From Kiritimatiellia bacterium (GTDB lineage: Bacteria > Verrucomicrobiota > Kiritimatiellia > RFP12 > UBA1067), in the NCBI GenBank assembly GCA_017507065.1, contig JAFWBO010000109.1:1-36739 (forward strand): a stretch of DNA of 36,739 nucleotides. Reading direction: 5' to 3'. Position 1 is the first letter of the stretch; every line of letters starts with the position of its first letter. A model generated the notes under the pieces. That model had not been told where the DNA came from, ran no database searches, and was given only the letters and a program-made list of their open reading frames with translations. The position numbers and the translations under genes are program-made. This document shows positions 1-36,739 of this stretch, in pieces.

Positions 1-284
1 CCATTTTCAGTAAAGGCGTATGGGAGGTATTTAATATTACTTCCACGGCTTCCGTTCAAGATGCCAATTTGGCATCTTGAACATTCTTCACGAGTCAGCT
101 GAAACATGAAATCGTCTGGGAAACGTTCAATGTTACGTTTGACTTGTCTGTTTAGTTGACTAACTTCAACGCCATACAACTCCGCCAAATCCCGATCAAG
201 CATAACCTGAACGCCGCGAATCGTGAAGATTCGCGAACGTATCAAATCGGAGTTTGATAATTCCTGTATGGCCAGTTCGTTCAT
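1..284 (-). CDS. ORF6N-domain protein (putative DNA-binding), 5' part only; runs off the left edge
   Basis: Manual translation from the minus-strand ATG at 284: MNELAIQELSNSDLIRSRIFTIRGVQVMLDRDLAELYGVEVSQLNRQVKRNIERFPDDFMFQLTREECSRCQIGILNGSRGSNIKYLPYAFTENG. It has the ORF6N hallmarks IRGxxVMLDxDLAxLY, VKRNxxRFPxDFMFQLT and LPYAFTExG. Absent from the ORF track because it has no stop in the window. Confidence 0.9.
   Translation of the reverse strand, partial: MNELAIQELSNSDLIRSRIFTIRGVQVMLDRDLAELYGVEVSQLNRQVKRNIERFPDDFMFQLTREECSRCQIGILNGSRGSNIKYLPYAFTEN
54..82. repeat. Perfect 14-bp inverted repeat with 1-nt spacer (29-bp palindrome) inside the ORF6N gene
   Basis: GTTCAAGATGCCAA-T-TTGGCATCTTGAAC; the arms are exact reverse complements. 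Confidence 0.95.
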
Positions 285-316
285 GTCCTATAAAATTCTC
301 GTCAGAAAACGTCTAA

Positions 317-325
317 ATTGTATCA
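317..325 (-). promoter_or_regulatory. Putative extended -10 promoter for the ORF6N gene
   Basis: Minus strand reads TG-A-TACAAT about 32 nt upstream of the ATG at 284, divergent from the fba promoter. Confidence 0.5.
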
Positions 326-394
326 TTTTTTCGTCGATAATCATAGAGGGGATGAAATTTTTGTTGCTGACTTGCCAGTGCGGGCTTCCTACTA

Positions 395-424
395 TTGATT
401 TAACAGCCGTCAATATGGTATAAT
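395..424 (+). promoter_or_regulatory. Putative sigma70 promoter of fba
   Basis: TTGATT (395-400), 18-nt spacer, TG-G-TATAAT (416-424); AGGAG Shine-Dalgarno before the ATG at 474. Confidence 0.65.
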
Positions 425-473
425 ATAGGCAATTTGCCTCTATCGGGGCATATTTACAAGGAGAAAAAGAAAA

Positions 474-1472
474 ATGGTCAGCTACAAAGATCTTGGTCTC
501 GTAAACACCAGGAAGATGTTCGCGAAAGCGGTAAAAGGCGGCTATGCCATCCCTGCTTTCAACTTCAATACGATGGAGCAGATGCAGGCGATCGTCCAGG
601 CCGCCGTCGAGACGAAGTCTCCCGTCATCATGCAGGTTTCCAAGGGCGCTCGCAAGTATGCCAACCCCACGATTCTGCGATACATGGCGCAGGGCGCCGT
701 CGAATACGCCAAAGAACTCGGCTGCAAGAAGCCCCAGATCGTCCTTCACCTCGATCACGGCGACAGCTTCGAGACGTGCAAGAGCTGCATTGATTCCGGT
801 TTCTCCTCCGTCATGATCGACGGCTCGTCTCTTCCTTTCAAAGAGAACATCAAGCTTACGAAGAAGGTCGTCGCCTACGCCCACAAGCACGATGTCACCG
901 TCGAAGCCGAGCTCGGCGTTCTCGCCGGCGTAGAGGATGAAGTCTCCTCGGCCGAGAGCCACTACACGAAGCCCGAGGAAGTGATCGAATTCGCGACGAA
1001 GACCGGCTGCGACTCGCTCGCCATCTCGATCGGCACCTCCCACGGCGCCTACAAGTTCACGCCCGAGCAGTGCACTCGCGATCCCAAGACGGGCAAGCTC
1101 GTCCCGCCGCCGCTCGCGTTCGACGTCCTCAAGGCCATCGAAAAGAAGCTCCCCGGCTTCCCGATCGTCCTCCACGGCTCGAGCTCCGTCCCGCAGGAAG
1201 AGGTCGATACGATCAACAAGTACGGCGGCAAGCTTCCCGACGCGGTCGGCATTCCGGAAGCCCAGCTCCGCAAGGCCGCCAAGAGCGCGGTGTGCAAGAT
1301 CAACATCGACAGCGACTCCCGTCTCGCGATGACCGCGGCCATCCGCAAGTATTTCGCCGAGAATCCGAGCCACTTCGATCCCCGCCAGTACCTCGGCCCG
1401 GCCCGCGAGAGCATGAAGAAGATGTACATCCACAAGATTGTCAAGGTGCTCGGGTCGAACAACAAGCTCTGA
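474..1472 (+). CDS. fba: Class II fructose-1,6-bisphosphate aldolase
   Basis: Motifs YAIPAFN, LHLDHG, SSVMIDGS, VEAELG, LAISIGTSHG, VLHGSS, KINIDSD, FDPR. Confidence 0.96.
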   Translation: MVSYKDLGLVNTRKMFAKAVKGGYAIPAFNFNTMEQMQAIVQAAVETKSPVIMQVSKGARKYANPTILRYMAQGAVEYAKELGCKKPQIVLHLDHGDSFETCKSCIDSGFSSVMIDGSSLPFKENIKLTKKVVAYAHKHDVTVEAELGVLAGVEDEVSSAESHYTKPEEVIEFATKTGCDSLAISIGTSHGAYKFTPEQCTRDPKTGKLVPPPLAFDVLKAIEKKLPGFPIVLHGSSSVPQEEVDTINKYGGKLPDAVGIPEAQLRKAAKSAVCKINIDSDSRLAMTAAIRKYFAENPSHFDPRQYLGPARESMKKMYIHKIVKVLGSNNKL

Positions 1473-1513
1473 TCCGCGGCAATAAAAATCTCCCAATCCC
1501 GAAAAGGAACCTT

Positions 1514-2554
1514 ATGGCAAAGGAAACCAAATCCGCATACGCCCAGGCGGGCGTTAACATTGACGTCAAGATGAACGCCGTCGGCTCCATCAAACAGATG
1601 GTGGCATCCACGAAGACGGCGCTCGCCATCGGCGGCATAGGCGCGTTCGGAGGCCTCCACAAGGTTCCCGCCGGGAAGGATCAGATACTTGTCGCGTCCA
1701 CCGACGGCGTGGGCACGAAGCTCAAAGTGGCTTCGCTAATGAACCGTCACGACACGGTGGGGCAGGATATCGTCAACCACTGCGTGAACGACATCCTCGT
1801 GCAGGGCGCAAAGCCGCTCTTCTTCATGGACTACGTGGGAACGTCGAAAGTCGATCCCGCGCAGTTCAAGCAGATCGTGAGCGGCCTTTGCAAAGCCTGC
1901 AAAGAAAACCACATGACGCTTCTCGGCGGCGAAACCGCCGAGATGCCAGGCCTCTATCCGGTCGGAGAATACGATCTCGTCGGCACGATCGTCGGCGCGG
2001 TGTCGAAGAAGGGCCTCATCACCGGCAAGTCCATCAGAGCCGGCGACGTCATACTCGGCTTCCCGTCCGGCGGCTTGCAGACGAACGGCTTTTCGCTCGC
2101 CCGCCGCGTGATATTCGACATCTGCCAGTGCTCCTGGAAAGACAAGATCCCCGGCACCGACCAGACGTTCGGCGACGCGCTCCTCGCCGTGCACAGGAGT
2201 TTCCTCAGGCCCGTCGCCAAGCTCCTCGAGCGCAAGGTGAGAATCACCGGCATGGCCCATATCACGGGAGGCGGCTTCGCCGACAACATCCCGAGGGTTC
2301 TTCCCAAGGCCGTCAACGCCGAAATCGACCGCGCGAGCTGGGAAGTGCCCACCATTTTCAAGTTTATCGAACGTCAGGGCAAGGTCGACCGCGACGAGAT
2401 GTACCGCGTGTTCAACATGGGCATCGGCTACGTCGTGATCCTTCCCAAAAACCAGCTCGTCAAAGCGACGAACATTCTGAGGGCCCAGCACCAGCCTTAC
2501 AGCATAATCGGCGTCATCAGAAAAGGCAAAGGCGTCGTGACCTACAAGAATTGA
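1514..2554 (+). CDS. purM: Phosphoribosylformylglycinamidine cyclo-ligase (AIR synthase)
   Basis: Start corrected to ATG 1514 (AAGGA upstream). Motifs YAQAGVNI, STDGVGTKL, VNDILVQGAKPLFFMDY, GGETAEMPG, HITGGG, EMYRVFNMGIG. Confidence 0.96.
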   Translation: MAKETKSAYAQAGVNIDVKMNAVGSIKQMVASTKTALAIGGIGAFGGLHKVPAGKDQILVASTDGVGTKLKVASLMNRHDTVGQDIVNHCVNDILVQGAKPLFFMDYVGTSKVDPAQFKQIVSGLCKACKENHMTLLGGETAEMPGLYPVGEYDLVGTIVGAVSKKGLITGKSIRAGDVILGFPSGGLQTNGFSLARRVIFDICQCSWKDKIPGTDQTFGDALLAVHRSFLRPVAKLLERKVRITGMAHITGGGFADNIPRVLPKAVNAEIDRASWEVPTIFKFIERQGKVDRDEMYRVFNMGIGYVVILPKNQLVKATNILRAQHQPYSIIGVIRKGKGVVTYKN

Positions 2555-2579
2555 GTTTTCCGGCAGGAGGATTCCGAAA

Positions 2580-3743
2580 ATGGCTTTTCCCGGAGGCAGA
2601 TTCGACGTCGAGGCGATGCGCGAGCAGGCCCGTGCCAAGAAGGCGGCCGCGAAGCGCAAGGCCATTATAAGCAATACGGTTTCGGTCGTGCTTCTCGCGG
2701 CGGTGGCCATCGGCTGCTGGCGCGGATGGGTGGCGTGGCGAGAGCATGTCGAAGAGCAGCGCGAAGAGCAGCGCCTGCGCGAGGCTCAGGAGGCCAGGCG
2801 CCAGGCCGAGGCCGAGAAAAAGCGCAAAGAAGAGCGCGAGGCCGAAAAGCGCCGGCAGGAACAGCTCAGACGCGAGCGCGAAGAGCGCGAGGCCGCCCGC
2901 AAAAAGGCGATAGAAGACGAGAAAATCCGCCTCCAGGAAGAGAAAATCAGGCTTGAGGAAGAGAAACTCCGCCAGCAGGAAAAAGAGCGCGAAGAGCGCG
3001 AATGGCAGGAAAAGAACAAGTCTTTCGCCGACGATGCCGTGAAAGATCTCAAATTCGATCCGAAAGACTATGTCCTGTGCCAGGCGGGATGCGAGGAAAT
3101 CGTGGATTTCATGGTGACGGGAGACAGGTGGGAGTCTCTTTCTTCGAAGGCGTCTGCCGGGCTTACGATCGATTTTCTCAGGGCTCTCAACGACGGCTCC
3201 GTGACAAATGAATTTTCCGAAACCCATTATCCCGACCATGCGGCGACGAGAGCCATTCTCGCGCTCGCCGGCAAGGAGCGTTTCACGATGGTGTTCCGCC
3301 AGGCCGTCCCCAAGGAAGGCGGGAAAAAGAACATGTCTTTCGTCCTGCTCACGGCCGATCTCAACGACGGGCTCGCCCTCCCGAAAGGCGGCCGCGAGCT
3401 TAAAGGGCCGGGCGGCGCGGTTTCCGGCTACACGGCGCCGTTCCTTTTCGGCCGCACTCCGTTTTTCTACGTGATGCGTCCGGCGACGGCCAAGAGGCTC
3501 TGCCAGGAATGGCGCAAAACGAGAGCGCGCATCGTGAAGGACGCCGAGAAGAGCGGCGGAGCAGATGCGTATGTCAAGGCGCGTCTCAGAGAGGAAATCG
3601 GCGATTTCATCGCTTCCGTCCGGGCCGAGATGGCCACGCCCGAGCCGGAGAAGCCGCCGGAACCTCCCAAAGAGGCGAAAAAGCCGGTGCGGCCGAAACC
3701 GAAACCGCTCAAAGGCATGTCAGATCTCAAATCTTTCAAATGA
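2580..3743 (+). CDS. Hypothetical membrane-anchored protein with long E/R/K-rich helix and Pro/Lys-rich tail
   Basis: One hydrophobic segment (VSVVLLAAVAIGCW), ~95 aa charged helix, GGAGG upstream, ATGA overlap with the next gene. Confidence 0.75.
   Translation: MAFPGGRFDVEAMREQARAKKAAAKRKAIISNTVSVVLLAAVAIGCWRGWVAWREHVEEQREEQRLREAQEARRQAEAEKKRKEEREAEKRRQEQLRREREEREAARKKAIEDEKIRLQEEKIRLEEEKLRQQEKEREEREWQEKNKSFADDAVKDLKFDPKDYVLCQAGCEEIVDFMVTGDRWESLSSKASAGLTIDFLRALNDGSVTNEFSETHYPDHAATRAILALAGKERFTMVFRQAVPKEGGKKNMSFVLLTADLNDGLALPKGGRELKGPGGAVSGYTAPFLFGRTPFFYVMRPATAKRLCQEWRKTRARIVKDAEKSGGADAYVKARLREEIGDFIASVRAEMATPEPEKPPEPPKEAKKPVRPKPKPLKGMSDLKSFK
2919..2981 (+). repeat. Three imperfect 21-nt tandem units encoding heptads (EKIRLQE/EKIRLEE/EKLRQQE)
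   Basis: gagaaaatccgcctccaggaa / gagaaaatcaggcttgaggaa / gagaaactccgccagcaggaa. Confidence 0.7.
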
Positions 3744-5014
3744 ACGAACTTGCAAAAAATCTCAACGATACGCTCGGTCCGGCGCTGAAATTCTTTTCAG
3801 CCAGAGGACGGCGGATATATTTCCCGTACGGCGGCATTCTCGGGCAGGGCGCCGAGGCGAAGAAGTGCGCCGTGAACGCCACGATAGGCATGGCATTCGA
3901 AGACGACGGTTCGGCTCTCGTGCTGCCGTCCTTCGCGAAGAGAATCTCTCTCGACAAGAGCGCGTTTCTCTATGCAGGCAGTTTCGGCATGCCCGCGCTC
4001 CGCGAGGCGTGGCGCACCAAGATGATCGAGAAAAACCCGTCTCTCGCCGGGAAGACTTTCTCGAATCCCGTCGTCACCAACGCTCTGACGCACGCGCTCA
4101 GGGTGGCGGCCGAGCTGTTCGCCGACGAAGAGAGCGAAGTCGTCGTGCCCGATCTCTTCTGGGACAATTACGAACTTCTCTTCAAAGAGGCCGTCGGCGC
4201 GCCGATGCGGTTTTTCAACACTTTCTCCGGCGGCGCTTTCGATACGGCCGCGATGAAAGAGGCTCTTGCCGCGCCCGGCGCGAGGAAGATCCTGATTCTC
4301 AATTTCCCCAACAACCCCACGGGCTATACGGCGAGCATCGAAGACGCCCGCAGAATCGTGGCGGCCGTCAAGGACGCGGCCGATTCGGGCAAGGAGATCG
4401 TCGTCATTCTCGATGACGCATATTTCGGGCTCGTGTACGAAGAAGGCATTCACGGCGAGTCGCTTTTCGCCGAGTTCTCCGATCTTTCCGAAAACGTTCT
4501 CGCTGTCAAGTGCGACGGCACCACGAAGGAAGACTACGCCTGGGGCATAAGGGTGGGGTTCATCACGTTCGCGATGAAGGGCGCGACGCCGGAAATGCTC
4601 AAGGCGCTCGAGTCCAAAGCGGCCGGCGACGTGCGTTCGTCGATATCGAACGTCAATTCGGTGGGGCAGCGTCTCGCGCTCGCGGCATTTGCCGACCCGG
4701 CCTACGAGAGCGAAAAACGCGGCAAGTACGAGGTTCTCAAAGCTCGTTACGACATCATCAGAAAGGTCCTTGCCGAACATCCGGAGTACGGCGAAGCGTT
4801 CGAGCCCATGCCGTTCAATTCCGGCTATTTCATGTGCGTGAAACCAAAGGGAATCGACGCCGAAGCCGTGCGCCGGCGTCTCATCGAGCATTATTCGACG
4901 GGAACGATAGTTCTTTCGGGTCTGCTCAGAATAGCGTTCTCTGCCGTTTCTTCGTCTTCGATACCCTCGCTTTTCGGCAACGTGGCCGCTGCCGTCAACG
5001 ACTTGAGGGCTTGA
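3740..5014 (+). CDS. PLP-dependent aminotransferase class I/II
   Basis: Start ATG 3740 (ATGA overlap). Motifs NATIG, NFPNNPTG, DDAY, DGTTKE (PLP Lys) followed by WGIRVGF, PFNSGYF. Confidence 0.9.
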   Translation: MNELAKNLNDTLGPALKFFSARGRRIYFPYGGILGQGAEAKKCAVNATIGMAFEDDGSALVLPSFAKRISLDKSAFLYAGSFGMPALREAWRTKMIEKNPSLAGKTFSNPVVTNALTHALRVAAELFADEESEVVVPDLFWDNYELLFKEAVGAPMRFFNTFSGGAFDTAAMKEALAAPGARKILILNFPNNPTGYTASIEDARRIVAAVKDAADSGKEIVVILDDAYFGLVYEEGIHGESLFAEFSDLSENVLAVKCDGTTKEDYAWGIRVGFITFAMKGATPEMLKALESKAAGDVRSSISNVNSVGQRLALAAFADPAYESEKRGKYEVLKARYDIIRKVLAEHPEYGEAFEPMPFNSGYFMCVKPKGIDAEAVRRRLIEHYSTGTIVLSGLLRIAFSAVSSSSIPSLFGNVAAAVNDLRA

Positions 5015-5064
5015 GAACCGCAAGCCGGCGAGCCCGGCTTCTGCATGATAAGAAAGGAAGCAAA

Positions 5065-6582
5065 ATGAAACATCTGTTTTTTGCCGCCGTCGCCGCCGCC
5101 GCGCTGAATCTTTGCGCGCAGCCCGAGAAAATCGCCGCCGTGAAAGTGGCCGATAACGCGACGTTTTCAGCCGCAGTCATGAAGGTCGCCGAATTCTCCG
5201 GGAATGCCATGGCCGGCGCCATGCTCTCCGGAACTTTGCAGAACGCGGCGCATCTGCGTTTTTTCGGGACGCTGAGAAACAGCGAGCCGACGACATGCCT
5301 CATGTTCGCGGAAGGCGGCGCCTTGGCTTCGGCCGATGAAGTGCAGGCGGCTCTCGTGTGTCCGGTCGCGGTTTCAAAGGCGGATTTCAAGAAAAAACAT
5401 CCGGGCAGCACCGAGAAGAACGGCGTCGTGAAGGTGACGAAGGGGCCGGCGGTTGAAATCTTCGACGGCACGGCGTATGTCGTCTTTTCGAAAGACGGCA
5501 AATGGGCTGCGGCAGCCAAGAACGAAAAGATCGCGCGCGCCGCACTCGCGGAGTCGAAGTTCAACGAGAAGCCTATCGGAAGCGATATCGCGAGGCTGTA
5601 CATCATGCCGGCCGGAGTCAAACGTCTCGCGCAGGCCGTCGCCGAAAGCAAGAACGACGGAGACATCCGTTCCTCCGCCGACGCCAAGGCTCTGGCCGAA
5701 CGGATAAAGAACGGCATCAGCGCCGGATATGCCGCGGTCTCGATCGGAGACAAGGGCATCGATCTGAACGTTTCTCTTCTCCCGGTGAAAGGGTCTGATT
5801 ACGCATCGCTCGCTTCTAAAGCCGCGATAGACGTCTCCGGGGCGCTCTCCCGCATCCCCGCTTCGGCATTCGCCGGCAGCGCCTTCGCCGCCGGCATGTA
5901 CGACAACGGAAAGCTGTGCGCGTATGTCGGTGAAATCAAGAAAATATTGGAAAAGAACGGCGTAAAGATGGATGCTTTGAACGTCAAAGTCGCCGGCGAC
6001 ATGCTCGCTGCCGGTTTCGACGTGCGGTCTTTCGTGAAGTATATGTCCGACGGCGGCAAGGCCGCTTTCGACAAGATTGACTTCGCCGCCATGCAAAGAC
6101 AGCTTGCGGACGTGTCGGCGAAATACCGCGAAACCGCCGGAGGAAAGTTCGATCCGTCCGCGAAGGCGGGCTCGAGCTGCATTTCCCTGCCGCCTTTCAA
6201 ACCGAAGCGCACGGTGGGCGAGCTGTACGGCAGGGTTCTTCCGGAGTTCAAGAGCCGCCGCGTTCTGTATGCCGGCGTTTTCTCGGCGTATGACGCGATG
6301 AAGAATATAATGGAGGAGATTGTCAAGACCTCCGGCAGGAAAGATGCGCAATCGGCCATGATCGCGCAGTTCATGCAGATGATGCCACCCGCCGGCGACG
6401 GCGGCACCGCACTGGCGGTCTGGACGGAGAAAGGCAAGGTGCGCTATCTTATGCGCGTTTCTCCCGGGGAAATCAAAGGTTTCTCGTCGTTTCTGAATCT
6501 CGCCGCGGCTTCGGCCATGTCGCAGGCATCGCAGGGTTTCGCTCAGCCGCAGATGCTCGAGATCGACGGCGACGACGATTGA
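5065..6582 (+). CDS. Hypothetical exported protein
   Basis: AAGGA Shine-Dalgarno, start ATG 5065, signal peptide MKHLFFAAVAAAALNLCA; no motif recognised. Confidence 0.75.
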   Translation: MKHLFFAAVAAAALNLCAQPEKIAAVKVADNATFSAAVMKVAEFSGNAMAGAMLSGTLQNAAHLRFFGTLRNSEPTTCLMFAEGGALASADEVQAALVCPVAVSKADFKKKHPGSTEKNGVVKVTKGPAVEIFDGTAYVVFSKDGKWAAAAKNEKIARAALAESKFNEKPIGSDIARLYIMPAGVKRLAQAVAESKNDGDIRSSADAKALAERIKNGISAGYAAVSIGDKGIDLNVSLLPVKGSDYASLASKAAIDVSGALSRIPASAFAGSAFAAGMYDNGKLCAYVGEIKKILEKNGVKMDALNVKVAGDMLAAGFDVRSFVKYMSDGGKAAFDKIDFAAMQRQLADVSAKYRETAGGKFDPSAKAGSSCISLPPFKPKRTVGELYGRVLPEFKSRRVLYAGVFSAYDAMKNIMEEIVKTSGRKDAQSAMIAQFMQMMPPAGDGGTALAVWTEKGKVRYLMRVSPGEIKGFSSFLNLAAASAMSQASQGFAQPQMLEIDGDDD

Positions 6583-6583
6583 G

Positions 6584-7435
6584 ATGCCCGGCGGAACGAC
6601 AATCAGGGCCTACGCCAAGATCAATCTGACGCTTGAAGTTCTGGGCGTGCGGCCCGACGGCTACCATGCGCTCAGGTCGGTGGTGATGCCTGTGTCTCTT
6701 TTCGACACGGTGCGGCTTGAAAAGGCGTCTGACGTGACGAGCGACTATCCGGGCGAGGGCGATATTTCCGTCAAGGCGGCGCGCGCGATTCTGCCTCCGG
6801 GCGCGGGCGTGAGAATTTCGCTCGACAAGGCCATCCCCGAAGGAGGCGGGCTCGGCGGCGGCAGCGCAGACGCCGCGGCAGTGCTCGTCGCCCTGAACGA
6901 AATGTATTCGCTCGGCCTCGGCGTCGACAGACTTGCGCAAATAGCATCCTCCGTGGGGTCCGACGTGCCCGCGCTCGTTCTTTCGAGATATGCCGGAGCG
7001 GTCGTCATGGAAGGGCGCGGCGAGAAAGTTTCGCCTCTCGGCGTGTCGCCCGGGCGGCTGCTCCACATCGTTCTCGCCAATCCGCGCGTCCATGCTTCGA
7101 CGAAAGAAGTGTTTGCCAGATGCTCTTCGCATATGGCGCAGAATCCGGAAATATTGTATAATATGCGCGAAGCCCTCGCTTCTTCCGACCGCGGAAAAAT
7201 ATCCGAGGCGCTTGCGAACGATCTCTCCGGCGCCGCGGCTGCTCTCCATCCGGAAATCGCATCTGCGGCGGAGCGTCTCGGCGCGGTCGTCAATTCGCGC
7301 GTGTCGATGACCGGCAGCGGCGCCACGGTGTTCGCGCTGGCGGAGTCTCCGGAGACCGCGGACGCGGCGGTCGCCGCTCTCGAGGCGGAAGGCTTCTGGG
7401 CTAAACATGTAACGAACGAATGTCCCGTTGTGTAA
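6584..7435 (+). CDS. ispE: 4-diphosphocytidyl-2-C-methyl-D-erythritol kinase
   Basis: AKINLTLEV..RPDGYH, GHMP loop IPEGGGLGGGSADAA, VGSDVP, MTGSGATVF. The stop codon lies inside the tRNA gene. Confidence 0.94.
   Translation: MPGGTTIRAYAKINLTLEVLGVRPDGYHALRSVVMPVSLFDTVRLEKASDVTSDYPGEGDISVKAARAILPPGAGVRISLDKAIPEGGGLGGGSADAAAVLVALNEMYSLGLGVDRLAQIASSVGSDVPALVLSRYAGAVVMEGRGEKVSPLGVSPGRLLHIVLANPRVHASTKEVFARCSSHMAQNPEILYNMREALASSDRGKISEALANDLSGAAAALHPEIASAAERLGAVVNSRVSMTGSGATVFALAESPETADAAVAALEAEGFWAKHVTNECPVV
7151..7164 (+). promoter_or_regulatory. Putative internal -10 element (TATAAT 7157-7162) within ispE
   Basis: AT-rich patch ATATTGTATAATAT in an otherwise GC-rich gene; matches the window's TATAATA motif; ~260 nt upstream of tRNA-Gln. 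No clear -35. Confidence 0.4.
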
Positions 7436-7494
7436 TGGCAGCACAAGAGGTTTTGATCCTCTTTGAGGTGGTTCGAATCCACCCGGGACAACCA
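7421..7494 (+). tRNA. tRNA-Gln (anticodon TTG)
   Basis: Acceptor TGTCCCG/CGGGACA, discriminator A, encoded CCA; D stem GTGT/GCAC; anticodon stem AGAGG/CCTCT with loop TTTTGAT; T arm GGTGG-TTCGAAT-CCACC. Confidence 0.95.
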
Positions 7495-7508
7495 TTCCAT
7501 TCCATGCG

Positions 7509-8210
7509 ATGATCCATATAGACATCATAACGGTGCAGCCGAAAATGTTCGGCGGTTTTCTCGGCGAGTCCATTGTGTCGCGCGCCGTTGCGAAGGGCCT
7601 TTGCTCCGTGTCGGTCGTGGATCTGCGCGATTTCGCCGAGGGCTCGTACAGAAAGGTGGACGACGCGATATACGGCGGCGGGCCCGGAATGCTCATGATG
7701 TGCGCGCCGTGGTTCGCGGCCGTGGAGAGGTGCGTCGCGGCCGTCCCCGATCCTTCAGGCGGCAGGCGCGTCGTCATGACCACTCCGCAGGGCAGGCGTT
7801 TCGCGCAGAAAGACGCGCAGGAACTTTCCCGCGCCGGCCATGTCGTTTTCATGTGCGGACATTACGAGGGTTTCGACGAAAGGATACGCACGCTTGCGAC
7901 GGACGAGTTCTCGATAGGCGATTTTGTCATGACCGGCGGCGAGATAGCGGCCGCGGCGATGGCCGATGCGGCGGTGCGGCTCGTTCCTGGCGTTCTCGGC
8001 GGCGGCGCGGCGGCGGTGGCGAACGAGAGTTTTTCCGATCCCAACCTTCTCGAGCCGCCGCAATACACCCGGCCCGCCGATTTCAGGGGCATGAAAGTCC
8101 CCGAGGTGCTGCTCGGCGGCGACCATGCCGCCGTCGAGGCGTGGCGCAGAGGCGAATCTCTGAAAAGGACGGCGGAGCGCCGCCCGGATCTCGCCGGAGG
8201 GGACAGATGA
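7509..8210 (+). CDS. trmD: tRNA (guanine-37-N1)-methyltransferase
   Basis: KVDDAIYGGGPGM, PQG, CGHYEGFDERI, SIGDFVMTGGE, ESF, LLEPPQYTRP, VPEVLLGGDH. Confidence 0.96.
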   Translation: MIHIDIITVQPKMFGGFLGESIVSRAVAKGLCSVSVVDLRDFAEGSYRKVDDAIYGGGPGMLMMCAPWFAAVERCVAAVPDPSGGRRVVMTTPQGRRFAQKDAQELSRAGHVVFMCGHYEGFDERIRTLATDEFSIGDFVMTGGEIAAAAMADAAVRLVPGVLGGGAAAVANESFSDPNLLEPPQYTRPADFRGMKVPEVLLGGDHAAVEAWRRGESLKRTAERRPDLAGGDR

Positions 8211-9832
8211 AGAAAATACTAGCCGCCTTCGCCGCGCTGATCGCCGCATTCCAGTCTTTCGCCGCCGCGGCGCCGCGCGTCGCGATCGTCCCGTGCGAAA
8301 AGGGCTACTACACGTCTCTCGCGAAACATCTGCAAAGATGGCTCGCTTCCGAAGACATCTGCTCGGAAATCGTCGTTCCGGAAGATCTCGCCGGGAGCCT
8401 CGAAAGCGCCAGAATGGTGTATTTCGTCGGATTTGCGCAGGAAAACGAAAAAGACATCGGCCGGCTGAAGCGTTTTATCGGAAAGGGCGGCAAGGCGGCC
8501 GTCTTTTATTCGTCGTCGCGCGCGCTCGCCGACGCGATGGGGGTTTCTCTGGCGGGATACGCCAAAGCGTCGTATCCCGGCGAATGGAGCAGGATGGTTT
8601 TCAAAGGCGAGATGAAAGCGTACGCTCCATCCACGATATTGCAGACATCGACCGTCCTCCAGCGCGCGAGGCCGCTCGCCGGCCGCGGCAGGACGATCGC
8701 CGTGTGGGCCGACCGCAAGGGGAAAAGCTCGGGCGAGAGCGCCGTCATAGAAACAGATGCCGGCTGGTGGATGACGCATGTCATGCTCGCAGACGGCGAC
8801 GAGACGCACAAGGCCGTGCTTGCCGCGTCGTTTGCGGGCGCGGCCGATCCGTCGCTCTGGAACGCGCGCGCATCGCGCGAAAAGGCCGCCGCCAGGCACA
8901 GGAAGACGCGCGCTTTCGCGCTGAAGCAGATTCCGCGCAAGGGCGAGATGCATGCCGTGTGGGATCATTCCGGGTGCGGGCTTTATCCGGGAGACTGGCC
9001 GAGGACGATGAAGGTTCTCGCCGAGGCGCGCTTCACCGATCTTTTCGTCAACGTGGCCGGCGCGGGATTTGCACATTACGAATCGTCCGTCCTGCCGAGA
9101 TCGAAAATATTCGTCGAAGAAGGCGATCAGCTTGAAGCGTGCATAGCCGCGGCGAAACGCCACGGCATAAGGGTGCATGCGTGGATGCTCTGTTTCACGG
9201 CGACGCGTTCGGCTCCGGGCGCGCTCTCGTCGTTTCGCCGGCGAGGCTGGACGCTCAAAACCGCCGACGGAGCCGATACTGAATATCTCGACCCGTCCAA
9301 CGGCGAGGTGCGAGCGTACGTGCTCGACGCGATAGAAGAGCTCGCGGCGAGGAAGGGGCTTGCAGGAGTGCATCTCGATTTCGTCCGTTGGTACGAGAAA
9401 TCGGCCAGGCCGGCGGGGGCGGCGTCGTATGTGTCGCGCTTCGTGTCAGAAGCGCGAAAGCGCGTACGCAGGCCGCTCGTCCTTTCCGCGGCCGTGCTCG
9501 GCAAGTATCCTTCGTGCGTGGCTTCGGTGGGGCAGGACTGGCCTGGCTGGATAGATTCAGGCGCCGTTGACTATGCCGTGCCGATGGATTACACTGAATC
9601 GAACGAACGTTTCGAGAACTATCTCAGGCAGCATGCCGAGGTGCGCCGCAGGGCGCCGCGGATAATCGCCGGCATAGGCGTGACGGCCAACGAATCGCGG
9701 CTCGACGCGGAAAAGGTGATACGGCAGATTCTTCTCGCGAGAAAATATTCGCTTGCGGGCGTCGCGCTTTTCGATCTCGACCATACGCTCGAAAAAACGG
9801 TGATGCCTTATCTCAAACTCGGCGTGTGGTGA
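8207..9832 (+). CDS. Exported glycoside hydrolase-like protein (UPF0748/GHL10-type TIM barrel with an N-terminal extra domain)
   Basis: Start ATG 8207 (ATGA overlap), signal peptide. C-terminal motifs GEMHAVW, GIRVHAW, YLDPS, GVHLDFVRW, GQDWPGW, PMDY. Confidence 0.75.
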   Translation: MKKILAAFAALIAAFQSFAAAAPRVAIVPCEKGYYTSLAKHLQRWLASEDICSEIVVPEDLAGSLESARMVYFVGFAQENEKDIGRLKRFIGKGGKAAVFYSSSRALADAMGVSLAGYAKASYPGEWSRMVFKGEMKAYAPSTILQTSTVLQRARPLAGRGRTIAVWADRKGKSSGESAVIETDAGWWMTHVMLADGDETHKAVLAASFAGAADPSLWNARASREKAAARHRKTRAFALKQIPRKGEMHAVWDHSGCGLYPGDWPRTMKVLAEARFTDLFVNVAGAGFAHYESSVLPRSKIFVEEGDQLEACIAAAKRHGIRVHAWMLCFTATRSAPGALSSFRRRGWTLKTADGADTEYLDPSNGEVRAYVLDAIEELAARKGLAGVHLDFVRWYEKSARPAGAASYVSRFVSEARKRVRRPLVLSAAVLGKYPSCVASVGQDWPGWIDSGAVDYAVPMDYTESNERFENYLRQHAEVRRRAPRIIAGIGVTANESRLDAEKVIRQILLARKYSLAGVALFDLDHTLEKTVMPYLKLGVW

Positions 9833-9896
9833 ATCTCTTCCTTCCGCCGCCGGCGCGCGCTCGCGGGTGCTTTCGGCGGAAAAATGTCGCTAAATA

Positions 9897-9905
9897 TGAT
9901 ATAAT
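9897..9905 (+). promoter_or_regulatory. Putative extended -10 promoter for metY
   Basis: TG-A-TATAAT followed by a short leader with AAGGA before ATG 9930. Confidence 0.6.
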
Positions 9906-9929
9906 ACCGAATTAAACGAAAGGAAAAAC

Positions 9930-11207
9930 ATGAAACTCGATACTCTTTGCGTGCAGGGGGGATGGTACCCGAAATGCGGCGAACCCAGACAGGTGCCGAT
10001 TTATTCTTCCACGACTTTCAAGTACGACACTACGAAGCACATGGGCGATCTTTTCGATCTGAAGGCGTCCGGCTACTTCTATACGCGTCTCGCCAATCCG
10101 ACGAACGACCAGGTCGCCAAAAAGATAGCCGCGCTCGAAGGCGGCGTCGCGGCGATACTCACGAGCTCGGGACAGGCGGCTTCCACGTTCGCGGTGCTCA
10201 ATCTCTGCAACGCCGGCGACCATGTGGTTTCTTCGGCGCAGATATACGGCGGCACGTTCAATCTTTTCGCGGTGTCGCTCAAGAAACTCGGCATCGAATT
10301 CACATTCGTCGATCCCGACGCGTCCGAGAAGGAAATCGAGAAGGCGTTCCGCCCCAACACGAAGTGCGTCTTCGGCGAAACCGTGGCCAACCCCTCCGGA
10401 TGCGTGCTCGACATCGCCAAATTCGCGAAGGTCGCCCACAGGCAGGGGGTGCCGCTGATCGTCGACAATACGTTCCCGACGCCGATTCTCTGCCGTCCGT
10501 TCCGCTTCGGAGCCGACATCGTCATCCATGCCACGACGAAGTACATGGACGGCCACTCGAGCCAGGTCGGCGGGTGCATAGTCGATTCGGGCAATTTCGA
10601 CTGGGAGAAGCACGCCGACAAGTTCCCCGGCCTCGTCGAGCCCGACGAGTCGTACCACGGCCTGAGCTACACGAAAGCTTTCGGGAAGCTCGCGTACATC
10701 ACGAAGTGCACCGCGCATCTCATGCGCGATTTCGGCTCGATCCCTTCGCCGTTCAACGCGTTTCTGCTCAATCTCGGGCTCGAGTCTCTGCATGTGCGCA
10801 TCCGCAGGCACGCCGAGAGCGCGCTCAAGGTGGCGAAATGGCTCAAAAAGCAGCCGAAGGTGGCGTGGGTCAACTTCGCCGGTCTTCCGGGATCGAAATA
10901 TTCGCGTCTCGTGAAGAAGCAGTTCGACGGCCCTTCTCCTTGCGGCGTTATGACGTTCGGCATAAAAGGCGGGCGTGCGGCATCCGTGGAATTCATGGAT
11001 TCGCTCAAGCTCATAGGCATAGTCACGCACGTCGCCGATGCATGGAGCTGCGTTCTCCATCCGGCGTCGCACACGCACCGCCAGCTCACCGACGCGCAGC
11101 TCAAGGCGGCAGGCATTCCGCCGGATCTCATAAGGCTTTCCATAGGTCTTGAAGACCCCGAAGATCTTATAGAGGATATGAAACAGGCGCTCGCCAAAAT
11201 CAGGTGA
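9930..11207 (+). CDS. metY: O-acetylhomoserine aminocarboxypropyltransferase / sulfhydrylase
   Basis: YTRLANPT, LEGG, SSGQAA, YGGT, VDNTF, HATTKY (PLP Lys), HPASHTHRQL, IRLSIGLE. Confidence 0.88.
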   Translation: MKLDTLCVQGGWYPKCGEPRQVPIYSSTTFKYDTTKHMGDLFDLKASGYFYTRLANPTNDQVAKKIAALEGGVAAILTSSGQAASTFAVLNLCNAGDHVVSSAQIYGGTFNLFAVSLKKLGIEFTFVDPDASEKEIEKAFRPNTKCVFGETVANPSGCVLDIAKFAKVAHRQGVPLIVDNTFPTPILCRPFRFGADIVIHATTKYMDGHSSQVGGCIVDSGNFDWEKHADKFPGLVEPDESYHGLSYTKAFGKLAYITKCTAHLMRDFGSIPSPFNAFLLNLGLESLHVRIRRHAESALKVAKWLKKQPKVAWVNFAGLPGSKYSRLVKKQFDGPSPCGVMTFGIKGGRAASVEFMDSLKLIGIVTHVADAWSCVLHPASHTHRQLTDAQLKAAGIPPDLIRLSIGLEDPEDLIEDMKQALAKIR

Positions 11208-11257
11208 CCGCGGAATAAAAGTTGCAGCCCCGCAAGGGGAGACAAGGAGACGGCGAT

Positions 11258-14200
11258 ATGGATAAGTACGGTTTCAAGAAAGCGGATGTTTCTTTTAAAC
11301 GCATCGACTGGCTCATCGCTGCCGCCTTTGCGGCCGCCGGGGCGCTGCTCTTTTACGCCTCGATGGCGCCGTACGCCTATCCCGGCCAGAGCGCAAAGCT
11401 CATGGCCGTGTGGCGCGGGCTCGACGTTTCCGCATACGTGCCGCATCCTTTCATGCGCGCCGTATCTTCGCTTTTCGGGTACGGCAACGCGCTTTCTCCG
11501 CTTTGCGGAGCGATAGCGGCCGCGGCGGCGTATCTTCTCGTGTCTCGTTTCATCAGGACGCGTTTCGACGACGAAGAGCACGGCGCCGCCGCATATCTCG
11601 AAACCGTTCCGCGCACCGGCGGCATAGCGGCGGCTCTCGTATTCCTTCTGGCGCCTTGCGTCCGCACGGCCGCATCCCACCTCGACCAGACGATGTTCGA
11701 CACGGCCTGGATGACGGTGGCGCTTGTGTTTTCGTTCGGCGTATCGTCCAGAAACGCGGCGGCGCATGCCGTATCGCTCGCGGCAATGGGCGTCGCGGCC
11801 GGTCTCGGCTTTTCGGACACGCCGCTTTTCCTCCTCGCATTCCCCGTTTTCGCGGCGGCGATAGCGGTGGCGGAAGACAACAGGAGCGGCTCCGCCTGGC
11901 GTTCCATCGGAATATTCGCGATTCTGTTTTTCGCGACATTCCTCGCATGGTCGTATGCGGTCGAGAGCGATTATTCCGCGTATATAGACGCCCACCTGTC
12001 TCTCTTCTCGCAGTATGTCAACCTGCGGGAGAAAAACTGGATCGCCGTCTTCATTCTCGCCGTGCTGCCGTTTGCGCTTTCTTCCACGGCGGCGAAGAGG
12101 CTGTTCGGGAAGAAGAGCTATCCAGCGCTCTGGATATACCAGTCTTTCGCCACGCTCCTTGCGTTTCTCGCCGTCGTCACTCCCGTCTCGCCGTCTGCGC
12201 TCATGAGGCCTTACGGAATGTATCCGGTGGGCGCGACGCTTCTCGTCGCCGCCGCCACGGGATATGCCGCGGCGTACTGGCACATGCGCTCGATCGTCGC
12301 GGAGAAGAATCTCCACAGGCTCGGCTCGCGCATCGTCATATGCTTTTTCGCGGCCACTTTCGCGATTTCCTCGCTGTTTTCGTTTTTCAAGTTCGACCGC
12401 ATGGAGGGCGCGTTCGCCGACATAGTCGCCGACCGCATCGTCGCAGATCTGGGCGCTCGCGACTGGTTCATAACGGACGGAACGGTCGACGACCATCTGC
12501 GGCTCTCGGCCGCGCGCGCCGGCAAGGAGCTCCATCTCGTATGCCTCCAGCGCGATTTCGACGGCACGTATCTCGACCATCTCGCGTCGGTCATCGCGAA
12601 GACGGGGATCGGCGGCGACCGCAACAGCGAACTGGGGTATTCTCTCAAGCTCGGCATACTGCCTTTCGTGCAGGATCTCATATCGTGGGCGCCGGACATA
12701 ACGAAGCGTCTGGCCACCTACGGCGCTCCCGATCTTTGGCGCTACAACGAGAAGGCAAAGATCGTCCCCGAGCTTCTCTTTTTCGGCGCGGACGAATCCG
12801 TCAAGCCGGACGTCGCGGCGTGGGAAAGTATCAAGAAGGTCCTTCCGGCTCCCGAGCGCTGGGGCTCGTACAGGCTCTGGAAGGAGAAGGACCCGATGGC
12901 GAGAATGCGCCTCGACATCCGCAGGCACATAGGGTTCGTCGCCAACAACAGGGGCGTGACGCTTCTCGACGAAGGCCGCGAGGACGAAGCGTTCGACATG
13001 TTCGAAACCGTTCTCGGCGACATCGACGCCGACAACGTCTGCGCTCTTTTCAACGAGCTTGAAATGATGCGCGGCGGATACAGGCGGGCTCTGGCGAAGA
13101 AAGGAACGCTCACGCGCCGTTTCAACGAAATCAAGGACGACCCGGACCGGCGCTACCGTCTCAGGCCGCTCTACAACTACTACGGCTACATCCGCAACCC
13201 CGACATCTTCATCAGGCTCGGTTTCGACTGGGCCCGCTTCGGCCGCCGCGGCGAAGCGCTTTCGCAGATACGCCGCGCGATAGATTTCATCCCGTCGGAA
13301 AACCGCAATGCGATAATGAACATCATGGCCGCGCTCTACGCCGACGAATACGACAAGGCGAAGTCGCGTTCGATTTACGAGGCTGTTCTCGCAAAGGATG
13401 CAGGCAACCACGACGCTCTCATCGGCCTCATGCGTCTCGAACTGATGAACGGCAACAAGGAGAAGGCGCTCGAATTTCTCGACAAGGCGATCGCGGAGTC
13501 GGGCGACGATCCGAGGGCGAGGGTCGAGAAGGCCATGGCGCATCTGATGAGAAACGAGGTCTCCGCCGCGAGGGCTCTTCTCAAGGCGGCGGCGGACGCG
13601 GACGTGTCGAACATGCAGACATGGTCGCTTCTGGCCGCAGCCACGATACAGGCCATCGACGCGGAGAAGGACGTCGCGAAAAAGGCGGCTTTGACGAAAG
13701 AGCTCGAGACGGATATCATCGGAACGATGGAAAAACAGGCGAGAGATCCTTCCGACTACCACCTGCAGACGACGAGGGCGTTTCTTCTTCTTCACAAGGG
13801 AGAGAAGTTCAGGCGCGAGGCGCGCGACGCGTTCATGCGCGTCTCCAAGCGCAATCCGGCGGCGGCGGCGACGTCCGATATAATTCTCGGCCTCGATATT
13901 TCGCTCAACGACGTCGTCGATGCGGAACGCCAGGCGAAGGAGGTCCTGCGCCGCAACCGCCGCGCCCCGCTCGCGAACTACGTGATGGGTTCCATCGCGC
14001 TCCAGCGCGGCGACTGGCAGGAGGCCGAGGCGTTTCTCCGAAGGGCCATCGACACCGAAAACCCGCTTCCTCTCGCGCTCAACGACTATGCCGAGGCTCT
14101 TCGCAGGAGAGGCAATGCGGCGGAAGCCGAGACGTACGCCCGCAAGACCGTCCAGACGGCTCCGGACCTCTATGTCGCTTGGGACACGCTCGCTTCGGCG

Positions 14201-14446
14201 ATACTCGAAAACAAAGGATCTCTCGACGAGGCCGAGAGCTGTTCGAAGAAGGCCTGCGAGCTTTCCCGCGACAAGACGGGCCGCCAGACGGACATACGCA
14301 TGTTCATCACTCTGGCGAGAATCCAGAAGGCAAAAGGCGAGATGGCCAAGGCCAGAGGCACGGCGCGCAGGGTGGCGGGCAGGATTTCCGAGCTTTCGCC
14401 TTACGAGCGCCAGGATTTCGAGGAGTTCATGAAGGGTGTTAAGTAG
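11258..14446 (+). CDS. Large multi-pass membrane protein with C-terminal TPR repeats; N-terminus resembles DUF2723/TMEM260 (GT-C fold)
   Basis: Start ATG 11258 after AAGGAG. About 10 hydrophobic segments in the first ~380 aa, a soluble middle domain, then TPR-like helices (e.g. LANYVMGSIALQRGDWQEAEAFLRRA, LALNDYAEALRRRGNAAEAETYARK). Confidence 0.75.
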   Translation: MDKYGFKKADVSFKRIDWLIAAAFAAAGALLFYASMAPYAYPGQSAKLMAVWRGLDVSAYVPHPFMRAVSSLFGYGNALSPLCGAIAAAAAYLLVSRFIRTRFDDEEHGAAAYLETVPRTGGIAAALVFLLAPCVRTAASHLDQTMFDTAWMTVALVFSFGVSSRNAAAHAVSLAAMGVAAGLGFSDTPLFLLAFPVFAAAIAVAEDNRSGSAWRSIGIFAILFFATFLAWSYAVESDYSAYIDAHLSLFSQYVNLREKNWIAVFILAVLPFALSSTAAKRLFGKKSYPALWIYQSFATLLAFLAVVTPVSPSALMRPYGMYPVGATLLVAAATGYAAAYWHMRSIVAEKNLHRLGSRIVICFFAATFAISSLFSFFKFDRMEGAFADIVADRIVADLGARDWFITDGTVDDHLRLSAARAGKELHLVCLQRDFDGTYLDHLASVIAKTGIGGDRNSELGYSLKLGILPFVQDLISWAPDITKRLATYGAPDLWRYNEKAKIVPELLFFGADESVKPDVAAWESIKKVLPAPERWGSYRLWKEKDPMARMRLDIRRHIGFVANNRGVTLLDEGREDEAFDMFETVLGDIDADNVCALFNELEMMRGGYRRALAKKGTLTRRFNEIKDDPDRRYRLRPLYNYYGYIRNPDIFIRLGFDWARFGRRGEALSQIRRAIDFIPSENRNAIMNIMAALYADEYDKAKSRSIYEAVLAKDAGNHDALIGLMRLELMNGNKEKALEFLDKAIAESGDDPRARVEKAMAHLMRNEVSAARALLKAAADADVSNMQTWSLLAAATIQAIDAEKDVAKKAALTKELETDIIGTMEKQARDPSDYHLQTTRAFLLLHKGEKFRREARDAFMRVSKRNPAAAATSDIILGLDISLNDVVDAERQAKEVLRRNRRAPLANYVMGSIALQRGDWQEAEAFLRRAIDTENPLPLALNDYAEALRRRGNAAEAETYARKTVQTAPDLYVAWDTLASAILENKGSLDEAESCSKKACELSRDKTGRQTDIRMFITLARIQKAKGEMAKARGTARRVAGRISELSPYERQDFEEFMKGVK

Positions 14447-15557
14447 TCTTCTTCTTGCGGCGTCTTTCCAGATAGGTCCGTTCTACGAACAGAAAGAGTC
14501 GTATGCGGCCGTACGGCCGGTCGTTTCCCGCGAGGGGGAGACTGTCGATGTCGCATGGCCGCTCTTCACCCGGCATCGCGACTGGTGGCGTTTCGCATAT
14601 GTCGTGAACTGGCAGAGATCGGGCCGGGGCGGCTTCCAGTTTTCGGTGGCGCCGCTGTGGTTCAACGGCCGCGATCCCGACAAGGGCGCATACGCGGGGT
14701 TGTTCCCTCTGCTGGGTTCTCATCCGCACATCTTGACGGTGTACGATCTCAAATTCGGATTGTGGCCTCTCTGGATGCAATACTCGGTGCCGCGTCCGTC
14801 GGAGAAGAAATGGCTCGAGACGACTGTCGTCCTCTTCCCGTTTGTCAACTGGCGCAGCGACGGGTCGTGGGCCGTGTGGCCGCTGTACGGCGTGAAGCGT
14901 CAGCGCGAATCGCTCCACAGATACGCTCTCTGGCCTCTGTTCACGTGGGCTTCGTATTCGGAGGATCGCGACACGTCCGGAGCCGGGAGCTCCTGGATGT
15001 TCTGGCCGCTATGCGGATCTGTCTGCCGCGAGCGCGAAAGGCAGACGATGTTTCTTCCGCCTCTCTTTTCGTGGACCCGCACGTCCTCTCCGGCGCTCGA
15101 GGCGAAGGGCCGCGCCGGCGGCGGCTTCCGGCTGAGATGCCCGTGGCCGCTTTTCGAGATGGAGAAGACTCCGCGCCGTTCGCGTCTCAGCGTATTCCCT
15201 TTCTTCGAGGACGTCTCGCTTTCTAAATACGGCGGCGGCGGCGAGGAGTCGGGCGTAATGCGTTTCGGCTGGAAGGCCGTCGAGCTTTACCGGGAGAAGG
15301 GCGAAGTGCAAGAAGTGCGCGTGTTCCCGTTCTGGGTGAAAAACTCCGGCTACTTCAGACTGTGGCCTTTCTGGGAGACGTCTTCCTGCGGCGGAACGGA
15401 GAAATCGCGCTGTCTCGCTCTCCTGCCTATACGCTGGATTCCGGCCGTCGACAGGAACTGGTCGAAGTTCTGGACCTTTTATGAAAGAGAACTCACCGGC
15501 GGCGCGGTGAAGCATTCGCTCTTCTGGGGGATAATATCGTGGGGCGGCGGAGAATGA
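14436..15557 (+). CDS. Hypothetical Trp/Pro/Phe-rich repeat protein
   Basis: About 13 copies of xP[L/F]-hydrophobic, mostly [W/F]P[L/F][F/W/Y]; GTG start overlapping the upstream stop, so the exact start is uncertain. Confidence 0.75.
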   Translation: MLSSLLLAASFQIGPFYEQKESYAAVRPVVSREGETVDVAWPLFTRHRDWWRFAYVVNWQRSGRGGFQFSVAPLWFNGRDPDKGAYAGLFPLLGSHPHILTVYDLKFGLWPLWMQYSVPRPSEKKWLETTVVLFPFVNWRSDGSWAVWPLYGVKRQRESLHRYALWPLFTWASYSEDRDTSGAGSSWMFWPLCGSVCRERERQTMFLPPLFSWTRTSSPALEAKGRAGGGFRLRCPWPLFEMEKTPRRSRLSVFPFFEDVSLSKYGGGGEESGVMRFGWKAVELYREKGEVQEVRVFPFWVKNSGYFRLWPFWETSSCGGTEKSRCLALLPIRWIPAVDRNWSKFWTFYERELTGGAVKHSLFWGIISWGGGE

Positions 15558-16459
15558 CTCTCGAAAGATTGAAAGTGTGGATCAAAGCCGTCCGCGTCGA
15601 GCAATGGACGAAAAACGGCGTGGTGATGACGGCTTGGCTTTTTTCCGTCGCCGACTCCTCCCAGACGACGCTCGTGAGAGGATGGCAGTCGTTTCTCCTT
15701 GCATTTGCGATGGCCGGCGCTTTTTCCCTCGTCTCGTCGGCGTTCTACCTGTTCAACGATGTGGCCGACTACGATGCCGACCGTCTCCATCCCGTCAAGC
15801 GTTTCAGGCCGGTGGCCGCGGGGCTCGTCGACCGCATGGCAGCGGTGAGGGCGGGGCTCGTTCTTTTCGCGGCCGGCTTCGCCTATCCCGCGCTCGTGGT
15901 GATGATCATCCCTTCGCGCACGGTCGCGTTCGGGACGATTCTCGCATATACGGTGATGCAATGCCTCTACACCGGTTTCTTGAAGCGTCTGCCGTATGTC
16001 GACGTGATCACGCTTGCCGCCGGTTTCGTGCTGAGAGCCGTGGCAGGAGCGGCGATAATCGACGCGTACATTTCCCCCTGGCTTCTCGTTTCGACGTTTA
16101 CGCTTTCGATGTTCCTCGCATTCTGCAAGCGCCGTCACGAGCGCAGGTCCGCGCGCGCTTCGCGTTCCGTGCTTTCGCGCTACCATCCGCGAATTCTCGA
16201 CGCGGCCATTTTTCTCAGCGCGGCGGCCACGTTCGCGGAATATCTCGCATATACGCTTTTTTCGGCGATGGGCAGACGCTGTCCGCTTCTTGTGTTTTCG
16301 TCCGTTTTCGTCCTGGCGGGAATCGTTCGATACGTGCGGCTGGCCTGGACCGAAGAGGATGTCGGCCGTCCCGAGAAGATTCTTCTGAGCGACAGGATCA
16401 TGTGGAGCGTGCTGGCTGGATACGCAGCGGCGCTTTTTGCGGCGTTCGCCTGGCGCTGA
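15554..16459 (+). CDS. UbiA-family prenyltransferase, decaprenyl-phosphate phosphoribosyltransferase-like
   Basis: QWTKN, YLFNDVADYDADRLHPVKRFRPVAAG, GFVLRAVAG, KRRHE; multi-pass membrane protein; ATGA overlap. Confidence 0.85.
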   Translation: MTLERLKVWIKAVRVEQWTKNGVVMTAWLFSVADSSQTTLVRGWQSFLLAFAMAGAFSLVSSAFYLFNDVADYDADRLHPVKRFRPVAAGLVDRMAAVRAGLVLFAAGFAYPALVVMIIPSRTVAFGTILAYTVMQCLYTGFLKRLPYVDVITLAAGFVLRAVAGAAIIDAYISPWLLVSTFTLSMFLAFCKRRHERRSARASRSVLSRYHPRILDAAIFLSAAATFAEYLAYTLFSAMGRRCPLLVFSSVFVLAGIVRYVRLAWTEEDVGRPEKILLSDRIMWSVLAGYAAALFAAFAWR

Positions 16460-16468
16460 GATTTTCGC

Positions 16469-17716
16469 ATGGCTGAGAACCTTTCCTTTCTCGATATGCT
16501 CGCCAGGCTGCGGCGTTTCGGCGTCCGCCCGGGGCTCGACGGCATAACCGAACTCTGCCGACGTCTCGGCGATCCGCAGAAACGCGCCCGTTCGGTGCAC
16601 ATTGCCGGCACCAACGGCAAGGGGGCGGTCGCGGCGATGGTCGACGCGGCTCTTTCGCGCGCCGGCGCTGCGACGCTGCGCTACACCTCGCCTCATCTCG
16701 TAAGCGTGAACGAACGTTTTTCGATCTGCGGAAAAACCGTACAGGACGATCTTCTTGCGGAATGCGCCGCAGAAACTGAATCCGCCGCGGCCGGTCTCGA
16801 AATCACCTTTTTCGAAGCGCTCACGGCGATGGCTTTCCTCATGGCCGTGAAAGCGGGGGTCGACTGGATGGTGCTCGAGACCGGGCTCGGCGGCCGTCTC
16901 GACGCCACGAATATAGTCGAGAGCGACATTTCCGTCATAACGAAAATCGGCCTCGATCATTGCGGAGTGCTCGGGAACACGCTCGCCGAGATCGCCGCGG
17001 AGAAAGCCGGCATCGTCAAGGCCGGCCGGCCCGTGGTCCTCGGGCGCAACACCGACGAGGCAAGGCGCGTCGTGGAAAGCGCCGCCGCGGCCCGTTCGAG
17101 CCGTTTCGTATACGCCCCAGACATCGCCTCCGAAAGCGAGATTCCGCCGGCGTTTCCTCTTGCCGGGGCTTTCAACCGCGAGAATGCGGTGACGGCTCTC
17201 GCGGCATTGAAGACGCTCGCCGCCGGAGGCGTCGCCTGGAGCATAGACGGGTTCGCTGACGTCGTATGGCCCGGCAGATTCCAGACGATAGGCGACGTCG
17301 TCGTCGACGGGGCCCACAATCCCCCCGCCATGGAAGCGCTTGCCGCATCGCTCGACGGAGATGTCGTGCTCGTCGCGGGGTTCTGCGCCGACAAGGCAGT
17401 TGATGAGGCTCTTTCGGCGATCGCGCCGCGCACGGTCGAGGCTTTCGCGGTCAGGACAAACAGCCCCCGTTCGCTTGAGGCGGGAGAACTCGCCGCGAAA
17501 ATGCGCGCTTGCGGAATGGATGCTTCGCCATCGCCCTGTCTTGCATCGGCAATCGAAGAGGCCAGGCGCCGGGCCGCCGCGCACGGCGGCGCGAAAGTGC
17601 TCGTGTGCGGTTCGCTTTTCCTTGCGGGCGAAGCGCTCGTCCTCCTCGGCGCCGCGCCGGGCGCGGGACGTTTCGATCCAGAAGAGCCGCCTCCGGAGAC
17701 TTTAACAGGCGGGTGA
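16469..17716 (+). CDS. folC: Folylpolyglutamate synthase/dihydrofolate synthase
   Basis: HIAGTNGKG, YTSPHL, ETGLGGRLDATN, IGLDH, AEKAGI, WPGRF, DGAHNP, CGSLFL. Confidence 0.93.
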   Translation: MAENLSFLDMLARLRRFGVRPGLDGITELCRRLGDPQKRARSVHIAGTNGKGAVAAMVDAALSRAGAATLRYTSPHLVSVNERFSICGKTVQDDLLAECAAETESAAAGLEITFFEALTAMAFLMAVKAGVDWMVLETGLGGRLDATNIVESDISVITKIGLDHCGVLGNTLAEIAAEKAGIVKAGRPVVLGRNTDEARRVVESAAAARSSRFVYAPDIASESEIPPAFPLAGAFNRENAVTALAALKTLAAGGVAWSIDGFADVVWPGRFQTIGDVVVDGAHNPPAMEALAASLDGDVVLVAGFCADKAVDEALSAIAPRTVEAFAVRTNSPRSLEAGELAAKMRACGMDASPSPCLASAIEEARRRAAAHGGAKVLVCGSLFLAGEALVLLGAAPGAGRFDPEEPPPETLTGG

Positions 17717-17729
17717 TTTTTGGTATAAT
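17701..17729 (+). promoter_or_regulatory. Putative promoter directly upstream of the aminotransferase start
   Basis: TTTAAC, 17-nt spacer, TG-G-TATAAT (17721-17729); the ATG is only 8 nt downstream. Confidence 0.6.
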
Positions 17730-17737
17730 ATGCGCAA

Positions 17738-18919
17738 ATGTCTTCCAACTGCAGAATAGCCCCGCATGTGGCTGAAATTCCGAAAAGCGGCATCCGCCGT
17801 TTCTTCGATATAGTAGCACAGTCGAAAGACGTGATCTCCCTCGGCGTGGGCGAGCCCGATTTCGATACCCCGTGGCATATTTCCCGCGCGGCGGTCACGT
17901 GTCTCGAAAACGGCGGAACGCATTATACGTCGAATCTCGGCACTCCGCGCCTCAGGGCTGCGATAGCCGCGTATCTCAAAAGGCGTTTCGGCGCCGAGTT
18001 CGATCCGTCGAACGAAATTCTCGTCACGGTGGGCGTCTCCGAAGCGATAGATCTGGCTATCCGCGCGCTTGCGTCTCCCGGCGACGAAATACTCTACCAC
18101 GAGCCGTGTTTTGTCAGTTATCCCGCCGCGATACGCCTTGCGCATGCAGTTCCAGTGGCCGTGGAGACGAGGGTGGAGAATGCGTTCCGCCTGACGGTTG
18201 ACGATCTGGAGAAGAAGGTGACGCCGAAGACGAAGGCGCTCCTGCTCAATTTCCCGTGCAATCCCACCGGGGCCGTCCTTTCGCGCGGCGAGATAGAATC
18301 CATTCTCGAATTCGCGCGGCGCCACGACATCGTCGTGCTCGCCGACGAGGTGTATTCCGAGCTCGACTATTCGCTCGCCGACGGAGACACCGACACGGTC
18401 CTCTCTTCGTTCTCTTCGTTTCCGCGTTTCCGCGACAGGGTGGTGCTTCTCAACGGATTCTCGAAAAGCTGGGCGATGACGGGCTACCGTCTCGGCTATG
18501 CCTGCGGGGCTCCTGACATTATCGACGCGATGATGAAGATCCACCAGTACGGAATAATGTCGGCCCCCACTCTCGCGCAGGCCGCGGGCGTGGAGGCGAT
18601 GGACCACGGCGACAAGGATGTCGCGCGGATGCGCGCCGAGTACAGGAAGCGCCGCGATTTTCTCGCAGGCGCTCTCAACGCCGCCGGGTTGAAGACTCTC
18701 GTTCCGGGCGGGGCGTTCTATCTTTTCCCTGATGTGCGCTCCGCCGGCCTTTCGAGCGAAGAGTTCGCCATGAAACTTCTCAAAGAGCACAAGGTGGCGT
18801 GCGTTCCCGGCGTGGCGTTCGGTCCGTGCGGCGAAGGCTTCGTGCGCATGAGCTACGCCACGTCTCTCGACAAGCTCGCCGTAGCCGCGCGCCGCATAGC
18901 CGAGATGGTCGGAGGGTAG
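17738..18919 (+). CDS. PLP-dependent aminotransferase class I/II (aspartate aminotransferase-like)
   Basis: SLGVGEPDFDTP, HYTSNLG, NFPCNPTG, ADEVY, NGFSKSWAMTGYRLGY, GAFY, VPGVAFG. Confidence 0.93.
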   Translation: MSSNCRIAPHVAEIPKSGIRRFFDIVAQSKDVISLGVGEPDFDTPWHISRAAVTCLENGGTHYTSNLGTPRLRAAIAAYLKRRFGAEFDPSNEILVTVGVSEAIDLAIRALASPGDEILYHEPCFVSYPAAIRLAHAVPVAVETRVENAFRLTVDDLEKKVTPKTKALLLNFPCNPTGAVLSRGEIESILEFARRHDIVVLADEVYSELDYSLADGDTDTVLSSFSSFPRFRDRVVLLNGFSKSWAMTGYRLGYACGAPDIIDAMMKIHQYGIMSAPTLAQAAGVEAMDHGDKDVARMRAEYRKRRDFLAGALNAAGLKTLVPGGAFYLFPDVRSAGLSSEEFAMKLLKEHKVACVPGVAFGPCGEGFVRMSYATSLDKLAVAARRIAEMVGG

Positions 18920-18924
18920 GGAGC

Positions 18925-19608
18925 GTGGGACTCGGGATAATACTCGCCGACGACGAACGGTCGGTAAGAGAATCGATAGCGACGCTGCTTTCAGGCGCGG
19001 GATATTCCGTGAGGACGGCGAAAAACGGCGAAATGGCGCTTGCGCTCCACAGAAGCGAGCCGTGCGATCTTTTCGTGCTCGACGTCATGATGCCGGTAAT
19101 GAACGGTTTCGAGGCTTGCACGGCTCTGCGCGCTTCCGGAGACGGAACGCCTGTCGTTTTTCTCACCGCGCTGGACGGTGAAAAAGACGTGGTCGAAGGG
19201 CTCGACACCGGCGGAGACGATTATGTTTCGAAAATTCTTCCGCCGGGCATACTGCTCGCGAGGCTGTCCGCCGTTGCCCGGCGCATACCCGCGAAAGACG
19301 GAGATTTCGGTTTCGGACGATGGAAGGTGTCTCCGCCAAAGGGCGTCATGACGTCTCCAGGCGGCGACACGGTTTCTCTCACCGAAAGGGAGATCTGCAT
19401 GCTGCGCCTTCTCGCATCTTCCCCCGGAAAGATTTTTTCGAGAGACAATCTCGCCGCCCGTTTCTGGGGCATGGATTCGGACGTGTGCGATTCGTCGGTT
19501 TACAAAGCCGTCGACAGATTGCGCCAGAAGTTCGGCAAAGACTCCGGGCTGATCGAGTGCGTTTATTCGATGGGCGTGAGATACGTGCCGGGAGAGACGC
19601 GGAAATGA
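18925..19608 (+). CDS. OmpR/PhoB-family response regulator
   Basis: Probable GTG start at 18925. Receiver domain LADDE, LDVMMP (phospho-Asp), FLTA, DDYVSK; winged helix LTERE..LRLL..VDRLRQK..VYSMG. Confidence 0.85.
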   Translation: MGLGIILADDERSVRESIATLLSGAGYSVRTAKNGEMALALHRSEPCDLFVLDVMMPVMNGFEACTALRASGDGTPVVFLTALDGEKDVVEGLDTGGDDYVSKILPPGILLARLSAVARRIPAKDGDFGFGRWKVSPPKGVMTSPGGDTVSLTEREICMLRLLASSPGKIFSRDNLAARFWGMDSDVCDSSVYKAVDRLRQKFGKDSGLIECVYSMGVRYVPGETRK

Positions 19609-20156
19609 AGATTCTTCTCCATGCCTGTTGCGGTCCGTGCGCCTCTGCGGCTCTGCCCGTTCTTGCCGGTAAGGGCGACGAGGTCGCGATGTTCTATTCC
19701 AACTCGAACATCGACACGGAAGAAGAGTTCGAGAGGCGGCTTGAATCGGCGCGGAGACTCGCCGCGGCCGACGGCGTCGAGATCGTCGCGGACGTCTACG
19801 ACCACGCCGACTGGCTCGAGAAGGTGGCAAAGGGGTTCGAAAACGAGCCGGAGAAGGGCGCGAGGTGCAGGAGATGCTGGGAGTACAGTCTGCGCAGGAC
19901 GGCCGAATATGCCGCATCCCGCGGCTTCGACGCGTTCTCCACGTCGCTCACGACGAGCCCGCACAAGCCTTCGCCGGCCGTGTTCGAGGCGGGAGAGAAA
20001 GCCGGAGCCGGGCGTTTTCTCGCGGTGGACTTCAAGAAGAACGGCGGTTTCCTCGTTTCCACGCGCCGTTCGGCGGAGCTTGCGCTCTACAGACAGAAAT
20101 ACTGCGGCTGCGAATTTTCAAGGCGCGCCCTTCGCGGCGGCCGCGACGGAGGATGA
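19605..20156 (+). CDS. queH: Epoxyqueuosine reductase QueH (DUF208)
   Basis: LLHACCGPC, PEKGARCRRC, SPHK, YRQKYCGCEFS; ATGA overlap. Confidence 0.92.
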   Translation: MKILLHACCGPCASAALPVLAGKGDEVAMFYSNSNIDTEEEFERRLESARRLAAADGVEIVADVYDHADWLEKVAKGFENEPEKGARCRRCWEYSLRRTAEYAASRGFDAFSTSLTTSPHKPSPAVFEAGEKAGAGRFLAVDFKKNGGFLVSTRRSAELALYRQKYCGCEFSRRALRGGRDGG

Positions 20157-20162
20157 AGATAA

Positions 20163-21080
20163 ATGATTAACGCACTGTTCGGCCTTGTCATATGGGTTGC
20201 AAAATTGGTGTTCCTGATCGCAATCGCGACATGGATATACGGGCTCGTTTTCCGCCGTTCTTCCGCCTGTTCGGGCTTTTTCGATTCCGTGGGCCGCGGA
20301 TGTTCCCGCGTGAAGGAGACGCTTTCTTCGCCGGTGATATGCAGGGCGTTCGGGATACCGGTCGTCGTCGATCCGTCGTCGCTTTTCCTCGTGCTTTTGT
20401 TCGTGCTGGATTCCGGGCTGGCCGTCGGTTTCATGCTGGCGCTTCTTCTCGGTGTTTCGATAGTCGTCCACGAGCTCGCCCATTCGCTCGTCGCGAAAGC
20501 CTTCGGATGCAGGATAGCCGAGATAAGGCTTTCGGTGATCGGCGGCTGCGCTTCGGGCGAAATTCCGGAAGAGCCGTGGAAGGAGTTTCTCGTGGCGGCG
20601 GCAGGCCCCGTTTCGAGCTTCGCGCTCGCTTTCGCGGCCGACTTCTGCCTGAATGCGGATGTCTGGAGTTTCCGTGCCGCGATGCTGCTCGGGTATTTCT
20701 ACATCATGAACATGATGCTCGGGCTTTTCAATCTTCTTCCCGGTTTCCCGATGGACGGCGGGCGCATCTTCAGGTGCGTCATGTGCCTATTCGAATCTCG
20801 CGAGAGAGCCACATGGCATGCGATGGCGATCGGCCGCGTCGCGGCTGTGGCGCTTCTTGTCCTGCCGGAGATGGGCGTGAAGAGCATATGGTTCATACCG
20901 ATCGGAGGGAGTTTTCTTATACGGGCTCTCATCGCCTGGATGATATGGCGTGAAGGCAAACGCGAATATCTGATTGCGCGCGACCGCGCGATGTGGAGTT
21001 CGGTGCGTTACACGGCGCGGGTTTCTCCGCCCCCGTACGGCGGAAAAGAGGATGATCTCGATGTTGAAAAGAACCGTTGA
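20163..21080 (+). CDS. M50-family (site-2) intramembrane zinc protease
   Basis: HELAH zinc motif, AAAGP, NLLPGFPMDGG, several membrane segments. Confidence 0.9.
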   Translation: MINALFGLVIWVAKLVFLIAIATWIYGLVFRRSSACSGFFDSVGRGCSRVKETLSSPVICRAFGIPVVVDPSSLFLVLLFVLDSGLAVGFMLALLLGVSIVVHELAHSLVAKAFGCRIAEIRLSVIGGCASGEIPEEPWKEFLVAAAGPVSSFALAFAADFCLNADVWSFRAAMLLGYFYIMNMMLGLFNLLPGFPMDGGRIFRCVMCLFESRERATWHAMAIGRVAAVALLVLPEMGVKSIWFIPIGGSFLIRALIAWMIWREGKREYLIARDRAMWSSVRYTARVSPPPYGGKEDDLDVEKNR

Positions 21081-22473
21081 TTTTCTGTCCGCCGCCGCCG
21101 TGATCGCGGCGCTCCCGGTTTTCGCTTCCGGCGCGGAGCTTTCCGACAGGGAGATATGGAATCTCGGCGTGGAAGAATACCGTTCCGGCGATTTTTCCAA
21201 CGCCGTGCAGACGCTCGGCCGTCTTGAAAGCTCCAGGACGCACAGGACGAGAGCCGCCGAGCTTCTCGCAAGGATATACCACGACCGCGCACACGATCCC
21301 GCCGCTTCCGGCAACGCGCTCGAATATCTCGAAGAGGCTTCCCGCTATGCGCAAATCGCGTTGCGCTCCAATCCTTCCGGCGAAAAAGAACGCAGGAATT
21401 TCGCGCGCGCGATCGGCGGCGTGGAGGAATTGCGCGAGACGAAAAGGATAAACGGCATAATGGAACGTCTCGGCGGCAGAGACCCCGGCTCGCTTCTCAG
21501 AGGCGCTCTCGCAGATGTCAGAAACGTCCTCGAAGAAACGGCGGCATATGCGACAAACTCCGCCGAAAAGGCCGTGGAGGACGCGGACAGGCTCTCGAAG
21601 CGGCTCTCGGGGATCGCCGACGTGTGGGTGGCCGTCAACAAAGCGATCGTCGCCGCCGTCACGAACGCCGAAGACGCCGCAACCATATCCGACCGTCTCG
21701 AACAGGCTGCGAAAAACACCGATCTTGCGCGCCGTCTTGTCGGAGATATCGAAGAGGGGGCGTATTCCGCCGTGGCGGACGTCGAGAGCGACGTGAACCG
21801 CTTTTTCAAAATGACGGCTCTTCCGCCCGACGCTCTCGCGGAAGGATTCATCGCGCAATCCAACGCCTGGCAGGACGTGGCGGCGTTGAACGGCCGCGCA
21901 TGGCAGCGGGAAGCGCTCGATTTCACGCGCGCGTTCCGGGCGAAATTCCCGGCGTGGGCGAAAAATTACGAAGAACGAGCGGCGGCAGACACGAACATGC
22001 CGCCTTTCACGGCCCAGACGCAGTCGGAGATATCGGCGCTTTCCACCGAGCTCGAAAAAATACAGATAGAATGCGCCGCTGCCCCTCTGCCGCCAGAACA
22101 GGAGAAAGCGCTCGACATTCTTGCGAAGATAGACGAGTTGATGCCCAAAGAGAAGAATGGCGGAGGCAAAAGCGGAGCGCCGCAGGGAGGACGCGGCGCG
22201 GCTTCCTCCGGAGAGAAGAACAAAGAGCAGGGCAAGGACGACGGGCAGGGCGACGACGCCCCGCGAGCCGGGGAAAACGACGGCGGAAATCAGAAACCTC
22301 AGGAAGACGGGCAATCCGGCAAGGATGCCGGCGGAGAGCGCGAAGAGCCGCCGACCGACAGGGAGGTAGAGGCGATTTTGCAGAAGGCGAAGGAACGTAC
22401 AGACGAGTACGAATCCGAAAAAAAAGCGAGGATGCGCAAGGCGCGTCTGTCGCCGGGCGAAAGGGACTGGTAG
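21061..22473 (+). CDS. Hypothetical exported helical/TPR-like protein with low-complexity linker and C-terminal xDW (BatC-like)
   Basis: Signal-like N-terminus, TPR-like WNLGVEEYRSGDFSNAV, G/D/Q-rich linker, ends ERDW. Start uncertain. Confidence 0.65.
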   Translation: MLKRTVDFLSAAAVIAALPVFASGAELSDREIWNLGVEEYRSGDFSNAVQTLGRLESSRTHRTRAAELLARIYHDRAHDPAASGNALEYLEEASRYAQIALRSNPSGEKERRNFARAIGGVEELRETKRINGIMERLGGRDPGSLLRGALADVRNVLEETAAYATNSAEKAVEDADRLSKRLSGIADVWVAVNKAIVAAVTNAEDAATISDRLEQAAKNTDLARRLVGDIEEGAYSAVADVESDVNRFFKMTALPPDALAEGFIAQSNAWQDVAALNGRAWQREALDFTRAFRAKFPAWAKNYEERAAADTNMPPFTAQTQSEISALSTELEKIQIECAAAPLPPEQEKALDILAKIDELMPKEKNGGGKSGAPQGGRGAASSGEKNKEQGKDDGQGDDAPRAGENDGGNQKPQEDGQSGKDAGGEREEPPTDREVEAILQKAKERTDEYESEKKARMRKARLSPGERDW

Positions 22474-23547
22474 ATGAAGATTGTCGTTGCATGCGGAGGA
22501 ACCGGCGGACATGCGTTTCCCGGGCTCGCCGCCGCGGAGGAGCTCGTCAGGCGCGGGCATGAAGTGACGGTGTGGGAGTCGGGGCGCGACGTGGAATCGA
22601 GCGTGATGCGCGGCTGGAAGGGCTCGATTTTTTCTACCGGCGCCAGGCAGCTTTCGCCGAAAAACGTCTTCGGAATATTAAGTTCGATTCTGCGCTGCCG
22701 CAGGCGTATGAAGAAAGATCCGCCCGCGGCGCTTCTGGCGATGGGCAGCTATTCTTCGCTTCCTCCCGTGCTGGCGGCGAGAGCGTGTTCGGTGCCGGTC
22801 GTTCTCCACGAGGCGAATTCAGTGCCGGGGAGAGCGGTGGATTTCCTCTCGCGCTATGCTTCGAAGGTGGCCGTTTCGTTCGAGAGCGCGTTGAAATGTT
22901 TTCCGTCTGGCAAGGCTGTCCTCACCGGACTTCCTGTGCGGGAGACGATCGGCTCCGGGAAGAAATTCCCGTTCATTCCCGATGGCGCGTTCACCGTTTT
23001 CGTGACCGGCGGCAGCCAGGGGGCCCACGCCGTAAATCTTCTGATGTGCGACGCTCTCGCAATCGTTGCCGAGGAGTTGCGCGCGCGCAATGCGCCGGAA
23101 AAACTTTTTGTGATACATCAGACGGGAGTGAAGGACGAAGCGCTCGTTATGGCGGCGTATGCCAAAGCGGGGATCCCTTCGCGTGTCGTCGCGTTCGAGC
23201 GGGAGATGGCCGACGCCTTTGCTTCGGCCGACATCGTCGTCGCCCGCGCGGGCGCTTCGACGTGCTTCGAGCTGGCCGCCGCCGCGAAGAGCGCGTTTCT
23301 GATTCCGCTTCCCACTGCGCTGCGCAACCACCAGTTCCACAACGCCGAGGCGTTTGCCGCCGCCGGCGCGGCCGATGTAGGCTATCAGGACCGTCTCACG
23401 CCTGAGAGCGTGGCAAGGCACATTCTCCACAGAATGGACAACAGATCTTCTCTTGAAGCCATGTCGGCAAAGATAGCGCGGATGCACCGCGGCGATGCGG
23501 CCGCGCGTCTTGCGGATCTCGTCGAGGAGGCGGCCCATGTACGCTGA
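22474..23547 (+). CDS. murG: UDP-GlcNAc:lipid I GlcNAc transferase
   Basis: GGTGGH, HEANSVPG, GLPVR, GGSQGA, RAGAST, HQFHNA. Confidence 0.93.
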   Translation: MKIVVACGGTGGHAFPGLAAAEELVRRGHEVTVWESGRDVESSVMRGWKGSIFSTGARQLSPKNVFGILSSILRCRRRMKKDPPAALLAMGSYSSLPPVLAARACSVPVVLHEANSVPGRAVDFLSRYASKVAVSFESALKCFPSGKAVLTGLPVRETIGSGKKFPFIPDGAFTVFVTGGSQGAHAVNLLMCDALAIVAEELRARNAPEKLFVIHQTGVKDEALVMAAYAKAGIPSRVVAFEREMADAFASADIVVARAGASTCFELAAAAKSAFLIPLPTALRNHQFHNAEAFAAAGAADVGYQDRLTPESVARHILHRMDNRSSLEAMSAKIARMHRGDAAARLADLVEEAAHVR

Positions 23548-24532
23548 AATACCGTTGTGGGCCGCCGTGCTTTTCGTGGCGGCCGGGCTGGCCGTTCTCG
23601 CGTGGAGCGCCGACAGGTTCGTCGCGGGGTCGGCGGCGCTCGCTAAATGTTTCGGAGTGGCGCCGTTCGTTATCGGCATGGTGGTGATAGGTTTCGGCAC
23701 GAGCGCGCCCGAACTTATAGTGAGCGTGTTTTCCGGGGCGTCGGGGCATTCCGGGCTTTCTCTCGGCAATGCGTACGGGAGCTGCATATTCAACATCGCT
23801 TTCATTCTCGGCGTTGCCGCTCTGATAAAACCGGTGGCCGTCAAGAAGTCGGTTGTGCGCATAGGCGTGCCGCTTCTTGTCGCGATAACGGCTTTTTCGC
23901 GCTTTCTCGTTTCCGGAGACTGTCTTTCGAGAAAGGGCGCGGCGGCGCTTCTTGCCGTTTTCGCCGTGGCGATGCCCTTGTACTGTTTTGCGGATTCCCG
24001 CGCAGGCGGTGGCGGGGACGGGGAAAAGGGTGACGGCGAAGAGATAGAGCCGATGTCTGCCGCTGTTGCGGCGATGTGGGCTGTTGTCGGGCTGGCGGCG
24101 ATGATCGGCTCGAGTCATCTTCTCGTGTGGGGTGCGGTCGACATTGCGAAGGCGCTCGGGGTGAGCGAACTCGTGATAGGGCTTACCGTTGTCGCCATGG
24201 GCACGAGCCTGCCCGAGCTCGCCTCGGCCGTGGCGGCTTCGAGACGCGGCGAGAGCGAGCTTGTCCTCGGCAATGTCATAGGCTCTAACATATTCAACAT
24301 GCTTGCTGTCGTGGGAATCGCGGGCGTGATTTCGCCGATGGAAAAATTCTCGCCGTACGTTGTTGTCCGCGATATGCCGTTTCTTTTCGCATTTTCGCTT
24401 TCGATAGCAGTCTTCGGTTTCAATTTCCGCGACAGAAATTCGCCGGGGCGCATATCGCGGTTCGAGGGCGGCGTCTGGCTTGTTTCGTTTTTTGCCTATA
24501 TGGCGCTGTTGTTCGCGCAGGAAGTTTTTTGA
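23537..24532 (+). CDS. Ca2+/Na+ antiporter (CaCA family, YrbG-like)
   Basis: Two alpha repeats GTSAPEL..GNAYGS and GTSLPEL..GNVIGSNIFN; GGAGG before ATG 23537. Confidence 0.92.
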   Translation: MYAEIPLWAAVLFVAAGLAVLAWSADRFVAGSAALAKCFGVAPFVIGMVVIGFGTSAPELIVSVFSGASGHSGLSLGNAYGSCIFNIAFILGVAALIKPVAVKKSVVRIGVPLLVAITAFSRFLVSGDCLSRKGAAALLAVFAVAMPLYCFADSRAGGGGDGEKGDGEEIEPMSAAVAAMWAVVGLAAMIGSSHLLVWGAVDIAKALGVSELVIGLTVVAMGTSLPELASAVAASRRGESELVLGNVIGSNIFNMLAVVGIAGVISPMEKFSPYVVVRDMPFLFAFSLSIAVFGFNFRDRNSPGRISRFEGGVWLVSFFAYMALLFAQEVF

Positions 24533-24533
24533 T

Positions 24534-24617
24534 TTTTGCAGCGTAGGTCGATGAACAAAGCAAGTGCCGCTGGACTATGGGCATTTACTTTGGTTTTCGT
24601 CTGCCTTTGCCGCAAAA
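24534..24617. other. Long imperfect intergenic hairpin
   Basis: TTTTGC...CAAAG-C-AAGTGCC [loop] GGCATTT-A-CTTTG...GCAAAA; pairing runs along most of the 84 nt with G-U pairs and bulges. Confidence 0.55.
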
Positions 24618-24620
24618 CTC

Positions 24621-24650
24621 TTGCTATTACTGCGGCTTATTTGATATAAT
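24621..24650 (+). promoter_or_regulatory. Putative sigma70 promoter for the purH-exbBD run
   Basis: TTGCTA, 18-nt spacer, TG-A-TATAAT (24642-24650). Confidence 0.65.
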
Positions 24651-24701
24651 ATTGAAAAACCGCGTATCGCGTCCGTAGCGGACGCGGATGGAAGGGCATG
24701 A

Positions 24702-26000
24702 ATGAAAGATCTTAAAGAAGCATACAGGACAATCGAAGCAGACAGTTTCGCGCCGAAAATGGAGATATCGTTCATAGACGGCGAGAAACGTCAGACGCTG
24801 TGCTATGAAAAGGTGACGTGGAACGTCGCCGGCGACGAAAAGGGGCTTAGATACGGGGAGAATCCGGGGCAACAGGCCGCTCTCTACAAGCTGGTGAACG
24901 GCAATCTCGCGCTCGGCGACGTAGAACTCGTCCAGCCCGGGAACTATCTCGCATCCATCCCGGAAATGCTGCAGTCGGGCAAACATCCAGGCAAGACGAA
25001 CATAACCGATACCGACAATGCCCTCAATATTCTCCGCTATCTCATGGAGAAGCCGACGGCGGTCATCGTCAAACACAACAATCCGTGCGGAGTGGCGACG
25101 GGATCGACTCTTGCCGAGGCGTATTTCAGGGCGAACAAGGCCGACCGTCTGGCCGCGTTCGGCGGCGCGATAGCGCTGAACCGCGAATGCGACGTCGAAA
25201 CGGCGAAACTCATCGTCGAGAATTACGCGGAAGTTGTCGTGGCGCCGGATTTCAAGCCGGGCGTGATGGATCTTTTCGCCGCGAAGAAGAATCTTCGGGT
25301 TTTCCGCATCCGCAACATGGCCAGGCTTTCCGATTTCGTGGCCAGGCACGTGATCGATTTCAAGTCGCTGATCGACGGCGGCATAGTCGCGCAGACGTCT
25401 TTCAGCGCAAACGCCCGCAAGAGCGAGGATTTCATGCCTGCGGCCTGCAACAGGAAAATCGTCGACAAGGCGACAGGGAACGTCACGTTCGAAGAGCACC
25501 GGATCGCGCGTCTGCCGACAGAGAAGGAATACGAAGATCTCGTCTTCGGATGGCTCGTCGAGGCCGGCGTCACGTCGAATTCCGTGCTATACGTCAAGGA
25601 CGGAGCGACAGTAGGCATAGGCACGGGCGAGCAGGACCGCGTTGGCGTGGCGGAAATCGCCCGCGACAAGGCCTATACGAAACGGGCCGACTGGATATCA
25701 TGGGAAAAATACGCCAAGCCTTTCAACGATCTCCGGCTCGCGTTCGGCGAGGAAGACGGCGCCAGAAAACAGGCGCAGATCATGGAGCAGACGAAGGCCG
25801 AAAAGGGCGGGCTTCCCGGGTGCGCGATGGTTTCGGATGCGTTCTTCCCGTTCCGCGACGGCGCGGAGGTCGGCATCCGCGAAGGCATAACGTCCATCGT
25901 CCAGCCGGGCGGAGCGATCCGCGACTGGGACGTGATCGACTGCTGCAACGACGCGGGCGTGGCGATGGTGTTCACGGGCCAGCGCAGCTTCAGACACTGA
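24702..26000 (+). CDS. purH: PurH-family AICAR transformylase lacking the usual N-terminal MGS-like IMP cyclohydrolase domain
   Basis: LRYGENPGQQAA at residue ~50, VKHNNPCGVA, AAFGG, SNSV, IGTGEQDRV, SDAFFPFRD, QPGG, FTGQRSFRH. Confidence 0.85.
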   Translation: MKDLKEAYRTIEADSFAPKMEISFIDGEKRQTLCYEKVTWNVAGDEKGLRYGENPGQQAALYKLVNGNLALGDVELVQPGNYLASIPEMLQSGKHPGKTNITDTDNALNILRYLMEKPTAVIVKHNNPCGVATGSTLAEAYFRANKADRLAAFGGAIALNRECDVETAKLIVENYAEVVVAPDFKPGVMDLFAAKKNLRVFRIRNMARLSDFVARHVIDFKSLIDGGIVAQTSFSANARKSEDFMPAACNRKIVDKATGNVTFEEHRIARLPTEKEYEDLVFGWLVEAGVTSNSVLYVKDGATVGIGTGEQDRVGVAEIARDKAYTKRADWISWEKYAKPFNDLRLAFGEEDGARKQAQIMEQTKAEKGGLPGCAMVSDAFFPFRDGAEVGIREGITSIVQPGGAIRDWDVIDCCNDAGVAMVFTGQRSFRH

Positions 26001-26030
26001 AATCGAAAAAAACCAAGGAGTGAAAAACAA

Positions 26031-26519
26031 ATGAATACGATTACGTTCGGACAGGCCTGGAATTACGGCGGTCCGCTGATGTGGGTGCTGGCGGCGTTGT
26101 CGGTGATGGCTCTTGCGACGGCGCTTTATCTCGTCTTCGCGCTTAGGCGCGGCAGTTTCATCCGCTCGGCCATGGAGCGCATAACCGCCGCGAAGGATCC
26201 TGCCGCGGAAGGCTCGCGCATAGCCGCGCGCGCGTATGCATCCGTCGACTGGCTCGCCGACATAGCGGCGATAGCCCCGCTTGTAGGCCTTCTCGGCACG
26301 GTCCTCGGCATGTTCCAGGCTTTCGGGGGCATAGCGGCAGACGTGACAGCCGGCGCGAAGCCGGTCGTTCTCGCGCAAGGCGTCTCGCAGGCGATCGTCA
26401 CGACGATTTTCGGCCTTGTGGTGGCGATACCTTCACAGTTCCTCCACGCGATCTTCCGCCGCCGCGCGATGAAGCTCGTCGCAAAGCTCGAGGAGAAGGC
26501 AGATGAAGTTCTCCGCTGA
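26031..26519 (+). CDS. exbB: MotA/TolQ/ExbB proton-channel protein (short form)
   Basis: GGPLMW, APLVGLLGTVLGM, GVSQAIVTTIFGLVVAIP. Confidence 0.88.
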   Translation: MNTITFGQAWNYGGPLMWVLAALSVMALATALYLVFALRRGSFIRSAMERITAAKDPAAEGSRIAARAYASVDWLADIAAIAPLVGLLGTVLGMFQAFGGIAADVTAGAKPVVLAQGVSQAIVTTIFGLVVAIPSQFLHAIFRRRAMKLVAKLEEKADEVLR

Positions 26520-26916
26520 AGCCCGCCCGAAGCCGCCGGCGCTCGCGCTGACGTCGATGCTCGACGTCATATTTCTGCTGCTCTGCTTCTTCGTGACGTC
26601 GAGCGTGTTTTCGCAGTGGGAGAGCGAGATATCGATCCAGCTCCCGAACGCGAAGAACGCCGAAGATCCGGATCGCCTTCCGGGTGAGATAATCGCCAAT
26701 GTCGCCAAAGACGGCTCGGTGCGCGTCAACGGCATGGACATAACGCTCGAGGACCTCAACGCCCGGCTCGGGAAAATAGCCCGCTATTATCCCGGACAGG
26801 CCGTCATCATCCGTGCCGACAAGGCCGTGAGTTATGAAAATCTCGTCAAGGTGATAGATGCCTGCCGCAGCGCCGGCGTCTGGAATTTCTCCCTGGCGAC
26901 ATCGAACGAGAAGTAA
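26503..26916 (+). CDS. exbD: ExbD/TolR biopolymer transport protein
   Basis: LTSMLDVIFLLLCFF (conserved transmembrane Asp), IQLP, VIIRADKAVSYENLVKVID. Confidence 0.9.
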   Translation: MKFSAEARPKPPALALTSMLDVIFLLLCFFVTSSVFSQWESEISIQLPNAKNAEDPDRLPGEIIANVAKDGSVRVNGMDITLEDLNARLGKIARYYPGQAVIIRADKAVSYENLVKVIDACRSAGVWNFSLATSNEK

Positions 26917-26922
26917 AGGCAG

Positions 26923-28854
26923 ATGTTCGCGCTTGTCACAGCTTTGGCGGCGATAACCGTCCTCCCGGCCGACAGGCTGGCGATGGCCGACAGGCTTTTC
27001 GACCGCGGCCTCTATGCCGAGGCCAAGGCCGAGTATGTCGCGCTCGAAGGAGCGGAGGGCGTCGCTCCCGACGACATTCTCTACCGTCTGGCCGAATGCG
27101 AGTCGGCTCTCGGCGACAAAAATGCCGCCAAAAAGGCTTACGCCGCTCTTCTCGAGAAACATCCTCTTTCACGCCATGCGGCGCGTTCGCGCTTCATGAA
27201 GGCAATGGCCGAAGAGGGAGAGGAAAGGAAGCTTTCGTTAAGGGCCCTCGATTCCGACGCCACGCCTGCCGACATACGCGCCGCCGCGCTCTATCATCTC
27301 GGCGCGGAGGGCGGAGACGCCAATGCGCTGTCTCGTTCGATCGCCCTCGATCCGTCGGGCAGATACGCGCCGTACGCGAAGTACAGAAGGGCTCTGGCGA
27401 ATTCGTCTTCGAAAGATCCCGCCGTGCGCAGGCAGGCGTGCAACGAACTGCTGGAGATTTTCTATTCCGGCAAGGACGATCTTTCGGCAGAAGCCCTTTA
27501 TCTCGCAGGCGAGATCAGCTATTCCGACAAGCGTTATGCGTCGGCGGCGTCGATCTTCAGGCTTTTCATGAAGAAGTTCCCGGCGTCGGAGAAAGCCGAC
27601 GGCGCCCGCACTATGGCCGCCTGGAGCGAATATGCGCGCCAGGCGTATTCCGAAGCCGCGCTGCTCGCTTCGGACGGAGCCACCGACGACAGGGCCTGCA
27701 TTCTTGCCATGTCGGCGTATGCGACGGGAGAGCGCGCCAAAGCCCGCGGCCTCATGCTTGCGTATCTTGAAAAGTATCCGGAAGGGAAGCATCGCGATTC
27801 CGTGGCGCTGCCGCTCGCGCGTATCGATTTCGAAAATGCCGAGAAGGCCGGCGATGCCGCCGCGGCGGTCGAGGCCGCGAAGAAGGCCTGTGCCGTGTCC
27901 GGCGCCGCCGCGGACATGCTCCGCCTTGCATGGGCGTACGAAAAAGGCGGCAATGCCGCCGCGGCCGACGCCGAATACGGGAAGATCGCCGTTTCGTTCC
28001 CGTCTACCGAGGAGGCGGCCGAAGCTCTTTTCCGCCGGGCGATGGCGGCCATCCGCGAAAAGAAATGGTCGAGGGCGGGGCTTTTCCTCGCAGAGGCCGA
28101 AGCCACGGGCAAAAACGCGCGCCGCGATGCGGAAACGAAATACTGGCGCGGCGTGGCGGCCGTGATGCTTTCGCAGACGGAGGAGGGCGCGTCGTTCCTC
28201 AGAAGCGCCCTCGAGAAAGGCCTCCCGCCGGATCTCGCCCGCGAGGCGAGGCTCATGACGGCCGATTGCGATTACGCAGGCGGCCGGAAGGAAGCGGCCA
28301 AGAAAGAATACGCCAAACTTGTGGGCGAAGGCGCGGCCGAACGCATGGGAGCGCAGAAGCTCAGAGCCGTGGGGCGTTTCCTTCTCGACGGCACGGTGCT
28401 CGCTCCGATGCCCGAGGAAGCGAAGAAATGCGCCCTTGCGATGACAGCCATGGACAATGCCGAGTGGCGCCAGGCGGGGTTTGCGCTGAAAGGCGCGGCG
28501 GAGGAAGCGCTCGGCGCGACGAGCGCCGCGGCGGAGTCGTACCGCGCGGCGATGGCCGAGAAGGCGCGTACGGAGGATCTTGCGCCGGCCGTTCTTTCGC
28601 TCGGCGTGATCGAGTCTAAAGCCGGCAACCACATCGAGGCCGACCGCGTGCTCAAGGAGTGCGTCTCGCTGAGCCGCGACAACGCTTCCCGCCGCGCCGA
28701 CGCGTACAGGTGGCTTGCCAGAAACAGCGAAGCGATGACGGATTACCGGGGGGCATGCGGATATGCCACGGTGATTCTCACGCTTTTCGACGACGAAGAA
28801 CTCGCAAAAGAGGCGAAACAGATTCTTGAACGCCATCCGGAGGCTTCGAAATGA
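26923..28854 (+). CDS. Exported tetratricopeptide-repeat protein
   Basis: Repeated TPR-like units (ILYRLAEC..AKKAYAALLEKHP, EALYLAGE..FMKKFPAS, EALFRRA); hydrophobic N-terminus. Confidence 0.8.
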   Translation: MFALVTALAAITVLPADRLAMADRLFDRGLYAEAKAEYVALEGAEGVAPDDILYRLAECESALGDKNAAKKAYAALLEKHPLSRHAARSRFMKAMAEEGEERKLSLRALDSDATPADIRAAALYHLGAEGGDANALSRSIALDPSGRYAPYAKYRRALANSSSKDPAVRRQACNELLEIFYSGKDDLSAEALYLAGEISYSDKRYASAASIFRLFMKKFPASEKADGARTMAAWSEYARQAYSEAALLASDGATDDRACILAMSAYATGERAKARGLMLAYLEKYPEGKHRDSVALPLARIDFENAEKAGDAAAAVEAAKKACAVSGAAADMLRLAWAYEKGGNAAAADAEYGKIAVSFPSTEEAAEALFRRAMAAIREKKWSRAGLFLAEAEATGKNARRDAETKYWRGVAAVMLSQTEEGASFLRSALEKGLPPDLAREARLMTADCDYAGGRKEAAKKEYAKLVGEGAAERMGAQKLRAVGRFLLDGTVLAPMPEEAKKCALAMTAMDNAEWRQAGFALKGAAEEALGATSAAAESYRAAMAEKARTEDLAPAVLSLGVIESKAGNHIEADRVLKECVSLSRDNASRRADAYRWLARNSEAMTDYRGACGYATVILTLFDDEELAKEAKQILERHPEASK

Positions 28855-30485
28855 CGAGAGAAAGAAGGCAGGATCTGGCGTTCGGAGCTCTCGCGGTTTC
28901 CATTGCCGTTCACATAGCGGTGATGGTTCTCGTGAAATCAGAGGTTATGACCCGCATCCCCGGAGACGGGGCGCGTTCGCGCCGTCTCCAGACGATGCGC
29001 ATAACCGAAGCTCCGGAGCCTGCGGCCGTGTCTGGAATGGAAGAGGCCGGCGATCGTTCCCCCGCGAAAAGCGCCCCGGCGCCGGAAAAGGATGCTCCAT
29101 CTCCCGCGCTTGACGCGTTTTCGCCCGTCGAAGCTCCCGCGGCCGTCGCCGAAGCGCCGTCGGCCATGAACAGGAAGGACGATATCCCCGTCCCTGCGGT
29201 TGAAACGCTTCCGAAACTTTCCGGAGAAAAGACGAAAATAGACCACGGCAAGCCCGTGCAGGACCCGGGCATGCTTCCGGTTTCCGCGCCGGTGCATGCG
29301 GCCGGCCGCGCCGCGCCGCCCGAAGCGGCCGCAGCCGCAAGGCCTTCCGATGCGCTTGCCATGGCGCTTTTCGAACCGGCGGCGCCCGTCGCGCGCGATT
29401 TCGGCGAAATCGGAATGGATCCGTTCCTCCCCGACGACCGCCCAGACCTCGCCGGGCGCGATTTCGATGCAGGCACCGAAGTTATGGACCGGGTGGACGA
29501 GAAGGTCGTCGCGCTCGAGAAGACGGCCGTGAAGACCCTGCTCGACGACAGAAATGCATCGGAATTCTCCAAGGTGGCCGCCGTCGAACTCGTGCGCGAG
29601 ACAGAGGGCGAATGGACGTATTTCAAGGTTAAAATCGTCCCGTCCGCTTCTCTCTCGGCCGTGCCTAAAGACGTGGTGATTCTCATGGACGCGTCGGGAT
29701 CCATCGGCTCGGACCGTCTGCGTAGCTGCCGCGCCGCCGTGCGTTCAATACTGCGCAGCTGCGCCAATACCGGCGACAGGTTCAACCTCGTCGCTTTCCG
29801 CGACAGATTCTCCTATGCGTTCAAAACGTGGAGAGAGTGCGACAGCGTTTCTTTCGAGGCGGCCGACAGGTGGCTTTCGAGGCTTGCCGCTTTCGGGCGC
29901 ACGGACGTCTTCGCAACGATCCGCTCCGTGCTCGCTTTGCCCAGAGATCCGCAAAGGCCGCTTATCGCGCTCGTTGTCACAGACGGCGACGCCAACTCCG
30001 GCGTGAGCCGCACGTCTTCCATCCTCTCCCGCTTCACGGAGCTCAACGACGGGCTCGTGTCGATATACATGTACGGCGTCAAAGGAAGCGCCAACAGGGA
30101 GCTTATCGACATGCTGACGGCCGGGAACAGGGGCGAGAGTTTTATATTCGACGGCGAACGCGCCTCGGCCGGCGGGTATCTCGAAAATCTCGGCCGACGC
30201 TTCCGCGATCCGGTCGTCACCGACCTGAGGGTGGTGTTCGCAAGCGGCATCGAGGTTCAGACGTATCCGAGGCTTCTGAAAAACCTCTACGCCGGATCTT
30301 CGGTAGAGTTCGCCGGACGTGTTCCGGCGAACGCGCGCAGCGTTTCTTTTTCGATAAAGGGGCTGCGCGGGGCGAATGCGTTCGAGGGATTTTATTCGTT
30401 CGATCTGGCTGCGGCGCCCGCCGCGCCGGGAGTGGCCGACGCATGGAGAAAAGGCGAGGCTGTTGAAAGGAAACTTCGCAGATGA
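28851..30485 (+). CDS. Membrane-anchored Pro/Ala-rich linker plus VWA-domain protein
   Basis: N-terminal anchor ALAVSIAVHIAVMV with TonB-like S-x3-H, Pro/Ala-rich linker, MIDAS motif DASGS...GRTD...VTDG. Confidence 0.82.
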   Translation: MTRERRQDLAFGALAVSIAVHIAVMVLVKSEVMTRIPGDGARSRRLQTMRITEAPEPAAVSGMEEAGDRSPAKSAPAPEKDAPSPALDAFSPVEAPAAVAEAPSAMNRKDDIPVPAVETLPKLSGEKTKIDHGKPVQDPGMLPVSAPVHAAGRAAPPEAAAAARPSDALAMALFEPAAPVARDFGEIGMDPFLPDDRPDLAGRDFDAGTEVMDRVDEKVVALEKTAVKTLLDDRNASEFSKVAAVELVRETEGEWTYFKVKIVPSASLSAVPKDVVILMDASGSIGSDRLRSCRAAVRSILRSCANTGDRFNLVAFRDRFSYAFKTWRECDSVSFEAADRWLSRLAAFGRTDVFATIRSVLALPRDPQRPLIALVVTDGDANSGVSRTSSILSRFTELNDGLVSIYMYGVKGSANRELIDMLTAGNRGESFIFDGERASAGGYLENLGRRFRDPVVTDLRVVFASGIEVQTYPRLLKNLYAGSSVEFAGRVPANARSVSFSIKGLRGANAFEGFYSFDLAAAPAAPGVADAWRKGEAVERKLRR

Positions 30486-31147
30486 TGGACGTCAAAATAC
30501 TTCCGTCGCTTCTTGCGGCCGATTTCGGCCGTCTGGCAGAGGAGATAAAAAGGGCTGAAGCCTCGCTTGCGGATGCGATACATCTCGACATAATGGATCC
30601 GCATTTCGTCCCGAACATCTCGTTCGGGCCGGACGTGGTGGCGCTTTCGAAAAAGACCGCCCCGGGGTTCTACAGGAACGTGCATCTCATGATGGACCGT
30701 CCAGATCTCTACATCGGCAAATTCGCCGATGCCGGAGCCGAAACCATCCAGATACACATCGAGGCCGATTGCGATCTGCACGACACGCTCGCCTCGATAA
30801 GGCGCATCGGTCTCAGAAACGCGCTTGTGCTCAATCCCGAGACGCCGATAGAGACGTTTCTGCCGTATCTCGGCGAGATAGACGAAGCGCTCGTCATGAC
30901 AGTCCATCCGGGATACGGCGGGCAGAAATTCATCGAAGAGTGCCTTCCGAAAGTCGAATGGCTGAGGAAACGCATGCCCGATCTCGACATCATGGTCGAC
31001 GGCGGAATCAACGGCGAAACCGCGGTGCGCGCGGCGGCGGCGGGGGCGAACATGCTTGTCGCCGGAAGCTATCTTTTTTCGAAGCGCGACATGGCTCTCG
31101 CCGTTTCGCAGATGCGCGCGAGCTGCGCGGACGGAGGCCGGCCGTGA
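30482..31147 (+). CDS. rpe: Ribulose-phosphate 3-epimerase
   Basis: PSLLAADF, HLDIMDPHFVPNISFG, VHLM, MTVHPGYGGQKF, VDGGIN, VAGS. Confidence 0.96.
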   Translation: MMDVKILPSLLAADFGRLAEEIKRAEASLADAIHLDIMDPHFVPNISFGPDVVALSKKTAPGFYRNVHLMMDRPDLYIGKFADAGAETIQIHIEADCDLHDTLASIRRIGLRNALVLNPETPIETFLPYLGEIDEALVMTVHPGYGGQKFIEECLPKVEWLRKRMPDLDIMVDGGINGETAVRAAAAGANMLVAGSYLFSKRDMALAVSQMRASCADGGRP

Positions 31148-31689
31148 GAAAGATAGTCCTTGGAGTGACAGGGTCGATAGCCGCGTACAAGGCGGCCGCT
31201 CTCGCAAGGCTTTTCGTGAAGAACGGCGACGAGGTCAGGGTCGTGATGACCGAGGCGGCGACGAAGTTCGTCTCTCCGCTCGTTTTCAGGACGCTCACGC
31301 GCCAGTCGGTGGCGGTCGACGCTTTCGAGTCTCCCGGGAAGTGGGAGATAGGGCATGTGTCGCTCGCGGCATGGGCCGACATGATGGTCGTCGCCCCCGC
31401 AACGGCCAACACGCTCGCGAAGATGCGCTGCGGCATCGCCGACAATCTGCTCACTTCGACGGTGCTCGCGGCGAAATGCCCGGTCGTCGTCGCGCCCGCG
31501 ATGAATTCCGGCATGTGGAACAACGCCGCGACGCGCGAGAACGTCGCAGAACTCGTTAGGCGCGGCGTGAAGGTGGCCGGGCCGGCTTCTGGCTTCCTTG
31601 CGTGCGGAGACGACGGGGAAGGGCGGATGCTTGAGCCGGAAGAGATTTTTTCGTTTGCCGCGTCTGCGGCGATGGACATAAACAAATAA
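31144..31689 (+). CDS. coaC: Phosphopantothenoylcysteine decarboxylase (stand-alone CoaC flavoprotein)
   Basis: GTG start 31144; GVTGSIAAYK, HVSLAAWAD, APATANTLAK, PAMN, LACGDDGEGRM; ends with no CoaB domain. Confidence 0.88.
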   Translation: MRKIVLGVTGSIAAYKAAALARLFVKNGDEVRVVMTEAATKFVSPLVFRTLTRQSVAVDAFESPGKWEIGHVSLAAWADMMVVAPATANTLAKMRCGIADNLLTSTVLAAKCPVVVAPAMNSGMWNNAATRENVAELVRRGVKVAGPASGFLACGDDGEGRMLEPEEIFSFAASAAMDINK

Positions 31690-31708
31690 AAGAAAGGACA
31701 GGACGGAA

Positions 31709-33064
31709 ATGGGGATTTTCAAAGCATACGACATCCGCGGCATATACGGAGACGACCTTGACGAGGCGGTTTTCTACAAAATCGCCAGATCCTACGCGCG
31801 GTTCACGGGTACGAAGGGCGGAAGGATCGTCGTCGCCAGAGACTGCAGAAAATCGAGCGACGCGCTTTTCGAGGCGTTTTCGAAGGGGCTCGTCGACGAG
31901 GGCGTGAACGTCATCGACATAGGTATGGCGTCCACGCCGATGAGCTATTTCGCCAACGGCAGCCTCGGTGCCGACGGATCAGTCATGATAACCGCTTCGC
32001 ACAACACCAAGGAGTGGAACGGATGCAAGCTCTGCCGCGCCGGCGCGGTGCCGATCTCCGGAAAGACTGGCATCAAGGACATCGAGAAGATGGTGTGCGA
32101 GATGGCCGACGACGAGCCGCCGGCCGGGAAGGGGAGCGTTGAGAAGAAGGACATCTCGCGCGAATACGCCGAGTACGTCCGTTCGTTCGCGCATCTTGCG
32201 CGCCCTCTCCATGTCGCGCTCGATTTCGCCAACGGCATGGGCATCGCCGAAAGCGCGGCGTTCGAGGGGAGCGACATATCGTACGATTCGCTTTACGGCG
32301 AATACGACGGCGACTTCCCGAACCACGAGGCCAATCCTCTCAAGACGGAGACGCTCGCCGATCTGCAGGCGAAGATAAAGGCCGCTCCCGGAAAATATGC
32401 TTTCGGCGCCGCTTTCGACGGCGATGCCGACCGTGCCGGTTTCGTAGACGAGAAAGGCGAAGTGATTCCGATGGATTTCATCACGTCGCTCATTTCGCAA
32501 GACATGCTCGCGGCGGCCCCGGGGGCGGTGTGCTTCTACGATCTCAGGTCGTCCAAGGTGTGCGAGGAGACGATTCTCGCGGCAGGGGGAAGGCCCATGA
32601 TGTCCCGCGTCGGGCATTCGTTCATCAAGGAACAGATGCGCGCCAACGATGCGATTTTCGCGGGAGAGCTTTCCGGGCACTACTACTTCAAGGCGAATTT
32701 CACGGCGGAGTCGTCGTCGATGGCCGTGTTTGCCCTCGCCAACATCGTCTCTGCCGCCGGCAAGCCTCTTTCGGAACTTGTCGCCCCGTTGAGACGGTAT
32801 GCGCAGTCGGGGGAGATCAATTCGAAAACGGCGCGCGAGCCGGCGCTGATACTCGCCGGCATAAAGGCCGAATATGCCGCCGATTCCTCCGCCAAGGTGT
32901 TCGAACTCGACGGCGTCAGCATCGACAAGTGGGAGACGGAAGGCTGGTGGGCGAACGTGCGCATGAGCAACACGGAACCTCTCGTCAGGCTAAACCTCGA
33001 AGGAAAGACGAAAGAAATCATGGAGGCGAAACGCGATGAATTTCTCGCAAAAATACGCGCGTAG
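31709..33064 (+). CDS. Phosphomannomutase/phosphoglucomutase
   Basis: IFKAYDIRG, TASHN (phospho-Ser), FDGDADR, GELSGH, RMSNTEP. Confidence 0.93.
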   Translation: MGIFKAYDIRGIYGDDLDEAVFYKIARSYARFTGTKGGRIVVARDCRKSSDALFEAFSKGLVDEGVNVIDIGMASTPMSYFANGSLGADGSVMITASHNTKEWNGCKLCRAGAVPISGKTGIKDIEKMVCEMADDEPPAGKGSVEKKDISREYAEYVRSFAHLARPLHVALDFANGMGIAESAAFEGSDISYDSLYGEYDGDFPNHEANPLKTETLADLQAKIKAAPGKYAFGAAFDGDADRAGFVDEKGEVIPMDFITSLISQDMLAAAPGAVCFYDLRSSKVCEETILAAGGRPMMSRVGHSFIKEQMRANDAIFAGELSGHYYFKANFTAESSSMAVFALANIVSAAGKPLSELVAPLRRYAQSGEINSKTAREPALILAGIKAEYAADSSAKVFELDGVSIDKWETEGWWANVRMSNTEPLVRLNLEGKTKEIMEAKRDEFLAKIRA

Positions 33065-34205
33065 CGTAATGGCGGCCGCGGCGGCCGCGGTGCTTGTTTC
33101 CGGCGGATGCGGCAGAAGCGACGGCACCGCCGAGTACGAAGCGGGGGTGAAAGCTTTCGAAGGCGGAAACTTCAACGAAGCCCGCGACAAGTTTTCAAAG
33201 TCGCTCGAGTACGGGCCGGAAAACGCTTCCGCCGCGATAATGCTTTCAAGGACTCTTGTGGCCTCCGGCGATCTAAAAGCCGCTTCCGCCGCCGCGGAGA
33301 AGGCGATGGAGCTCGCGCCCGGAGACGCCGACGCCGTGATGACGGCTGCACAGACGGCGTTTTACGCGAGAAACTACGCTCTCGCGAGAAAGCTTTTCGG
33401 AGAGCTCGCTTCCAAGCCGGGATATACGCCGCAGATACGTTCGGCCGCGCTTGCATCTCTCGCCGTCGTCGATATCGCCTGCATCTCCGGGCGGGACATG
33501 GAGTATTTCCGCGAGTCTGCAAGGACGGGGCTTCTGCTCGCCATACGCTCAGACCCGAGAAACGCCGCCGCGAGGTATCATCTCGCGCTCCTTTACCGCG
33601 ATTCTTACGGATACGCCGAATCCGCGCTCGACCAGTTCGAGCTTTACGCCCGTCTCGACAGGAAAGACGCCGCGCGGGTGGAGCGCACGAGGACGAAGAC
33701 CATTCCGGAGCTCAGGGAGACGATTGCCAAAAATCCGCAGCGCAGCGCCGAGCGCCGCGACAGCCTGCTTTCCGCCAAAGAACTGCGCAATGCGGAGACG
33801 GCGAGAGCGAAAGGCGATTTCAAAGCGGCCAGGAAGGCTTATGAAAGAGCGCGCCGGGCCGATGCCTTGAATTTCCAGGCCGTCATGGGGCTGGCCGAGA
33901 CGTCTTACAGGGCCTCGTCGACAAAAGCCGGAGCCACCGAGGCTTTCAGGCTGTGCAGAGAGGCGTGGGGATTGCGGCCTACCTCGAAGGAAGCTCTCGT
34001 GAAAGCCGGCGAATACGCCCTCAAGGCTGGCAACGCCGCAGGCGCGGTCGAAGCGTATTCCCGCGCGCTCGCGGCGGCTCCGAACGATGCGGCGACCGCC
34101 GCGGCTCTCGCGAATGCGTTCATCAAAAACGGCAAGCGCCGCGCGGCAGAGCCTGTCGCACGTTACGCTCGTGAACTCGCCAGGGCGAAAACGGGCGTGA
34201 GATGA
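33036..34205 (+). CDS. TPR-repeat putative lipoprotein
   Basis: GGAGG upstream; signal peptide ending VSGGC (lipobox-like); several TPR-like repeats. Confidence 0.75.
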   Translation: MNFSQKYARSVMAAAAAAVLVSGGCGRSDGTAEYEAGVKAFEGGNFNEARDKFSKSLEYGPENASAAIMLSRTLVASGDLKAASAAAEKAMELAPGDADAVMTAAQTAFYARNYALARKLFGELASKPGYTPQIRSAALASLAVVDIACISGRDMEYFRESARTGLLLAIRSDPRNAAARYHLALLYRDSYGYAESALDQFELYARLDRKDAARVERTRTKTIPELRETIAKNPQRSAERRDSLLSAKELRNAETARAKGDFKAARKAYERARRADALNFQAVMGLAETSYRASSTKAGATEAFRLCREAWGLRPTSKEALVKAGEYALKAGNAAGAVEAYSRALAAAPNDAATAAALANAFIKNGKRRAAEPVARYARELARAKTGVR

Positions 34206-34600
34206 CGCTTCTTCCGGCAGATTGGGCCGTCGTGGCTGCTGCTGCCGCGCTTTTCATCTTCGGCGCGGTGGCGGGGCTTTCCGGAGTGCTCGCTTTTGCC
34301 GTCTCCACGGTGTCCGCAGCGGCGGCCGCCGTGTTCCTCTGGCCTGTCGCTTGCGGTGCGATTTCCTCGAAGTGGGCCGCCGGAGCCGCGGTTTTCGCCG
34401 CCTCGCTCGTCGTGTTCGCCCTCGCGAGATGGATCGTGAAAAAAACAGTCCATGTCATGGTGGCCCAGCCGGCCGATTCGCTTTTTGGAATCATCCTGGC
34501 GCTCGCGCTCTCTGCGGCCGCCGTATGCATGTGGGCGAGGACCGGGTTCTACACGGAATATTCCTATATCGCGGCTTCGGCCGCCCGCTGGGTGATGTGA
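34202..34600 (+). CDS. Small membrane protein, CvpA-like
   Basis: Four hydrophobic segments; D..FG near the C-terminal helix; G..GL motif as in CvpA; ATGA overlap. Confidence 0.55.
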   Translation: MTLLPADWAVVAAAAALFIFGAVAGLSGVLAFAVSTVSAAAAAVFLWPVACGAISSKWAAGAAVFAASLVVFALARWIVKKTVHVMVAQPADSLFGIILALALSAAAVCMWARTGFYTEYSYIAASAARWVM

Positions 34601-34601
34601 C

Positions 34602-35771
34602 ATGCGAAGGGCGAAAGAGAGCGCGATCGAGAAACTCGAAGGCAACCTCGTAGGGTTGATACAGGAAAGAGGCGCCGATCTCGATGTCGGGCCATGGACG
34701 AAAGCGCTCCTCGGATTCCTGAAATTCGCGAGTTTCATTTTCGCCGCGGTCGTCTCTCTGAGGCGCTTTCTCTACAAAACCGGCATCAAGCGCCGGCATC
34801 CGGTGGGGGTGCAGGTGATATCCATCGGCAACATAACCGCGGGCGGCACCGGCAAGACGCCGGTGACGGAGCTTTTGTCGCGCACTCTCGCCGCAGAGGG
34901 CCGCAAGGTGGCCGTTCTTTCCCGCGGGTACAGGCGCAAGGAGGCTCCGCTTTTCAAGAGGCTTTTCACGGACGCCATAATGCCTCCTCTCGTCGTCTCC
35001 GACGGAAGGCGCGTTCTTCTCGATTCGGCCACCGCCGGCGACGAGCCGTACATGCTCGCTTCAAATCTGCCGGGCGTGGCGGTGATAGTCGACCGCGACA
35101 GGGTAAAGGCCGCGAAATACGCGCTCAAGCGTTTCGGATGCGACACGATCGTTCTCGACGACGGCTTCCAGTACCAGCGGCTCAAGCATACGACGGACAT
35201 TCTTCTCGTCGATTCCACAAACCCGTTCGGCAACGGCAACATGCTTCCGCGCGGAATTCTGCGCGAACCGGCGCGGAGACTCAAGCTCGCCGACGTGATT
35301 TTCCTGACAAAGTGCCGCGGAAACGAGGACGAGGTGGAGAAGGAGGTTCGCAAATACAACCGCACCGCCGACATCGTCAAATGCCGCCATGCGCCGGTTT
35401 CCCTCAAAGACGTGTGGAGCCGGGAGGAGTTCGACCTTTCCTGGCTGAAAGGCAAGACGCTGTGCACGCTTTCCGGCATCGCTTCGCCGAAAGGCTTCGA
35501 GAATTCGCTCCGCCGGCTCGGCGCGAAAGTCGTATGGTGCGACAGATACGCAGATCACCACCGCTACGATCCGTCCGAGATACTGTATGCGCTCAACCGC
35601 ACCGCCGACATGGGCGCCGATGCCCTCGTCACCACCGAGAAGGATGCGGTGCGGTTCCCTCGGTTCGAGACGTCTCCCGTAAAGTGCCTTTATATGCGCA
35701 TAGCCATCGACATCACCGGCGGAGAAGAACATTTTTCTTCGCTTGTGGACAGAATATGTTTCAGAAAGTGA
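34602..35771 (+). CDS. lpxK: Tetraacyldisaccharide 4'-kinase
   Basis: GNITAGGTGKTP, LSRGY, GDEP, LDDGFQ, LPRGILREP, DHH, TTEKDAV. Confidence 0.95.
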   Translation: MRRAKESAIEKLEGNLVGLIQERGADLDVGPWTKALLGFLKFASFIFAAVVSLRRFLYKTGIKRRHPVGVQVISIGNITAGGTGKTPVTELLSRTLAAEGRKVAVLSRGYRRKEAPLFKRLFTDAIMPPLVVSDGRRVLLDSATAGDEPYMLASNLPGVAVIVDRDRVKAAKYALKRFGCDTIVLDDGFQYQRLKHTTDILLVDSTNPFGNGNMLPRGILREPARRLKLADVIFLTKCRGNEDEVEKEVRKYNRTADIVKCRHAPVSLKDVWSREEFDLSWLKGKTLCTLSGIASPKGFENSLRRLGAKVVWCDRYADHHRYDPSEILYALNRTADMGADALVTTEKDAVRFPRFETSPVKCLYMRIAIDITGGEEHFSSLVDRICFRK

Positions 35772-35831
35772 TATGGCGATATATTAAATTTTTCGGGACA
35801 TGGAGCTCCGAAAACCAACGGTAAATAAACA

Positions 35832-36704
35832 ATGAAAAGATACAATCACAAGCCGGTTCTGTTTGCTGCGGTATTTGCGGCAATAAATGTCGCGAGCGCC
35901 GTCGCAGCCGTGAACTTTCCGCTTGGGACCCATTTGATCAAAGGGACTCTCAAGGATTGGCAGAACAAGGTGCTAACATCGTCTTCGGCGGTGACAGTCC
36001 AGGCCGTCGCGACGAACGGAACGGTAATCGCCTCAACGCAGGTGGCGGACCCGACGGCGGACGGCTACAACTTCCTCCTGCAGATTCCGCTTTCCTCCAC
36101 GGCGACATCTTCCACTGCGGCCGTCGGCGACGATCTGAACTGCGTCCTCGTGCAGGATTCAGGGCTTTCGCTCGCGGTCAGTCCGATCAAGGTCGGCGAG
36201 GCGAATGCCGTATCTACGGTCGCTCTCGCGTACGTCAACATGAAGGACTACACTTCGACCAATGGCACGGGCACGACGGCGAGCGTCCCTGCGGAGTACG
36301 TCGAGACGATCGCCCCCTGGATGGATGCATACGAGATCGAGGGCGACTACGATCCCTTCGCCGACTACGACAACGACGGCGCGTCGAACTACGCCGAATA
36401 CCGTGCGGGGACGAATCCCTTTGACGCGACGGACAAACTTGCGATCACCGCCTACTCCGCGCCGAAGGACGCTCCCCATGCAATCAGCTTCGAGTACGCC
36501 GGCGGTCACGTCTACGGCGTCGCCACGACGCTCTCGCTCACGAATCCCCAGTGGGCGACGCAGAGGGTCAAGAAAACCGAGACGGACGTCGAGCGCGATC
36601 AGGTGATGCCGTCGGCCGACGAGGATGACGTGGGCATGGCGACAATCTACGTCGTTCCCGCTGAAGGCGCGAAGAGCCAGTTCTTCAAATTGGAGGCGCG
36701 TTGA
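35832..36704 (+). CDS. Hypothetical secreted beta-rich protein with a TSP3-like Ca-binding motif
   Basis: Signal peptide; Thr/Val-rich; DYDNDGASNYAEYRAGTNPFD; ends SQFFKLEAR. Confidence 0.75.
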   Translation: MKRYNHKPVLFAAVFAAINVASAVAAVNFPLGTHLIKGTLKDWQNKVLTSSSAVTVQAVATNGTVIASTQVADPTADGYNFLLQIPLSSTATSSTAAVGDDLNCVLVQDSGLSLAVSPIKVGEANAVSTVALAYVNMKDYTSTNGTGTTASVPAEYVETIAPWMDAYEIEGDYDPFADYDNDGASNYAEYRAGTNPFDATDKLAITAYSAPKDAPHAISFEYAGGHVYGVATTLSLTNPQWATQRVKKTETDVERDQVMPSADEDDVGMATIYVVPAEGAKSQFFKLEAR

Positions 36705-36739
36705 CGCGCATCCAACTTGAAAGGTTGAAAGGTTCCGTC

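Follow-up and report, generated by a model that had tools for sequence, protein, structure and literature searches.

A conserved palindrome in ORF6N genes as a putative cognate binding site within the codons of the DNA-binding domain

A stretch of codons that encodes part of a DNA-binding domain and at the same time forms a perfect palindrome raises the question of what the symmetry serves, the peptide or the nucleic acid. The stretch studied here comes from a Kiritimatiellia bacterium; the window, by which we mean the whole piece of 36,739 nucleotides that was analysed, is the entire contig C79 of a 1.25 Mb assembly (127 contigs, 72 % complete). At positions 54..82 the window reads GTTCAAGATGCCAATTTGGCATCTTGAAC, two perfect arms of 14 bases around a single central T, in frame within a minus-strand open reading frame (3..284, 94 codons) that the contig end cuts short and that constitutes the 5' part of an ORF6N-domain gene. 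The palindrome encodes residues C68 (in part) to N77; the coding strand yields S-R-C-Q-I-G-I-L-N, and the opposite strand yields the same peptide except for F in place of I. An earlier note, made from the letters of this DNA, had described the perfect 14+1+14 palindrome inside an ORF6N gene and had named I to F as the sole difference between the strands; the position in frame together with the domain match given below bears out the first statement, and translation of both strands the second. It had also proposed selection acting at the nucleic-acid level on co-evolving arms, and a site bound by the protein within its own gene. Comparison of homologous genes leads us to consider it probable, at about 0.7, that the ORF6N protein recognises the palindrome as its cognate site in double-stranded DNA, a site that lies among the codons for the protein's own DNA-binding domain.

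A palindrome shared by the ORF6N family

The open reading frame matches the Pfam ORF6N profile (PF10543) with E 6.6e-30 and 103.7 bits, as compared with a cut-off of 27.8, over profile positions 2-78 of 86, the gene being truncated by the contig end, and ORF6N is the sole domain that Pfam reports for the protein at E up to 0.01. The protein also matches three PADLOC profiles of the family PDC-S05 (PDLC04869, 1.2e-35; PDLC04856, 1.2e-32; PDLC04849, 9.8e-22) as well as PHROG 4792, annotated 'anti-repressor'. Given that its GC content is 43 % as against 60.8 % in the remaining window, the gene looks acquired.

A palindrome close to a contig end may be produced by the assembly folding back on itself. 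This was rejected, because the reading frame continues beyond the dyad with residues typical of the family (GSRGSNIKYLPYAFTEN) and because an independent contig from another public run, identical to window 1-384 and reaching 485 nt further, spans the region. Perfect inverted repeats of this kind are rare in the assembly, which holds only three with arms of at least 14 and loops of at most 6. The further copies of the half-site for which the earlier note had proposed a scan did not appear: the 14-mer has no other copy in the 72 % of the genome that is assembled, and a search of the same sequence with the 13-mer of this site class, allowing up to two mismatches, returned unrelated near-matches only. 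A reading of the GGCAATTTGCC motif as sigma-54-like was set aside since its spacing misfits the consensus. The third CAAWTTG of the window (36686-36692) is non-palindromic and sits in the terminal part of an unrelated open reading frame.

Homologues were drawn from 40 genomes of relatives, with the protein as query, and then, with an alignment of the first matches, from genome contigs (80, of many phyla including archaea) and viral contigs (80). When the resulting 191 loci were searched with a profile, 157 distinct DNAs encoding an ORF6N domain were recovered, of which 146 full-length domains were used; they come from Bacteroidota, Clostridia, Kiritimatiellia, Omnitrophota, Elusimicrobiota, Proteobacteria, Planctomycetota, Chloroflexota, several archaea and viral contigs. 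We find the dyad in all 146 distinct domains, at the same codon as in the window, some 0.76 of the way along the domain. Watson-Crick pairs form at 10-16 of the 16 positions around the best centre (median 13), whereas the same search in the N-terminal half of the same genes finds 7-11 of 16 (median 9). Perfect arms of 11-16 bp occur in 63 of the 146 domains and arms of 4-8 bp in 81; most of the short-armed dyads are merely interrupted at d7-d8 and pair again further out, dn denoting the pair n positions from the dyad centre. The symmetric sequences are diverse, with 34 distinct 25-nt cores among the 48 sequences that have perfect arms of at least 12.

The reading frame through the dyad is the same as in the window gene in 138 of the sequences (the frame-0 set). 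Among these, pairing is complete at d10 (138) and nearly so at d11 (135), d4 (132), d12 (129) and d13 (124), and it is lower at d7 (110) and d8 (104). Another seven of the 146 genes read the core GGTC[A/G]CAAATTG[T/C]GACC one base out of frame, encoding peptides of the LVTNCDRF type and not RSQIVTS. Since these genes read the same core in a different frame, conservation of the nucleotides extends over both frames.

Co-evolving arms and what could maintain them

The simplest explanation would be that the symmetry is due to chance, or is a by-product of a conserved peptide and of codon usage. The consensus peptide does permit a palindrome, and the codons at its centre (CAA ATT/TTT) are fixed by conservation of the protein. 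However, when the window gene was recoded 20,000 times with synonymous codons, a mean of 6.96 of 14 positions were paired and a single recoding reached 14/14, in keeping with the earlier view that so perfect an arm is improbable by chance. Likewise, recoding of the homologues with the family's own synonymous codon usage gives 6.29 paired positions of 14 versus 12.49 observed, and only 122 of 29,200 such recodings reach the observed pairing. Together with the core that is read in two frames, and with the covariation of synonymous and replacement sites described below, these numbers make the by-product explanation negligible.

The two arms change together. In an alignment of 138 distinct 41-nt segments (alignment A2), 85.4 % of cells are paired as compared with 66.4 % in shuffles, none of the 500 shuffles reaching the observed value; the covariation score is 0.485 versus 0.157, and two-sided changes over all 16 pairs amount to 430 cells versus 142. 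When the partners are slid by 1-3 columns, pairing drops to 30-44 %. The pairs are of several types at each position, in the frame-0 set: AT 65, CG 40 and GC 27 at d4; CG 88, GC 28 and TA 11 at d5; GC 84, AT 53 and CG 1 at d10; TA 87, GC 26 and CG 21 at d11; TA 84 and CG 39 at d13. Position d10 is especially informative about the level at which selection acts. Its left base occupies the synonymous third position of a Leu, Trp or Ser codon, and its right base occupies a second codon position, where it determines whether Ser or Leu is encoded; in all 138 sequences, therefore, a synonymous position covaries with a position 20 nt away at which a change replaces the amino acid. The codon comparison among homologues that the earlier note had called for supports the proposed nucleic-acid-level selection on co-evolving arms, in that compensatory changes hold the dyad while the peptide varies. 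Judged by these sequence comparisons, the palindrome is a selected DNA element and not a by-product of the peptide.

The lineage of the window itself captures the steps of one such compensation. A homologue 72 % identical to the window protein (L005) has AGG...ACC in the two arms, a G-C pair. In L004, which is 82 % identical, a synonymous change of the Arg codon gives AGA...ACC, an A.C mismatch that brings the perfect arm down to 6. The window and L003 (96 % identical) carry AGA...ATC, an A-T pair, and their arms of 14 are perfect. The codon ATC (window 60..62, minus strand) in the right arm encodes Ile75, unusual in a family whose consensus at this residue is Thr, and it restores pairing with AGA (Arg70). 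Given the succession of states from L005 through L004 to the window and L003, Ile75 is a compensatory replacement forced by the symmetry of the DNA. A further pair of codons behaves likewise, with TCA...TTG in the window versus TTA...TTA in L005.

Paired arms are also what a nucleic-acid structure would require, and the selected feature may be a hairpin in the mRNA, in an antisense RNA or in DNA that becomes single-stranded as it is replicated, transferred by conjugation or packaged into phage, or else a cruciform, serving as a signal for processing, pausing, nicking or recombination that is perhaps still recognised by the ORF6N protein. Several observations agree with it. Base-pair symmetry extends over almost all positions out to d13 and is realised by many pair types; folded as RNA, the 41-nt segment has a predicted energy of -20.6 kcal/mol versus -5.5 in shuffles (z = -7.1); the A/T-rich centre would favour extrusion; and of the 138 frame-0 sequences 82 have A at the centre, 55 have T and one has G, as flipping of a loop would yield. 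Other observations oppose it. Mismatches at d1-d14 in the 138 sequences comprise 27 G.T and 52 A.C, and given that a stem in the sense RNA should favour G.U, the excess of A.C disfavours such a stem. No T-run follows the hairpin, which is thus not a terminator: GGAAGCCGTGG stands after the stem on the coding strand, in frame within the conserved domain, and an intrinsic terminator was ruled out. Contigs of four public runs over window 1-700 contain no alternative letter at position 68, the centre, and no joints; as contigs drop rare variants, this counts at most weakly against structure and tells nothing for or against inversion of the segment. On balance we regard selection for structure, the main alternative, as unlikely, and the pattern of residues described in the next section weighs on both sides of this judgement.

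A further possibility is that the dyad has no function, a seed palindrome in the conserved Q-I/F codons having been perfected again and again by intrastrand template switching, with selection on the protein filtering the outcomes. In such quasipalindrome correction, a template switch during replication copies one arm onto the other. The process would account for two-sided transversions, such as C-G to G-C at d4 and d5, for which a wobble intermediate does not exist, and for arms that are often perfect and not just similar. It does not explain why the same 27-bp dyad recurs in bacteria, archaea and phages and in two reading frames, and the A.C intermediate of L004, standing between two perfect states, indicates stepwise compensation in at least that lineage. 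We consider repeated template switching very unlikely as the source of the dyad, all the more in view of the helix rule and of the additional palindromes reported below, both of which it leaves unexplained.

A helix residue and the bases of the site

An AlphaFold2 model of the protein (126 sequences, pLDDT 76.5) predicts a beta-hairpin followed by helices 30-37 and 41-50 that form a helix-turn-helix, with S42, Q43, R46 and Q47 on one face of the second helix; the peptide encoded by the palindrome (68-77) is modelled at lower confidence. By sequence, no solved structure of a relative was found, and a Foldseek comparison with the PDB gave nothing significant (best E 0.5). A wide fold search returned mostly winged-helix and helix-turn-helix DNA binders at Z 3-5, with a best Z of 5.4, values in the range of a common arrangement. 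The predicted recognition helix, residues 41-50 (VSQLNRQVKR), is encoded at window 135..164 on the minus strand, outside the palindrome; in the alignment, S42, Q43, R46 and Q47 fall in columns 34, 35, 38 and 39, and the codon of R46 lies at 147-149.

We find that this helix predicts the site. When the mutual information between every protein column and the pair states was calculated, column 38 (R46) came foremost for d4-d5, followed by columns 35 and 39, whereas d7-d8 are tracked by column 34 (S42) at 0.51-0.56, the background median being 0.16. The contingency tables reduce to a simple rule for column 38 and the inner bases: Gln goes with CA..TG (65 of 68), Arg with GC..GC (24 of 34), Glu with CG..CG (27 of 31) and Lys with TC..GA (11 of 12). 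The rule is exact in 127 of the 146 domains; the 19 exceptions are mostly one base off in one half-site, while two are discordant (L062, L106) and one has a bad anchor (L084). The window follows it as a member of the Arg or GC..GC class, R46 occurring with TGCCAA-T-TTGGCA, and so do all seven genes in which the core is read out of frame. Pairing of Arg or Lys with G, of Gln with A and of Glu with C is in line with the usual preferences between side chains and bases.

The rule could arise if helix and palindrome were inherited as a block or simply followed general relatedness. Neither appears to be its cause, because in the intervening columns 44, 45, 49, 54, 56 and 57 the fraction of entropy shared with the site class is only 0.17-0.22, compared with 0.95 for column 38, and inheritance as a block was rejected. 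For columns 35 and 39 the fraction is 0.55 and 0.61, and for the remaining variable columns outside helix and palindrome 0.12-0.29. Among 64 disjoint pairs of sequences that differ at column 38, which include pairs 80-97 % identical elsewhere and were formed greedily, no rigorous substitute for a phylogenetic analysis, both members fit the rule in 50 and the site is unchanged in one. In accordance, at loci where neighbouring paralogues differ at column 38, every paralogue carries the site of its own class in 9 of 12, the other three being one base off or badly anchored. A quick tree from 68 non-trait columns leaves only 1-2 independent pairs per class on supported branches, too few for significance; the label changes on the same poorly resolved tree, 49 for the helix residue and 56 for the site, are not counts of events. 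Taken as a comparison of sequences, these results support a cognate pairing of helix residue and site, and the earlier suggestion of a site bound by the protein within its own gene gains support in the same manner, given that R46, which lies outside the palindrome, predicts its inner bases; the binding itself stays putative.

The rule also bears on the alternatives. It holds equally for a hairpin or cruciform whose stem is recognised by the protein, since such a stem has the same base pairs as the half-site; structure as such, however, cannot account for a helix residue 25 codons upstream that predicts the pairs at d4-d5. Because the window's protein is truncated, the dimer prediction was run on a full-length homologue (L007, 188 aa, 60 % identical), whose two-copy model reached a pairing score of 0.73, the best of three controls being 0.00; in calibration on solved structures, 21 of 30 pairs of one chain attained this dimer mark and none of 23 single chains did. 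Contact agreement in the runs was at least 67 % and partner pLDDT at least 69, and the predicted symmetric interface comprises residues 93-129, directly past the domain. The model thus suggests that the ORF6N protein probably acts as a symmetric homodimer.

As a cognate binding site, the palindrome would be read by a helix-turn-helix homodimer, each recognition helix (residues 41-50) taking one arm, with d4-d5 read by residue 46 (column 38) and d7-d8 by residue 42 (column 34). The half-site centres lie at about d6 and hence 12 bp apart, a spacing that would let the two helices enter successive major grooves. Whenever one arm mutated, the complementary change would follow in the other and, because both arms also encode protein, this change could cost an amino-acid replacement. 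Helix residue and site would switch jointly among at least four specificity classes. The near-full symmetry out to d13 exceeds the contacts usual for helix-turn-helix dimers and is what base pairing would be expected to give.

Similar palindromes are found outside the domains as well. Between the ORF6N gene and fba the window holds a second, shorter palindrome, AGGCAATTTGCCT (427..439), with arms of 6 bp, the centre CAA-T-TTG and other inner bases; its core recurs at G000:C27:400-414, upstream of an unrelated gene, and it is uncertain whether it belongs to the ORF6N system. In 110 non-viral loci, 27 palindromes with a CAA-W-TTG centre and arms of at least 6 lie outside ORF6N domains, versus 0.70 in shuffles, an excess that repeated template switching within the gene leaves unaccounted for. 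Some of these extra copies fall in divergent ORF6N-like genes missed by the profile, for instance in L063 at 2227. Fifteen of the 27 are located 41-272 nt upstream of an ORF6N domain, and as only 3 of the 15 match the class of that gene's internal site, simple autoregulation through the upstream copies is disfavoured. Upstream palindromes of another class hint at cross-talk between paralogues.

Known systems and the meaning of an internal site

That a binding site may lie inside the gene of its binder is already known in principle. The iterons of the lambda origin are located in gene O, and parS is found within parB/spo0J; these are replication or partition systems with several sites, which lie in linker or non-domain regions. 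Like them, the ORF6N site resides in its own gene, and site and protein are co-inherited. Unlike them, it usually occurs singly, it supplies codons for part of the binding domain, its two arms covary, and nothing about it implies genes for replication or partition.

The closest parallel is with BstA, a defence protein of prophages whose DNA-binding domain is KilA-N-like and which is neutralised by a cognate DNA element, aba, according to the available text of the report (PMC8585504). The aba element consists of 63 bp, namely 29 bp upstream and the first 34 bp of bstA, and it needs direct CCCGCC terminal repeats (Owen et al. 2021, PMC8585504); the portion of PMC8585504 available mentions no palindrome or inverted repeat for it. 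As far as that text describes the system, both cases involve a phage-associated protein with an N-terminal DNA-binding domain and a short DNA element that overlaps the gene and is cognate to its own protein variant, in the ORF6N case as judged by comparison of sequences. The ORF6N element differs in that it forms a perfect inverted repeat situated mid-domain, at codons 68-77, is present family-wide and obeys a rule from residue to base. It lies neither at the start of the gene nor between terminal direct repeats, and because the repeats of aba are direct, not inverted, and the position differs, we do not class the ORF6N palindrome as a member of the BstA/aba type.

As regards function, the family itself offers some orientation. 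PDC-S05 is a candidate single-gene defence family whose profiles the window protein matches, and one member was reported to lower the plating of T7 and T5 about 1,000-fold (10.1101/2024.09.26.614923); going by the accessible part of that preprint, the protective member differs from the window protein in carrying a RhuM domain, and the same part of 10.1101/2024.09.26.614923 has nothing on a palindrome. With the phage 'anti-repressor' ORF6N/KilAC proteins (PHROG 4792; PF10543) the window protein has domain membership in common. A search of full-text literature, outside which subscription journals lay, found no description of an internal palindrome of ORF6N genes; in the text available, the string 'palindrom' beside ORF6N belongs to the CRISPR acronym, in PMC6591296 and in the title of PMC4173771. 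By comparison of the sequences, what appears to be new is a site in the codons of the binding domain whose symmetry is kept by compensatory, even amino-acid-changing, substitutions, with a one-residue rule of specificity, in bacteria, archaea and viruses.

A question follows, what purpose would such a site serve? Since it is inseparable from its gene, the site could, by analogy with aba and BstA, be a mark of 'self' for a candidate anti-phage protein, or it could provide feedback on the protein's own expression. A broader idea, which we advance tentatively and think more doubtful than the binding site itself, is that the ORF6N genes together amount to a widespread system of self-recognition whose protein-DNA code is simple enough to read: classes would switch under diversifying pressure, the inseparable 'self' tag would exempt its carrier, be it prophage, island or chromosome, from an anti-phage or anti-replication activity, and sites of another class in front of neighbouring genes would cross-wire paralogues.

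If the palindrome is indeed the cognate site, a very common and uncharacterised family associated with phages and defence islands would carry a binding site within each gene, and a single residue could tell its specificity, namely whichever of Q, R, E or K stands fifth in the helix motif (S-Q-L-N-R in the window gene). The family would then provide a natural set of orthogonal protein/site pairs and a second, mechanistically clearer case of the logic of BstA and aba, a cognate DNA element inside the gene. It would also be an unusually clean case of selection on DNA symmetry forcing an amino-acid replacement, Thr to Ile at residue 75, which would affect how the conserved motifs of the family are to be interpreted.

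Palindromes within and around ORF6N genes

Several sampled ORF6N loci carry more than one palindrome. In L008, L011 and L017 the gene contains a tandem duplication of LRSQIVTLN, the motif that encodes the palindrome, and hence two dyads, 39-45 nt apart, the upstream member of each pair containing a mismatch, G.T or other. In L106 the ORF6N domain contains two palindromes of its own and is followed downstream by five different perfect palindromes (2175-2379; arms of 9-17 bp), spaced at exactly 51 nt and alternating between the CA..TG and CG..CG classes, which are named by their inner bases.

Palindromes with the CAA-W-TTG centre of the internal sites also occur upstream of ORF6N domains, at distances of 41-272 nt (L035, L036, L040, L051, L074, L079, L089, L091, L096, L097, L105 and L009). 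The majority belong to the common CA..TG class, and the class of the upstream palindrome equals that of the ORF6N gene behind it in only 3 of 15 cases. Both ORF6N genes of L089 are preceded by an identical ATCACAATTTGTGAT.

Assembly breaks inside ORF6N genes

ORF6N genes are interrupted by contig ends in several assemblies (position 1 of the window, the end of L003, L018 and L020). The break falls after codon 94 in the window, after codon 85 in contig G017:C100 and after codons 46-51 in the others. In L031, ORF6N paralogues have identical N-termini and then diverge, and depth piles up over window 49-96 in two public sequencing runs, X2 and X6. Conserved segments of the ORF6N family act as assembly-breaking repeats.

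Palindromes outside recognized ORF6N genes

At L063 2227, the palindrome TGAACCGGTCACAAATTGTGACCGGTTCA (14-bp arms) would encode E-P-V-T-N-C-D-R-F; the gene here is probably ORF6N-like but divergent, belongs to the out-of-frame type and escaped the ORF6N profile. Many near-identical gut viral contigs (L150-L191 type) carry TGGGGACAAATTGTCCCCA, with 9-bp arms, at about position 2351. This palindrome follows the ORF6N dyad at a distance of 670 nt and resembles the stem of a terminator more than a site of the ORF6N family.

Between the ORF6N start and fba, window 427-439 holds a short palindrome with 6-bp arms, AGGCAATTTGCCT, immediately preceded by a TATAAT-like hexamer. Its core, GGCAATTTGCC, recurs on another contig within CTGGCAATTTGCCAG (G000:C27:400-414, equivalent to L192 400-414), where an oxidoreductase-like ORF with a TAT signal begins about 60 nt downstream. 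Only 24 CAAWTTG sites occur in the 1.25 Mb assembly. This shared core may be an operator of the host, or it may represent a fifth class of site.
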